DNA of 64,000 nucleotides from Nitrososphaeraceae archaeon. GTDB taxonomy: Archaea > Thermoproteota > Nitrososphaeria > Nitrososphaerales > Nitrososphaeraceae. A program made the position numbers and the translations under genes. Below the pieces are notes generated by a model that did not search any database, was not told the origin of the DNA, and saw only the letters and a program-made list of their open reading frames with translations. This document shows, in pieces, positions 1 through 64,000 of this stretch. Each line of letters opens with the position of its first letter. Position 1 is the first letter of the stretch. Location of the stretch: NCBI GenBank assembly GCA_035250975.1, contig DATFEP010000014.1, forward strand, positions 32,001-96,000. Direction: 5' to 3'.

Positions 1-124
1 CTATTCCTTTCTTACCTGCCTGAATATTTATAGTATAGGCCATGTCCTTAATCAATGCTTTTCCCACCAAATAACTCTCACCGAATGTCATCTTTAAAGA
101 AAATTCCAATGGATATTGATACAT
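1..124 (-). CDS. 5' part of a hypothetical protein running off the window start
   Basis: Hand translation from ATG at 124: MYQYPLEFSLKMTFGESYLVGKALIKDMAYTINIQAGKKGI..., open to base 1. Confidence 0.4.
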   Translation of the reverse strand, partial: MYQYPLEFSLKMTFGESYLVGKALIKDMAYTINIQAGKKGI

Positions 125-428
125 TTATTTCAATTTAATAATTAAAAATTATATAAAGTAACTTATTTAAAATTCTCAAATTTGATTACTAGCCCTAATT
201 TTGAAAATAATCATCAAGATTTAAGGTCTATATAGTATCTTTTTTAAGGTATTTTATACGTTCTATTTTTAGTAATTAGTAAGGAATAACAAACGTCTAT
301 AGGTATTGGCTTAATATTGTATCTTTTTCCTCAATACGATTTATCATTTTCGTATCTCTAAAATTTCAAATTCGACCATTTTGTTCTCTTTTCTAAGTAT
401 TTAACAGAATATAGCGATAAGCGTCATA

Positions 429-605
429 TTATAGACGAATGCCTGAAGCATACCAATTTCCGTGGGATGCTTCTTGAAATACTATTATCACTTCTTCTTT
501 GTTTACATGTAATATCTTAACTATATCATCCGTCAATGCTTCTGCGAGTCTATCTTTTTCTTTCTGTGTTCTACCACTATACATTGATACTGTTATTATT
601 GGCAT
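429..605 (-). CDS. 4-oxalocrotonate tautomerase family protein (58 aa; below ORF-track cutoff)
   Basis: MPIITVSMYSGRTQKEKDRLAEALTDDIVKILHVNKEEVIIVFQEASHGNWYASGIRL: catalytic Pro after Met, GRT-x-E-K motif, C-terminal W-x-x-x-G. Confidence 0.85.
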   Translation of the reverse strand: MPIITVSMYSGRTQKEKDRLAEALTDDIVKILHVNKEEVIIVFQEASHGNWYASGIRL

Positions 606-1130
606 AACTTAATAATGAAAAGAGAAATAGATAAGAATTTTGTTTATTAAACTGAATAACCAAAACGAAAAATAAAGTGAGAAGTAATATAGTTCACTTT
701 TTGTACTAAAGACACGCCCGTTTCAAACAAATAAAATATTGATTTTTTAGAATATATAAAAACTATGATTTAATGATTTTACAAGTTTAATCATGTAATT
801 TAAGTCGGACGTAAAAGTCTTATTTTGGTTATGAATCTGCTTTATGACCATCCAAATGAGAGCAGCAGTAAAATATTGTTCGTTAATATTTTTGGATGCA
901 ATAAATATTTCTCGAATAAATCATCTTCAGTTCAAATATGATTAATTCTGAAACATATTCATCTTTTAATGATTATTCTAATTTATTTTTAGTCGGTTGT
1001 GTTAATTTTTATAAAATATTAAAATCATAATCTTCAATGTTACCATTATCTGTAATATAAGATATGACTTTCAGGAGAAAAATTAGGTTGTGCTCTTGTT
1101 TCCAATTCAGTTTGAATTATATTAGATTTT

Positions 1131-2057
1131 CTATTCTTTTCCATCCTCATAATATTCTCCACCTGGCCTGAAATCTTCTTCGTGTCTGGTTACTATCTTG
1201 TTGGGATTATCAAAATCCTTTATGAATTTCTTCTCGCATTCAGTCATCTGTGGCGGTCCTAACTCTTCTGCTGAGGCACAACCAAAAACCATATCGCCTT
1301 TTTCTACAGTACCCAATTCGGTATTTCTATCGAACGTAAATGGAACTCTTATTATATAACTTTCATCAGATTTATCGTCTGTTTTTTTTACCTCATCTTC
1401 TATATTTACTGTTTTCATTTGATATTCACCTTTGACCATTGCTATTACAGTAAGCAGATCAACATCCTTTTGATCATATATTGGGGTTATAACAGTAATT
1501 TTTACGTCACCAGGAAGTTGGTTACCTGTTACAGGTAATTTGTTTAATTCAACACTTTTTTGAAATTTCATCATTGTATTAAATAAGCGTGCCGTGCTGG
1601 CATCGGTACCCTCTATAGTTTGACCTTCGTCACAATCATACGTTTTTATGGCGCTATAATTGTTTGCTAATTTTGTTTGCTCATCATTTAGTACATAGCC
1701 ACATACAAAATACTCATCATTGCCAATTGAAGAGATTTCATTAGTTTTATTGAATTCTAGATTTGAGGTCAAAACATTATTTGTTACCGCACTCTTCTCT
1801 GTTTGTGGATCAAAATATTGAATTTTTGCTTCCCCATTGACATATGCTACAATCTTTATCTTGTCTGTGTCTTTTAGTTCTATATTGTTTAAATTCATTT
1901 TAATGTGCAGATTTAATAAATCTTTATCATCATTGCTCTTTTCACTTACAGCTAATACTGAAATTTGGTAATTGAAAGATAATAATAATAGGATAATAGA
2001 AAAAACAGAGAAAATCTGAGAATATACAAAACTAGATCTATTTACAGTAACTTTCAT
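1131..2057 (-). CDS. Secreted hypothetical protein with two internally similar beta-rich domains
   Basis: N-terminal hydrophobic signal; IVAYVNGE...FNKTNEI...YFVCG resembles VIAMVKGE...FDRNTEL...VFGCA. Confidence 0.75.
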   Translation of the reverse strand: MKVTVNRSSFVYSQIFSVFSIILLLLSFNYQISVLAVSEKSNDDKDLLNLHIKMNLNNIELKDTDKIKIVAYVNGEAKIQYFDPQTEKSAVTNNVLTSNLEFNKTNEISSIGNDEYFVCGYVLNDEQTKLANNYSAIKTYDCDEGQTIEGTDASTARLFNTMMKFQKSVELNKLPVTGNQLPGDVKITVITPIYDQKDVDLLTVIAMVKGEYQMKTVNIEDEVKKTDDKSDESYIIRVPFTFDRNTELGTVEKGDMVFGCASAEELGPPQMTECEKKFIKDFDNPNKIVTRHEEDFRPGGEYYEDGKE

Positions 2058-2501
2058 CTCAGAGACTATATATTTTATGATATTTAAGGAATACTAGCTT
2101 TTATTTATTCCAAATCCGATATAATTTTCAAACTAGAACAAAATATAACCAAACCCTTGGAATCACATGGTATTATTGATCTCGATCCCAAGTGGTCTAA
2201 AAAAATAGAGATACGTAAGAATTATTAGTAAATAATCTGACTCTTATTCGGATAAAATTTATAAATTGCTGAATTGTCTTTCTGCTTTCAGTAAAGTAGT
2301 AATGATTAAAAACGATATTTTGATTAAATTAAAATTCCGACCGAAAAATATCTGTGTTTTAAAATGAAATAAAATTTTTATTGCATATTAATTTTTGTGA
2401 TTTGATGGCTTAATATCTGCCTTGGTCTATATTGAGAAATTAAAAAAATTAAAGTTACAATAAAATTTTATTTGGAAACTATATTTTTATTTTATATTTA
2501 T

Positions 2502-2984
2502 TTACATTTTGTATCCAATCCTTCTAAGAAATTGTTTTCTTTCATCTTCGTCTTTTTCTGTTTCAATTCCCTTGGACTTAAAGCCGTCCACTATTCCAAT
2601 TATGGATCTGCCCTGGTCTGTTTCATAAAGTATTACTTCAATAGGGTTTGCTGTTGCACAGTAAACATTCACAATTTCAGGAACTTCTTTCAACCTAGGC
2701 AATACATTAATTGGATAAGCATTCTCGATGAGAATTAGAAGACTATGACCAGCAGCAATATCATAAGCATACCGAGAAGATAACCTTCTCAAATCCAAAT
2801 CATTACCAGTATGTCTCACCAAGCATGGACCGCTCGCCTCGCAAAATGCAAGTCCAAATTTTATGTTTGGAACACAATTTATCAAACATTCGAAAACATC
2901 TTCAACTGTTTTTATGAAATGACTTTGTGCTAGAATAATCTGAACACCTTCTGGAGGACTGATCTTTATAATTCTGTAATTCAT
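2502..2984 (-). CDS. Adenosine-specific kinase family protein (DUF355/PAE2307-like)
   Basis: QSHFIKTVED, FGLAFCEASG, AAGHS, YPINVL, CATANP, GIVDG motifs. Confidence 0.9.
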   Translation of the reverse strand: MNYRIIKISPPEGVQIILAQSHFIKTVEDVFECLINCVPNIKFGLAFCEASGPCLVRHTGNDLDLRRLSSRYAYDIAAGHSLLILIENAYPINVLPRLKEVPEIVNVYCATANPIEVILYETDQGRSIIGIVDGFKSKGIETEKDEDERKQFLRRIGYKM

Positions 2985-3978
2985 ACATAAATTAATATTT
3001 TTATGATATTTAAATAGGGGTCATATATATACGTTATTAAAAGTTCTTAAATAAAGGAATATAAAATGCTCAAAATATAACCGAAATAATTACTCATAAA
3101 TCCGACATTTTCAAACAATTAGATTATTAACCATTTTAAAAAGGATTTTGAATTAAAAAAAAGAAACTCAAATATCTTAAAAGATGTCCATCTTAAATTC
3201 TTTTATTATCTTATTGTATTTAAAAACGTATTTTACTTTTTGATAAACGCATATCTTTACTTAAATATTTTTTAAATAAATTGCTTCAATTTTTATTTTT
3301 TTTTCAAAGAGGAATCTAATCACAAATATGAAATTTCCATCTGTTAATTTTTTATTTGTTAACTTTATTTTATGTTTTATCGATCTGATATTTAAATTCA
3401 GAAAAAATGCAGAAAGTCTTTCAATTTTCTATTTTTTCATTATTTAAGATAATTATAACTGATCGAATCTTGAACTACTTAATATTCGAAAATTGAAAAG
3501 ATATAAAACAGGTTATCCTCCAGACTAAATCTCTGTTAGATTAATTCTATATGCAAGCCAGGAAATATATTGTAGATATTCTCTGATTTAATGTTTGAGA
3601 GGTTCTCAAAATAACGCTTGCATAAAGTGTGTCTCGTTAACGTAAGTTAACGTAAATACATTTGTATACTTAATACATTCTTGATTAATTTTTACTTTCC
3701 TTGTTCAAATAATTGTTCCATTTTTTTTAAAGAAATTATAGTAATAAATCATTATTAAGAGTATTATTATTTCGTCAAAATCCCCACTATTTGTAAAATC
3801 AAATATTTCGAATACGAAATTTTTATTAGTTAGTATCAAATCTAGTATATGGAGATTATAATTGTCTGTGAAAATATATCAATTTATTTCAAGCTCCAAT
3901 TACTACTGTCTTTATCAAAACAAAATAGTTGTATATTGAGAAAAGTAAAAATAATCCGTAGCCTTATAATAAAATAAT

Positions 3979-4248
3979 TTGTCAAATTCTAAACATTTTA
4001 CCAGAGAAAACGCTAGGAAAGTGGGCGAGACACTAGGTGTTGACTGGAGTAAATTCGACATAGAGCAATTTAGAATGGGTTTGGATGTGGAATTGGAACA
4101 TGGAATAAGGAACGAACACACAGATGTTACTCATGACGACGAGATTATGACTGGTAAAATTGCTCTTGCACATTTGAATGAATTTCCTGATTATTATTCA
4201 CGATTAAAAAAGATGGAAGACGAAGCAAAGGAATTTTACAACAAATAA
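3979..4248 (+). CDS. DUF5661-like small protein
   Basis: GLDVELEHG...KIALAHLNEFPDYYSRL signature. Confidence 0.8.
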   Translation: MSNSKHFTRENARKVGETLGVDWSKFDIEQFRMGLDVELEHGIRNEHTDVTHDDEIMTGKIALAHLNEFPDYYSRLKKMEDEAKEFYNK

Positions 4249-4797
4249 TTTTGTCCAAGTTTGGAAATGGATATTGGAGAGTTTTATAAAATTTAGTAAA
4301 TATCATTTGATGTTAATAATAGATTGCTAAATATTTTTTCCGAATATATTAATTATAATAGAAAATATATAGATTGGATTAAATTAGGTTCTCTCTTTTA
4401 TTATCATACAATATGATTTTAGGAAGTCACTAAATCGCAAATATGTTAAAATTCGTTTACTCTATAATTTCTAGTTTAGAAAATCATGATGTTATCCTCG
4501 ATGTCTAGTTTAGATGAAAGGATTTCTTCTATTCTTATCTATCTGTATTTCTGGCACAGGTCAATGTAAATATTCGAACATTATGTGTATAATATGATAT
4601 AAAGGGTACGGCTATATTATAATAATCAAATTATTCTTATACAAGTTTTACAACAAAAGTGTATATTATGAGATTTTCAATCAATCATACAAAGTAATCT
4701 ATCTTGCCAAAAATTCTTGCAATAACTGGATGTTTATTATCATTTTTATGAATCTATAAAATAATCTTTAATCTTTATTTTAAAAAAAAGGGATTAT

Positions 4798-5745
4798 TTA
4801 TTCCAAACGAAGTTTTTTACTAATTTGCTTAGCAATTGCCCTAATTGTAACTTCTGAAACTCCTGCAGCATCCGATATTTGTTTTTGTGTAATTCCTTTC
4901 TTCATCCTCTTTTTGTTACTGTATGGAAGGGATATATAAATAGTGGCGCCCGCTATTCCCATTGGGTCTCTTCCAGCACTAAAACCAGTTATTTCGAGCC
5001 TCTTCATTAACTGAAGTGCCATTCTTATGTTCCTTTCGTCCAAATCTGCATTTCTTCCGACTTTTTCTATAAGTTGATATATGTTTTGCTGAGGAATCTT
5101 CTGGTCCAGATGTAATATAATCTGCCTGTATACTCTGGAGGTTTCGTTGTATTTACCATTATTTGCATTAATGACCTCCATAATGGTTCTAGGTATACTA
5201 AATTCTCTGCATGCTACGTACAACGATGCTCCTAATACAGTATTTATTTTCCTTCCCTTTACTAGTCCATCTTCTTGGACTTTTCTGTATATATAAGCAG
5301 CTTTTTCAATTACTGCAGCTGGTAGGTTAAGTTTATCTTTTAAAGCGTCTAATTGTCTGAATGCGATACTCAAGTTTCTAGAAGATTTATGTATTTGAGA
5401 CCTTCTATCCCAATTTCGAAGTCTATTAAACCTTACTTGCATTCTGGAATCAATTATGTGGCCAGTTGAATCTCTTTGAGTTCGGGCAATAGTAGTAGAA
5501 AGTCCTTTATCGTGACGCGCTAAAGATGAAGGATATCCGTTAGATGTATTTAGGTGTTCATCATCTGCTGTATTCCAGATTTTTTTTGTATATTCTATAC
5601 TTCTGGCGGCAACTATACCACACTTAGAACATATAACCTCTCCTGCTTCATTATCGGTGATCATTTTCGCTTCGTTCGGATCACATGTTTGACATTGAAT
5701 TATTGATTGCATATTTTGTTTTGTATTTATTATAAATATAGGCAA
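4798..5745 (-). CDS. tfb: Transcription initiation factor IIB (TFB paralog); true start may be ATG at 5712
   Basis: Zn ribbon CQTC...GEVICSKCG, HDKGLST, two cyclin folds (LVKGRK, GRDPMGIAGA), HTH QISDAAGVSEVTIR. Confidence 0.95.
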   Translation of the reverse strand: MPIFIINTKQNMQSIIQCQTCDPNEAKMITDNEAGEVICSKCGIVAARSIEYTKKIWNTADDEHLNTSNGYPSSLARHDKGLSTTIARTQRDSTGHIIDSRMQVRFNRLRNWDRRSQIHKSSRNLSIAFRQLDALKDKLNLPAAVIEKAAYIYRKVQEDGLVKGRKINTVLGASLYVACREFSIPRTIMEVINANNGKYNETSRVYRQIILHLDQKIPQQNIYQLIEKVGRNADLDERNIRMALQLMKRLEITGFSAGRDPMGIAGATIYISLPYSNKKRMKKGITQKQISDAAGVSEVTIRAIAKQISKKLRLE

Positions 5746-6234
5746 ACAAATATATAAATCTTATACTATTATGTATAAAATTTCTAACCGTTATACCATC
5801 TAAAATAAATAATAGGAATCTATGATCCTCCAATTAATCCTGTTATGAATACCTGGTATAGATTGATAGCTGTTTCACGTTATTTTTAAACTAGAAGTAA
5901 TTAACAACCTTGTTGAAAAATGCCCTCATACCGAATGATTTGTAAGTTCATATAAAAAAATATAAAATTCTTTTATGAATTCCACTATATCACAAAATTA
6001 TATTCATATTCTCGAAATCTAAAATGGTACACATTGAAATTTTATTTATAGAATATCAGATATTATATGACACTTAACGAAATGCCTCATTTTGTTAATT
6101 TTATGTCCACTATATTTCTAGTTATAATAATCAATTGTAGTCAAACTTGAAAGTATAATAAAACTGTTATTCAAAAGTAATATAACATATAATAATGGCA
6201 TTGAATGACTAATTAATACAAAGGTAAGCAATTA

Positions 6235-7119
6235 ATGATTGGTAATAAGGAATTTGTTACTGATTTCAGATCATTATTAGATAAGAAAAGATTTGAAGAA
6301 CAGATAATTGATGGACAATCTGGATTTTATGATAAGATAGAAGAAGTTTTTATTCCTGAAAATGTGTTTGCTACTCTTTTTAACAACATAGGACCTAGAT
6401 ATCAACCATCCAACATAGAAATTCAAAACATGATCCAGAGTAGTCGAAAAAGAGTGTCAAGCACAATAAAGGATATCCATCAGAATACCAAAGATTCTTA
6501 CGCTCAAATATTTTTGTCCTATTTATCTCATAAATTCCTGCTTGAAAACAAGAAACAACCCAGAGATATGGTAATTCTCTATATAGATCTGGTTGGTTCT
6601 ACAGCACTAACAGCTATACTGAATCCTGAAGAATTATCCATGATCGTTAGAATATTTTGTCAAGAAATTTCAATTTGTATATCAAGATATTTCGGTTATG
6701 TGTTAAAATATGCCGGTGATGCAGTAATTGGTTATTTTCCTGAGGGTTCGATACTATCGAAAGGAGATCTACATGAGCATGCAATAAAATGTGGGTTTTA
6801 TATGCAGAAGTTGTTAGATGAATCAGTTAATGAAATTCTCTATCAGAATAAATATCCTAAGTTAAGAAGTCGAATAGCAATTGATGTTGGTAAAAATCAG
6901 ATAGTAGTGCTTGGATCAGAACCAGATCTGTTAGGTTATGTGATAAGCAGAGCAGCCAAAATCATGGGTAAGGCCCCCCCTAACAATATCATAATAGGAG
7001 AAAATGTTTTTAGAAATCTCAATGATAATACTAAAGAAAAATTTCCTTTAAAGGATAAATTTATGCTCTTTGAAACAGGAGAAATTTATTCAACACATAT
7101 GACAAATAAAAAGAAATAG
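6235..7119 (+). CDS. Class III adenylate/guanylate cyclase domain protein
   Basis: YIDLVGST and VLKYAGDAV metal-binding Asp motifs, RIAIDVG, DLLGYVISRAAKI, IIIGE. Confidence 0.9.
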   Translation: MIGNKEFVTDFRSLLDKKRFEEQIIDGQSGFYDKIEEVFIPENVFATLFNNIGPRYQPSNIEIQNMIQSSRKRVSSTIKDIHQNTKDSYAQIFLSYLSHKFLLENKKQPRDMVILYIDLVGSTALTAILNPEELSMIVRIFCQEISICISRYFGYVLKYAGDAVIGYFPEGSILSKGDLHEHAIKCGFYMQKLLDESVNEILYQNKYPKLRSRIAIDVGKNQIVVLGSEPDLLGYVISRAAKIMGKAPPNNIIIGENVFRNLNDNTKEKFPLKDKFMLFETGEIYSTHMTNKKK

Positions 7120-7169
7120 TTAATTTCAGAATTGAAAGTTTTATTACTTTAAGTAATAATTTCATTGAT

Positions 7170-8615
7170 ATGGAAAGAATGGAACCAGATTCTGGACTAG
7201 AGGATATTCATAAGTTTATTACAAATGAAAATAAATCATTATTAATTAAAGGGAAATCTGGTACCGGTAAGGCCACTCTGGCTCTAGAAATAGCAAAAAC
7301 TCACTCAAACAAATTCGAAGTAATATATATTTCTAGAAATATTTCCGTAAATAATATTTACAATAGATTTCCATGGACCAAAAACCTATTAAAATCATAC
7401 AATATAGTGTCTATCAACACCAACCCTGATTTTATGTTATCTGAAGCGTCAGTCATATTAAATAGTATAATGAATACACTATCAAATAGAATTCAAAAAA
7501 TTGAAGATCCGTTTGTACCTTTAAAGGAAAAACCGAGGCCATTTATAATATTGGAGATATGGGATAACTTAGTAAAAGAACTAGATAACAAAGATATCAT
7601 AAGAACACAAAAAATATTATCTTCCCTAATAGATAAAAATGGAGGTTTTGTCATTTTTTTGACTGAAGACATGGACAATACAGATCTTGATAATTTAATC
7701 GATGGAATCATTACTCTTGATCAATCTTTTTATAAATCATACCGTCTTAGAGAAATGCAAATATACAAACTTAAAGGAACTGGGATAAATAGATCTAAAA
7801 TAGGATTTACGTTAACAGATGGAAGGTTTAGAACATTTTCACCCATCTCTCATAAAATTAATTTTGATAAAACAAATAACTTTGTTTTTTTTTCACATTC
7901 AGAAAAAACATTCTCTACTGGAAATCAAGGATTGGATAATAAATTAAAAGGAGGTTTTAAAAGAGGTAGTATAATCTCATTGGAGATAGAAGAAGAAGTA
8001 GATAGATTTGCCTTTGTTCCAGTTTTCGTTCCACTGGTATTAAATTTTATTTCGCAAAGTTATGGAGCATTAATAATCTCAGCTTGGGATCAACATATAT
8101 CATCCGTTACACGATACATCACTCCGTTTGTAAATAAGAAATTATTGAGTAAATATTTCAAAATAATAGGAAGAGAGAATGTCATTAAAAATGATCTTAA
8201 AAATAGTGAAAGTCAACCATACATCATACCTGGGATAGAAGTAGATTTTATAAATACATTCAAAATATGGAATAAAGAATATGATGAATTGCGAACTATA
8301 ACAGATGGATGTCTTGTAACAGTAGATTTTAGTTTTGTAGAAATACAATATCAAAATGAACTTTTAGATATTCAAAAAGCCATTATTAACTTTTCTAGCA
8401 AAATACGTTCCTCAAATGACTTACTTATAATGGTTTCCAGACCGACCTATAAATCACTAGAAGTAATGAAAAGTGTCAGTGATATTCATTTGAAATTAAT
8501 TGAGTTCAATGGAGCTGTGATGTTGGCCGCTATCAAACCTCAATTCTTTCTTTATAACATACAAACTGATCCGCACGCCGGATATCCAAAGTCACATTTT
8601 ATAAATAGTTCCTAA
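7170..8615 (+). CDS. Two-domain KaiC/GvpD-like RecA-superfamily ATPase with degenerate motifs
   Basis: SLLIKGKSGTGKAT, LIDGIITL, RLREMQIYKLKG, FTLTDGRF; second domain FSTGNQGLDNKLKGGF lacks an intact Walker A. Confidence 0.85.
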   Translation: MERMEPDSGLEDIHKFITNENKSLLIKGKSGTGKATLALEIAKTHSNKFEVIYISRNISVNNIYNRFPWTKNLLKSYNIVSINTNPDFMLSEASVILNSIMNTLSNRIQKIEDPFVPLKEKPRPFIILEIWDNLVKELDNKDIIRTQKILSSLIDKNGGFVIFLTEDMDNTDLDNLIDGIITLDQSFYKSYRLREMQIYKLKGTGINRSKIGFTLTDGRFRTFSPISHKINFDKTNNFVFFSHSEKTFSTGNQGLDNKLKGGFKRGSIISLEIEEEVDRFAFVPVFVPLVLNFISQSYGALIISAWDQHISSVTRYITPFVNKKLLSKYFKIIGRENVIKNDLKNSESQPYIIPGIEVDFINTFKIWNKEYDELRTITDGCLVTVDFSFVEIQYQNELLDIQKAIINFSSKIRSSNDLLIMVSRPTYKSLEVMKSVSDIHLKLIEFNGAVMLAAIKPQFFLYNIQTDPHAGYPKSHFINSS

Positions 8616-9155
8616 TAGATATATTGAAAGATACTGCTGAGTACATTCATTATATTTTGAATTGAATCTTGTTTTTGATCGTTATATAGTATAAAGAATG
8701 AATAATTTGATCAAAAGCCATAAATATTTATGTGACTTTTTATTGCTGGCTTAGACTATTTATTCACAAATATAATACCAGAACATAAAACTATAATTCC
8801 TTCAAGTGATTACAAATTGTCTAATTTAATAGAGTTGATTCAAATTTTTTTTATTATATTTTAGTATCTTGTTACTATATTATTAACAATTCACGTATAT
8901 GTGTTTTATACATAGGTTTAAAGATTTTTTATTTTTTTATGTATAATTACAGCTTAAAAATTTGTTTTAAAATTTTATGTTTATTTATAGTAATTGAAGT
9001 AACTTATCTCTACCTCATGGAAGTTGATTTACGAGCATACGAGAAAGTTATATAAAAGACAAAGTATAATACAATCTTCTATAGGTAATATATTTTTCTA
9101 TAAAGAGAATATTCAATAGTTTATTATGATATATATATATCAAGATGTTTTTACA

Positions 9156-9454
9156 ATGAAAAAGGTATCAATATTCCTAACTATATGAATTCTCTTAATA
9201 AGCGCTGCAGTACTCACATATGTTCCTAGAAATATAGTTGCACAATCTGATACCACTGATTACACAGTGACCGAAGAACAGATCAAAGCAAAAATCACAG
9301 ACTTCAAGGCAAAACACCCAAATTCGCTGCTATTCTTGAAGAAATACCCAATCCGGACTTGAAAGAAACTGTTAAAAGTTACATTGGTGCTGAAGCTCTA
9401 CAAAAAATGCTAAAATTCCACGCTAAAAATCTAGTTGAAGAAAAAGTAATGTAA
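9156..9454 (+). pseudogene. Disrupted single-repeat paralog of the secreted protein at 47790-48305
   Basis: MKKVSIFLTI*ILLISAAVLTYVPRNIVAQSDTTDYTVTEEQIKAKITDFKAKHP [frameshift] KFAAILEEIPNPDLKETVK...HAKNLVEEKVM*; TGA at 9186-9188. Confidence 0.85.
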
Positions 9455-9677
9455 GTAACTAAATTTCGGATATAAAAATATCTAAAATTTTTATATTTTC
9501 TTTTTATTTTGGACATCATATTATTGGACAATAGGAGATTTTATAAACTAGAAACATTATTTTTGTTAAAATAAAAATGAATGTATATTTTAAACATGTA
9601 TTGTTATTAAAACAACTATTGTTACCGGAACAATAATAACATATATATGCAGGATAACTATCGCATGTATTTTATTA

Positions 9678-10253
9678 ATGATAAGAGAATCTGATTCAAA
9701 AACTCATGGATGGATGCGATTTGCCCAAATTGGTTTAGGAGCTATTGCAATTATTATATCCTTAATTGTTATAACATATCCTGGACTTACTACTATATCT
9801 TTAGTATATTTTCTTTCCATTCTCTTCTTCATTGTGGGAATTGAGAAAATTATAACGGGGATTATCTTCAAGAGTAAGTCACGTCTTGCAAGTATAGGTT
9901 TGGGAGTTCTAGTTTTAATATTGGCTGGTTTGGCATTAGCATTTCCAGTCAGTGCTACTTATATACTCGTACTGTTTGTTGCTTTGGCTTTACTGTTTGA
10001 TGGTTTTGCTCGTATAGCTCACGGGATTGGTGAAAAATCAGAGAGCAAATTCAATAGGTTCTTTAGTATTGGTGTAGGAATAATATCTATTGCTATATCA
10101 GCATATATAATGGCGTCACCATTATTTGGTTTTGCATTTGTAGGCTTTTTAATAGGAATATCGATTTTTATAACTGGAATTCAAATTTTGGTGGCAGGCT
10201 TGAGGGGAAGAAAACTATCCTTAGAAGCTACAAGAATGGATGTTGGAAAATAA
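9678..10253 (+). CDS. HdeD/DUF308 family membrane protein
   Basis: About six hydrophobic helices in repeated G-x-x-x-I...P hairpin units. Confidence 0.8.
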   Translation: MIRESDSKTHGWMRFAQIGLGAIAIIISLIVITYPGLTTISLVYFLSILFFIVGIEKIITGIIFKSKSRLASIGLGVLVLILAGLALAFPVSATYILVLFVALALLFDGFARIAHGIGEKSESKFNRFFSIGVGIISIAISAYIMASPLFGFAFVGFLIGISIFITGIQILVAGLRGRKLSLEATRMDVGK

Positions 10254-10322
10254 AATAGAGTTCGGATTTTAAATTTTTAAAATCTTATTTATAGTATAGA
10301 AAATAAATATGTGTAATAATAC

Positions 10323-10757
10323 TTGTCGAAAATGGAATATTATGTTATTTATTTTTTATTATCATTGCTTTTGTCGAGTTCATTATCTTTTTCATATGCA
10401 CTCAATCCAAATGTTGTTGTGACTATACCTTATGGTGCAGCTAGCGATATTACTCAGCATTTTTTACCAAATCCAGTTAATATTGATGTTGGTGACACAA
10501 TAGAATGGATAAATGAAGATGCTACTATTCATACTGTCAATGGTATAGAGGTTATGGCTATTGATGACATCAAATATAAAGAGACGACTGAACTAGGATT
10601 AAAGACTTCACTATTTGATTCAAATATTCTATATCCAGGAGACATATTTTATTATACATTCGATCAAGAAGGGATTTATAACTATATTTGTATTATACAT
10701 CCTTATCTTATATCGACAGTAAATGTCGAAAAAATCCAAAAACTAATTTCTAATTAA
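10323..10757 (+). CDS. Plastocyanin/azurin-family cupredoxin, secreted
   Basis: Signal peptide, F-x-P...VGDTIEWIN-x-D-x-x-x-HTV, YICIIHPYL. Confidence 0.9.
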   Translation: MSKMEYYVIYFLLSLLLSSSLSFSYALNPNVVVTIPYGAASDITQHFLPNPVNIDVGDTIEWINEDATIHTVNGIEVMAIDDIKYKETTELGLKTSLFDSNILYPGDIFYYTFDQEGIYNYICIIHPYLISTVNVEKIQKLISN

Positions 10758-10950
10758 AAATACACATTTGTCCTAATTCAATTAACTAATGACTTACTCT
10801 TTATACGAAGATAATAATAGTCAATAAATTGTATAAAATTAAAAAAATATTATTTATTTAAGGTTCTCAATTTCTACCTCTAAATTTGTACTGGGTAAAC
10901 ATTAAATCTTATTTATTACAAATATATACCATTAAAATTTTTATCTTAAT

Positions 10951-12068
10951 ATGTTGATTAAATATAATAAAATATTAATCATTTCTTTGTACTTGTCGTT
11001 ATTACTTCCTACTCATATTTCATTAAAAACTACATTTTCCAAAGGTGATGATTTTTTTGAATTCCCATCAGAAGAATATTATGATCGTAATAACTTTAGA
11101 GATAAAGGCTCTTCACAGCATAAAAGTGAAAACTCTGAAAGTCCAGATTCTAAAAGTTAATTTATGTCCTATAAAGAAAAAAATGAACAGTTTGAAGATA
11201 AAAAAATTCGTCTAATTTCAATATTGCAATAGTTGGAGACTGGTATTGTACTGAAGATACAAAGAGAACAGTAGATTCTATTCAAGATCGCAATCCAGAG
11301 ATAGTCTTCAGTCTTGGGGATACATCCTATGGTACCGATATGAATTGTTGGCTAGATATAGCGAAACCTATATCTGATAAAATGAACTCAGTAGTTGGTA
11401 ATCATGATTATATGTCGCCAACCATTTTTCAACAATATATGGAAAACTTTGGATTATCAAAAGAATATTATTCATTTGATTACAAAAATCTCCATTTTCT
11501 AATGAAGTCTTCTGAATCTACATATAATGCTGGTGATGATCATGGTTTCTCAGATGTCTAGGAAACAAAACAACATGAATATGTTGATAAAGATTTGTCG
11601 CACGCATCAAAAAATCCGGATATAAAATGGATTATTGTTATGACTCATAGACAGCAATATTCTTCATTATGCGGCAATCATGACTCTTGTGATCTGATAA
11701 AAAAATTGAGAGATACCTATCATCCTCTATTTGAAAAATATGGAGTTGATTTTTTATTAAGCGGTCATGCCCATAATTATCAAAGAACATATCCTTTATC
11801 TTATAATGAAATAAATTCATTACAAGCAATTATCAACGATAATGGGAAAACTGACTTCATATCCGCTAAGGGAATGTTTCAGATAGTTGTAGGAACTGGT
11901 GGAATTGATTTTGATCGTGTTACCAACTAAGAACCTTATGTTGTATACCAGCAAGATTCAAGCTATAGATCTTTAAATGTCGATGTAGCTGATAGCGGAA
12001 ATACGTTAATAGGTCAATAATATTCCAATGACGGCGAAGTATTAGATGAATTCAAAATAATTCAATGA
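10951..12068 (+). pseudogene. Disrupted secreted calcineurin-like (purple acid phosphatase-type) metallophosphoesterase
   Basis: Fragments join into NIAIVGDW, LGDTSY, GNHD, MTHRQQY, SGHAHNYQR, VVGTGG; in-frame stops at 11559 and 11928, and near 12018, plus a break after 11160. Confidence 0.85.
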
Positions 12069-12245
12069 CAAAAATAGTATTTTATATCCAATGCATCTCA
12101 AATATATTTTCTTATTAGGATATTGACGACTATTTGCAGCAATTTCCCTTATTAAAATAATGATAAATCTTCTTTTTAACATATTTTACAAAAAAGATTT
12201 CTAAATTTGAGTGTATTATATAAATAGATCCTTTATCAAATTGTT

Positions 12246-12650
12246 TTGATGAAAAACACTCTTCATCAGTTATTCGCTCTTTCAATTGTTGGAATAATGT
12301 TTTTTTCTTTATTATTCAATAATATTTACGGAGAGAGTTCAGAAGTCAGTGTGATTGTAAAAGTGGTAGATGTAGAAAAATTTAAGGGTCAAATTTGGAA
12401 TATCAACGCTCAATTGAGGGATAAGACAAATGATTCAGAATTAGCTAAAGATAAAACTACTTTTACAGTCAATGAAAATCAGACGATACAACTAATAATA
12501 GAATTATCAAACTCTACGAAAAATATCAACAACTCATATATATTTGTAGATGCTTCTTCTACTTTAGATGATATTGATGTTTTTGGTAAAATAGAATCGC
12601 CAAAGAAGGAAAACAATTTAATTACTCTAAATCTGACTAAAGCAAGATAG
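12246..12650 (+). CDS. Secreted hypothetical protein (beta-rich)
   Basis: 134-aa ORF with signal peptide. Confidence 0.65.
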   Translation: MMKNTLHQLFALSIVGIMFFSLLFNNIYGESSEVSVIVKVVDVEKFKGQIWNINAQLRDKTNDSELAKDKTTFTVNENQTIQLIIELSNSTKNINNSYIFVDASSTLDDIDVFGKIESPKKENNLITLNLTKAR

Positions 12651-12707
12651 TAGTAAAATCTTTTTTAGGCGGAGCTATTTATTTTATTTAACCTTATTTT
12701 ATTTATT

Positions 12708-13631
12708 TTACCATGTCATTCTAGATGTGTCTCTAATATGGTAATATAAATATTGTTGGACATACCCTGCATATTCTCCAAAATATTCACGAACTCTGCT
12801 TCCTATGATGTTATATTGGTTGTTCGTTGGTTTATTATTAGAATGATACTTTTTTATGTCCTCAAATAGCCAATAATAATTCTCCAATATGGATCTATAA
12901 ATCCAAATATCTATAGGAAAAGCATCTAGTTTTTCAAACGCAAATAAAAGAATACAGTCAGCAGTTTTATTTCCAATTCCCTTCAATTTTACTAACTCTT
13001 TTCTAGATTCAAAATAATGTTTCCTTTTTATTTCTTCAAAGTTTAACATTTTTGATTCAATTTCAGTTGCTACTGATTTCACAAATTTAGCTCTATATCC
13101 TAAACCGCATGACGTCAATTCGTTAATTGACGCATTGCTTAATTTCTTTGCATTAGGGAAAAGATAAAATTCTAATCCGTCAAATATTATCTTTCTACCA
13201 AATTTTTTAGAAATGTTTGTTAACATATGTCTAATTCTTTTAACATTTGTATTACTTGCACATACAAAAGTTATCATACATTGAAAGGGCTCCTGTCTTA
13301 ATATCCTCAATCCATTGTATTTCTGGTATATCCTAAAAATGATTTCATCTTTTGATAATGCTTTATATACTTCTTCATGATCATCATTTAACCTAAAAAA
13401 GAATTTCTCCCATAGTTCATTTTTAGGAAAGGATTGATATTCTACTTTATTTGTTGCAATTATTTTTTTATTATTGATTGTTGGTTCTTTTATTACAGTA
13501 AATTTTAATACTTGTTTGCCATTTATCCCATACCATGATCCATTGACATTTTTCCATAGGAATACTTGACCGCTATTGATACTTCTTATAGGATCAAATA
13601 ATACTACTTTATGTTCATTGCTTCTTTTCAT
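12708..13631 (-). CDS. 8-oxoguanine DNA glycosylase (OGG1-like, HhH-GPD)
   Basis: SGQVFLW, GLRILRQEP, GLGYRA, LKGIGNKTADC, AFPIDIW, YAGYVQQYL. Confidence 0.92.
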   Translation of the reverse strand: MKRSNEHKVVLFDPIRSINSGQVFLWKNVNGSWYGINGKQVLKFTVIKEPTINNKKIIATNKVEYQSFPKNELWEKFFFRLNDDHEEVYKALSKDEIIFRIYQKYNGLRILRQEPFQCMITFVCASNTNVKRIRHMLTNISKKFGRKIIFDGLEFYLFPNAKKLSNASINELTSCGLGYRAKFVKSVATEIESKMLNFEEIKRKHYFESRKELVKLKGIGNKTADCILLFAFEKLDAFPIDIWIYRSILENYYWLFEDIKKYHSNNKPTNNQYNIIGSRVREYFGEYAGYVQQYLYYHIRDTSRMTW

Positions 13632-13674
13632 AATTGCCTATTTTATAACAAATATTCATAAAGTATGTGCTCAG

Positions 13675-13869
13675 CTAAATTTTCTCAAATATTTTACGCA
13701 AATCATTGTTTAATGTTTCTATAGTTTTTGGAATTTCTACCTTTGCACATGCTATACAAAAAGATTGTAGAGATAAAGGATAAGAGAAGTATCTATCATT
13801 TAATAAGATTTCTTTCTTGCATGAAATACATTTTTTTAGCTTAAAGGGATCGGTATTTTTTGTAATCAA
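13675..13869 (-). CDS. Small Zn-finger-like protein
   Basis: CISC...CIAC pair; co-oriented with its neighbours. Confidence 0.7.
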   Translation of the reverse strand: MITKNTDPFKLKKCISCKKEILLNDRYFSYPLSLQSFCIACAKVEIPKTIETLNNDLRKIFEKI

Positions 13870-13947
13870 TCATTATATGTTCCCTTCAAATCATTTTAAA
13901 TTTATCTATTTATAAGTACAGAATAATATTTTTGAAATCAAAATATA

Positions 13948-15207
13948 TCATACTTCATATGAATCTCCCAGGTTAGGAGCAAAGGAGTGATACCCATACT
14001 TTTCTGAGATTTCCTCCGAAAATCTTGTACAAGAGTTGCCATCTCCATGAACTGTGAGCACAGTCGGATTTCCTTTTATTCTATCAAGTATTTCGAATAA
14101 CTCTTCTCTACTGTTATGACCAGAAAATTCAAATTGCTTAACTTGAGCAAAACATTTTCTCATTTTTCCATTCAACTTAAAACTTTTTTTCTCCAATAAC
14201 GTTCTTCCCGGTGTGTTTTCTCCTTGATATGATACCAATGCTATGCCATTCTTTTCATAATCCATCATATTTTGCATATAAAAAATTGCCGAACCTCCTA
14301 CTAGCATTCCGGCTGGCGAGATTATCACACAGGGTTCTCTAACAACCTTTTTTCTTCTCTTCCATTCTCTTATCCATTCTAAATTCTCTACAGCATTTTT
14401 AAAAAGTTCTGAATCCCTTAAAAATTCTGGGTATTTTAGCATTATTTCATTGACTTTCAAAGCCATTCCATCCATCACAACTTTGTATTTGAAATTATGT
14501 GCTTTTAACACACAAGCAATTTCCTGTGCTCTTTCCACTGAAAAAGCTGGGATAAACAAAGTTCCATTATTTTCGATAATATCGTATGCAAATTCCAGAA
14601 GTTCCCTTTCCGATTGTTCTCTAGGTTTTTGAGTAGTTTGTGAATAAGTGCTTTCGATAATCATCAGATCTATGTTGTCAAAATCTAGATCTGCTGGTCT
14701 AAGTAATTTTGAGCCTCTTGTATTAATATCTCCAGTATAGAAGATTTTCTTACCTTTATTTTCTATTATTATAGAAGATCCGCCAATCACATGACCAGAT
14801 TCATATAATATAATGTTCAAATCATTGATCTCATAAGAGCTTCTATATTCCACGTTAGTATGACTTTTCATCATTTTCTCAACTTCAATATTTTCAAATG
14901 GTAGATAAAAACCAGATATTTTCAACATATCTTCTATCAATAGCTGGGATAGTTCGATTGTAGGCATGGTTGATATAACCTGAATATTAGAAGATGACAA
15001 AAATAATGAAGGTACATAACCTGAATGATCAAGGTGTGCATGAGAAAGAACTACGGCATTGATATCTTTGGGTTTTACATGAATTGGGAATTCAGGTTCT
15101 TTTTTCAACAAAACGCCAAAATCTAATAAAATACTGGAGATCTCGCTACTTACTAAAAAAGCGGACCGTCCAACTTCTTTTCCTGCACCTAAAACTCTAA
15201 TTTCCAA
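13948..15207 (-). CDS. Beta-CASP metallo-beta-lactamase ribonuclease (aCPSF2-like, no KH domains)
   Basis: LGAGKEVGRSA, SHAHLDHSG, SGHVIG, YTGD, IESTY, PAFSVERAQE, FSGH, VHGD. Confidence 0.92.
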   Translation of the reverse strand: MEIRVLGAGKEVGRSAFLVSSEISSILLDFGVLLKKEPEFPIHVKPKDINAVVLSHAHLDHSGYVPSLFLSSSNIQVISTMPTIELSQLLIEDMLKISGFYLPFENIEVEKMMKSHTNVEYRSSYEINDLNIILYESGHVIGGSSIIIENKGKKIFYTGDINTRGSKLLRPADLDFDNIDLMIIESTYSQTTQKPREQSERELLEFAYDIIENNGTLFIPAFSVERAQEIACVLKAHNFKYKVVMDGMALKVNEIMLKYPEFLRDSELFKNAVENLEWIREWKRRKKVVREPCVIISPAGMLVGGSAIFYMQNMMDYEKNGIALVSYQGENTPGRTLLEKKSFKLNGKMRKCFAQVKQFEFSGHNSREELFEILDRIKGNPTVLTVHGDGNSCTRFSEEISEKYGYHSFAPNLGDSYEV

Positions 15208-15256
15208 TTAGAAATTCATGTAATCTGTGGTTACTTAAAGTATTGTATAATGTTGC

Positions 15257-16069
15257 TTAAAAAAATTTTATCTCCCATAATCTCTTGTCATTAATTTTTT
15301 CAAGAAAGCCAAATCCTAATTCGTCTAGAACTTGTTCAAATTCATAGGTGACGGATTTACCAAATGCTTTTTCAGCTTCCACTTGTGCCATTAATGTTTT
15401 TTTTATTAATTCTGATTTTTTTTCATTTTTGCAATAAATATACCAATAATTGTGACTTCCTCTGAGATCAGAGAGAAATTCTATCAATTTATTGTCAAAT
15501 CCAGAATAATATTTATTAGCAAGTGAGAAATTTACATCTTCCCAAGATGGAGTAATCCATTCAGCAAGTTTCTCATACCCATGTCCTTCATATTCTGCTG
15601 CCAAACTTAAACCCTCATCTAATGTGGTAATGACTATTTCTGTTTTTATTGATATTTCATCTCTAAAGTCCTCGCCAGGATCCATCCACCCAACAAAAAC
15701 TAAATCGTAATCTTCATACAACCCGTATTTCGTGTCGTAAAAATCTATGTATCTTGGTTTTGATCTGCCTATTGAATAAAAAAGATTAATGTTTTTTTCA
15801 ATTCCTTTTGCGTTAGGGATAAATTCTCTGATCTTCTCCAAAAAATCTCCATTTCCACACCCTACATCTACATATTTGATTTTCTCTTTTTCTTTATTTA
15901 CAGAATAAGCTATTCTAGAAATCCTCAGAGTATCTATCTTTCTATACGTAAAATATGTTCCACACAAATAGGGGAAAAAATATCTTTCGTGAAACTTGTA
16001 ATTTGATTTTGATTTAAATTCCTTTAGTTTTTCAATTGCAAATTTAATACTTGATAAATCATAAAACAT
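15257..16069 (-). CDS. Class I SAM-dependent methyltransferase-like protein
   Basis: YVDVGCGNG motif I followed by GIE. Confidence 0.75.
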   Translation of the reverse strand: MFYDLSSIKFAIEKLKEFKSKSNYKFHERYFFPYLCGTYFTYRKIDTLRISRIAYSVNKEKEKIKYVDVGCGNGDFLEKIREFIPNAKGIEKNINLFYSIGRSKPRYIDFYDTKYGLYEDYDLVFVGWMDPGEDFRDEISIKTEIVITTLDEGLSLAAEYEGHGYEKLAEWITPSWEDVNFSLANKYYSGFDNKLIEFLSDLRGSHNYWYIYCKNEKKSELIKKTLMAQVEAEKAFGKSVTYEFEQVLDELGFGFLEKINDKRLWEIKFF

Positions 16070-16161
16070 TGAATAGATCTCGGTGAGAGTTAAGATAATT
16101 TTCTAAAATAAAAATATTATAATTTTGATCTTATTTCATACAATTACATATACAAAAAAAG

Positions 16162-16437
16162 TTATGGACAGCCTTCCATTTTCTGGATATAATATCCCTT
16201 CTCTTGGATATCTCTTGCAATTGACGGAGGAGCTTCTTGTATGTGACAAAACTGACATTCTTCCTGAGTCATTCTCTGGTCTCCTTGACCTGCTTGGTCC
16301 AAAAATTCCTTTCCATAATTAATAGCTTTTTCATGTGGAGTACTTGCTTCCACAATTACGTCAAAATGCATAATTTTCCCATCCTTTTTTGTTACATATG
16401 TGTCATAAACTGCACATTCCATAAGCAAAATATTCAC
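16162..16437 (-). CDS. DUF2024 family protein
   Basis: YDTYVTKKDGKIMHFDVIV, CQFCH, GYYIQKMEGC. Confidence 0.85.
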   Translation of the reverse strand: MNILLMECAVYDTYVTKKDGKIMHFDVIVEASTPHEKAINYGKEFLDQAGQGDQRMTQEECQFCHIQEAPPSIARDIQEKGYYIQKMEGCP

Positions 16438-16588
16438 TTGGGAATATTTATTCTATTCACTTCTGTTATCGTTTGACGTACTGAAGAGATTTATGTATAT
16501 TTCAAAATCATAAATTAAAAACAATTAAATAAGTACAAGTAATTTACTATCATCTATTCTCTTTAGGATTGAGGTTTAGTTTGTTAAT

Positions 16589-16876
16589 ATGAAGCTTAAA
16601 AAAGAAATTCGTGATAAAGAAAATATGGAAAGATTACAAAGTACTATGGATACATTAGAATCATTTAAGGAGAATAAGGATCTTCCTCGTGTAATAAGAA
16701 ACCAAATTCGAGATATTTATGATATTTTAAAAGATGAGAAAAATGGTAGTATATCTGTTAGAGCTGCTAATGCTGTGAGCATGTTGGATAGTTTGACTCA
16801 AAACAGACATATGGAATCGCATATTCGAACTACTCTCTGGCATGTTGTATCCAAGTTAGAGAGTATTAGGGAATAG
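16589..16876 (+). CDS. UPF0147 family archaeal protein
   Basis: PRVIR, SVRAANAVSMLD, RTTLWHVVSKLESIRE. Confidence 0.88.
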   Translation: MKLKKEIRDKENMERLQSTMDTLESFKENKDLPRVIRNQIRDIYDILKDEKNGSISVRAANAVSMLDSLTQNRHMESHIRTTLWHVVSKLESIRE

Positions 16877-17179
16877 CTAATCAGATTATACATTCTGAAT
16901 AATTTTTACAAAATAACACCGGGTTGAAACAATTCAATTTATAATATTGATATGAACTAAATTTTTTAGTATTCAATAACTAAATAAATTATCATTTAAA
17001 GAATTACTCATATAGAACTAATCCTGATATTATTAGAATTGGTTCTATAGTCGTAATCGATCATCTTGTTTTAACCTAATTAACGAAATGGAACTAACGC
17101 CAAATATTAATACATATTAGTTTTGTATTAATGAAAAATAAGAACAACAATTATTAACTTTTTAAAACACATCTTTCGT

Positions 17180-17821
17180 ATGGATTCAAATACAAAAACA
17201 AAAACATTGAGTTATATTAATAAGAATTTTCTTCTTCCTGGAGATCATATAGCTTATATTGAAGAGTTTGAGAGCGGTAAAGATACTTATGTATCCGAAG
17301 GTTCGGTCCGATCATCCGCTCTAGGATTAAGGAATTACAACTTAAAGCATAGGATGGTCAGCGTCGATAGAAAGAATAAAGCTAAATTCCCAAAAATTGG
17401 TGATGAAATTATAGGATATATTGAAATGTTATTCAGTAGCATGATATCCATAAAGATCTTATATTTAAATAATACAAAGTTAGGATCTGGCCTTTCAGCT
17501 ATAGCTTCAACCAGAATATCTACTTCTGGTGGCTTTCCTAGGAGAGATAGAGAAAGGAGACCAAAATTAATTTACAGAGCAGGTGACATAGTTAGAGGAC
17601 GAATATTTAGTTTAATGAATTCTTCATCACATGCAACTATTGACGATAAAAATCTTGGAGTACTTTACTGTTTGTGCTATATTTGTGGAGGAGAAACTGT
17701 GAAGTTAAACAGCAGTATCAAATGCATTGATTGTGGAATGAGTGAGGAAAAGAAGTTAGCGTCGGATTTTGGTAAAGATGCATTATTAAGACTCGAGAAC
17801 GTTAATCAGAATCGATCCTAA
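17180..17821 (+). CDS. csl4: Exosome complex RNA-binding subunit Csl4
   Basis: LPGD-x-IA-x-IEEF, PKIGD-x-IIG S1 domain, GDIVRG, LGVL-x-x-x-C-x-x-CG...C-x-x-CG-x-x-E-x-KK Zn ribbon. Confidence 0.9.
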   Translation: MDSNTKTKTLSYINKNFLLPGDHIAYIEEFESGKDTYVSEGSVRSSALGLRNYNLKHRMVSVDRKNKAKFPKIGDEIIGYIEMLFSSMISIKILYLNNTKLGSGLSAIASTRISTSGGFPRRDRERRPKLIYRAGDIVRGRIFSLMNSSSHATIDDKNLGVLYCLCYICGGETVKLNSSIKCIDCGMSEEKKLASDFGKDALLRLENVNQNRS

Positions 17822-17952
17822 ATAGATAAACAAAATTTTAATTGGTAAATATTTTTAATTCTTTTATCAATATTTTTTGTTAAAACAGATTATAGCACAT
17901 TTCGGTAAATTTCTGAAAGTGATTAAAGGAAGTTATTATAATTTCTGGTGAA

Positions 17953-20220
17953 ATGATAATGGCAGATACAAATTATGAAATTTATAAAAAGATTAGAAAA
18001 TTATCCACGTTACTTGTAATATTTATCTTTTTCACTGTTCTAACTTCTGGCATCATTCAAAATTATTCTACATTTGCACAAGTAGGTAAATTCGGAACAT
18101 TTTCTGGTTCCAACTTTAAATATATTAAAGATTCAGAACTATTTCAATTAAAGGAATTTTCTGTTGCATCTTGGTTTAAAACAAATTCTACTAGTAAGTT
18201 TATTTCTTTCATTGTTGACAAAGGAGGCACAGGATCAGAAGCTGCTGGGGAGAATATGAATTTTGGGATGTTTTTGAATCCTCTTGGTCAAATTCAGGCG
18301 GGATTTGAAACATTAGACGGATCAAATCACTTCGTGACTTCTCAAAATAAGTTAAATGATAATAAATGGCATTATGGTACCGTCACGTACGACGGTTCAA
18401 TCCTAAAATTATTTGTGGATGGAGTTCTCATAAATGATAAAAATACCACTAATGCTGAACCTGATTATACTGGAAAAAACCGCATAACAATAGGAGCGAA
18501 TTCTCTGTTTAAAGATAAGTTGTTTATTGGAGATCTAGACGAGGTTCGAATTTGGGATCGGGCTTTAACAAATGCAGAGGTCTATGATGGATTTTCAAAA
18601 AACAAGTTTAATCTTGAAGGTCAATTAGTTTTTGTATCCTTTGGAGATAACATTTTATGTAAACAAGAAAAACAGGTCAATGTGACATCGATAGGCAGTC
18701 AAGAAGAACATCCTGCAATAGATGCAATAGACGCAAATCAGTCGACTAGATGGTCATATCCTGGTCTTAATTCTTGGATATTGTTAGACCTTGGCGGGGA
18801 GAAGGAAGTCTGTGATATAGATATATCATGGTACAAAGGTGATAACAGAAAAATCAAATTTGTAGTTTCTGCTTCATCTGACGGTGAAATATTCAGCAAC
18901 ATTTTCTCTGAGACAAGCAGTGGTCTAACCGATGGTCCAGAAAGATACGATCTTCCTGATATCAATACTCGATTCTTAAAATTAAGTATTATTGCAAATT
19001 CAATGAATGACTGGTCAAGTATTTCTGAGATAGATATCAATAATCCACGTGTTCCAGGTTCACCATCCCCATGTCAAGAATTATCTATATCTCCAAATGG
19101 TGTTACCTCCATAGGCAATCAAGCCACTCATCCTGAGCAAGATGCTGTTGATGGTGATTTGAATACCAGATGGTCCAATTTTGGATTAGGTTCATGGATA
19201 GATATAGACATAGGAAAAGAAGTAGATGTTTGTGATCTAGGGATATCATGGTACAAAGGCGATGTTCGCAAACTAGATTTCTTAATTTCTGTGTCTTCAG
19301 ACGGAAATGATTATAGACAAATATTTTCTGCTCGCAGCAGTGGAGATACTTCAGAATTAGAAATGCATGATATACCAGACACAACTGCTAAATTTGTAAG
19401 GATCACGGTTACTGGAAATAGTATGAATAATTGGTCAAGCATATCTGAAATAAAGATATTCGGCAAAGACGTTCAATCAGATTCATTTCTATCTGTTTCA
19501 CAAGTTGGAGTATTAACAAAGGTAATTAATAACAATGGTGGGGATAAACAGCCTAAAGACTTTAATATCTCTGTAACAGGAATGCAGGCTATTCCAAATT
19601 CATTTTCCGGAAATCCAGATGGACAGATTGTATCATTGAAACCTGGAGATTATATTGTGAATGTTTCGCAGTCATTGGGGTACAAAACAATATATTCTGC
19701 AGGTTGCGTAGGTGTAGTTGGACCGGGCGAAAGTAAGGATTGTGTAATTACATTGGATGATATTAATCCTCCAACCCAACCCATAAATCAAACTTTGTCT
19801 GTACAACAAAAAGAATCTTTACAGAATGCAAACAATTCTTTACAGAAGATGAACAATTCTTTACAGAATGCAAACAATTCTTTACAGAAGATGAACAATA
19901 TTAAGAGTGATGAAAGACGCCTAATATCAAATATACCAGAATTGAAGGTTATTGTAGAAGTATTAAATGTATACGGAGGAACGAAAAATCCTTCTGATTT
20001 CACACTGGTTATTAAAGGAGAAAATCCCCTACCCAATACCTTTACAGGTAATTCCAATTTACAGATAGTGTCTATAAGTCCTGGAAAATATGAAGTTGAG
20101 GTAAAGGATCTATTAGGATATACGGTTAATAGAATTTCAGGATGTGATGGGATAATAGAAACCATAGATAAGACTTGTATAATAGAATTGATCGATAAGC
20201 CAAATAAAACAGGGGACTAA
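17953..20220 (+). CDS. Surface protein: LamG/ConA-like domain + 2 discoidin (F5/8 type C) domains + 2 prealbumin/SpaA-like domains
   Basis: WHYGTVTYDG...LFVDG...GDLDEVRIWDRAL; two A-x-D-x-x-x-x-TRWS...W-x-x-x-D-x-G...WSSISEI units; V-x-N-x-x-GG-x-K-x-P-x-DF twice. Confidence 0.88.
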   Translation: MIMADTNYEIYKKIRKLSTLLVIFIFFTVLTSGIIQNYSTFAQVGKFGTFSGSNFKYIKDSELFQLKEFSVASWFKTNSTSKFISFIVDKGGTGSEAAGENMNFGMFLNPLGQIQAGFETLDGSNHFVTSQNKLNDNKWHYGTVTYDGSILKLFVDGVLINDKNTTNAEPDYTGKNRITIGANSLFKDKLFIGDLDEVRIWDRALTNAEVYDGFSKNKFNLEGQLVFVSFGDNILCKQEKQVNVTSIGSQEEHPAIDAIDANQSTRWSYPGLNSWILLDLGGEKEVCDIDISWYKGDNRKIKFVVSASSDGEIFSNIFSETSSGLTDGPERYDLPDINTRFLKLSIIANSMNDWSSISEIDINNPRVPGSPSPCQELSISPNGVTSIGNQATHPEQDAVDGDLNTRWSNFGLGSWIDIDIGKEVDVCDLGISWYKGDVRKLDFLISVSSDGNDYRQIFSARSSGDTSELEMHDIPDTTAKFVRITVTGNSMNNWSSISEIKIFGKDVQSDSFLSVSQVGVLTKVINNNGGDKQPKDFNISVTGMQAIPNSFSGNPDGQIVSLKPGDYIVNVSQSLGYKTIYSAGCVGVVGPGESKDCVITLDDINPPTQPINQTLSVQQKESLQNANNSLQKMNNSLQNANNSLQKMNNIKSDERRLISNIPELKVIVEVLNVYGGTKNPSDFTLVIKGENPLPNTFTGNSNLQIVSISPGKYEVEVKDLLGYTVNRISGCDGIIETIDKTCIIELIDKPNKTGD
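19816..19899 (+). repeat. Coding tandem repeat: 4 x 21 bp (perfect 2 x 42 bp) encoding SLQNANNSLQKMNN twice
   Basis: tctttacagaatgcaaacaattctttacagaagatgaacaat occurs twice in tandem. Confidence 0.95.
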
Positions 20221-20396
20221 ATAATTATTTTAAAATATTTCTGCTATGGCTTTTTATGAATACTTTTAGAACTTTGAACCAGAAATTTAAAATTTGAAAA
20301 AGTAACAAATGTATTATATGTTAAAATTTTCTAAACTTTTGTTACTTTCTGTATTAATACTAAAAGATATAAGATGTAAAGAGGAATATGCACTAA

Positions 20397-20981
20397 ATGA
20401 AATTTCTGATGATACTATCTCTTTTATCCGTTATAATGATATCTCTGATCTCTAATACCGAAAATTATAATCAATTGTTTGCTCAACCAACACATGCCAC
20501 TAAAGTAAATACAACCGATATCGACAGGGCTATAGTTGACATGCTTAACAAAATAAGCCGTGGAAATGTGATTGATAGCACTCTGAACTCAATAGTTAGC
20601 GGTATGAATGTTGGCACGACTCAGACTAATCTATCCCTACCAAGTTCTTCAAATGAGGCAAATTCTATTATATCTACTGATTCGATTAATACCAATAGTA
20701 AATTAGCTACTTCGCAATCTGGATTTTCTGATCTTAATAAATTCGTATTGAAGATAATAAACCAAGATAACAATACCGAAACAATAGTAGCAAGCAATTC
20801 TTTGATAGACTTCAATAACAAATTAATAAAATTCTGTACTACATTATCATTATCATCATTTGAGTGTATTTCAAATCTTAAGGATTCGATACAATCAGTT
20901 GAATTTACAAATTCTTATATGGGACCTACAAAATTGATAACTTATGTAGACAATTATAAATTAGACCTAGAAATAAAATAA
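20397..20981 (+). CDS. Secreted hypothetical protein, Ser/Asn-rich
   Basis: 194-aa ORF with signal peptide. Confidence 0.7.
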   Translation: MKFLMILSLLSVIMISLISNTENYNQLFAQPTHATKVNTTDIDRAIVDMLNKISRGNVIDSTLNSIVSGMNVGTTQTNLSLPSSSNEANSIISTDSINTNSKLATSQSGFSDLNKFVLKIINQDNNTETIVASNSLIDFNNKLIKFCTTLSLSSFECISNLKDSIQSVEFTNSYMGPTKLITYVDNYKLDLEIK

Positions 20982-21089
20982 TATTATTTAATATTATTTA
21001 TATTTGCTATTTTTATAATCAAGAAGTTGCAATAGACTTTGTCTACACTTTTATGACTTTAAACAAGTTATATTTTAATATTTGTTCTG

Positions 21090-21476
21090 TTACATTGTAA
21101 TTAATTTAACATGGTCTAGTTTTTTATTTGTTTGAAAGTTCTTTGTCATATTTCTAATCAACTCAGCATCTCCTTTTAATAAAAACACTTCCACACATCT
21201 GTCGATATCTATTTTACTATGGAGATGTGTAGTGATGATTTCTTCATAATCATGTCTCATATTCGTTACCTGATCGTCATCTCTTTCCTGATGAATTATC
21301 AATAATAAGGCACTCAATTCTCCATGCAGAGATTCTCTTTGTTTTTGTTCTGCGAGGATACTTCTCAATCCGGCTCTCACAATTTCGGAGCGGCCCGAAA
21401 ATCCCAAATCCTTTTGCAATTTATTTATATCATTTATAATATCATCATTTAGAGAAATGCTTACTATTGGCAACAT
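21090..21476 (-). CDS. nikR: NikR-family ribbon-helix-helix metal-responsive regulator
   Basis: PIVSISL...GFSGRSEIVRAGLR RHH domain; THLHS...RCVEV metal site; start placed at ATG 21476. Confidence 0.85.
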   Translation of the reverse strand: MLPIVSISLNDDIINDINKLQKDLGFSGRSEIVRAGLRSILAEQKQRESLHGELSALLLIIHQERDDDQVTNMRHDYEEIITTHLHSKIDIDRCVEVFLLKGDAELIRNMTKNFQTNKKLDHVKLITM

Positions 21477-21722
21477 CGATAAATTACTAGTACAGATATA
21501 AAATTTTATGGTTATAACAAGCATATTGATCTAAAGTTATGGAGTTAGCGAGAATATCCTATTACAAGATAATTTGATTACATTGTTCGCGGTAGAGTAT
21601 TCTTGCTTGCGGTTATCGACTAATTTATATGTCCTTGGTCAAATACTGAATAATAAATCAGAAATATTACAATAAACTAACTACAAAAAAAGGTTATATA
21701 TCTTATTTGTCAAGTCATTATA

Positions 21723-22007
21723 TTGAGCTTTGAATCTGTTTCTCCAAAAAAGTTGGCTTTAGTTATTGGGATTGCAGGCGTCGTAATAATCATAGCGTTA
21801 TTGGGCTCGTCTGCAAAAAACCTATTCAGTGGAAGCATAACAGATGAAGCCATAGTAAAGATTAAACAAGGATCTAACTGTATAGTAGAGGGGAATGATA
21901 AAATCCCAAGGATGATAACTGATTGTTCATATAAAGTGAACGATACGATTCTGATTACCTTTAAATCACAACAGCCGACTATCGAAAAACATGAGATCAA
22001 ACAATAA
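21723..22007 (+). CDS. Small membrane-anchored hypothetical protein
   Basis: N-terminal TM, two Cys, OB-like C-terminus. Confidence 0.7.
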   Translation: MSFESVSPKKLALVIGIAGVVIIIALLGSSAKNLFSGSITDEAIVKIKQGSNCIVEGNDKIPRMITDCSYKVNDTILITFKSQQPTIEKHEIKQ

Positions 22008-22161
22008 TTAATGCAATTATAGTAATTTACGAAAAGGTAAAGTCGTTAAGTCTTTCTAAATAGAATTGTAAAATTTTTTATCTTATTAATAGAAATGCAA
22101 AATATACATGAGACAATAGTGTGTCTGAAATAAAGTAACAACACTGTAGTACTACCAAATT

Positions 22162-22885
22162 GAGTCTATCCCAAAATTAATCTCTTGTAAACAGTTATAC
22201 TACATGCTAACTGTACAAGACCAAAAAAATTCTTTTTTTCTTTTCATACCTTGTAAATAATTTGCCAAATCTGTTAGGTCATGAATTTGTTCCCTCTACC
22301 ACTCCGCTTCTTCCCGATTGATCTCGCTTGCAGATTTTGTTTTTTTGTCTTCTATGTCGTATATGTGAGACGTATCTTCCCATGATTATTTATGTTTCTA
22401 CTTCTTTGTAATGATATTGTTTATCATGAGATGGATTGTACTTTTTCTTGGATGTATTTTCATCTTTAGATTTGTTTTAGGTGGTAGTTGCTTTTTGATA
22501 GCCTGTACTGACAGATTTTATAAAAGTAGAAAGTGGAATTCCTTCCTTATCTATTAAAATGTCTCTTTTTATGACTAATGTTAGGATATAATTAGGATTA
22601 TGACCTCTTATCACTGCCTCAAGATGATTTTATATATACTGGCAAATATCTGTGATATCCATTTGACTCGCCTTTTGTCATCGTCTATTTTTATCAATCT
22701 GGTGCGTATTTAGTCATATAAAATCTGATTGTATCGACTTTTTAAATGTTTAATCACCTTTAGATTCTGAACCATTTCGGTCGGTAACTTTGTTCATCGA
22801 CATCCAGTTCTCAATACAAACATTATTCCGTCAATGACTTATCTGTAGCATACAACAGAACGACCTATTGTGGTCCCTGGATTTT
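22162..22885 (-). mobile_element. Decayed IS5-family insertion sequence (transposase pseudogene)
   Basis: Minus-strand fragments GRSVVCYR*VIDGIMFVLRTGC, KRDILIDKEGIPLS, VVEGTNS*PNRFGKLFTRYEKK, GLVQLACSITVYKRLILG*. Confidence 0.85.
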
Positions 22886-22888
22886 AGA

Positions 22889-23155
22889 TCAGTGACCTCT
22901 ATTTGACATTGCCCATACAAGATCATCAAACATACTATTCATATGATGAATTTTAATTTTTATACCGTCGAGTAAATTTATTGCTTCAGCAGTATGATTT
23001 GATTTGACCAAGTCGGTGACCTCATCGACATTATTTGCCAATTGAGTATGAATAAATCTCATATGATCCATCAGTATATCTTCAGAACGAGGTTGAGCAA
23101 ATACATGCGGAATAAGAAGAATTCCAATCATAAGACTTATCGAAATTTTATTCAT
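22889..23155 (-). CDS. Small secreted helical protein, His/Met-rich
   Basis: Signal peptide (VFA|Q) followed by amphipathic helices. Confidence 0.6.
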   Translation of the reverse strand: MNKISISLMIGILLIPHVFAQPRSEDILMDHMRFIHTQLANNVDEVTDLVKSNHTAEAINLLDGIKIKIHHMNSMFDDLVWAMSNRGH

Positions 23156-23778
23156 ATTAATTATTATATCATATAATCTTTTAAACTTTTTATAATTAAT
23201 TGTTAACGGATTTCCATCTTATTCTGTTTTAGTGCGGATGTTTGAACAAACTTGTTTCATAAAATTATATTGATTTTTATCTTACAACTGTATAAAGTTA
23301 TGAAATTCACTTCAATATTAGAATATTTAAATTTTAAGGTGAAGATTGAGGCGAAATGTTTACAGACCTGATCTTAAATGGAAATCCAACTACCAATACG
23401 CTATTTCTGTTGAATATGACTTTGTATTGGAATGGGAAACTTGGAGCTAAATCTATGACCTTTAATTGGCAGAATTTTTTTATATAGAGTGACGGTGAAA
23501 ATTCAATTACAAATAGCAAATTTCAGTAAAATTTTTGCTTGATATTATAATCTATGTTTTGGATTATGTCAGTTTTTCTTAGCTTTTTTTGTGCATTTTT
23601 TGAATTAAAATTATTTTAATTTTGCCTAGATCCTCGGTCTGAATGAAATATAATATATTTTTTCTAACTTTCCAATAAAAATTTTAATAAAAATTACTTT
23701 CTACCTGTATCGTTATTATTTTTTCAAGAATAATGTATAATAAGTATAAAATATTTATCTGTGGATGTATAAGAATAA

Positions 23779-25296
23779 TTGTTGACGGAGGATGGGATGA
23801 GTTTGTTAGCAGAACAAGATCGTATGAATGAGAGTGAGAAAGATGATCATGATTTCCTTTTCTTTAATCCGCTTGCTCAACCTATCTCTAAATGGTATGA
23901 ATTGCATAAACGTCTTAACTTGTTTCCATGGTGGATAAGATATAATCTTGGATCTGCTAAGGAGGCGAATCTAAAGAACAGAATCTTAGAAGTCGGTAAA
24001 AATTTAGGACTCTCGACTATTTGGATGAATAAGATCATAAGACATTCAATATCTGAATTTTCTAAGAAAGGTCTAGGATTTGACTATTATGGTTATCACA
24101 ATATTTATCATGAGTTAGAGGCGACGTACTTTACATTGCTTGCAGCGAGCGGCCAAAATCAAGATAATAGATTTGACTTAAAAGATATCAAATACTTGTT
24201 TTTATCCGCGCTTTTCCATGATTATGATCCGTTGAAGAGTTTTGATAAACCAAATGAAGAGGAAGTTGAATGGTTTATAAGAAAAGATAAAAAAATAAGA
24301 GAATGGATAGAGGAAGAAGGATTAAACATTGATATCATGATGGCCATGATTCATAGAACAGCGTATCCCTTTAGAGGCAAGATAGCATCAGATGCAATTG
24401 AAAGGATGAATCAGTTATTCTCTAAAGCCGGGATCCCAATGGAGGATGAAAAGACAAGAACATATTATCATGATTTGGGTTGGTTTCTTTCAGTCTCTGA
24501 GCGTGTTGCTGGTTATGCATTAGGCAATTTTGATCGCGCAATTGAACTTGCTAGACTCAATGCTCATGGGCTTGGTTGGCATCCTTCTCTTATTAATCAA
24601 GAGTCTGTTAAGTACTTTAGTCTATTAAAACAAGAAAAAGAAATGTTATACAGAGTATTAAATTCAGTCTCTGAAAATTATAAACAAAATTTTCTCGAAA
24701 ATATTTCAAAATTTAAAGAAGCATGGATACAAGAAGTGGAAATCAAGAGATCGTTGAGAAAAAATGAGATTAGTTTAATTCCAGTCATAGAGGATAAAAA
24801 TGTGAAAATTGACCCAGAGATTGTTAGTTCTATAATAGATATTCGAAATGATCTCAACGGTCCATTATTAGTAGATAACAAGCAAGATTTTGCTGAATCC
24901 TTATCACATCCTGATACTATCCTTGTTACTCTAAGAGTAAAAGAGAAGGATAGAATAGTAATAGGTTTTGCAAAAGGTGGACCACTAGAACAATACCGGT
25001 TACGTAGAGGTACAAATGATGCAAATCATGGAAAGAAAAATACGGTATTTTTAGAATCGATGTATATTCGATCTGGATACTGGGGTGAAAAAGGGGGCCA
25101 TTTACTTCGATTGTATTTTTTAACTCGATCCAAAGAACTCGGATATGAATATGTTACCGGATATGTTCACCGCGATGTTTTATTACGTAGAAGTGACAAA
25201 GGAGAACCCATTAAACTAGTCCAAAAATACGATCCTGATAAGCTAGATTATTATAGAATTGATTTAAACCAATTTAATTATGATCCACTCTTCTAG
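23779..25296 (+). CDS. HD-domain protein with C-terminal GNAT-like domain
   Basis: YHNIYH...SALFHD; C-terminal IVIGFAKG...VFLESMYIRSGYWG-x-x-GG...SKELGY-x-x-V-x-G-x-V. Confidence 0.8.
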   Translation: MLTEDGMSLLAEQDRMNESEKDDHDFLFFNPLAQPISKWYELHKRLNLFPWWIRYNLGSAKEANLKNRILEVGKNLGLSTIWMNKIIRHSISEFSKKGLGFDYYGYHNIYHELEATYFTLLAASGQNQDNRFDLKDIKYLFLSALFHDYDPLKSFDKPNEEEVEWFIRKDKKIREWIEEEGLNIDIMMAMIHRTAYPFRGKIASDAIERMNQLFSKAGIPMEDEKTRTYYHDLGWFLSVSERVAGYALGNFDRAIELARLNAHGLGWHPSLINQESVKYFSLLKQEKEMLYRVLNSVSENYKQNFLENISKFKEAWIQEVEIKRSLRKNEISLIPVIEDKNVKIDPEIVSSIIDIRNDLNGPLLVDNKQDFAESLSHPDTILVTLRVKEKDRIVIGFAKGGPLEQYRLRRGTNDANHGKKNTVFLESMYIRSGYWGEKGGHLLRLYFLTRSKELGYEYVTGYVHRDVLLRRSDKGEPIKLVQKYDPDKLDYYRIDLNQFNYDPLF

Positions 25297-25541
25297 TAAG
25301 GTTACAATTTTTTCAGAATAATATAAGTACATTTGTAGATTTTTTATTTAGAAAAGATCCAGAATTAGGGAACTTATACAGGATATTAGAGATGATATTT
25401 TAATATATAGCGATCTAATTTTATCTAGATAAATAATTAAAGAAATGATTTTCAAAAACAATAAGATAATTTAATTGGTTGATAAATAACATACGAGAAA
25501 TATTTCATGATAAATAAAAAAAAGTGGTTGAAATTAATTCT

Positions 25542-25757
25542 TCAAGAATGTTCGATGCCAAATGCAATTTTTACACAAGCACGATATTGTGTTATTTTGC
25601 TAGTAGTAGGATCTACTTTTGCTGTCATATCTACTACCTCTATTCCTGTTATTCCATGTATTGTTTTTCGTGCTTCATCAATAGCTACCTGTGCTGCAGC
25701 TTCCCATCCTTTTTCTGAACCTCCAATAATCTCGATTATTTTTGCAACGTGTGCCAT
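25542..25757 (-). CDS. Dodecin (flavin-binding) family protein
   Basis: VAKIIEIIGGSEKGWEAAAQVAIDEARKTIHGI...YRACVKIAF; start at ATG 25757. Confidence 0.92.
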   Translation of the reverse strand: MAHVAKIIEIIGGSEKGWEAAAQVAIDEARKTIHGITGIEVVDMTAKVDPTTSKITQYRACVKIAFGIEHS

Positions 25758-26051
25758 ACCTATAGGTATATATTTTTCTTGGTATAAAAGGTTATTATTT
25801 ATTATAAAATTAATTGCCAAAATGAATATAAATAAATCCATTTATCTTACATGTTTAAGTGTCCATTGCATAATAATTTCCATATATAACTAAATAAATC
25901 AATAATTGGGAAAATGTGCAATAAATACTTTTTCATTAATATTTATTGTCAAAATATTGAACATATGACTATTATTATGTAATAGGTTTTTGATAATAGT
26001 GTGTTGTTTATTTATGTATCTAAATCTAAATACTTTATCGCCTTTTGGACC

Positions 26052-27260
26052 TCAAATTGAGTTAGAAAAGATTTTCTCCAAAGCAGAGACTAATTTATCG
26101 ATATCATCTTCATTGTTATAGAAATGCGGAGATATACGAATACCATTACTACGCGCTGAGACAATTATTTTATATTTCTTTTCTAATATTTTTATTATGT
26201 CCAAAGGTTTTCTATTTTTGGATTGAAATAGTATTATTCCGGATCTATCATTTTTATCTTCAATCGGTGAAAGAATTTTCAAATTGATGGAATGAAGTTT
26301 ATCAATAATATAGTCAGTTAACTGCAATATTCTTTGCTCTATATTTTTGATTCCAATGCTTGAAATATATTGTAATCCTGCGTTTAATGCACTTATGTTG
26401 GGTAAGTTTGGAGATCCTACCTCAAATTTTGTTGCTGTATTTGACATTAATATTTGAGTGTTAATGCTATATAGATTCCTATCCCTTTGGCCAGATTGAC
26501 TAAAGAATGAGGGTCTGAATTGATTTGCTTGTTGTAAATATGTTCCTTTTATGTATAGCGATCCAATACCAAAAGAAGATAATAACCATTTATGACCATT
26601 GGAGGAAGCAAAATCAATATCAAAATCTTTCACATCAAAATACATGCATCCCAAAGACTGAGTAGCATTGACTACAAGGAAAATACCGTATTTTTTTGAA
26701 ATCTTTGCAAGCTGCTTTAAATCTTGTTTGAAACCAGTAGAATATTGAACATGACTTGTAACAATGGTTTTAACGACACTTTGAGGCTTTAGAGAATTTG
26801 TCTTGTCTATCATTTCCACTATATCTTTTATTAGTATCTTATTTTGATCTCTTGCCTTAACAAATTTTAGATTTTCTCTGTCATCGTTTTTGTTAATCCA
26901 AGGAAGGTTTGTTGCAGGAAACTCCAAATCATTTAAGATGACTATTCCTTTTTCTGAAAGCATATGAGCAACAATATTCATCCCTTCACTTGTTGAATGT
27001 GTAAATGCAATCTCTTCAGGGCCTGCAGCTCCAATAAATTTAGCATAGAGTTCACGAGTTTGCTCTATCATCTTTTCCCATATATTCCAAAGTGTACCGC
27101 CATAGTAAAGTGAATCTCGATAAAATTTTACCACCTGCTCGTATACTGTTTTAGGTATAGGTGATATAGCTGCATTGTTAAGATAGGTATATTTCTGTAT
27201 AACCGGAAAATCATCTCTATATTTATTCCAATCAGGGGACATCATTTGTAAATGCACCAA
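26052..27260 (-). CDS. Class V PLP-dependent aminotransferase / C-S lyase-like enzyme
   Basis: YLNNAAISP, FTHSTSEG, EFP, SHVQYSTG, GHKWLL (PLP Lys), FEVG, RISPHFYN. Confidence 0.9.
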   Translation of the reverse strand: MVHLQMMSPDWNKYRDDFPVIQKYTYLNNAAISPIPKTVYEQVVKFYRDSLYYGGTLWNIWEKMIEQTRELYAKFIGAAGPEEIAFTHSTSEGMNIVAHMLSEKGIVILNDLEFPATNLPWINKNDDRENLKFVKARDQNKILIKDIVEMIDKTNSLKPQSVVKTIVTSHVQYSTGFKQDLKQLAKISKKYGIFLVVNATQSLGCMYFDVKDFDIDFASSNGHKWLLSSFGIGSLYIKGTYLQQANQFRPSFFSQSGQRDRNLYSINTQILMSNTATKFEVGSPNLPNISALNAGLQYISSIGIKNIEQRILQLTDYIIDKLHSINLKILSPIEDKNDRSGIILFQSKNRKPLDIIKILEKKYKIIVSARSNGIRISPHFYNNEDDIDKLVSALEKIFSNSI

Positions 27261-27450
27261 ACAAACATTATAAATATTAAGACTGTGACGATAAAAGCAT
27301 CCTTAATTGAAACAGATTTGCCAATAATTTTGGCGATTTATAGAAAATATCCTTTCTGGTTTATTAAATCAATTGCAACTCCATTCATAAAAAGATAAAA
27401 TATAAAAATTAAAGAATGAAATCGAGTATCTTGAGGAAATACGTAATTAC

Positions 27451-27777
27451 ATGTTTCTATTATATTATGATATGTTAGTAAAAATTAACAATATTAATCC
27501 CAATAAGGTAAATGTTACACAACTAGATATTGACGACTATGGATCTGTAGTACCTTTAAGAGATTTGGAATTAACCTTACCGCCCTTGGATATAGACGAT
27601 TCCGTATATAATATTTTAAAAAACATACAATATGCGGCGGTATTTACAAGACAAGAACTTGACGATGAGAATAAAATTAAAGATACTGTAATAATCCTTG
27701 CAAATCCGATCACATTAGAAGAACTTAATGCGGAAAAAAATCGCGTAATAGAAGGTTCGTATGAAAAAAAGAAATGA
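27451..27777 (+). CDS. Hypothetical protein
   Basis: 108-aa ORF with protein-like composition. Confidence 0.6.
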   Translation: MFLLYYDMLVKINNINPNKVNVTQLDIDDYGSVVPLRDLELTLPPLDIDDSVYNILKNIQYAAVFTRQELDDENKIKDTVIILANPITLEELNAEKNRVIEGSYEKKK

Positions 27778-27818
27778 ATATTGTTTGATAATTTTTCTAT
27801 TTTGTCAGTATGTTGAGG

Positions 27819-28181
27819 TTAAGGAATCTCAACAAAGATACTCCCATCCTTTTCCAATACGTTGTAAAGAGTTAGATCCTTGGATTTCTTCCATTCCTGG
27901 CTCTGGTCTGCCCATTTGTCCGGTATCTTCTCTAATTTTCCAGAAAAAATATCATATTCAAAGTCGTGAAGATAACATACTATCCTATTCGAATCACAGG
28001 ATAACTCGCTTTTTGATAGGGAAGCACCTCTATGTGGACAATAGTTATCAAATGCAAACAAATTATTGTTTTTCTTACCTACCAAAAGATCTAAAGAGAG
28101 GTCATTATTGTTGGTCTTAATGGTAAAGAGGTTAATTGTATTGTCGCGAATAAAGCCAGAATTACACACCCGGTAGAGCAC
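27819..28181 (-). CDS. Rieske [2Fe-2S] ferredoxin
   Basis: CPHRG...CYLH ligand motifs, YDIFSG. Confidence 0.92.
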   Translation of the reverse strand: MLYRVCNSGFIRDNTINLFTIKTNNNDLSLDLLVGKKNNNLFAFDNYCPHRGASLSKSELSCDSNRIVCYLHDFEYDIFSGKLEKIPDKWADQSQEWKKSKDLTLYNVLEKDGSIFVEIP

Positions 28182-28554
28182 ATTTTAAATCATCTGTATT
28201 GGTTATAATAATTTATACAGTTAGTAAAAGCAATACCAAGTATTTCATTTGAGAATATTTATTCGTTTATATAATTTGAATAAAAAAACAAAGTGCATAA
28301 TAATTCTTTCAAAAATAATAATTTTGTACTTTATTTTTTCTCTAAAAGGTATCAGATCGATTATCATTCTTTGAGATTTCTGTCAGTTTTAATAGTTTTA
28401 CTTTATTTTTAGTATTTGAACAGGATTAGGATGAATTTAAGATAAACTAAATAAACCATAAAACTCTACTGAAAAGATGAGTTATAAACCGTAAAGTACC
28501 TTGTTTATACTTTTTAGTACGAAGTAATAAATAATTTGGTTTTATTTATAAAAT

Positions 28555-28716
28555 ATGAGAAGAAAAAAATCAATATACTGGACAATAGCATCATCTCAGG
28601 AAAACTTTATAGACATAGACAAAGTTGGAAATTCCGAAGATCCTTTTGATGCAACAATAAAGGATATATCCAAGAAATTGAAGAACAAGCGATGTAACAG
28701 TGAAATAAATATTTAA
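28555..28716 (+). CDS. Possible 53-aa small protein
   Basis: MRRKKSIYWTIASSQENFIDIDKVGNSEDPFDATIKDISKKLKNKRCNSEINI; AT-rich TATA-like sequence upstream, T-tract downstream. Confidence 0.3.
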   Translation: MRRKKSIYWTIASSQENFIDIDKVGNSEDPFDATIKDISKKLKNKRCNSEINI

Positions 28717-29465
28717 TTTTTCATTTTTTCATTTTTATCATTATTTCTATTAAAATATTTGACATATGAAGACTTGCGTATAAATCAATAATAGACAAAA
28801 CAAGGTTGAGAAAAAAATCAAACACCAAATTGTTTGCTTACAAATTTCTGACAATCATAACCCCAATCAAGGTTTTGTACAGAATCTCTATACCCTTTGT
28901 AATATTCCAAAGGTAGCCAGCTGATTACACCAGGTACAACCAAATAATTTCGATTAAATCTTTTCAATTCATTACTCAAAATCTGTATAAGAATTACTTA
29001 TAATTCACATCGTTAATGACTTGTATTTTCACAATTTTACTTTTATCCCTATTTGGTTAAGAATCTTTCAATAATTTTCCTGAGATTCTGTCTAAACATT
29101 GACTATGGTAAAATTCTTTTTCAAAATCCTCTATCGTAACTAGTACATAATTTTAAATTTTCGTCAATGAAACGATATTCATGTGTAAAAGAACAATATA
29201 AGTAGAAAAGATTGGTTCGATTAACTACCTTGATCCTTAATTGTTTCTTCAACTTTAGCTTAGAAGAATTTACTTTTAAACAATAACGAATTACTTGAGC
29301 TATTCTTCATATTCTTGCAGGATGATTTTGACCAGATATGGCTACATAATAAGTTTATAATTACTGATTATCTTGGTCTAATGGATTCAACTGATCTGTT
29401 TAAAATGGTTCGTATAATGTTCCGCATGTCATGATTTCTTAAAAACTTTAAAAATAACATTCTAG

Positions 29466-30071
29466 TTATATTTTCGGATCAGAATTTGTTATAGAGAACG
29501 AATTAAATATTTTTTCTACTATTGGCAAAAAATCATAATATTTATCTGGAGGTGTTCCAAACGAGAGCACATAAATATTGTCTTTAACGAAAAATATTTC
29601 GTGAGTCATTACGAATTTTGCAGTCATTGGCTTCAAACCGGCTACGTACGAATACGAAATGGTTCTAGATGGTAGACTATCTTCATCTGTTGTTTTATCA
29701 GATATTAATTTGAACGCAGTGTATGTTTTATTAAATTGATTCAGAGCATCATCTACATATTTTTCAAAAGTAACCTTTTGAGGCAGTTTATTTATACTAA
29801 GAAGAAATTTTTCTTGAATCATGTCACGAGTATCTGAAAATGGGGATATAATCTCAATATTAAAGAGGTTCTCCTCAGATGCAGTTTGTATCTCTGTGAG
29901 ATTCCAACTATCAGGATATTCAATAGAAAAATTGAATCTATTATTATCATATTTTAAAAAAGTAGGTTCATGCTGAGAAAAGGCGAGTAAGTTAGAATTT
30001 AAAACATTCAATATGATAAAAAATAATATAATAAAAATAGATAATATGGTATAAAATCTCCTCATTCTCAT
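29466..30071 (-). CDS. PsbP-like secreted protein
   Basis: Signal peptide; FSIEYPDSW, NIYVLSF, YYDFLPIVEKIFNSF. Confidence 0.85.
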   Translation of the reverse strand: MRMRRFYTILSIFIILFFIILNVLNSNLLAFSQHEPTFLKYDNNRFNFSIEYPDSWNLTEIQTASEENLFNIEIISPFSDTRDMIQEKFLLSINKLPQKVTFEKYVDDALNQFNKTYTAFKLISDKTTDEDSLPSRTISYSYVAGLKPMTAKFVMTHEIFFVKDNIYVLSFGTPPDKYYDFLPIVEKIFNSFSITNSDPKI

Positions 30072-30864
30072 AAAGATAGAATAAAGCCATCCGTAATATA
30101 TTTATCTTGATAGAATGAATTTTTCACGATTTTTGTTTATTTTGGAATATGTTTATTTAAAAATCAAATATGGGTGAGTTTTTTTAATATTAAAAATTGT
30201 CATATCTGTTAGATTTACGATAGTGTCTACTCCATCCCAAATCGGTTTTCATCTTGTTATATTAAAATCATATAGTTATGGCAAGATTCCTATTGATTTT
30301 GGAGGATAATTCAGTATCATTTGAAATAAAATATATCCAATAAACGCTAATGAAAATCCCGGAAAGATATAAGATCTTAAGCTTCGCAAAATAAGTAATG
30401 AACGTTGAATCGGAATTAGTATCTCTGACATGAAATAGGATAAATGATTAAGGATATTTGGTTTTCAGTAATTTATTAGTTAAAAGTCATATTCAGAAAT
30501 ATTATATCTTTATTTTCTCTTAGATATCCCTTATTTTAGTTAACCTGAGATTGTTCAATCATATTTAATAATAACATTTCGGCCACTAAATCTTCTAGAT
30601 GTATCTCTAGGTAGTATTAATCAAACAAATCAAATATGACTAATCAAATAATACATAAATTAATACTTCTATTTGCAATATGAAATTATTCAAAAATGTC
30701 GAGATGACGTTTTATGTTATTTAGCGAATTTATCCCATATTGAGTTGAGAAAAATTGAAGACTGGATTTAAAAGAATTTTCTAAAATTGGACAAAGAACA
30801 TAATAGAAACTTGGAAGATCTCTTATTTTTTCAAGTTAAGGGGTCAATAAATTCTATATTTTTT

Positions 30865-33030
30865 TTAATGACTGGACCCTACTGGCTCATCTTCTATTTT
30901 CCATATATAATGACCTTTCTGCTCATCTTTAGAAACGGTCCACAAATCATAATTTCCACCTGTACGATCTCCTGCTTCATTAAGTTTTATTTTTCCAGAA
31001 ACACCATCAAAAGATTCTGCGGTTTCTATCACAATATCTTTAAAAGTTTTCCTAATGTTTTTCATATCAACATAGTTACTAGTACTATTCTTATCCAAGC
31101 TTAAGGAGGAAATCCAGAAACAATCATAAGCTATCGCAGGATATGTTATTGATTCTGTATTATGTAACTCATTATAGAGTTCCTCAATTAAAGCATGAAT
31201 TTTGGGATTTTTGACATCTATGGAATATAATGGATTAGAAAAATTGGTTTTAATTGCAAATAACGCAGAGTCTATATTCTTTATAATATGATGATTTTGC
31301 GCTATACTATCACTTCCATACCATCTGACATTTCCAAGTGAATGATATATAGGAGATTGAATTAGTATTGGAGTTATTTCATCAAAAGACACTATATACA
31401 CCCCTACTGATTTACTATCGTATTTTTTTATCGCTTCAGCTACAATATTGTTTAATTTTTCAAGATCTTCATTCCACATAATAAAATTAATTCTATGTAA
31501 GCTCGTAGCAAATTTTCCAGTATGTGGCTTGTAGTTTATTCCATCTTCCATTTTACCTCCCAGTTTTTCAAAATGAAATTTGGTAGATTTGTAAAGTTCA
31601 TTTCCATAGATATCCCCTCTCCATATTGGAACGACAACTTTTATACCATCTTTAATCATTCTTTCTGCAATCACTCTCCCTTGGTTAATGTCATCTGGTA
31701 TCAGTCTTAGCAGACTGTCTCCTTTTATAGAAAGTAAGGGAGAAGTACTCGAATAGCTTAGCAATATGATATCATTGGTATCTGCATATTCTTTTACCGC
31801 AGAAACGGCAGTACTGGTTGCAGGACCGACAATGATCTTTGCGCCAAGTGAATGAAGTTGTTTTATCGCCTCAAGAGAGTCCTTTGGATCTGTTTTTGAA
31901 TTAGCCATAACTAGATTGAATCTCGACGAATAATTCATTTTTTCAAAATACTTGTTTACATCATATTCGGCTTTTTCTAGGGCCACTTTTATTGGTTTCC
32001 CCATTGAAGAAAATGAACCAGTAAATGGTATGATAGCTCCAACTACAAATTCTTTATTAGTTTCTCCAACAGCAGAAAGAAATGAACTTTCAGCATAATG
32101 ATTTTTCTCAAGTACTAACGAATTTTTTTCATTACCATTGAATCCATTGCTAATGTAAAATCCAGAAAACAAAAGCAGCGAAAGAATAGTAATCGACGTC
32201 ATAATCATCTTCTTAGAAATCCTCGTTTGCATTCCACCAACAAATTTGAAGATAAGATCTTTTGAATTCCATTTAATAGAATACCGTAAATACCATATAA
32301 GACCACCAGCAATTAGTAAATAATGTGCTGAGAGCAACAAAGTAGAAATCCAGAGTTGCTCGACATATGTTGTTAGAACTATTATCGCAAACCAGCTATC
32401 GCCTATTACAATAGCTAAGAATCCCACCAATTCGCATACCCACGGGACAAGATGATGTTTATCGTTCTTAATGCCAAGCAAAATTGTTACTGCAAGAATT
32501 GTCAATATCGAATTTAATGTTGGATAAGCTAGTGTAACAATAAATAACATCAGACCTCGAAAGTTGGATGTTTCAGCTAGATCCAATGTCAAAGTTAAAA
32601 TATAAATTAAGAATAATCCAGTTACAGATATTATTAGAAACATAATTTTTCTATCTATAACGTGACCGAGGTTCTTTTTTATTATCATTAATCTGTAAAT
32701 TAAAAAAACATATGCAGATATTAAGAAAAAATCTGCAATGGAGGGTACAGGTGCTACAATATCCAAACCTACTTCATAATATGCCCATATAATATTGGCA
32801 ATAAACCAGAAAACGAGTCCTATTGTTAAAAGAATATTTTCTTTATCGCCTGCAAGATTTTCTCTATTTTTAAGAAGAATATATGAAGAAAGCCCTGCAG
32901 CAATAAGAGAATTTATTATTAGGATCCAGTTAGAATAGATTATTTTACTGTCTGATTCTGCAAAAATTATAATAGAATTTCCTATAGCTATCGTAAAAAT
33001 GATACACAGGAAAAAATACAGTGGCTTCAA
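30865..33030 (-). CDS. Multi-pass membrane domain (about 8+1 TM) fused to a type I periplasmic-binding (LivJ/Venus-flytrap) domain
   Basis: PSIADFF and LAYPTLN membrane-sensor motifs; VGAIIPFTG, IIVGPATS, SYSSTSP, RL-x-P-x-D, YD, FDGVSG-x-I-x-LNEAGDR. Confidence 0.85.
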   Translation of the reverse strand: MKPLYFFLCIIFTIAIGNSIIIFAESDSKIIYSNWILIINSLIAAGLSSYILLKNRENLAGDKENILLTIGLVFWFIANIIWAYYEVGLDIVAPVPSIADFFLISAYVFLIYRLMIIKKNLGHVIDRKIMFLIISVTGLFLIYILTLTLDLAETSNFRGLMLFIVTLAYPTLNSILTILAVTILLGIKNDKHHLVPWVCELVGFLAIVIGDSWFAIIVLTTYVEQLWISTLLLSAHYLLIAGGLIWYLRYSIKWNSKDLIFKFVGGMQTRISKKMIMTSITILSLLLFSGFYISNGFNGNEKNSLVLEKNHYAESSFLSAVGETNKEFVVGAIIPFTGSFSSMGKPIKVALEKAEYDVNKYFEKMNYSSRFNLVMANSKTDPKDSLEAIKQLHSLGAKIIVGPATSTAVSAVKEYADTNDIILLSYSSTSPLLSIKGDSLLRLIPDDINQGRVIAERMIKDGIKVVVPIWRGDIYGNELYKSTKFHFEKLGGKMEDGINYKPHTGKFATSLHRINFIMWNEDLEKLNNIVAEAIKKYDSKSVGVYIVSFDEITPILIQSPIYHSLGNVRWYGSDSIAQNHHIIKNIDSALFAIKTNFSNPLYSIDVKNPKIHALIEELYNELHNTESITYPAIAYDCFWISSLSLDKNSTSNYVDMKNIRKTFKDIVIETAESFDGVSGKIKLNEAGDRTGGNYDLWTVSKDEQKGHYIWKIEDEPVGSSH

Positions 33031-33220
33031 TTTTCTCGTTTTCCTTATGAGAGCTAAGATCGATTATAAAATCTTTCGTTACTAAAATGGAATGGTCTAT
33101 CTGTAAAGTAGCTCGCAAAGCACAGTGGGCCCCTAAAAATTGATGTAACCCTTCATAAGAAAAATTTTTCCAATTGCAAAATGCATTATGAGATGAATTA
33201 CATTCTGAATGCACATTGTC

Positions 33221-36200
33221 CTATTTTTCAGTTTTCCTTGGTTTGTAGATAATATCCTTATATCTATCCAATTCATGTAAGCTGTCTCCAAGTCTTTTTT
33301 CATTTTTAATAAACAGCAGTGTAGTTAAAATTAATCCAATTACTATCAACGGACCGAATACATCACCAAATCTTACTTTAGAAATATCTATACCAAATAT
33401 GTTGGTTAGCCTTTTATCTTTATTCTTATCAGATTTTATTGATAAGGTCTTTTCGTCAGTAGTTGATTGAACATTTGATGGATTAAAAGTTGTTGTGATC
33501 TTTCCCAAGGCATTACCCCTCTGTTCTGCAAACCATATTTCACCATCAGAATCAGAAATGACGTATTGAGCAAAGGATCCTTTTTTGGGTATATTGACAT
33601 TCATCGTCTCTCCTGTTTCTGGTTCCAATACTGCTAAGGTGTCTGAAACATGCTGGGCTATCCATAAATTGTCATATTTATCAGATGCGATTCCAAAAGC
33701 GAGTCCGTTTACATCAGTTAGTTTATATTTTGTAAATGTTTCTAAAAACGAATTAAAATGTAATATCATATTATTTTTATGGTCACTAATAAATAAATTT
33801 GAAGTCAGAGGATCTAAGAACAAGAAAGTAGGTTCTGACATAACTTTAACATCAGAGGACATATCATATGGATATTCTGTGATATTGTTGGTCCGAGCAT
33901 CTATTTTCCCTAGTTTACCAGCAGATTCAACAAACCAGATACTCTCGTTATCTTTATCAAAGAGCAAGTTGAGAGGTCTAGAATCCTTAGTTGGAATGAT
34001 CAGTGATTCAAATTTATTATTCTTCGAATCATATTTTAAAATAGAATTATTTTGAATATTACTTAACCAAAGATTCTGATTATCGTCTATTGCTATGCCA
34101 GATATAACACCTTCTTCTGGAATTTCAATACTAATATACTGTCTAGTAACTATATCATATTTTCCAATCATATTGGAAGTTGGATCGATAAACCACAATA
34201 TGTTGTTATCATGGGGGTCAAAAACAGACAAAGTAATAAGATTGGTTCCATTTATCCTATGTTTGGTAAAGGTTTTAGTATCTAAATGAAATTCCCACAG
34301 TTGTCCACTACCAGGTTTAGTATCGCCTACCCAAATTGAATTACTTTGAGGATGATAAACTGGATATAATGGGAGAGTATCAACTGGAAATTTATATTCT
34401 GTTACGTTGAATTTGAGGTCATTCAATTTTGGTTTTATATCTATATTAAAGGAAGATACAGTGTTTGGAATACCTGCTTTCGACGTTTTTCCCTGTAACT
34501 CCACATTCCATAATCCCAATGTACTGAATGGAATATTTCCAGAGAATACACCGTTAGAATCTTTATTCATTTCGACCTGGATCGGTCCTATACCTTTTTC
34601 GAGCTGGAATAATTTGACTGTGGCCGCCTCTATGTTTGTATCTACCTTTCCATCTGAAGTTGCAAAGGATGCCGATAACCTGTTTTCACCTAGTCTGGCG
34701 GGATCTAAAGTAACAGAGATCTTTTGATCATTTGAATAAAGAGTGCTTAAAAATACGTTACTATCTTGTACAGTAGATCTTGTATTATAAATATTTTCAT
34801 CATAATTTGATAATTGAAGGGAAGAGAATTCTCCCGAAGGTAGTACCATGTTAGCCATCAAAGAAACGGTAAATAAAAGGAGTATACCGATACAAGATTC
34901 TATTTTTAGACTTGATGAAAATTTATTTAGAATTAGAGAGTTTACAGGTATCGGATCCACACCTCCAACTGATTTCACTAAAACAGTATTGATCTTTTTC
35001 TGGGTAACAAATTGGTGATAAGATCCTAAAGCTATCATTATTGAAGCCAAAATTATTTTACAAATCAAGATTTTTCCATAAAGAGAAGAAAGAATAATTG
35101 GAAAATTGTTTTCAAGAGAATATAACAATGACGGTCCAGTAATTACTGTGAGTGCAATGGTCGGTAGAATAATTCTTGAAAATCTAGGAATAATAATAGA
35201 TATCAATTTTATCTTTAGTTCTTCGAAATTAACGGAAGAGAGTGTAGGTACTAATATAAATGACAGAAAAATGAGACCTCCAATCCATATAGAAGCTAAA
35301 ATTATATGAAAATAATCTACCAATAACGGGACAAAATTGTCTAGAGCTGCAGCATGGGAAATCAGACTGTGAGTAAAAAGAAGGATGAATCCAAAAATCA
35401 TAATATATGTGATATTTCTTGTATTTAAATCGGATTGCTTTTTATTTTTTCTATATAGAAATACGAGGAAAGCCAACAGGATTGTTGATAAAATGAGTCT
35501 GACAAGAACCATTGTTCCAAATTCAGTAGATATTACATCGGCAATTGTTCCACCTATTGATATTGCTTGAAAAAGCATCAGCAAAATAATAGAAAAAATA
35601 ACAAGCGAAGCTGAAATTATACATAATATCAGCAATTTTCTTTTGACAGTAAAAATATCTAATTGAAGAGTCTCAATTAGCCATTTAAATTTTTTAATAG
35701 GTCTTGTTATCCATAAGAAAATAAGAGGTGCTCCAATCAGAACTACGTGACCAACATAACCCAAAATATTTGCCAAAGAATTTTCAATTGACAATAGATC
35801 GAGTAGATTTTTTGAAGTAATATTTCCTTGATCAAATGTGACTCCTCCCTTTCCAATATTGAATACAACTGAATTATCTACCACATGTCCATCTACCGCA
35901 GAGAGAACTTTAGTTACGACAGTATAGGTTCCTGAAGTCAGATTTTCATTCAATGGGATACTTAATGATGCTAAATCACCGTTTACATTAGATGGCGTTC
36001 CACTATCCACTCGATTTCCCCCAGAGTCCAAAACGGAGATCTGACTGAACTTCAACACTATTGGTTCACTAAAAAAAACAGAGGCGTCATTTGGTGCTGA
36101 ATCAAGTGATTGGAATTGTTTTGGGTTAGAATCTATAATGACTGGATGTGCTGAGGCCTCACAGGTAAGTCCTGCCAATACCATAATTGAAAGGGTAAAA

Positions 36201-36235
36201 ACTATGATATGTAAATATTGTAAATTTTTAATCAA
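33221..36235 (-). CDS. CopC-CopD-YtkA-like-Vgb-type beta-propeller fusion (copper handling)
   Basis: ASA|HP...VLSAVDGH (CopC); SHAAA, FHIILASIWIGG, RFS, TG, YG-x-IL-x-x-K (CopD); propeller repeats such as G-x-IWFAEQRGNALG; C-terminal TM. Confidence 0.9.
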   Translation of the reverse strand: MIKNLQYLHIIVFTLSIMVLAGLTCEASAHPVIIDSNPKQFQSLDSAPNDASVFFSEPIVLKFSQISVLDSGGNRVDSGTPSNVNGDLASLSIPLNENLTSGTYTVVTKVLSAVDGHVVDNSVVFNIGKGGVTFDQGNITSKNLLDLLSIENSLANILGYVGHVVLIGAPLIFLWITRPIKKFKWLIETLQLDIFTVKRKLLILCIISASLVIFSIILLMLFQAISIGGTIADVISTEFGTMVLVRLILSTILLAFLVFLYRKNKKQSDLNTRNITYIMIFGFILLFTHSLISHAAALDNFVPLLVDYFHIILASIWIGGLIFLSFILVPTLSSVNFEELKIKLISIIIPRFSRIILPTIALTVITGPSLLYSLENNFPIILSSLYGKILICKIILASIMIALGSYHQFVTQKKINTVLVKSVGGVDPIPVNSLILNKFSSSLKIESCIGILLLFTVSLMANMVLPSGEFSSLQLSNYDENIYNTRSTVQDSNVFLSTLYSNDQKISVTLDPARLGENRLSASFATSDGKVDTNIEAATVKLFQLEKGIGPIQVEMNKDSNGVFSGNIPFSTLGLWNVELQGKTSKAGIPNTVSSFNIDIKPKLNDLKFNVTEYKFPVDTLPLYPVYHPQSNSIWVGDTKPGSGQLWEFHLDTKTFTKHRINGTNLITLSVFDPHDNNILWFIDPTSNMIGKYDIVTRQYISIEIPEEGVISGIAIDDNQNLWLSNIQNNSILKYDSKNNKFESLIIPTKDSRPLNLLFDKDNESIWFVESAGKLGKIDARTNNITEYPYDMSSDVKVMSEPTFLFLDPLTSNLFISDHKNNMILHFNSFLETFTKYKLTDVNGLAFGIASDKYDNLWIAQHVSDTLAVLEPETGETMNVNIPKKGSFAQYVISDSDGEIWFAEQRGNALGKITTTFNPSNVQSTTDEKTLSIKSDKNKDKRLTNIFGIDISKVRFGDVFGPLIVIGLILTTLLFIKNEKRLGDSLHELDRYKDIIYKPRKTEK

Positions 36236-36419
36236 ATACAGGTAATAGAGATAACTAAATGTTATAATAAATTTGTGGAAAAAATTTATTACAAGCCAAA
36301 CAACGACATAATTTGTATAAAAGCCCTCCTTTTGACTAAAACTCTGATTTTGTTGAACAAAGAAATTATAGTATCATCTTATATCTTGTAAATAATGACA
36401 AGTATTAAAACAAAAAAAA

Positions 36420-37184
36420 TTATTGAAGGTTAAATTTAGACGTAATCTGATCTATCGGTTGAAAAACTAAACTAGTAATAGTTATTTCTGCATAAGGAGA
36501 TTTGTAGATATCATGGAATTTGTAAGATGATTGTTCAACTCCCCATCCAGAATGTAGTGGAAATCCCTGGAATATAGTTTTACCATCCATATCCTTTATG
36601 GCAAAGATATAATCTACATGTTCATAGTTGTTCTTACTCTTAGAATTAGTGAAAATAATTTTGAAATTTACAGTATTATTTTTTATATCCTTTGGTGTCC
36701 AAGTTAAATCTACATTCACACCATTCAAATCTTTCTTTATAGCATTATCCAGATCATCTGTAACTTTAACTATACCTTTCATCCAAGGAAATTTTGGAGA
36801 GCTGAAGGTAAATATTCCTAGTTCTTCAAATTTATGTTCAAAGGCTTCATTTGGTGGGATTTTTCCAGATCGTGCTAATGTTATATTATCTTGAGATATA
36901 GCTATTTCATGTGAAATATTGTCTGCGTTATTCCATGCTATGGAGGTACCGACCTCTACGGGATAATATGTGATATCGAAGAATCTTTCCCTATTTTGAT
37001 CACTTGATCCAGGAATTATTGTGATAATTTCTTCGGCAGTGACATTGTTAATACTGAAAAAGATACTGGTAAGTGATATGAACAAGATAACGATTAAAGT
37101 GGGGTTTTCGTACATACTGAGGATTCGCAGATTATGTATATTTTTAGCTTTCTTTTGCTGACGCTCTTTGAAATATACAGGCAC
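36420..37184 (-). CDS. Cupredoxin-fold secreted protein lacking Cys/His ligands, plus C-terminal beta domain
   Basis: VGTSIAWNNADNISH...FEELGIFTFSSPKFPWMKG; EHVDY. Confidence 0.75.
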   Translation of the reverse strand: MPVYFKERQQKKAKNIHNLRILSMYENPTLIVILFISLTSIFFSINNVTAEEIITIIPGSSDQNRERFFDITYYPVEVGTSIAWNNADNISHEIAISQDNITLARSGKIPPNEAFEHKFEELGIFTFSSPKFPWMKGIVKVTDDLDNAIKKDLNGVNVDLTWTPKDIKNNTVNFKIIFTNSKSKNNYEHVDYIFAIKDMDGKTIFQGFPLHSGWGVEQSSYKFHDIYKSPYAEITITSLVFQPIDQITSKFNLQ

Positions 37185-37234
37185 ATTAAAATATTATTAT
37201 GGTTTACATTAAAATAATAATTAACATTTTTTTC

Positions 37235-37725
37235 ATGTATAAAACAATTTTTTTAATTTTGCTATTTTTATTTATGTTGAGCGTCAGCGATTTCCATATG
37301 GTTAATTCCGATATACCTGAAAATGCTCCAAATGTAGTTGTAAAAGAATAGGACAAGTATAAAGTACTTTTCTTAGCCTATCCAAAAGAACCTATTAAAG
37401 GTACAACACTACATTACTAAATTTCAATATTGTAGATGAAAATCGTGATCTTAAAAATATTTATTCTTCTGTTATTATTTCAAACAAGAAAAATGGTTCG
37501 ATAGTATCTCAAACACCCTTTAAATTTTATGTGGTAAGCGATCTTAGCGTTCCATAAATGTTCCTTAACGAAGGAGATTATATCGTATCTTTACTAACAA
37601 AAATAAATGGTGATCCAAAGTATGAGTCAAGTCCAATAATAGCAAACTTTGATCTAAAAGTCAGAGATAAAAAAACAGAGTCAAGTGATAGTTTACTGAA
37701 TAAAATTTTGGGATATTTCAAATGA
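37235..37725 (+). pseudogene. Disrupted secreted/membrane beta-sandwich protein divergent from the copper genes
   Basis: MYKTIFLILLFLFML...VVKE*DKYKVLFLAYPKEP [frameshift] LLNFNIVDE...PFKFY...VP*MFLNEGDYIV...IANFDLKV...LGYFK*. Confidence 0.65.
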
Positions 37726-38260
37726 TAAATTTTAGAGTTATTGAAATCAAATTAATAAACAAAAAAAGATATGGGATTTAACAGTTATAAATTTACAAAG
37801 ATTAGTCTTTAATATCACATACGGTATAACATAATTTCCTTAATCTATTGTTCATTATACTTTACAATATGCAGATTGAATGTTGTTGTTCTATAATTAA
37901 TGCAAAATTGTGTCTTTTAGACAACCAAACTTAGGATAATAAGTACAAAGTAAATAGTTGCTGCACTTGACAAATTGGAAAATATTGCTATAAAAGATAA
38001 TAAGCAAGATGTAATATCTTTTATTGCAGATCTAAAGAGCCATGGAATGAACGAAGAAAAAGTAAGATATGCTACCACGATAGCTATATGGGAGATTACT
38101 TGAGTTAAAGGAAAAAAACAACAGATACTCTAATAATCCTCTTTATTCCTAACTATTTTTATAAAACCAACGAGATTACACCAACATTAAACCATGCTGG
38201 CTTAATCCTGTGTTCATGAATTACCTATAGATTTTTTTAATTTATCATTTATTTATTTAT

Positions 38261-38854
38261 TTATTTGTTTTTCATCCATTCTCTTTCTTCCAAGTATTCA
38301 ATAAGTATTATCATTTCTTGTATTCTTACTTCGCCCCCAGCTTGATTTTTGCATACCTCATAATGCTTCAGTAACATTTCATTTTCCTTATCTGATATTA
38401 CGTTTCTTTCATCTATTAGGTCAAAGAATTTATCCTCTTTTCCTGTATGGTCATCGATAAATAGTGCGTATGATTTTAAGAATCTGGCTACTGGCTCCAG
38501 GGTTGTCATGATGTGTTTATTTGTTTCTGTTGATGTTTCTTTCATATTCTTTTTCCATTCATTTAATTCTCTCCTTAACATAGTTGCTATCCTTCTTCCA
38601 AATTCATGTTCAATCAAGAATTTTCGAACATCCTCTGCAAATCCATTCTTATCTTTTGTATCAGGAAAAAATGCTTTCTCTTCTTTCCCATGATGAAAAT
38701 GATCTACAAATTCTTCTATTATTACAGAAATAATTTCTATATCCTCTATTGGCACATACTGGTTCGCATATAATTTGTTTGAACATTTTTGAGCAATGTC
38801 TTTGACTCTTCTTAGCGTAATATGATCATTCTTGAGGTTCTGTGTTGCATTCAT
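38261..38854 (-). CDS. Hemerythrin (HHE) domain protein
   Basis: L-x-x-DH, HHGKEE-x-x-x-FP, EH-x-x-GR, HTGKED. Confidence 0.9.
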   Translation of the reverse strand: MNATQNLKNDHITLRRVKDIAQKCSNKLYANQYVPIEDIEIISVIIEEFVDHFHHGKEEKAFFPDTKDKNGFAEDVRKFLIEHEFGRRIATMLRRELNEWKKNMKETSTETNKHIMTTLEPVARFLKSYALFIDDHTGKEDKFFDLIDERNVISDKENEMLLKHYEVCKNQAGGEVRIQEMIILIEYLEEREWMKNK

Positions 38855-39377
38855 CTTTAGAATATATCAAATACTGCAGTAATAAATTTGAATTACTTGT
38901 GATAACAATAAAGCAACAAGATATGGTAGAGAGAAAGATGTAAAGCAAAGTATGATGACAAAAAGGAAAGAAGGAGGATACAGATCCTAACTTTTTAGGA
39001 AATATGTGTCTTACCAAGATATCTCTTTCCTATCACTTTATAACTTTCTCATTTTTCGTTGTTGATTCCACTTTTATCCGAAAGATTGAATTTTATATTT
39101 CTTGGATTCCTTAATATTGTTGAGAGCTGAATATCGCCGTTAGTGGTGGGGGCAAGAACTTCATTTGGATAACGTTTGCCGATCTGTAAGAATATCTTGA
39201 GCGAAGGTAAAGATTAGAGATAAAATCAGTTATAAAATCAGTTATAATATTACAATGTGAACATTTTTCTTTAATACGTTGGTTATTTTTAAATATTTGA
39301 TAAAACTGTGCGAATGTTTCTAATAAAGAGACAAGTAATTGTAAATGATCGTTCAAGTACACAATTAATATATATTT

Positions 39378-39971
39378 TCAAATCTCAACTTCAATATTTA
39401 ATAACTCTCTTAAAATAATCAAACATCTATTTGTGAGATTTCTATTAGTCGTAAAGAATCCTCTATATCGGCCTGGTTTGAACTCTTCTGCAACTAAAGC
39501 ACAACCTTCATCACTGGCAATAGCTATTATGACCCAATTGTTTTCTAACCCTGACTCAGTAAAATCTATGATCTCAACATTTGATAAATTTGTTCCTTGC
39601 GCCAATCCTTGCCCTCCTATCAAATATGTTTTTTTTGACAACGGAGAAATAGTAGCATATTGTTCTGCTACAGAATTAAAATTACTTCTTCTTTGAAACA
39701 ACGATAACAAGACAAATTTATTAAATGGTGGTTTTATGCGTAAAATATTTTCTAGTCCTTTACTTAGTACAAGCATGTTTTTTCTTGATGTAGTATAAAA
39801 ACATTCATGCCAGCTATCTGGTGCTACAAAGTAATTATTAGGATAATTTAGAGTATTATTGTAATCAGCTTGAATCTGTTCATCAGGAATATTTTTTCCT
39901 TTAAAATCTGATATTAATTGTGTAAAAGGGCTAAGATTAGATGAACTTGTTGTGTTATGAATTTTAGACAT
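39378..39971 (-). CDS. Stand-alone DICT sensory domain protein
   Basis: SRKNMLVLSKGLE, FQRRSNF, Y-x-x-I, L-x-x-NW-x-II, ALVAEE, GFFT. Confidence 0.75.
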   Translation of the reverse strand: MSKIHNTTSSSNLSPFTQLISDFKGKNIPDEQIQADYNNTLNYPNNYFVAPDSWHECFYTTSRKNMLVLSKGLENILRIKPPFNKFVLLSLFQRRSNFNSVAEQYATISPLSKKTYLIGGQGLAQGTNLSNVEIIDFTESGLENNWVIIAIASDEGCALVAEEFKPGRYRGFFTTNRNLTNRCLIILRELLNIEVEI

Positions 39972-40664
39972 AGGAAAAATATAGTAATATCTCTAGCATA
40001 TTAGGATTTCCTAAATTTATTAACATTATGCTAAATGCAAAAGAATTTGACAAGAAAAGGATCCTTGAGATATTTTATTTTTTTTGATTCTATGTAATAA
40101 ACCTAATTTAACATTAAATAAATATTTTTGAGATATATAAATCAAAGTGAATTAGGATTATTAATTGATACAAATACATTTTTTTAGACCTCTTGGGAAA
40201 AAATGGTAAAAGTGACTAAATGAAATTAAATTATATTTAAAACAATAGATGATTTGACCCTGTTGCATACATCTAAGAATGTTTCTGTAAAATCCTTAGA
40301 GCTAGCGATAATCAAAAGAATCTTCAGGCTTCATCTTTTGTTATATTCTTAATCCGTTTTCTTGCAGCTGTAAATTTAACAAAAAGATGTTCTATCTTTA
40401 TACGATTCGGTCTAAATAACTGTGAATTGAAGCTACATAAGCATTAAGATATATCGGTTCTTATATATGGCGTGGGAAAAATTATATCGTAATATAGCAA
40501 TTTGACTTGCGCATGGTCATTTAATAGGAATTTATTTTATAAAGGTTATATTTTTCTACCGCTGCAATTAACATTATGTCTTACAAAAAGAAATTATATT
40601 AGGTCTAGAAGTGTCATAGAATAACTAGGTGTTGTTATAATAATATTAAAAATTGTATTATAAA

Positions 40665-41435
40665 TTATTTTATCGTTAATATGTAAGTGGTCGTGTAATT
40701 CCAACCTACAGGTCCTGCAAATTCGTCTTTGTCTGAACTGCCATTTGTTTCATCATTTTTAGTTTTAATGTTTCCCTTAAATTTAAGTTCATAATCACCA
40801 GGATATAGAGGTTTTAAAAATACCCAAATTCCGTCAGAAACCGCTTGAGTAGTTTGTGATGGTAAATCTAAAATGTTCTTTTCAGGTAAAGTAAAATTAA
40901 AAATATCTGATTGAATGCGATAATTTTCTAGATTTGATATTTTTACACTGTCAAGTGTTGCAAACTCTGAAAATGTTGTATCTTGAATTTTTTTAGCGCA
41001 GGTACTTAATTCCTCTTTTGTTTTCATATTTGGGTACTCAGCAAATGAACATTCAGAATTTAATATAGGAAATAGTATACCTACACCAAAAGGGATTTCA
41101 CAATATCTAATAACTGAGTGTTGATAAGTACCTGGGAAAAACCAGACAGGTTCTTTCTGACCCTCTTTACAGAATTTTCCAGTATCATCATATGCTGGAT
41201 GAATATTTTGTGGAATTGAATATGCCCATTGCCACCATTTTTCAGTCCATTGTGGATATGTAAGATTAAAAGGACTTGAATCAGACTCAAAAACTAAATT
41301 AGCTACATCCAAATTCGTATTATTTGTTTTAGTAGTTTGATTAGAAGGGCCTTCACTATACGAAACCAAATTATTTGAATCTAGTAGAATTATAATTGTA
41401 ATAAATGAACTTAGAAGTAAGATAAATTTTATCAT
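40665..41435 (-). CDS. Conserved secreted hypothetical protein
   Basis: WWQWAYSIP, PVWF, C-x-IP, ILFPILNSECS, AVSDG-x-WVFLKPL-x-PG. Confidence 0.8.
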   Translation of the reverse strand: MIKFILLLSSFITIIILLDSNNLVSYSEGPSNQTTKTNNTNLDVANLVFESDSSPFNLTYPQWTEKWWQWAYSIPQNIHPAYDDTGKFCKEGQKEPVWFFPGTYQHSVIRYCEIPFGVGILFPILNSECSFAEYPNMKTKEELSTCAKKIQDTTFSEFATLDSVKISNLENYRIQSDIFNFTLPEKNILDLPSQTTQAVSDGIWVFLKPLYPGDYELKFKGNIKTKNDETNGSSDKDEFAGPVGWNYTTTYILTIK

Positions 41436-41824
41436 ATTCCTATTTTTTATTTCAATATATGTTAAGAATCTTTCTCTGATGTTAATAAGATAAACTTAAA
41501 AAATAAGATGATTTTTCTTTATCATTATCATTTCTAGGATTTGTTTTTGTATATGTTGTAAATAGGATATTAAGGAGATATGCATGATACTGACTTTTAT
41601 ATCTTGCAGCTTTAATCGTAAGAGAGCTCAAAGGAGCCTTACTCTCTCCATCACTGCATCGAATATTACATGACGACAACAGATGGAATTAGCACTAGTT
41701 AATTCCACGGTAGTATAGACGTAAAATAATTATAAAATTTTTTTGGAAGCTAAGACTAACATAACCTAGAATTTATTTTTGATATGTGATTTGATTATTG
41801 TTATAAAGTTGAAATTAATATTAT

Positions 41825-42367
41825 ATGTATATGCATGTCATTATAAGACCAATAATTAAACTCGATAATGATATTTTAAATTTTTTAATAGGCGCCTTGT
41901 CAAAGGAATTTGATTATGCCAATGTTACTGTTAGTAATACACCAAAAATCGATATTGAAGAATTTATTGATCGCAGAAGAAATCAAATAAGATCATCTGA
42001 ATTGTTATATTGGGTATTAGAAAAAATGAAACCGACAAGAGAAACGAAGATTCTAATCATTTGTGATATGTATGCCTATACAGTAGATTTGAACTTTGTA
42101 TTCGGAGAAGCCTATATAGGTGGAAGAGCTGCTGTTATATGTCTTCCTAGGTTAAGACAAGAATTCTATCATCTTAAACCTGATGAACTAGTATTTCGCG
42201 ATAGAATTGTAAAAGAAGCAATCCATGAATTAGGTCATTCATTTGGTTTATATCATTGCGCAAATAAAAAATGTGTTATGCATTTTAGTAATTCATTACC
42301 AGATACTGATTTCAAACAAAGAAGCTTTTGTCCAAATTGCAGGAATAATTTACAATATAAAGACTGA
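41825..42367 (+). CDS. amzA: Archaemetzincin (peptidase M54)
   Basis: LNFVFGEA, HELGHSFGLYHC-x-x-x-x-CVM-x-FSNS, FCPNC. Confidence 0.93.
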   Translation: MYMHVIIRPIIKLDNDILNFLIGALSKEFDYANVTVSNTPKIDIEEFIDRRRNQIRSSELLYWVLEKMKPTRETKILIICDMYAYTVDLNFVFGEAYIGGRAAVICLPRLRQEFYHLKPDELVFRDRIVKEAIHELGHSFGLYHCANKKCVMHFSNSLPDTDFKQRSFCPNCRNNLQYKD

Positions 42368-42621
42368 GAGCATTGTTCTGTTTATTCACCTTTCAAGCCA
42401 AATAACATAAATCATAAATAGAATATTTACAACTAAATAGTTTTTTGTTTAAATTAAAAATGTTGTATTAATCTATTAAATCCTATTTTATTTTTAAATT
42501 TGTAACTTTAAGACAATTAAAATAAAAGATAAGGCATCGAAGTAAAAGAATGAATGGTCAGAAAAAAGTTGCTTTAATGGTTTTATAATTAAATTGGTTT
42601 GGTTGTAGATATATTCCTTTG

Positions 42622-44526
42622 TTAGTTAGCAATATTATTGAATATAGGTATAACAAATTTCTGATCAAACGATCTTACAAATTTTGTGAAATCTCTGATA
42701 TCGCCATCTATGCTTACTTTCTTTGCTATTATTTTGTCAAGCAGTTTCGATTTGCCGACCATAACATCTTTGAGTGTTTCTGAATCTGTAAACAATGCAA
42801 TGTTATATTCTTTAGGAAATGAGTCTTCATATTCAACAACGTCGTTTCGAATTTCCAGGGTAAAACCTTCTTCTGTATCGTTCAAATATAATCCCAAAAT
42901 CAGGTCATAATCTGGGCTTTTTGCAGGATCAAGTTTGAATATCATGTTAAAGAGAAGATCGTCAATTGATACTGTAGGAAGTATCTGATCAACTATGTTT
43001 GTACTTGGAAGTCTTTGTAACGTAGAGGCATTTATCTTACCATCAAGGATGTCTGCTTGTGTTAAATACCAATTTCTGCCCCCAGAAGTAGGATTCTCCC
43101 AGCCTAATTTTCTAAGTGCATCGGCTTTCAATAACTTGGCATCTTTATTATCTGGATAAGCGTATATAGTATAAGTAGCAAGCTCTGCTGCCCAAGAATA
43201 TTCTCGATTATCTATTGACCTCTTTACCTCATCTAATGTTGCATTCAATCCTCCAAAGCCGTTAACAATTTTTGATCCTCTTTCTTGCAGGGTAATAGGG
43301 TTAAACCAGGTAGCATCACCAGAATTCCAGCCTACTACATAGCTATATATCTGTCTTATCGCCCAAGAAAGTTCGCCGGTTTTTTCCTGTAACCAAGGAT
43401 GCTCTTTTAGATAAGGAGGAAGTTCTAGAATTTCAGTTATCTCGTCAGCATTGAACCCGTGATTGATATATCTGATGGTTTGTTGAACCAAATAAGATAT
43501 CGCATCCCTATAGGAGATCAAAATGTCCGAAACATTATCGTAACCTCTGGCAGGTAATAAGTGACTAGGTATTAGATATGTAGCATTCAGTTCTCTCATG
43601 GCATCTATTGCATCAATCCATGACTGTATATCAACATCTTCCAAACCGGACATGGAATAAAGATTTGGAAATGATTGATACACTAGATCACTTGAAAAAA
43701 GCGCTCCTTTATCTGGTATCCAAACATAAATCTGTTCAGGTGATGGTCCCGGCGCTGAAATGAGAGTAATATTTATTCCTGAATATGTCGTATCAAGTGT
43801 GTCGTTAAACAGGATATTTGGAGTAGCATAAGAGATATTCCCTAATTTCCAGTTTGGTCCCAGTCCGCTGCTTATTGAACTATCGCTTTCATTACCTTTG
43901 GGAAGTAACAATCCGCTCCAATAAAGTTCATAAATGGATTTTTGTTTTGCTATTTCTCCTATCGATGGAAAAACATTTTCAGGGAATTCGCTATTTGCTA
44001 TAATATCCAGTTGCTGTCCTTTTATCTTACTATCGTTAACAAATATTCCAGCTCCACTTACATGATCTGCTTTCCCATTCGTATAGATAAGAGCAGAAAC
44101 AGGTTTGTCGGTAATTTTTCGAAATTCAGAAAGAACCATTTTGGCTTGGTCAACAGATGAACCACTATCTATGACTAGTATGCCGTCTGTTCCTTCAAGC
44201 ATAATAATATTTGATGGACCATATCCAATAGCTGTATAGACATCAGGTGTAACTTCAACTACGCTTGGTGGTGTAAATTGTTTTATTTGTTGCAAGAGCA
44301 AAGGATTTACTGTTGTATTACTGACAGGTCCAATGAGTGTAGATGGCATAGATTCAACAGAGGATTGATTTTTGGTAATGACAGCTTCTGCAAAATAAAA
44401 GTCTGAATATAAAAATAATAAAGACAGCGCAAGTAACATCATGAAATTTGCTAAAAAAATAGTTTGTACAATAAATGATTTTTTGTGAATCATAAACAAT
44501 ATGAACATAAACAGAATCCTTGTCAT
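42622..44526 (-). CDS. Alkyl sulfatase-like (SdsA1/BDS1) MBL-fold protein with dimerisation and SCP2-like domains; metal motif degenerate
   Basis: G-x-x-VIDSG, IYTNGKADH, FPNLY, IPSH, RDAI-x-x-x-x-x-QTIR, WAAEL, RNWYL, C-terminal SCP2-like domain. Confidence 0.88.
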   Translation of the reverse strand: MTRILFMFILFMIHKKSFIVQTIFLANFMMLLALSLLFLYSDFYFAEAVITKNQSSVESMPSTLIGPVSNTTVNPLLLQQIKQFTPPSVVEVTPDVYTAIGYGPSNIIMLEGTDGILVIDSGSSVDQAKMVLSEFRKITDKPVSALIYTNGKADHVSGAGIFVNDSKIKGQQLDIIANSEFPENVFPSIGEIAKQKSIYELYWSGLLLPKGNESDSSISSGLGPNWKLGNISYATPNILFNDTLDTTYSGINITLISAPGPSPEQIYVWIPDKGALFSSDLVYQSFPNLYSMSGLEDVDIQSWIDAIDAMRELNATYLIPSHLLPARGYDNVSDILISYRDAISYLVQQTIRYINHGFNADEITEILELPPYLKEHPWLQEKTGELSWAIRQIYSYVVGWNSGDATWFNPITLQERGSKIVNGFGGLNATLDEVKRSIDNREYSWAAELATYTIYAYPDNKDAKLLKADALRKLGWENPTSGGRNWYLTQADILDGKINASTLQRLPSTNIVDQILPTVSIDDLLFNMIFKLDPAKSPDYDLILGLYLNDTEEGFTLEIRNDVVEYEDSFPKEYNIALFTDSETLKDVMVGKSKLLDKIIAKKVSIDGDIRDFTKFVRSFDQKFVIPIFNNIAN

Positions 44527-44710
44527 ATAATATAAATTCTTTGTAAAATTTATAATCTCTTTAAAATATGCAATATAGTGATTTGGTAGAGAACAATATT
44601 AAAATTTAAAAGAGATATAGCGAAAATCAAGAGATACTGGCCATCTATTAGAAAAATGTTTTCCAAAACAATTAAAAAAAGGCACGAGATATTAACATGA
44701 CAGAGTAACA

Positions 44711-45808
44711 CTGATTAATAGGTTTAATTTCATATTTGGGGTATTATTAATTTCGATTCTTGGCATAATTTTTTCCAATCTCGAAATTCCCTCAGCTGAC
44801 GCAGCGAAAAAATCCTTTAAATCCAAGAGTAAAAAATCTAAATCCGATTTCAAAAAGTCCGATTTCAAGTCCAAGAGTAAAAAATCTAAATCCGATTTCA
44901 AGAAATACGATAAAAAAATTAAAGATAAAAAGTTCAAACCAAGCAGCATTTCTCAAGGTTCTTCTTTACCTTCTTTTAAGCCAGCAAATATCAAGGATCT
45001 GGATACAGATAAAATCAAGAGTCTGGATAAAGGTAAAATCAAGAGTCTGGATAAAGATAAACTCGATAACTTTGCCGGTATTTCACAGTTACCATATTTT
45101 CCTAATTGCGGAAAACAAGGAACCTGTATAGACATTGGGGACGGAATCAACATTGATGATGAAATTGACATTGATGGCGATGTGGATATCGACTGGGATA
45201 ATGACTGGGATGTCGACTGGGATAATATAGATGTTGACATCGATGAAGATATAGATGTTGACATCGATGATGATGACGTAGATATCGTGGTTAAAGATAA
45301 TGACGATGATGACGATGATGACGATGATGACGATGATGACGATTATGACGATGATGACGAAGATATTACATATGTCTATAATTATGGATATCAGGATTCA
45401 AGTTATCAAGAACCGTATGGATATGAATATGGTATATTTCCTGTTCAAGAAGACACAAGTCCCCAACAATCTTATGTGGAATCTGAGGTACAGAGAATAG
45501 TTAATGAAGGATCCTTTAAACTTCAGTTGGTGGACTCTGGAAAACCTTTCACCCCTGTAAACAATACTGGATATATACTTCTAGGAGCTAACCAAGGAAC
45601 AAATAATGAACTTGAAATATCAAATGGTTCTAATGGTCAACTTATCGTACTAACTGGCGCAGATGATTCAAGACCTGTAAAGATATCAAATATAGGAAAC
45701 ATAAAACTCGATCTAAATGAAGCAATACTAGGTAAAAATGATGCATTAGTACTTGCATACTTGGATCAATCAACTTCATGGGTCCAGATAGCATCCAAGT
45801 TTGTATAG
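44711..45808 (+). CDS. Secreted low-complexity protein: Lys/Ser block, Asp-rich block, Tyr-rich linker, C-terminal beta domain (about 365 aa; start codon uncertain, CTG 44711)
   Basis: Frame of the ORF-track 45182 call is open back to TAA at 44693-44695 and encodes a signal peptide LINRFNFIFGVLLISILGIIFSNLEIPSADA|AKKS. Confidence 0.75.
   Translation: MINRFNFIFGVLLISILGIIFSNLEIPSADAAKKSFKSKSKKSKSDFKKSDFKSKSKKSKSDFKKYDKKIKDKKFKPSSISQGSSLPSFKPANIKDLDTDKIKSLDKGKIKSLDKDKLDNFAGISQLPYFPNCGKQGTCIDIGDGINIDDEIDIDGDVDIDWDNDWDVDWDNIDVDIDEDIDVDIDDDDVDIVVKDNDDDDDDDDDDDDDDYDDDDEDITYVYNYGYQDSSYQEPYGYEYGIFPVQEDTSPQQSYVESEVQRIVNEGSFKLQLVDSGKPFTPVNNTGYILLGANQGTNNELEISNGSNGQLIVLTGADDSRPVKISNIGNIKLDLNEAILGKNDALVLAYLDQSTSWVQIASKFV
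44822..45360 (+). repeat. Coding repeats: 48-bp period (SKSKKSKSDFK), 24-bp period (KIKSLDK; IDVDID) and a gac/gat poly-Asp tract
   Basis: tccaagagtaaaaaatctaaatccgatttcaa at 44822 and 44870; aaaatcaagagtctggataaag twice; gacgatgat run around 45300-45360. Confidence 0.9.
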
Positions 45809-46644
45809 ACTCCAACAATAAATACCTTAAGGTAAATACAAAATAATTTTTTTTAATCATATGTAAATTGAATTATATTGGTAATGGAAGTAGAAAAATA
45901 TTGTTATGTTATTTTAATTTTGATAATCGTCATATAGATAATAAATATGAGCGGTTATTTTTTTAGTGCAGCATTTTCTGAAATATGTTCATTTCTCTAA
46001 GTGAGAAATGAAGGATTTCTCCTTGGGTATAGAAGCTGATGTCTGTAAAAACAGCACATGAAAGAAAATTTTCATCACCATGTCTTAAAAAAAAGAAAAA
46101 TGAATTTTAATTAGGTCATATAATATTGGTATATGTAAATACTCTAGATGTATTTAGATGAATTCAGAGCAAATCTCAAGTCAAATTGAAATCTAAACTC
46201 GAATTATTATCTTGTGTATCTTCATCATTGTTTATTGTTTAAAAAATAATTAATGTAATCATGCGTCACATTTTTGTCACCAAAATTCAGATTATATTTT
46301 TAAAAAATTGATTATTCTGGATTTTAAAAATTGGCTTTCATTGTAGTGTGATCGGAGTGGCAAAAAACAACAAAATATTAAAATCTTATTTTAATTAGTC
46401 TATATAGTAGAAAAATAAAAAAGTTATTTAGCTTTTTACATACCTATTAACTAATTTTATATTTTTTACATCTATGCCAAAAAGAACAGCAAAATATTTT
46501 GTTAAGAGCAATATATGAATTCTTGTATATTCATAAAGTGTGCCAATAATCAGGATCGAGATCTTCATAGCGATTGATCAGAATTTCAGGCCTCCAGATA
46601 ATCGTATCTAATAGCAGAGCTCATTTTAAAAAATAATACATCTT

Positions 46645-47361
46645 TTAGTCGATTTCCTTTCCTATATCGTCTATATCTATCTTGTCTTGAGACGATCCTG
46701 TGCCAAATTTTTCTAGATGAGATTTAATCTTAGTTGGTTGGGCGAAAATTTCCATATCATCATGATAACTTTCAATTACTTCACAATTGTTATTTTGAAC
46801 ATCGCCATCATCGAGATCGAAATCTATTACAATATCAAAGTTTTCACCACAATCAAAAGTGTCCGCCCCTTTTCCACCAATCAATACATCAGTACCCAGG
46901 CCTCCATAAAGTTCATCATCACCTTTTCCTCCCACTAATAAGTTTGAACCTATACTAACCTTTAGAATATCATTACCAGGACCTCCGAATATCTTATCGT
47001 CGCCTCCCGCGCCTGAAATTTTATCATTCCCGTCATCCCCATAGAGTACATCATTACCCTCTGAGCCTTGAATAACATCATCTTTTTCAAGGCCTCTGAT
47101 AAGATCCCCTGTAGAACAACCACCAGGTCCTGTATTAAGTGGTGAAAATGCACAACCCACTATTACGTCATTACATTTTGTCCCAATAGTTGTAGTACGA
47201 GTACCTATTATGACATCGGCATCTTTCTTATCACAATCTTCCTTGGCTAGTACGTAGACTACAAGTTGTTCAGAAAATATCATAAAAGAAAATATTGTTG
47301 CTATAATTACTATTGAAATCACAATTTTATAACAAGACATTAAAGAAAAAACATTAATCAA
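46645..47361 (-). CDS. Secreted calcium-binding protein with RTX/hemolysin-type nonapeptide repeats
   Basis: GSEGNDVLYGDDGNDKISGAGGDDKIFGGPGNDIL...GGKGDDELYGGLGTDVLIGGKGADTF. Confidence 0.92.
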   Translation of the reverse strand: MINVFSLMSCYKIVISIVIIATIFSFMIFSEQLVVYVLAKEDCDKKDADVIIGTRTTTIGTKCNDVIVGCAFSPLNTGPGGCSTGDLIRGLEKDDVIQGSEGNDVLYGDDGNDKISGAGGDDKIFGGPGNDILKVSIGSNLLVGGKGDDELYGGLGTDVLIGGKGADTFDCGENFDIVIDFDLDDGDVQNNNCEVIESYHDDMEIFAQPTKIKSHLEKFGTGSSQDKIDIDDIGKEID

Positions 47362-47789
47362 GCAATCTCTCCTTTGTTGAGAGGATCATATTTAAAAAGT
47401 ATTCTCAACGTTATTCTATCAAAAAAATAGCTAAAAATTATCATTATTTTACTCTATAAAATATTTCCAAAAAAAGAGTGTAATGAATCTCGTACAATTA
47501 TACTAGATTAATTTTATTCTAAAATCCTGTTATTGCTCTATGTCAATAGTATAGCGCAAAAGTAAAAGATAGACATTACCTTGAAATATTACTATACTCT
47601 ATATTGCCAACTTATCTTTTTTTCCATTAATAAAATCATTTGTTCTGAATATGTGGCAAGACGTGAATGTTTGGTAAATAGGTCACGTATGATATATAAT
47701 TTTATACTACTTATTATCCACTACTATAATTTTTCAAATAAAAAATATATGAAAATTTTTCAAATTTTTATACTTTAGGCTTTGTTAGC

Positions 47790-48305
47790 TTACATTACTT
47801 TTTCTTCAACTAAATTCTTAGCGTGAGCCTTTAACAGTTTTTGTAAAACTTCAGCAGCAAAATAACCTTTGACACTTTCTTTCAGGTCTAAAGCGGATAT
47901 TCCTTCAGCTAAAGCAGTGAATTTTGGATGCTTTGCTTTGAAGTCTGCTACCTTTGCTTGAATCTGTTCGTCTGTCATCATTTCTTCTAATGATGAACCA
48001 GTTTGATTGCCCACTTTTTCTTCAACTATATTCTTAACATGGAATTTTAGCATTTTTTGTATACCTCCAGCTGCCATGTATGCTTTGACAGTTTCTTTCA
48101 AGTCTAGGTTGGGTATTTCCTCAACTATGGCAGCAAATTTTGGATGCTTTGTCTTGAATTCCGTTATTTTTGTCTTGATCTCCTCTTCTGTCACTGTGTA
48201 GTCCATAGAGTCAGCTTGTGCAATTGCATTTCTAGGGACAGATGTAAGTACAGCTGCACTCACTAACATGATTCCTATAGTTATGAAGATTGATACATTT
48301 TTCAT
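47790..48305 (-). CDS. Secreted protein with two tandem copies of a ~65-aa helical domain
   Basis: TEEEIKTKITEFKTKHPKF...LDLKETVK...HVKNIVEEKV and TDEQIQAKVADFKAKHPKF...LDLKESVK...HAKNLVEEKV; start ATG 48305 by alignment with 9156. Confidence 0.85.
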   Translation of the reverse strand: MKNVSIFITIGIMLVSAAVLTSVPRNAIAQADSMDYTVTEEEIKTKITEFKTKHPKFAAIVEEIPNLDLKETVKAYMAAGGIQKMLKFHVKNIVEEKVGNQTGSSLEEMMTDEQIQAKVADFKAKHPKFTALAEGISALDLKESVKGYFAAEVLQKLLKAHAKNLVEEKVM

Positions 48306-48349
48306 GGTAGAAATACAATAAATATTGTACAATAAAAAACTAATCAATA

Positions 48350-48365
48350 TTCTCTATATAGAGAA
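48350..48365. promoter_or_regulatory. 16-bp perfect palindrome TTCTCTATATAGAGAA upstream of the 47790-48305 gene
   Basis: Seen directly; an imperfect copy (ttttctataaagagaa) lies upstream of the paralog at about 9094-9109. Confidence 0.45.
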
Positions 48366-48392
48366 ATATATTCATTTCATGAAAAACTAACA

Positions 48393-49463
48393 TCATTTTT
48401 CTCTTCGATTCTCTTTATTGCTTTTATTTTTAGTTATCAAATCTTTAAGAATATCAGTCATATTATCCTTTAATATCTCATATTGATCCTGGGTTATCTT
48501 TCCCCGAATAAATTCATGTTTTGTAATTCTAATATTTTTCATCATATTTTTAATAGAATTATCAAGATCCTCGGAATCTTGTTCTTTAAGAATATTTTTT
48601 AGAAAGGTATTTGCATTTCGTTTTTGGATATACTCCTTAGTAAGCCTAGTAATAGACGGAATAAAAAAGCTGAATACAGCTCCAATAAATACTGCAATAT
48701 ATTGAGATGGAATTTCACTGAAATTTATTAAGGGAATCTTTCCCTGAACTTTAAAATTCAGGTAAACTATCTTGTTATATATGTGTTCATACGTTAGTGA
48801 ATTATTAAAATCTGAGTTGGTAAAATCGTTTTCTCTGATAACACTATATGATAGATTCAAAGGAATAACAATATTTTTTTGTATATCATTAGTATTGACG
48901 ATAATGTCCAGGGGAAGTGCTCCCTTTCCATCCAACATATTAAAGTGATTTCCTTGACTGAATTTAATTAACACATGATTATCAGAGAGACTTTTATTCA
49001 GCATTTCCGCCTTCACATTTAAATTATATAAACCAGTATTATTAAATCCAAGAACTATCGAGTTCTGACCCTTAGCAATATCTATTGTTTTATCGTTTAC
49101 AATCAAATCTGGATGTGGAATATGTATTTTTCCAAAGATATTGGAGAATTTGTATTCTTCTGATTTTCTTCCAGCCTCAATTAATAAGGCATAATTTAAA
49201 GGATAATTTATTTGACCAAGATCCAAAGTAATCTTCAATCCGTCTGGGATGATTGATATATATTTTTCATTGACTTCAGAGGAAAAGAATAATGGCTGAA
49301 ACTCGTAGTCTAGAAGTTCATATCCCTTTATTACCCAGTCAAGTTTTCCAAATATATCTTTAGAATTCGAAGTTCTTGTTATTATTTCTTCTATCTCTTC
49401 TCCCTCGAGAATCTCTGGAAAAAAATCTGGATGTTTGTGTAGGTACATTTGGTCAAGATGCAT
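48393..49463 (-). CDS. Hypothetical membrane protein, single TM near the C-terminus
   Basis: 356-aa ORF; YIAVFIGAVFSFFIP TM followed by a helical tail. Confidence 0.65.
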   Translation of the reverse strand: MHLDQMYLHKHPDFFPEILEGEEIEEIITRTSNSKDIFGKLDWVIKGYELLDYEFQPLFFSSEVNEKYISIIPDGLKITLDLGQINYPLNYALLIEAGRKSEEYKFSNIFGKIHIPHPDLIVNDKTIDIAKGQNSIVLGFNNTGLYNLNVKAEMLNKSLSDNHVLIKFSQGNHFNMLDGKGALPLDIIVNTNDIQKNIVIPLNLSYSVIRENDFTNSDFNNSLTYEHIYNKIVYLNFKVQGKIPLINFSEIPSQYIAVFIGAVFSFFIPSITRLTKEYIQKRNANTFLKNILKEQDSEDLDNSIKNMMKNIRITKHEFIRGKITQDQYEILKDNMTDILKDLITKNKSNKENRREK

Positions 49464-49660
49464 GTTAGAATAGGAGATTTACAGCAAAATCCATTTTGTT
49501 AACTTAACAGGCTCACATATATACATAAGTGCATACTATTTCAATCTGATATACATGAATGTAAATTCTAAGTGTATTCATATTTGGAGTATTATTTCTC
49601 CTTACTTTAAGTCTGGCAGTTATACCCTCGTTTAAGACATTCAATTTCAGTTATGCGCAA

Positions 49661-50597
49661 ATGACAGAAGGAAAGGATACACCTCCTAATATTATATTAT
49701 TTATTGGTGACGATTTTGGTTACTCGGATATAGATGCATTTGGTGGCGAGATATCAACATCAAATCTGGATAACTTAGCAAAGAACGGAAAAATTTTAAC
49801 AAATTACCATACAGTTCCTGTGTGTTCTCCGGCGAGAGTCGCATTGCTAACTGGTGTAGACCACAATATAGGCGGAGCAGGATCGATGTATGAATTGATT
49901 GCTGAGAACCAGATAGGAAAACCAGGTTATTAAACTTGGATAAACGATAAAGTTGTTACTGTTGCTCAACTACTACGTGATTCTGGCTATCACACATATT
50001 TGTCAGGGAAATCGCATCTTTCCGGCAATCACTTTCAAAATGCAACTTGGCCATATGATAAAGGATTTGAACAAAGTCTGACCTTGCTAAACGGTGGAGC
50101 TAATCACTTTAATGATTTTTCAGAGATTCCATTAGAGAAGATAACATTCGCAGAAAATGATCAAGGAATAGATGTAACAAGAACTATAGAATCACAAATA
50201 GTTTATGATTTAGCAGACACGGTTGCAAAATAATTCCGAGACCAGGCAATAAAACACTATATTCCAATGAACTCTATACTGACAAAATGATAGAATTCCT
50301 CAAGAATTCTACTTGCGGAAAACCACTCTTTGCTTACCTATCCTTCCAAGTTGCACATTCGCCATTTCAGTCACCACAAGAGTCAGTGACCAAGTACGAG
50401 AAGATAAAACAGCGTTGGATGGGACACAATAAGGGAAGATAGATTTAAAAAGCAGCAGGATCTAGGATTTTGGAACATAGATATGAAATTACCTGACAGA
50501 ATCCTGCCAAACCAGCCCTGGGAAGAGCTCACACAAGAACAGAAAGACTATGCATCCAGAATATTAGCCGTACGAGCTGCAATGATAGAAAATTAGT
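49661..50597 (+). pseudogene. Arylsulfatase pseudogene (paralog of 54905-56713), 3'-truncated
   Basis: PNIILFIGDDFGYSD, CSPAR, GY* (TAA 49931), SGKSHL, 65-bp insertion, YTDKM, FQVAHSPFQ, GWDTIRE, ends AAMIEN*. Confidence 0.9.
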
Positions 50598-51534
50598 TCT
50601 GAAACTCCTGTATCTTAACATGGCAGGTCGGTTCTGCTAACACCAAGATATCCAACTTGTATAGACTCCGCTGCTCCTATAAAAAACAATCTGCATTTCA
50701 TTTTCTCTTTTTTTAGGATTATGAGTATACATATTGCTAAAATAAATAATAAACATAGAATACATTCTATTACCAAGAGGAACAAAATCAACTTTTAATG
50801 ATCATTTTGTTAGTATCTTGAAATAAAGTAATTCGATGGTTTTTAAAGCTATTATAAAGAGAAGTCAATAGTAGATCTTATATAACAAACTCTCTAAGGT
50901 TTACGATTTAAGATATCAATGGTATTTTCACATTTGTACATATATTTCATAGAGTAGAAATCAATGGTATTTACAGGGATTTTGTATCACAAGCATATGA
51001 GAAATTAGTATTTGATTTTGTTGTTCTTGCAATCAGATGTTAAATACATTTGGAAACAAATTTAGCAAGAAACAGCAAAAAACAATATCAAATAATCTAT
51101 AAAAGGATCAGCTAACCTGTATATCCATCCAACAAACGAAACCTTATTGTAGTAACATTGGTGAGTAAAAAAGGTTGGTAAGTCGAATAAAAAATAGATA
51201 TAACTAAAGGAAATTTCCCTGTATTCAACAAAGCATACTAATGATGTAGTTATTGTAGATTGCCTCAATTAAATAGTATTATGAATTCATATGACATAGA
51301 AATAATAAACAATCATCCGGATACATAAAGATTGGTGATAATAAAACATCTATTCCATCCTAGAAGACCAAGTACCAATCATTGTAAACTTTCCCATCAA
51401 TTAGTCTCATAATATCATACAATGTTGTATCATACCGATAGATAAAATATCAAATATGACACAGCAGTTATATTTGTATAAAGTAATACGTTCAACGGAG
51501 ACTTTTACATATATGAGCAAGCAATCAACTACTA

Positions 51535-52080
51535 TTGATAAAGTTTGAAACCATCGAAAATATATACAAGTATTTAATTTGTAACGATATGAAGCCAGAC
51601 ATCAATATAGAATCTACTTTAGTAGTATTGATAGTTCTCACTCTTTCCGTAACTATAGTACAGTTTGAATATGCAAATACACAAACTATTAGTTCAAGTG
51701 ATCATAAAGAGCTTATAAAAGAATTTAAAACAGGAAAGGACAATATTCAAAAAGACATTCAGGTTTATTTCAATCAATTAATTAATGAAGTTAAATCACA
51801 ACTAAATTTTAGTTCGGTCGATTCACATCTTTCATTGGCATCTCAACATCTTGTAAATGGAAGAATATCTGAAGGATTATCTGAATTGGAAACTGCAAAT
51901 CAAGAATGGAAGAATTCCAGTATAACAATTATTAAAACAGGAAATGAATTTGTTTCTTTTGCTAAAAGTAATTCGACATCTATGAGTGATAGTACAAGCG
52001 AGATTTTAGATCATTTCGGAAATATTTTAGTAAACTTGGGAAAGAAAATTGAAAATTTGAGAATTGAACTTTCTAATTGA
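51535..52080 (+). CDS. Secreted helical hypothetical protein
   Basis: Hydrophobic signal then amphipathic helices; true start likely downstream (MKPDIN...). Confidence 0.65.
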   Translation: MIKFETIENIYKYLICNDMKPDINIESTLVVLIVLTLSVTIVQFEYANTQTISSSDHKELIKEFKTGKDNIQKDIQVYFNQLINEVKSQLNFSSVDSHLSLASQHLVNGRISEGLSELETANQEWKNSSITIIKTGNEFVSFAKSNSTSMSDSTSEILDHFGNILVNLGKKIENLRIELSN

Positions 52081-52175
52081 ATTACATCTAATTATATACA
52101 GTGAGATTATTATTTTAATAGTTTGAAAATATGTTAATCAGAATTGTCTTTACATCTTAATATGAGAAGATACAC

Positions 52176-52385
52176 ATGTTGAATCTATATGAAAAAGAAA
52201 TTGAAATAATAGATGTAAATTATAGTTATAAATTTATTAGTGAAAGAGAATCCAAATCAACATCTAAAATTATTGTAAATGTAAGTCCGAATGTAGACAG
52301 ATATAATTATAGTATTAACAATATGATGTTTGGTATTAAAGTTACTGAGGATGAAGCTGGTAAATTGATCATAATTGATAATTAA
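52176..52385 (+). CDS. Hypothetical protein, possibly truncated by the adjacent IS6 remnant
   Basis: 69-aa ORF ending where the transposase fragment begins. Confidence 0.35.
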   Translation: MLNLYEKEIEIIDVNYSYKFISERESKSTSKIIVNVSPNVDRYNYSINNMMFGIKVTEDEAGKLIIIDN

Positions 52386-52731
52386 AAACCTAAAAGAATT
52401 TTTTAGATCTTTTGTATCAACCTATGGAAAACATATCGCATACACAGATGGAGGTACATGGTATGATGAAGCATCTGAAATAATTGGATTAAAACATTAT
52501 TTGCATTCGTCGGTGGAGAAAAGTTTGATGGAAAGAGTCAACCAGTATTTCAAAGATATAATAGAATTGAAAGTTTTGACGATTACTATCCATGTATGCA
52601 GAAAGAAGAGTGTAATCTATTTCATGTACATAACTGGATACGATTCTTTGTATCCATGTATAATGATACAATAACAAATAATAATTATGATTATGAGTTA
52701 GAGGAGGTGAATATTATCTTAAATTAAGAGC
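52385..52731 (+). mobile_element. IS6-family transposase 3' remnant
   Basis: YGKH-x-x-YTDGGTWYDEA...LKH...KSLMERVNQYFKD [frameshift] IESFDDYYPC...CNLFHVHNWIRFFVSMYN; ends near ...agagcc. Confidence 0.85.
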
Positions 52732-53034
52732 CGCTAACTCTATTTGACCTAATGAAAACATGGCAGATATCTGTTAATTTCTTGTAAAATTATTGCTATT
52801 CTTTTTCTATGACATGTATTGAGCTTTTTCATTAGTTCCTATGTAAGATAACAATAAATTTTGGATTTCTATTTTTTCGTCTTCCTATATTCTTGCATAT
52901 AGATTGAAACATTTTAGTGTATAAAAACTTTAGATTGGGGTCTATCTGTTTATTTTACTCTAAAAGCACTTTCTTTTATGACTAAAAGCTTGAAAACTCC
53001 GAGAGTAACAAACATACTTTTTCTGGTACGTAAG

Positions 53035-53178
53035 TGATCGGTCATCAAAAGATTATTTGGTGAATATATTAGATCTAGATTATTGAAAACACAGAGAAGA
53101 GAAATAATGTTTAGATCTATTGCATACAAAGTTCATATAATGATAAATGTTATTGTTACAAGATAGTTTCTAGGGACC
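53035..53178 (+). mobile_element. Transposase C-terminal remnant (IS5-like DDE) with a possible terminal repeat
   Basis: SVIKRLFGEYIRSRLLKTQRREIMFRSIAYK followed by gtttctagggacc. Confidence 0.6.
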
Positions 53179-53212
53179 AAAATATTATCTATTTCGATTA
53201 TTATCGTAGATT

Positions 53213-53617
53213 ATGGAAGATATGATTGGAATGCTTTGCACAATTTTTTGGAATAGATCCCAAGATCGCTGGTTTAGGGGTCAATGGTGCAACCAAAATC
53301 TTTCTTCAAAAATCTCCTCCCAAGTCTGCTTCTGGTCTTCTATCTGCTTTACCGAAAAATATTACTGACCAATTTGATGACAATGATAAACAAAGATTTA
53401 AAACAACGCAAGATAATGTAAATCGTTATGATTTGGTAAAGGAGTTGTCAGAAATAACAGGTATAAAAGATATCGACAATTAGATAATTTTGCTGATACT
53501 ATTTTGGAGAGTATAAAGCAAAATACCTGGATTGATTTAAGTGATGGTCTTGACAAAGAAGAATTGTTACAAGGATTAAAAGATTTATCAAGACAGCAAC
53601 AATCTCGTCAATTTTAA
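53213..53617 (+). pseudogene. Frameshifted hypothetical protein
   Basis: MEDMIGML [frameshift] AQFFGIDPKIAG...GIKDID [frameshift] LDNFADTILESIKQ...DGLDKEELLQGLKDLSRQQQSRQF*. Confidence 0.6.
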
Positions 53618-53816
53618 TTCTTAATAATCTCTTTTTTTATAAAAGTTCTTTAAGTATGTGTATAGTATATCACTATATTATTTATGGATAACAAATATAA
53701 CATATTTAATGATATTTTACCAATATTGTTAAATAACTAATTTGTCTTCAATAAAGATTAAAATGGGCTTTTATGCGCATATCAATACTTATTAATACTA
53801 AATAATAATCTAGTTT

Positions 53817-54545
53817 GTGAATAACAATAACCAGGCCAAGAATATATCAAATAATGTTAGTGGTAAATCAAGGTCCAATCTGAGACATAAATATTTAGTA
53901 GAAATTGTTGGTACATTTATTTTAGTTTATGCCATTGCGTCTGCTGCTACTGTTTATTCAGACAGTGGACAATTAGGAGTAATTGGAATAGGATTAGTAC
54001 ATGCATTAGTACTAACAGCAATCATATACGCTATTGGTTATCGTTCTGGTGCTCAGGTTAATCCTGCTGTTACAATCGGTTTATTAGTAGCAAGAAAAAT
54101 TGGAGGAAAAGAGGCAGCATTATACATAATATGTCAGTTAATTGGAGCCGTATTAGGTGCTGCTGTTGTATATGCAATGTTTGGTTCTGCAATGGCAGCA
54201 AGTGTAACTTTACCATCAGAGAATAATGTAATGAGAGCTTTTATTCTAGAAACAGTAATGACATTTACTTTAGTATATGTAGTTTTAGCTACTACTACTG
54301 CTAAAAATTTCAAAATTGCACCATTGGCAGGAGTTGCAATAGGCTTTACACTTGGATTTAATGTAATATTTGGTGGATCTATAACCGGTGGTTCTCTTAA
54401 TCCTGCTAGATCATTTGGTCCTGCTTTGATGACTGGAAATTTTGATTTTAACTGGCTTTATTGGGTTGCTCCAATCATGGGAGGCATAATAGCAGCAGGC
54501 ATATATAAAACACTACATAGAGACTCAGATCTTGCTTTAGAATAG
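53817..54545 (+). CDS. MIP-family aquaporin
   Basis: SGAQVNPAVT and GGSLNPARSFGP boxes, six TMs, WLYWVAP. Confidence 0.95.
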   Translation: MNNNNQAKNISNNVSGKSRSNLRHKYLVEIVGTFILVYAIASAATVYSDSGQLGVIGIGLVHALVLTAIIYAIGYRSGAQVNPAVTIGLLVARKIGGKEAALYIICQLIGAVLGAAVVYAMFGSAMAASVTLPSENNVMRAFILETVMTFTLVYVVLATTTAKNFKIAPLAGVAIGFTLGFNVIFGGSITGGSLNPARSFGPALMTGNFDFNWLYWVAPIMGGIIAAGIYKTLHRDSDLALE

Positions 54546-54904
54546 CAAAGTAACAAAATCAATTATTTTTAATAGATCATCACCTGGTAAATAACATGGT
54601 TTCTGCCTGCAATGACTATGCGAACTAGACACAAATAATAGAACCAGATTTTAGTCCAGAAACTTAGATGAAACTTCTATAAAGGTCTAGACAAGAACAA
54701 TTAAGAAAATACCATTTTTTAGTTTTTATTCTTAATTTCAATTACTTTTGTTTTCATTTTCATATTTAATGGTTAGAACATAAAAAAAGTATCCTTCATT
54801 ACCACGTAAAAAGTCATGTAAATATATATTATATATAGATAATATAGAAAATAGATATCGTTATAGGTAAAATATATATTACTTTTTCCTTGATGGTTAT
54901 TTAA

Positions 54905-56713
54905 ATGAAAAAATTCAGGACGTCATATTTTGTATCTATTTTAACGGCATTTGTGGTTTCATTAGGTTACATGATGCCAGGTACTGTTCTTGCACAGAAT
55001 GATAATCGTCCAAACATATTGGTAATAATGGGAGATGATTTTGGTTTTTCTGATATAGGTATATTTGGAAGTGAGATTTCTACGCCTAATTTAGATCAAT
55101 TGGGAAAGGAAGGAAAAATCTTGACCAATTATTATACACATCCAGTATGTTCTCCAGCAAGAAGTACTTTTCTTACTGGCGTTGATAATCATATAGCTGG
55201 CATCGGTACTATGTTTGAAAACATTGCTCCCAATCAGGTGAATAAAACAGGCTACGAAACTTATATTACTGATAGAGTTGTCACGGTTGCAGAGCTACTA
55301 CGGGATGCGGGTTATGATACACTTCTTTCAGGTAAATGGCATCTTTCAGGAAAGGGGTATCATAATGGTACTGGACCAGCAGACAGAGGATTTGATCAGA
55401 GCTTTACGTTACTTGAATCTGGAGCCAATCATTTCACGTATGGACCATACTATCCTGGCGGTGTTACTACTTTCATAGATAATGACAAAATAGTTGAAAA
55501 ACCAAATGGTACTCAGTTTTCAAATGAATTTTACACAGATAAAATGATCGATTTTATCAAGAAATCAAAAGAGAACAATAAACCGTTTTTCGGATATCTT
55601 GCATTTCAGGTAGCACATACACCATTCCAGGCTCCACAGGAAAACATAAAGAAATATGAGGGAGTTTACGATGGTGGATGGGATAAAATAAGAGAACAAA
55701 GGTTTGAAAAGCAAAAAGAACTAGGAATATGGCCTACAGATATGACATTACCAAAAAGCTATCCAACTTTTCCAGATTGGAATGCATTGCCTATGGATGA
55801 ACAAAAACAAAGATCACAGATATTTGCAGCACATGCAGGCATGATAGAGGACATGGACTATAATATAGGCAGGGTAATTCAATTCCTCAAAGATACAGGT
55901 CAATATGAAAATACTTTCATCATGTTTACTTCAGACAACGGTGGTAGTGAGCCATCTGATTCTCCTGTGGTAGTTGGAACCTTAGAGGGTGCAAATGATA
56001 AGGAATTAGAGGAATTTAAAGCAGGAGGGTTCAGCGAAACCTTTGATGCCATAGGCGGCAAAGACTCCTATTGGGGATATGGCTGGCAGGGAGCCGTTAT
56101 GTCAAATACTCCATATTCTGGAGTTAAATCAACTAAGTTCAATGGAGGAATAAAACCAGCATTTGTAATAAAGGAACCACATGCAACAAATACACCTGAA
56201 CTTGATATTGTAAAGGAATTTGTTCATGTCAGCGATATGACTCCTACATTTCTAGAATATGCAAATACTATACATCCTGGTTCAGAGTATAAAGGAAAAC
56301 AAGTCAGTCCAATGATGGGAAAATCCATAAAACCACTCTTAGAAGGTACGGTTGAACAGGTACATAGGGATGATGAAACAATATCCTCAGAGATGTTTGG
56401 TAACCGTGCCGTATTCATGGGAGACTGGAAGGCACGTAATAATATATTTCCAATAGGAGATGGACAATGGAAGCTATTTAACATAAAACAAGATATTCGT
56501 GAAGCAACAGATTTGTCAAAAGAACATCCCGATATACTTGAAAAGATGGTTTCTGCCTATGACAACTATGCAAAGGAAGTTGGAATTATACCACCAAAAT
56601 ATAGTGAACAACAAAAGCAAGGAGTAATGGAAATGTTAGCGGCGACCAACCAAACAGAATTTACAGGGTTCCCAATGGAGAAGTTATTAGCAGGCTACCC
56701 AGCGGAACCGTGA
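54905..56713 (+). CDS. Secreted Cys-type (formylglycine-dependent) arylsulfatase, AtsA-like
   Basis: Signal peptide; PNILVIMGDDFGFSD, CSPAR-x-x-x-LTG, GKWHL, AHTPFQ, SDNG, HVSD-x-x-PT. Confidence 0.95.
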   Translation: MKKFRTSYFVSILTAFVVSLGYMMPGTVLAQNDNRPNILVIMGDDFGFSDIGIFGSEISTPNLDQLGKEGKILTNYYTHPVCSPARSTFLTGVDNHIAGIGTMFENIAPNQVNKTGYETYITDRVVTVAELLRDAGYDTLLSGKWHLSGKGYHNGTGPADRGFDQSFTLLESGANHFTYGPYYPGGVTTFIDNDKIVEKPNGTQFSNEFYTDKMIDFIKKSKENNKPFFGYLAFQVAHTPFQAPQENIKKYEGVYDGGWDKIREQRFEKQKELGIWPTDMTLPKSYPTFPDWNALPMDEQKQRSQIFAAHAGMIEDMDYNIGRVIQFLKDTGQYENTFIMFTSDNGGSEPSDSPVVVGTLEGANDKELEEFKAGGFSETFDAIGGKDSYWGYGWQGAVMSNTPYSGVKSTKFNGGIKPAFVIKEPHATNTPELDIVKEFVHVSDMTPTFLEYANTIHPGSEYKGKQVSPMMGKSIKPLLEGTVEQVHRDDETISSEMFGNRAVFMGDWKARNNIFPIGDGQWKLFNIKQDIREATDLSKEHPDILEKMVSAYDNYAKEVGIIPPKYSEQQKQGVMEMLAATNQTEFTGFPMEKLLAGYPAEP

Positions 56714-57347
56714 AACTAGAAAGCAGGAACAAATTAAAATGGTTCTGGAAACGATATATTGAAAGTAGCTCTGGCATGGATTTTTTTGATTGTAACGAGC
56801 GAATTGATACAGTGCTGGATTTCAATTCGAAAGAAAATACTATAAATTTAAATTGTGAAAATATATAGATCGAGTTCTTTGATCGATATTTGATAGATTA
56901 GAAAAAAATGGAAAAAGTTGTAAAAATATTAATACCCTTCTTTATTGATTTTAACATTAAATTATAAAGTTATTTATTCAAATCTTTTAAGTTATTCGAG
57001 ATTAAATCTATAACTCATTCACAAAAAAAGAATATGTAAAAGATACAATTCATATGAATAACTGTGAATGGAGAGGTAATATGTTGGATATGGATGAAAA
57101 AGTTCATGGGTTTGAAAAATAGAATTAAGATGGATATTGTAATTTATTTCAGTTTATTCATCATAATACAAGAAAGCAGGGATTTACGGAAATTCATTGC
57201 TATCAGGTGCGAACCATTCAGAAAATAGAGGAATCAGTTCTTATGAATATACAGAAAAATTTGACTCTTCTTCGTACCCTAAATTTGATAGATAAAAAAA
57301 TTTCTAAAAATATTAATAATTTTGGTATGTATTCATATCAGGAGAAA

Positions 57348-57794
57348 ATGAATCATCAATATAATTTAAATATAATTTTATTAGTAATGATTAGCATTAG
57401 TGGTATATTTTTAGCTTTTCCTCTATTCGAAAATATATATACAAAAGATGATTCTGACGATTCTACCAAACAGAAAGATATTGATAAAAATGAATCAGAA
57501 AACAACAATATAATTCCTAATCAATATATTATATATCTCAATGATAATAAACAAGGTAGCAATACTATTGACCCAATTGAATTTTTTAATTCTGAATTGA
57601 AAGATACTGGAACAGAACTATTACATGTGTACGATAATGTTGCAAAAGGATTTGCAATAAAAGTTCCTAACGAAAAAGTTCTAGAAAAACTGAAAGATAA
57701 TCCATCTGTGAAATATATAGGACAAGATAAAAGAACAGAAGCTTTTACAAATTCAGACAGCGATGAACAGAAAATAACAATAAAAGTAAATTAA
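57348..57794 (+). CDS. Stand-alone peptidase inhibitor I9 (subtilisin propeptide-like) protein, membrane-anchored/secreted
   Basis: IPNQYIIYL...HVYDNVAKGFAIK...LKDNPSVKYIGQD; start ATG 57348 preceded by ggag. Confidence 0.8.
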   Translation: MNHQYNLNIILLVMISISGIFLAFPLFENIYTKDDSDDSTKQKDIDKNESENNNIIPNQYIIYLNDNKQGSNTIDPIEFFNSELKDTGTELLHVYDNVAKGFAIKVPNEKVLEKLKDNPSVKYIGQDKRTEAFTNSDSDEQKITIKVN

Positions 57795-58564
57795 TGACAA
57801 TATATTACTATCTAATATATTGATAATATCACTTGGTATGTGTTATACGGATCTTCGAACAGACACTATTAAAAGCTATATTAACGGTTGAGGTTATTGA
57901 TTTTAATAATTAGTATGTACAACCCTATTCCGTCAAATTTTTTGTATTATTTTTTCTTAATTCTCTTTTCTCTTTATAACATTTTTCTTTTTGTTGTTTC
58001 CTGCATTCAATCTTATATTTTGAGCTGATTGACTTTTATTTGTTATATTTGCAGAAAAGCAAATAAACAACATATTGCGCAGAAAAAATTTCTATAACCT
58101 TTTTTGTATTTGTACCTGCTTGACCTCTAATATAATACAGTGGAAATAAATAACCTGGACCTATGAGTAAATAAAACTCTCTAGATTGGATTTATATGCT
58201 CACAATCTATCTACCTAAGATTTCCTTCACTTTCATATTCAAATTTTAAATATCCTTAACAGTTTTATACTTCTCTAGGTCTTCCGACAGACATTCAAGA
58301 TAAGTTTCAAGGTCTATCGGTACCGGAAGAAGAATGAAATATATTTAAAAACGAACTTCTTGTTGGACCCATTTATACATTTAAAAAATAAATATGCTCA
58401 CGTCTTTCGAGAAAAAGATTCAATCTGAATATTAGACACTATCTGTTAGGAGATGTCAACCAAGATGTGCTACGCGGCCCAGCTTTTTTTAATATGTGAG
58501 AAAACGGACATATCAGCCTACAACAAAAAACTTAAGACTAACTATAAAACTCATATATTAAAGC

Positions 58565-59965
58565 ATGGGCCAAGATCCCAACTCAATCAAGGTTTTCATT
58601 AGTTATTCTCATGAGGATAGTGAAAAAGCCAAACGTCTTTATTCAAAATTAAAGGAGTGGAACGTAGATCCTTGGTTTGATCAGGAATCGCTTAGAGCAG
58701 GTGAGAAATGGGAGGTAAAGATAAAGGAAGCAATCAAAAATAGTCAGTATTTTATACCAGTATTATCCAAAAATTCGACAGAGGAAACAGGATACGTATT
58801 AAAAGAGTTAAATGATGCCATAAAAATTCTTAAAGAACTTCCGGACTCTAAGATCTATATAATACCTATACGTGTCGATGATTGCCAAGTACTAGAATCA
58901 ACAGTTGAAGAACTTCAAAAAATTCAAGAACTTCATATTGTTGACCTCTTTCCAGATGAAGAATGGAATAAAGGGTTTCAGAAAATATTGGATGCAATGG
59001 GAATTGAAGATAAACCAGATAAATTAGGTAAGGAATACTGGGAAAGTTTACTGACTGATATCGATAAAAAAGAATGTATTCCAGTCATAGGGGATGGATC
59101 GCTGGAATCCTATGATCGACAGGACGATGAAGCCTTTCTCACAACTAAAGAAATCGCCTTGGAATTGGCAGAAAAAAATGACTACCCTTTGGATGATCCC
59201 TCTCAGTTATCGAAGGTTACTCAATATTTAGCAATACGTGAAAATAATGAAATGTATCCAAAAAATGTAGTTAGTAATATGCTCGGTCGTTTAAAACCTC
59301 CCGATTTTGCAAATAAATATAGAAGATCTCTTCATGCAGTCCTTACCAAGTTAAATTTGCCAATATACATTACTACCACTTACGATCTCTTCATGGAAGA
59401 AGCCTTGAAGAGTGATGGAAAGGAGCCTCACAGTGAGTGTTGTCGCTGGAATGATGACTTGCGTAAGTTGACAACATATGGAGGTTTTCCTTCCGTGTTT
59501 GATAAAAAATCAGGATATAAGATACCTACAGAAAAGGATCCACTAGTATATCATCTTCATGGGTCCATCGAGTATCCTAATTCCATGGTTTTGACCGAAC
59601 GAGATTATTTCGATTTTGTTATTAATATGAATAAAATAGAAGATGAAAAAGTAATGCTACCATCGGTTCTTAGAACTAAAATAACACAATCTACACTATT
59701 ATTTCTTGGATATCGCTTAGATGATATAGATTTTCGTTCAATATTTCAAGGAGCACTCAGCTTTTATGCAAGTACACGTGGTATGAAAAATAATTTTGTA
59801 ATAATACAGCTTCCAGATATCGATGATTACGGTAAAAGAAAAAAGGTAATACAGTATTTAAGAGACAAATCTAAAAATATGTTTCATTTAATTGTTTACT
59901 GGGGAAGTATTGATGAATTTGTAGAAGAATTATTGAAAAATTGGGAAAAATTTAAAAATGGATAG
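58565..59965 (+). CDS. TIR domain + SIR2-like (SIR2_2) fusion protein
   Basis: TIR: VFISYSHED, WFDQESL-x-x-G-x-x-W, FIPVLSKNS, VLKEL, IIPIR; SIR2-like: IPVIGDG, ITTTYD, YHLHG, VLTERDY, LLFLGY-x-L-x-D. Confidence 0.92.
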   Translation: MGQDPNSIKVFISYSHEDSEKAKRLYSKLKEWNVDPWFDQESLRAGEKWEVKIKEAIKNSQYFIPVLSKNSTEETGYVLKELNDAIKILKELPDSKIYIIPIRVDDCQVLESTVEELQKIQELHIVDLFPDEEWNKGFQKILDAMGIEDKPDKLGKEYWESLLTDIDKKECIPVIGDGSLESYDRQDDEAFLTTKEIALELAEKNDYPLDDPSQLSKVTQYLAIRENNEMYPKNVVSNMLGRLKPPDFANKYRRSLHAVLTKLNLPIYITTTYDLFMEEALKSDGKEPHSECCRWNDDLRKLTTYGGFPSVFDKKSGYKIPTEKDPLVYHLHGSIEYPNSMVLTERDYFDFVINMNKIEDEKVMLPSVLRTKITQSTLLFLGYRLDDIDFRSIFQGALSFYASTRGMKNNFVIIQLPDIDDYGKRKKVIQYLRDKSKNMFHLIVYWGSIDEFVEELLKNWEKFKNG

Positions 59966-62900
59966 CTCTGGAGAATCATCCCAATCTTCCAATGGAGAGA
60001 ACAAAAATTATTATGAACCTTACATAGGACCCCGCGCTTTCGGTAGAACTGAGGATGATGAGGAACGATTCTTTGGAAGAGACGAGGAAACTCAAGAGAT
60101 TGTTGCTCTTATTTCTTCTCATAAGCTCGTTTTGATTTATGCCCAATCAGGGGCAGGAAAGACATCCATAATGAATGCTGAGGTTATTCCAACTTTAGAA
60201 AGATATGGATTTATGGTTCTTCCAGTGACCAGAGTGAGAGTTTCTTCCGATATTGTTTATGACCAGTCATCATATGATAATTCGATATATAAGACACAAA
60301 TATCAAATGTTTATATTTTTAATGCTCTTACAAGTCTCAAATCAGATACAGACCCGCAATTATTCAAGAATAAAACATTATCTGAATTTTTAAAAGAATA
60401 TTTCCCTTCTAACAAAGAAAAGAATGGAAAGAACCGTCCACAAGTATTAATATTTGACCAGCTCGAAGAAATTTTTAGCATTTTTCCAAAGAATTGGAAA
60501 GAGCAAAGAGAAGATTTCTTTAACCAAGTAACAAATGCCTTGAATGATATTATTCCACTTCAAGTTGTATTTATTATTAGAGAAGACTATTTAGCTCAAT
60601 TAGATACTTATAGGGATCTCCTTCCTGAAAAATTGAGACCACGTTTTAGACTCGAACGACTGAATCAAGATTCGGCTTTATCAGCAGTTCAAGGTCCATT
60701 AAAAAAAATTCCAAAAGATTTCATGAAAGAAAAAAAAGAGGATGTGGAAAGAGAAATAAAAAGATTAATCAAAGAGTTGATGAAAATTCAAGTTGAAGAT
60801 TCACTAGGTAGGACACATCAGGTAGAAGGTGAATTTATAGAACCAATACAGCTACAGGTTGTTTTTAGGAGATGGTGGAAAAACAAACAAAGCCTTCATG
60901 ACAAAAATAACGAAGACAAAATGGTTGATATATTTGAAGTAGATAAAGCGTTGGAAGATTTCTATGATGAAGCCATTCATCAATGTCTTCAAACTGGAAC
61001 ATCTGAGGATGAAATTAGAAAATGGTGTGAAGAAAAATTAATTACTTCTAGTGGAACTCGTAGTATTGTTCATCGAGGTTTACAGGATACTGAAGACTTG
61101 AAAAATAACGTCATCGAAATTCTTGAAAATAAATATTATTTGATTAGGGGAGAATGGCGTGCTGGAGCAAAATGGTATGAACTTGCACATGATCGATTAA
61201 TTAATCCAATAAAATCATCAAATCAGAGATGGAGAAGAGAGCAGGAATTAAAAAAGAGATCCACGATTAAAAAAGTTGCTATACCATCAATAATAACAGC
61301 TGTTATGATAGGCATAGCTCTTTCTATGTATTTTGCACCTATTCAGTATGATATAAATTCCTTTGAGGATATTAAGTTGAGTGAAACTCCATACATACTG
61401 GCTGTGAATTCAGGTACTGGAGCTGTATATGCTTCTAATGCTCCTGATACTAACATAACTGTGATAGATGGAGAAAGTGACAAAGTTACTAAATATATTC
61501 AGGTAAAATATAAACCGTTCGACATAGAAGTTGATCCGAAGAGGGATACATTATATGTGACACATCCAGAGAGCGATAAAATATCTGTTATAGATTTGAA
61601 AAAAGACCAGGACAATTTTAAATACCTAGACTCCAAGGGACGTCCTTCTTTTATGGGGTTAGATTCTAATAATTCCCTATTATACGTAACTAACTTTGCA
61701 GGTAGCACTGTGTCTGTTATTAATTTAACTACAAACAATGTGCAGGATACTGTGAAGGTGGGAAGAAATCCTATGGGCATAGACATAGATTCCGGGACGG
61801 CATATGTAACTAATTCTAGGGATAACACTGTGTCTGTTATAGATTTAACTACAAACAATGTGCAGGATACTGTGAAGGTGGGAAGAAATCCTACAGATAT
61901 AGAGATAGATTCGGGTAAGGCATATGTAACTAATTGGATAGACAATACTGTGTCTGTTATAGATTTAACTATAAATAAGGTTCAACATACTGTGAATGTG
62001 GGAAGAAATCCTACAGATATAGAGATCAATCCTTCTTCTAGTAAGGTATTTGTAGCTCATTCTGGAGACACAATCGTGTCTGTTATAGATCCACAATTAG
62101 ATATCGTAGTGGGAACATTGAAAGTAGGCGAAGGAAAGCGACCCATTGCATTAGGAATAAATTCAGTTCAAAATATATTATATGTAGCTCGTCATAACGA
62201 TAACTTCATAAGAGCTATAGACATGAAGGACCATCCGTCAACAGAAGTTTTGTCCAATATCCCAGTAGCCACTCACCCTTCTGGAATAGCAATTGCGACA
62301 TCTCAAGATAATAAAACCAAAACGGTATACGTAACTAACAAAGGCTCCAATAGTGTAAGTATCATAGATGGAATTACAAACATGGTTAAAAAAGTTCTTC
62401 AGGTTGGACAAGAGCCCAGCGATATAGATATTAATTCTAACACTAAAAAATTATATGTGTCTAATTCACTTTCAAACAGTATATCTGTTATAGACATAGG
62501 CAAGGAAGAAGTTGAGTATACGATAGATTCCATCGGTAAAAGCCCAATCAAACTAGCAGTTGACGATAATAAAGATTTAATATATGTGATTAACAACGGC
62601 TCTAACAACGTATCTGTTATAAATGGAACTACAAGAGAAGTTATAGGAGATATAAAAGTGAAAGATATGCCTACAGATATTGTTGTCGATTCCAATAATC
62701 ATCTAGTATATGTAACTAATTCTGATAATTCTTCTTCTTCTGTATCTGTTATAAATGGAACTACAAGAGAAGTTATCGGAGACATACCTATGAATCCTAA
62801 TAATACAAAATCTGTTGGAGATAAACCTACAGATATTCTTGTTGATTCAAAGGACAAGCGAGCATATATAGTTACGCAGGATGGTAAAATCGTCAAGCTA

Positions 62901-63095
62901 GAAACGCAAAAAATTACAGATAAGAATAGCCAGTTTAACTATAATATAACGGATTATGTTACAATTGTTGCCGATAATTTTGGTAAACTTCCTGGTTTGG
63001 ATTTAAATTCGGAAATCGCTTTAAATTCAGAATCTGATGAAATTTATATCACTAGTATGGAAAAGAATGTTATGTACATTCTTCATACGAAGTAA
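59958..63095 (+). CDS. nSTAND1-type NTPase + single TM + YVTN beta-propeller repeats (about two propellers)
   Basis: PYIGPRAF...FFGRDEE, AQSGAGKTS, VLIFDQLEE, IREDY, PIQLQ, ELAHDRL; TM VAIPSIITAVMIGIALSMYFA; repeated YVTN...VSVID...VG-x-x-P. Confidence 0.92.
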   Translation: MDSSGESSQSSNGENKNYYEPYIGPRAFGRTEDDEERFFGRDEETQEIVALISSHKLVLIYAQSGAGKTSIMNAEVIPTLERYGFMVLPVTRVRVSSDIVYDQSSYDNSIYKTQISNVYIFNALTSLKSDTDPQLFKNKTLSEFLKEYFPSNKEKNGKNRPQVLIFDQLEEIFSIFPKNWKEQREDFFNQVTNALNDIIPLQVVFIIREDYLAQLDTYRDLLPEKLRPRFRLERLNQDSALSAVQGPLKKIPKDFMKEKKEDVEREIKRLIKELMKIQVEDSLGRTHQVEGEFIEPIQLQVVFRRWWKNKQSLHDKNNEDKMVDIFEVDKALEDFYDEAIHQCLQTGTSEDEIRKWCEEKLITSSGTRSIVHRGLQDTEDLKNNVIEILENKYYLIRGEWRAGAKWYELAHDRLINPIKSSNQRWRREQELKKRSTIKKVAIPSIITAVMIGIALSMYFAPIQYDINSFEDIKLSETPYILAVNSGTGAVYASNAPDTNITVIDGESDKVTKYIQVKYKPFDIEVDPKRDTLYVTHPESDKISVIDLKKDQDNFKYLDSKGRPSFMGLDSNNSLLYVTNFAGSTVSVINLTTNNVQDTVKVGRNPMGIDIDSGTAYVTNSRDNTVSVIDLTTNNVQDTVKVGRNPTDIEIDSGKAYVTNWIDNTVSVIDLTINKVQHTVNVGRNPTDIEINPSSSKVFVAHSGDTIVSVIDPQLDIVVGTLKVGEGKRPIALGINSVQNILYVARHNDNFIRAIDMKDHPSTEVLSNIPVATHPSGIAIATSQDNKTKTVYVTNKGSNSVSIIDGITNMVKKVLQVGQEPSDIDINSNTKKLYVSNSLSNSISVIDIGKEEVEYTIDSIGKSPIKLAVDDNKDLIYVINNGSNNVSVINGTTREVIGDIKVKDMPTDIVVDSNNHLVYVTNSDNSSSSVSVINGTTREVIGDIPMNPNNTKSVGDKPTDILVDSKDKRAYIVTQDGKIVKLETQKITDKNSQFNYNITDYVTIVADNFGKLPGLDLNSEIALNSESDEIYITSMEKNVMYILHTK
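61683..62030 (+). repeat. Three tandem 120-bp coding repeats (YVTN blades)
   Basis: Lines starting 61681, 61801 and 61921 align in register; hand count about 84% identity between copies 1 and 2, including a 51-bp perfect block. Confidence 0.95.
62610..62776 (+). repeat. 35-bp exact duplication between adjacent blades of the second propeller
   Basis: gtatctgttataaatggaactacaagagaagttat at 62610 and 62742. Confidence 0.9.
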
Positions 63096-63289
63096 TAACT
63101 AGTGCAAGGTTTAAAGAGTGAAAGATCAAGTGTATATTGGGCACCGTAGATATAAAATATCTAATAATATACTGCATATATAAAAAAGTAAATATGTAAA
63201 CATATTAACAAAATTTTCACTTTGATTTATAGGTTGTCAATAAATAAATAAATTCATTATGTAAAGTGTCTATAATGATCATGACATAG

Positions 63290-64000
63290 TCTTCTATCCT
63301 AAATTTGGCAGTTAGCGAGTAAGCATTTAACTGTAGTAGACACAGATAGATCCTTTTTTTCATACCTTGTAAATAATTTCCTGAACCTATTATGCCATGA
63401 ATTCGTTCTCTCCACGTGTCATCTTCTTGTAGGACGTCTGTTATTATTGAGTTTTTTTTCTTCTCTTATGCGTTGTATATGTAAATATATTCTCATTTGA
63501 CAATTGTTCTGTTTTTTGAATCGTGTGTTTTATAAAGAGACATGGTTGCTTTTTCATCTTCCTGTTTGTATATTTCGTTGTTGATTTTGAAAAAGGTCTT
63601 TTGATAACTATGATGTGAAATTGCAGCAGTAATGTCATGAGAATTTGGAGATGTTACAACAGTAGAACGTGTGATACCTTGCTTACGTGTTAAAATATGT
63701 CTTTACGTTTTAAACCTTCTTCTATCAACAGGATCATGTCAGGTAATCGCCTTTCAAATGTCATTTTACTGATATCTTTCAAGAGACTGCCATTTCCAAG
63801 TTATTCACTGTTTATTAAGAATACCAAGTTGACTCTCTTGCCGAAATCTTCCGGACATGTTGAACCAGAACCATATCCTTCCGGTACCATATATTTTTCA
63901 TCAACATCCAGTCCTCAGGAGAATTATGATACCATCAATTAGTTTTCCCTACGGTAGATTAGGACGGCCTGTGGTGTTATCCGCTTTCTCATCCGGTGCA
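63290..64000 (-). mobile_element. Decayed IS5-family element, same group as 22162-22885, running off the window end
   Basis: GRPNLP*GKLIDGIIILLRTGC, RHILTRKQGI...SHD, HVERTNSWHNRFRKLFTRYEKK; shares ttttcataccttgtaaataattt with about 22242. Confidence 0.85.

Follow-up and report, generated by a model that had tools for sequence, protein, structure and literature searches.

Two overlapping genes on the plus strand near the end of the window (the whole 64,000-nucleotide stretch of DNA analysed here) raise the question of whether they form one system and, if so, on which side of the membrane this system senses and on which side it acts. Both open reading frames lie where the first-pass annotation had placed them and share an 8-bp overlap, ATGGATAG (59958..59965), read directly from the sequence, which holds the stop of gene 1 (...AAA AAT GGA TAG) and the ATG at which gene 2 starts. 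Gene 1 is translationally coupled to gene 2. Upstream in the window lie ordinary genes, for sulfatases, a peptidase, an aquaporin-type channel and an RTX-repeat protein, and TIR-TPR and MAP3K_TRAF_bd/TPR-S genes are located 2.6-5.5 kb downstream. Short RNA-library contigs from three studies agree with parts of both genes at no less than 95% identity, with DNA carry-over possible, and none of these contigs spans the junction between the genes; they give a weak hint of expression.

Architecture of the two proteins

Gene 1 (58565..59965, + strand) encodes a 466-aa protein that is predicted to be cytoplasmic, since no 19-residue window scores above 1.6 on the Kyte-Doolittle scale and a hydrophobic segment is therefore lacking; its AlphaFold2 (AF2) model has a pLDDT of 80.8. 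Pfam bears out its initial description as a TIR plus SIR2-like protein, with matches to TIR_2 (E 7.5e-26) and SIR2_2 (residues 267-421, E 9.7e-25). The nearest PDB relatives of the TIR domain (aa 10-142; 58592..58990), by sequence (phmmer) and by fold (Foldseek), are the TIR-APAZ proteins of SPARTA. The putative catalytic residue of this domain, E81 (codon 58805..58807), is aligned by phmmer with the Glu that TIR-APAZ chains such as 8z92_E carry at position 77, which we take to be the catalytic Glu in SPARTA; the Glu is conserved in all four TIR-fused partners of alignment A1. The remainder of the protein is a SIRim-type SIR2 domain (aa about 155-466; 59027..59962), the constant part common to all partners as delimited by alignment A1, a home-made HMM and Foldseek, and its fold matches KomC, ThsA, DSR2 and SIR2-HerA with a TM-score of about 0.7 on the target.

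At the position of the SIR2 catalytic Asn, within the TTNYD motif, gene 1 reads TTTYD: an ACT codon (59378..59380) encodes Thr (T272), which phmmer aligns with the N of TTNYD in SeThsA (7uxt_B). This column holds Asn in all 10 other partners of alignment A1 and in 71 of the 76 partners that could be aligned from the best 80 of at least 540 related loci. The codon is identical in a DNA contig from an independent run (X2, record 6, 59128-60347). Because the catalytic Asn is replaced, the SIR2 domain is probably not the working NADase at the present locus; the effector here is most likely the TIR domain, in which E81 is kept and for which the activity is predicted.

Gene 2 (59958..63095, + strand; 1045 aa) combines an nSTAND1 NTPase, a transmembrane (TM) helix and two YVTN propellers, as judged from the ORF list, Pfam, TIGR02276 and the AF2 model. 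The NTPase module (aa 21-416; 60018..61205) matches PF20703 with 98.5 bits against a cut-off of 27.1, and a profile search gave no PDB relative of it by sequence (best E-value 0.048). The Walker motifs are intact, as was noted at first: S64, G65, G67, K68 and S70 of Walker A (SGAGKTS, aa 64-70; 60147..60167) and D167, Q168 and E170 of the Walker B region (LIFDQLEE; 60444..60470) are invariant both in an 11-sequence alignment and in the 43-row alignment A3. No more than about 20 residues stand ahead of the NTPase, and gene 2 therefore has no N-terminal effector, again in agreement with the earlier description.

Exactly one strongly hydrophobic segment is present in gene 2, at residues 436-463 (19-residue Kyte-Doolittle maximum 2.02), with a K/R-rich flank on its N side and an acidic flank on its C side. 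The hydropathy, these flank charges, the homologues and an AF2 helix point to a TM helix at aa about 440-462 (61275..61343) with a predicted N-in/C-out orientation. The AF2 model (mean pLDDT 81.4) shows a single long helix (412-456) and, beyond it, 52 strands (469-1043) arranged as 13 four-stranded blades, so that the original estimate of about two YVTN propellers was a fair one. This ectodomain (aa 469-1043; 61362..63086), probably two propellers, scores 220.5 bits with the YVTN repeat model TIGR02276 (cut-off 27.85; 8 stretches). Foldseek matches the model to 1l0q_A, a YVTN propeller of an archaeal surface-layer protein (25% identity), and for the model as a whole full-length Apaf-1 (3shf, E 3.9e-29) ranks first. 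A 120-bp tandem repeat (61706..62026; 2.7 copies, 88% matches) represents recently duplicated blades, and a database variant of 1005 aa (P0001) has exactly one 40-aa blade fewer at this repeat.

The hydrophobic segment is a regular feature of the relatives. A TM segment follows the NTPase at 75 of the best 80 of at least 540 related loci and, among the 120 homologues listed, occurs at the same place in 117, where it is 23-30 residues long with Kyte-Doolittle values of 2-3. All 117 TM-bearing homologues obey the positive-inside rule, K+R being more numerous in the N flank than in the C flank (means of 6.7 vs 1.1 per 15 residues). These comparisons support a single TM helix in gene 2 and an N-in/C-out topology that would place the propellers outside, as the first-pass annotation had argued. 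TM-less relatives with cytoplasmic TPRs exist (L075, L084), and the membrane is therefore not essential to the module.

Gene pairing and exchange of domains

To survey related loci, one genome per species was scanned, giving at least 597 pattern matches, 540 of them encoding relatives, and the home-made HMM of the SIR2 part (aa about 155-466) was used to find upstream partner ORFs. Among the best 80 of the at least 540 relatives, every one of the 80 loci has a SIR2-family ORF immediately upstream of the nSTAND1 gene and in the same orientation, and at 76 the SIR2 stop codon falls between -30 and +150 nt relative to the first NTPase codon of the alignment, a tight coupling that answers the suggestion that conservation of the operon be surveyed. 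The partner is also present at 11 of 12 loci of the archaeal family and the present genome, the twelfth being cut by a contig end, and upstream of all three paralogues in the present genome, the third of which has a SIR2-only partner. Since the pairing recurs at every one of the best 80 loci, the adjacency of gene 1 and gene 2 is, on this comparison of sequences, not due to chance.

The 80 loci, the best of at least 540, belong to Chloroflexota, Acidobacteriota, Planctomycetota, Methanosarcinaceae and Nitrososphaeraceae, with a bacterial majority, which contradicts the initial view of an archaeal system. In the tree, the Nitrososphaerota rows make up a single clade that is nested among those of Chloroflexota, and the Methanosarcinaceae/Methanoperedens rows group in a clade of their own. 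Within the archaeal family the module is carried by 8 of 121 genomes (the present genome counted), within the genus by 1 of the 13 other genomes, and some relatives have broken copies. Among the at least 540 relatives, lineages rich in the module, for example Anaerolineae, Methanosarcinaceae and Nitrososphaeraceae, are filamentous or aggregate-forming.

TIR is fused to the SIR2 partner at just 7 of the best 80 of at least 540 loci; TIR, CHAT or EAD7 are optional, swapped additions to this partner, and the outer C-terminal domains (YVTN, WD40, TPR, NHL) are likewise swapped among close NTPases. The SIR2 active site is degenerate in 11/20 partners with an extra domain vs 7/57 without (Fisher p 3e-4, overstated because the relatives are not independent) and in nine of ten TIR- or CHAT-fused partners. 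Judged from these genomes, the module is widespread in many bacteria and some archaea and is unnamed, and its constant partner is the SIR2 domain, not TIR. Of the separately encoded partner proposed at the outset, the SIR2 part is constant, and TIR is not part of the core.

Relation to described systems

PADLOC contains no named system for the gene 1/gene 2 pair, as expected from the earlier note, and the parts of the literature covered by our search gave no description of a separate SIR2 gene paired with a TM nSTAND1 protein. Predicted conflict systems centred on nSTAND1 have been described (Kaur, Iyer, Burroughs, Aravind, eLife 2021, PMC8195603) and, in the portions of that paper considered here, share with the present module the NTPase clade (PF20703), variable C-terminal 'antigen-receptor-like' domains, effectors such as TIR encoded within the system, and hosts that are bacteria of multicellular habit and some archaea. 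In these portions its main text presents STAND-FGS fusions with N-terminal effectors or EADs and no TM helix between NTPase and sensor, whereas here the constant SIR2 gene is separate and such a helix is present; the term 'SIR2' occurs in that text once, in another context. Avs5 (AVAST type 5; EfAvs5, PMC11897194), as far as extracts of the source go, similarly places a SIR2 NADase-type effector under a STAND NTPase with a C-terminal sensor and is activated by assembly, but its effector is fused and the whole protein cytoplasmic, whereas the present module has a gene of its own for the effector. The NTPase here is of a different clade with no PADLOC Avs match, the TM helix puts the predicted sensor outside, the SIR2 Asn is lost and TIR is added.

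Gene 2 resembles Apaf-1 of the apoptosome in having a NOD followed by two tandem beta-propellers, a likeness in layout and not in detail (TM-scores are low, 0.3). Apaf-1 is soluble, has propellers that bind cytochrome c within the one compartment and recruits a caspase through a fused CARD, whereas gene 2 has a TM helix between NOD and propellers and a TIR-SIR2 protein as partner. Thoeris (ThsB TIR plus ThsA SIR2-SLOG) also unites TIR and SIR2 domains in one system, and ThsA is among the nearest SIR2 relatives of gene 1 by sequence and fold. In gene 1, however, TIR and SIR2 are fused without a SLOG or Macro sensor domain and an NTPase partner is present; the matches to Thoeris models in NCBIfam and PADLOC are partial and far below cut-offs. 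Animal Toll-like receptors provide a working analogy, with a repeat domain on the outside, one TM helix and TIR signalling within, but have TIR on the same chain and no NTPase, whereas here a STAND NTPase stands between the TM helix and a separate TIR-SIR2 protein; homology of the receptors is not implied.

STAND proteins with TM segments, possibly sensing intramembrane or periplasmic signals, have been predicted (Kibby et al. 2022 preprint; Dore et al. PNAS 2024, PMC10907252), and 'transmembrane STAND ATPases' are mentioned in a 2025 preprint (10.1101/2025.11.14.688446). In the passages of these sources that concern them, all are predictions that concern other NTPase clades or other architectures, namely multi-TM NACHT proteins, protease-fused STANDs with Pepco, and NACHT-TM-CLec DGR targets; a constant SIR2 gene accompanies none of them. 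To the earlier remark that characterised STAND sensors are cytoplasmic it has to be added that membrane-spanning STANDs were already in print as predictions; it is the layout with a constant SIR2 partner that the parts of the literature covered do not describe.

Proposed mechanism and alternative readings

We lean, as somewhat probable, towards a predicted system for conflict or alarm that signals from the outside in: the SIR2 domain would dock a TIR NADase onto a STAND switch in the membrane. In known STAND sensors, sensor and NTPase make contact within one compartment; here the membrane would separate them, ruling out direct contact, and a different coupling by clustering must therefore be assumed, which we infer to be driven by an external ligand. 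A surface ligand or damage (a virion, a neighbouring cell or an envelope breach) would cluster or release the ectodomains, and the cytoplasmic nSTAND1 modules would form NTP-bound oligomers at the membrane. As a docking module, the SIR2 domain would recruit its protein to the assembly, where proximity would turn the effector on. TIR, with E81 intact, may then cleave NAD+ or make a nucleotide signal, with SIR2 (T272) mainly an adaptor, and the cell could stop growing, die or pass on a downstream signal. If true, a soil ammonia-oxidising archaeon would possess an outward-looking alarm receptor, an NLR-like ATPase switch that crosses the membrane. To our knowledge, no characterised prokaryotic immune system senses a virus from outside.

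Support for this alarm system comes from the pairing (80/80 of the best 80 of at least 540 loci, 11/12 archaeal loci, 3/3 own paralogues), the TM segment and one-sided flank charges shared by the homologues, the extracellular precedent for YVTN propellers in the S-layer protein 1l0q_A, the NLR-like build indicated by Apaf-1, and immune-type folds, SIR2 being near KomC, ThsA, DSR2 and SIR2-HerA and TIR near SPARTA TIR-APAZ. An adaptor role for SIR2 is supported by the more common active-site decay in partners with an extra domain, and the patchy occurrence, broken copies, swapped C-termini, archaeal clades nested among bacterial ones and the TIR-TPR and MAP3K_TRAF_bd/TPR-S genes downstream are the behaviour of an accessory gene. 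Against it stand the ordinary upstream neighbours, the lack of a PADLOC model, the need to assume a coupling unlike that of known STAND sensors, the want of a precedent for sensing viruses from outside, the TM-less relatives and the loss of the SIR2 Asn.

A device for envelope or cell-cell signalling, whose outer repeats sense the condition of the S-layer or matrix, or the touch of kin cells, while the NTPase and its SIR2/TIR partner tune metabolism or trigger developmental cell death, is possible although rather unlikely. It would fit the concentration of the module in filamentous or aggregate-forming lineages (Anaerolineae, Methanosarcinaceae, Nitrososphaeraceae), the generic protein- or glycan-binding kinds of outer domain and upstream neighbours that are not defence genes. 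However, carriage by 8/121 family genomes together with broken copies is easier to reconcile with an accessory conflict gene than with a developmental pathway that is built in, the folds closest to those of the partner all belong to anti-phage NADases, and effector swapping (TIR, CHAT, EAD7) is typical of conflict systems. We consider it improbable that signalling runs inside-out or that the module serves assembly, with an NTPase regulated by a SIR2-type NAD-dependent modifier controlling the display, anchoring or turnover of a propeller that is a structural or adhesive S-layer-associated protein and no sensor. STAND NTPases are signal-dependent oligomerising switches, not assembly factors; unrelated outer domains (YVTN, TPR, NHL, WD40) on close NTPases are hard to fit to one structural role, and TM-less members exist, although YVTN propellers are known in archaeal surface layers (1l0q_A), blade number varies by recent tandem duplication and the SIR2 domain is kept even where its NADase residues have decayed. 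Finally, an entirely cytoplasmic, Apaf-1-like STAND protein with a separate effector, whose hydrophobic segment would be no membrane helix, is very unlikely: cytoplasmic Apaf-1 is the best fold match, AF2 confidence is below 50 across residues 438-466, and WD40 and TPR repeats are usually intracellular, but the segment keeps its place, length and hydropathy in 117 of the 120 homologues listed, and the one-sided flank charges in 117/117 would have no reason in a buried helix.

Architecture of the gene pair

The source genome (2.49 Mb in 91 contigs) carries, in a window of about 30% G+C that spans 32001-96000 of contig C44, two plus-strand ORFs, gene 1 at 58565-59965 (466 aa) and gene 2 at 59958-63095 (1045 aa), which overlap by 8 bp (ATGGATAG). 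An ORF scan of the sequence placed both, with their overlap, exactly where the first-pass annotation had put them, and family searches bore out its description of their domains. The TIR and SIR2 domains named for gene 1 correspond to Pfam TIR_2 at residues 10-142 (91.4 bits against a cut-off of 28) and SIR2_2 (PF13289) at residues 267-421 (87.8 bits against 24.5), and the intervening stretch from about residue 155 to 266, which had been left unassigned, belongs to the SIR2 domain as its N-terminal half and is present in all 11 rows of an alignment of partner proteins. At its C-terminal end the partner protein has a conserved helix (W..F..EL..RW.KFK). In gene 2, nSTAND1 (PF20703) covers residues 21-416 (98.5 bits; curated cut-off 27.1). 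Only some 20 residues precede the NTPase domain, in line with the claim that no N-terminal effector is fused to it, and the effector is encoded apart, in gene 1. The Walker A and B motifs reported as intact are invariant (S64, G65, G67, K68 and S70; D167, Q168 and E170) in two NTPase alignments of 11 and 43 rows. The single transmembrane (TM) segment claimed for this protein matches its sole hydrophobic stretch, at residues 436-463, with a basic N-terminal and an acidic C-terminal flank; gene 1 contains no hydrophobic segment. Propeller families were also matched in gene 2 in Pfam, and the NCBIfam YVTN repeat TIGR02276 matched in eight stretches (220.5 bits; cut-off 27.85).

The AlphaFold2 model of gene 2 (pLDDT 81.4) comprises the NTPase module, a long helix at residues 412-456 and 52 strands forming 13 blades, and among solved structures full-length Apaf-1 matches it best. 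The propeller part shares 25% identity with 1l0q_A, a YVTN propeller from an archaeal surface-layer protein, and a profile of the NTPase module found no meaningful match among PDB sequences (best E 0.048). In the model of gene 1 (pLDDT 80.8), Foldseek placed the SIR2 part closest to KomC, ThsA, DSR2 and SIR2-HerA, with a TM-score on the target of about 0.7 for the first three, and the TIR part closest to SPARTA TIR-APAZ. In two co-folding runs without controls, the NTPase module (gene 2 residues 1-435) and the gene 1 SIR2 part (residues 150-466) reached scores of 0.01 and 0.27, the mark being 0.32.

Within the propeller-coding region, a 120-bp tandem repeat at 61706-62026, with 2.7 copies and 88% matches, gives rise to nearly identical YVTN blades, and a database variant of 1005 aa (P0001) has exactly one 40-aa blade fewer than gene 2, which suggests that blade number varies between strains or collapses in assembly. 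A candidate promoter upstream of gene 1 was set aside, as the TATA-like run lies too near the ATG to be interpreted without transcript ends.

Pairing, distribution and origin of the module

The source genome contains three nSTAND1 genes, each with a SIR2 gene directly upstream. The studied locus (contig C44) encodes TIR-SIR2 and nSTAND1-TM-YVTN; a second pair, on contig C54 (locus L005, 6899-11613), encodes TIR-SIR2 (464 aa) and nSTAND1-TM-propeller (1101 aa); and a third, on contig C32 (locus L004, 6084-9655), encodes SIR2 alone (302 aa, with its TTNYD motif intact) and nSTAND1-TM-TPR (888 aa). After the C54 pair comes a 317-aa ORF that matches no Pfam family. Identity reaches 95% between the C54 copy and its counterpart in a genus mate, whereas it is 59% between the C44 and C54 copies, which implies that the paralogues are old or were separately acquired. 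The NTPase is sporadic among relatives, being present in 1 of 13 other genomes of the genus and in 8 of 121 genomes sampled from the family, the source genome counted. At 11 of the 12 loci from the family and the source genome a SIR2 gene lies upstream, and the twelfth ends at a contig edge. Some copies are disrupted: in one Nitrososphaeraceae locus (L029, 5373-9120) the NTPase is broken by a TAA stop and separated from its propeller, in another (L027, 8551-9468) the SIR2 gene is broken in two, and the locus L059 is fragmented.

A single-protein query for related loci recovered 2 loci only, and the 11-row alignment of the NTPase module was used instead to search one genome per species. This wide search returned at least 597 pattern matches, of which at least 540 encode relatives. 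The best 80 of these loci, 7 of which coincide with loci examined elsewhere in this analysis, come chiefly from Chloroflexota, with others from Acidobacteriota, Planctomycetota, Actinomycetota, Methanosarcinaceae, Methanoperedens and Nitrososphaeraceae. Partners and NTPases at these loci were detected with HMMs built from our own alignments. The tight two-gene coupling first noted at the studied locus recurs throughout this set: a same-strand SIR2-family ORF lies upstream at 80 of the best 80 loci of at least 540, and at 76 of them the SIR2 stop falls between -30 and +150 nt from the first aligned NTPase codon. The studied pair is thus a conserved module with SIR2 as its constant partner. Judged by sequence comparison, a predicted cytoplasmic SIR2-family protein and a putative membrane STAND switch with outer repeats are inherited and translated together.

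These results amend the earlier interpretation. Its domains, TM segment and gene coupling stand, but it is SIR2, not TIR-SIR2, that is constant, and the best 80 of at least 540 loci are mostly bacterial. The proposal of TIR-SIR2 as the effector partner holds for the SIR2 domain (80/80 loci) but not for TIR, which our HMM found fused at the N-terminus of the partner in only 7 of these 80; further add-ons in the same set are CHAT domains at either end and EAD7 at the C-terminus. Two distant bacterial loci, L007 (Acidimicrobiales bacterium) and L008 (Deltaproteobacterium), also encode TIR-SIR2 with nSTAND1-TM, to which L008 adds WD40.

To examine origin, we built a quick maximum-likelihood tree of 84 NTPase modules, comprising 79 of the 80 best loci (the L059 fragment was left out), the three source-genome copies, L007 and L008. 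One clade (SH-aLRT 100) holds every Nitrososphaerota row together with the three source-genome copies and lies within a 16-row group that also includes Chloroflexota (SH-aLRT 96), and the Methanosarcinaceae and Methanoperedens rows form a separate clade (SH-aLRT 100) beside a Brocadia row. This arrangement is consistent with two transfers from bacteria to archaea, as read from an unrooted tree from a short search in which the Nitrososphaerota rows are compositionally deviant.

Retention and decay of the SIR2 active site

The partner of the studied locus departs from its relatives at the position of the SIR2 catalytic Asn. It reads TTTYD where the 10 other partners of the 11-row alignment read TTNYD, and a phmmer alignment sets its T272 opposite the Asn of TTNYD in SeThsA (7uxt_B). 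The T272 codon (ACT, 59378-59380, plus strand) is not an assembly slip, since a contig from X2, a DNA sequencing run of another study, covers it without difference. The catalytic His before Gly is kept, H332 (in YHLHG) aligning with KLHG of SeThsA. Among the best 80 of at least 540 loci, 71 of 76 aligned partners have N in the Asn column, and 61 of 77 have H at the position before Gly; in the partners at L007 and L008, F replaces this His. In the TIR domain, phmmer paired E81, which is kept, with Glu 77 of SPARTA TIR-APAZ, a residue that we take to be catalytic, and the Glu is conserved in all four TIR-fused partners of the 11-row alignment.

Loss of SIR2 residues is concentrated in partners that have acquired another domain. 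Of 20 partners with an extra domain, 11 have a degenerate active site, against 7 of the 57 without one (Fisher p 3e-4, an overstated value, as the relatives are not independent), and among the 10 fused to TIR or CHAT the figure is 9. The outer domain of the module and the add-ons of its effector protein have been swapped, and the SIR2 domain has been kept despite loss of catalytic residues. Always retained, with an active site that decays once TIR or CHAT is added, it appears to be an enzyme re-used as an adaptor for separately encoded effectors.

Two tandem SIR2 genes lie upstream of nSTAND1 at L026 (4063-6299; the same place as L034) and also at L082, L088, L100 and L106. At L026 and L082 the SIR2 copy adjoining the NTPase lacks the His before Gly. 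Such tandem pairs could comprise one catalytic copy and one adaptor copy.

Proposed working, predicted membrane topology and genomic surroundings

The reading that we favour, by a little better than an even chance, joins SIR2 docking, surface-triggered clustering of the receptor, NTP-dependent assembly and activation of the effector by proximity. The SIR2 domain would dock on the nSTAND1 module, a surface event would cluster the receptor and thereby lead to NTP-dependent nSTAND1 assembly, and assembly would bring the effector into action by proximity, this being TIR at the studied locus and SIR2 itself in SIR2-only pairs such as that on C32. Effector action might deplete NAD+, yield a signalling nucleotide or have some other result. 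The main rival, unlikely overall while keeping real weight, is a non-immune role in envelope or kin-contact signalling. No defence gene is found among the upstream neighbours named in the window; the structural neighbours of gene 1 (KomC, ThsA, DSR2, SIR2-HerA and SPARTA TIR-APAZ) are anti-phage NADases, several of which work as filaments. An inside-out role, or one in assembly, is improbable.

That the hydrophobic segment of gene 2 is not a membrane helix at all is very improbable: such a segment follows the NTPase, at residues of about 410-520, in 117 of the 120 homologues listed, be their C-terminal domain YVTN, TPR or NHL, the exceptions being P0077, P0083 and P0092, and in all 117 the 15 residues before it hold more Lys and Arg than the 15 after (mean 6.7 versus 1.1). 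Among the best 80 of at least 540 loci, 75 have the segment. Of the five that lack it, L059 is fragmented, L070 ends at a contig edge and L096, a Methanosarcina locus, has a weaker stretch (Kyte-Doolittle 1.36). The remaining two, L075 (Methanoperedens) and L084 (Pyrinomonadaceae), are close NTPase relatives that are truly TM-less, with C-termini of the TPR type, indicating that cytoplasmic versions of the paired module exist. Among 70 post-TM regions, 39-43 are WD40-type propellers. The extracellular placement of the propellers, first proposed on topology, remains a prediction and is favoured by the conserved positive-inside flanks and the single TM helix. The NTPase requires NTP from the cytoplasm and the partner protein lacks a signal sequence; the gene 2 repeats are accordingly predicted to lie outside the cell, with a TM helix separating them from the NOD.

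Our favoured reading of docking, clustering and proximity can be carried further, to true outside-in innate receptors in prokaryotes, ammonia-oxidising archaea included, that unite TLR-like and NLR-like logic in one device; we regard this extension as possible but doubtful. The ligand of the propeller or TPR ectodomain would be a virion, the surface of a foreign cell or an S-layer that has been damaged; clustering across the membrane would drive NTP-dependent assembly of the nSTAND1 modules, and SIR2 would be a dedicated adaptor that loads the TIR effector, elsewhere CHAT or an active SIR2, onto the assembly. The three paralogous pairs, with their different ectodomains, would then form a small receptor repertoire of the source genome.

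To our knowledge, all characterised prokaryotic STAND/NLR-like immune sensors read their signals in the cytoplasm. Classical NLR and Avs proteins carry an effector fused N-terminally to the NOD, whereas gene 2 has none and its effector is the separate gene 1; their sensor repeats share a compartment with the NOD, whereas in gene 2 a predicted TM helix lies between. Assignment to Avs5 was rejected, there being no effector fused to the NTPase and no Avs family match for gene 2 in PADLOC, where its sole match is mad8 (E 0.0028, 68 residues). Thoeris pairs a signal-binding SLOG/Macro effector with a separate TIR gene, whereas in gene 1 TIR is fused and Pfam finds no SLOG/Macro match; this assignment too was rejected, and NCBIfam Thoeris type III ThcB4 scores 24.5 bits against a cut-off of 220. 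In keeping with the novelty suggested for the pair, PADLOC-DB v2.0.0 holds no model for it, and gene 1 gives partial, domain-level matches only (Aga TIR, ThsA SIR2 and PDC-S25).

The nSTAND1 family was named by Kaur et al. 2021 (PMC8195603), who place it within STAND-FGS systems with fused N-terminal effectors or EADs; in the main text of that paper we found neither a SIR2 pairing nor a TM layout, and the word SIR2 is absent from Kaur et al. 2020. Membrane-spanning STAND proteins appear as a prediction, a multi-TM NACHT, in the preprint text of Kibby et al. 2022, a NACHT/CLec target of a DGR is periplasmic by prediction in the text of Dore et al. 2024 (PMC10907252), and a 2025 preprint (10.1101/2025.11.14.688446) speaks of 'transmembrane STAND ATPases' fused to proteases. 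The accessible text of a 2026 STAND survey from the Gao and Koonin groups frames recognition as intracellular. In the main texts of the literature searched, we found no description of a SIR2 gene paired with nSTAND1-TM. The studied locus would thus belong among STAND/NLR-like systems with putative NADase effectors, as an unnamed SIR2 and nSTAND1-TM module.

If the sensor does lie outside the membrane, bacteria and archaea would be able to couple surface recognition to NAD-directed effectors, and the module would provide a tractable model of a STAND switch that is driven although its sensor does not touch the NOD. A concrete and testable idea about recruitment of separately encoded effectors follows from the pattern of SIR2 domains kept and decayed. 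As far as we know, the virus defence and cell-cell biology of ammonia-oxidising archaea are almost unknown, and the module marks candidate genes in them that vary between strains.

Near-identical DNA occurs in metagenome runs of several studies; X2, the one DNA run compared along the locus, covers 29 of 30 bins, with one contig bridging the gene junction. Three studies supplied RNA libraries with short contigs that are ≥95% identical to parts of both genes (4-5 of 30 bins, none bridging the junction), a weak hint of transcription, as such contigs could stem from DNA.

For about 2.5 kb past gene 2 (window 63100-64000 and on to about position 9600 of L006, the locus around the studied pair, in which the window ends at 8001), the sole ORF of at least 100 aa is one of 100 aa without a Pfam match, and a six-frame search of this stretch with our HMMs found no decayed SIR2, TIR or NTPase copy; L006 contains no tRNA gene. 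On the same contig, 2.6-8.5 kb past gene 2 (L006 9667-15583), lie three genes: two on the minus strand, for a MAP3K_TRAF_bd/TPR-S protein of 461 aa and an all-TPR protein of 905 aa, and one on the plus strand, for a TIR-TPR protein of 402 aa. In L008, too, nSTAND1 is immediately followed by a TIR-TPR gene, and L089 and L099 have ORFs matching our TIR HMM a short way downstream. These downstream TIR/TPR genes could represent a small TIR island or a loosely attached third component. The upstream neighbours at 53817-57794 of the window are a predicted aquaporin-type channel ORF (242 aa, from its translation), a secreted sulfatase of 602 aa and a protein of 195 aa that has a peptidase-inhibitor I9 domain and, judged from its translation, apparently one hydrophobic stretch; genes for an alkyl sulfatase, an M54 peptidase and an RTX-repeat protein come further upstream.
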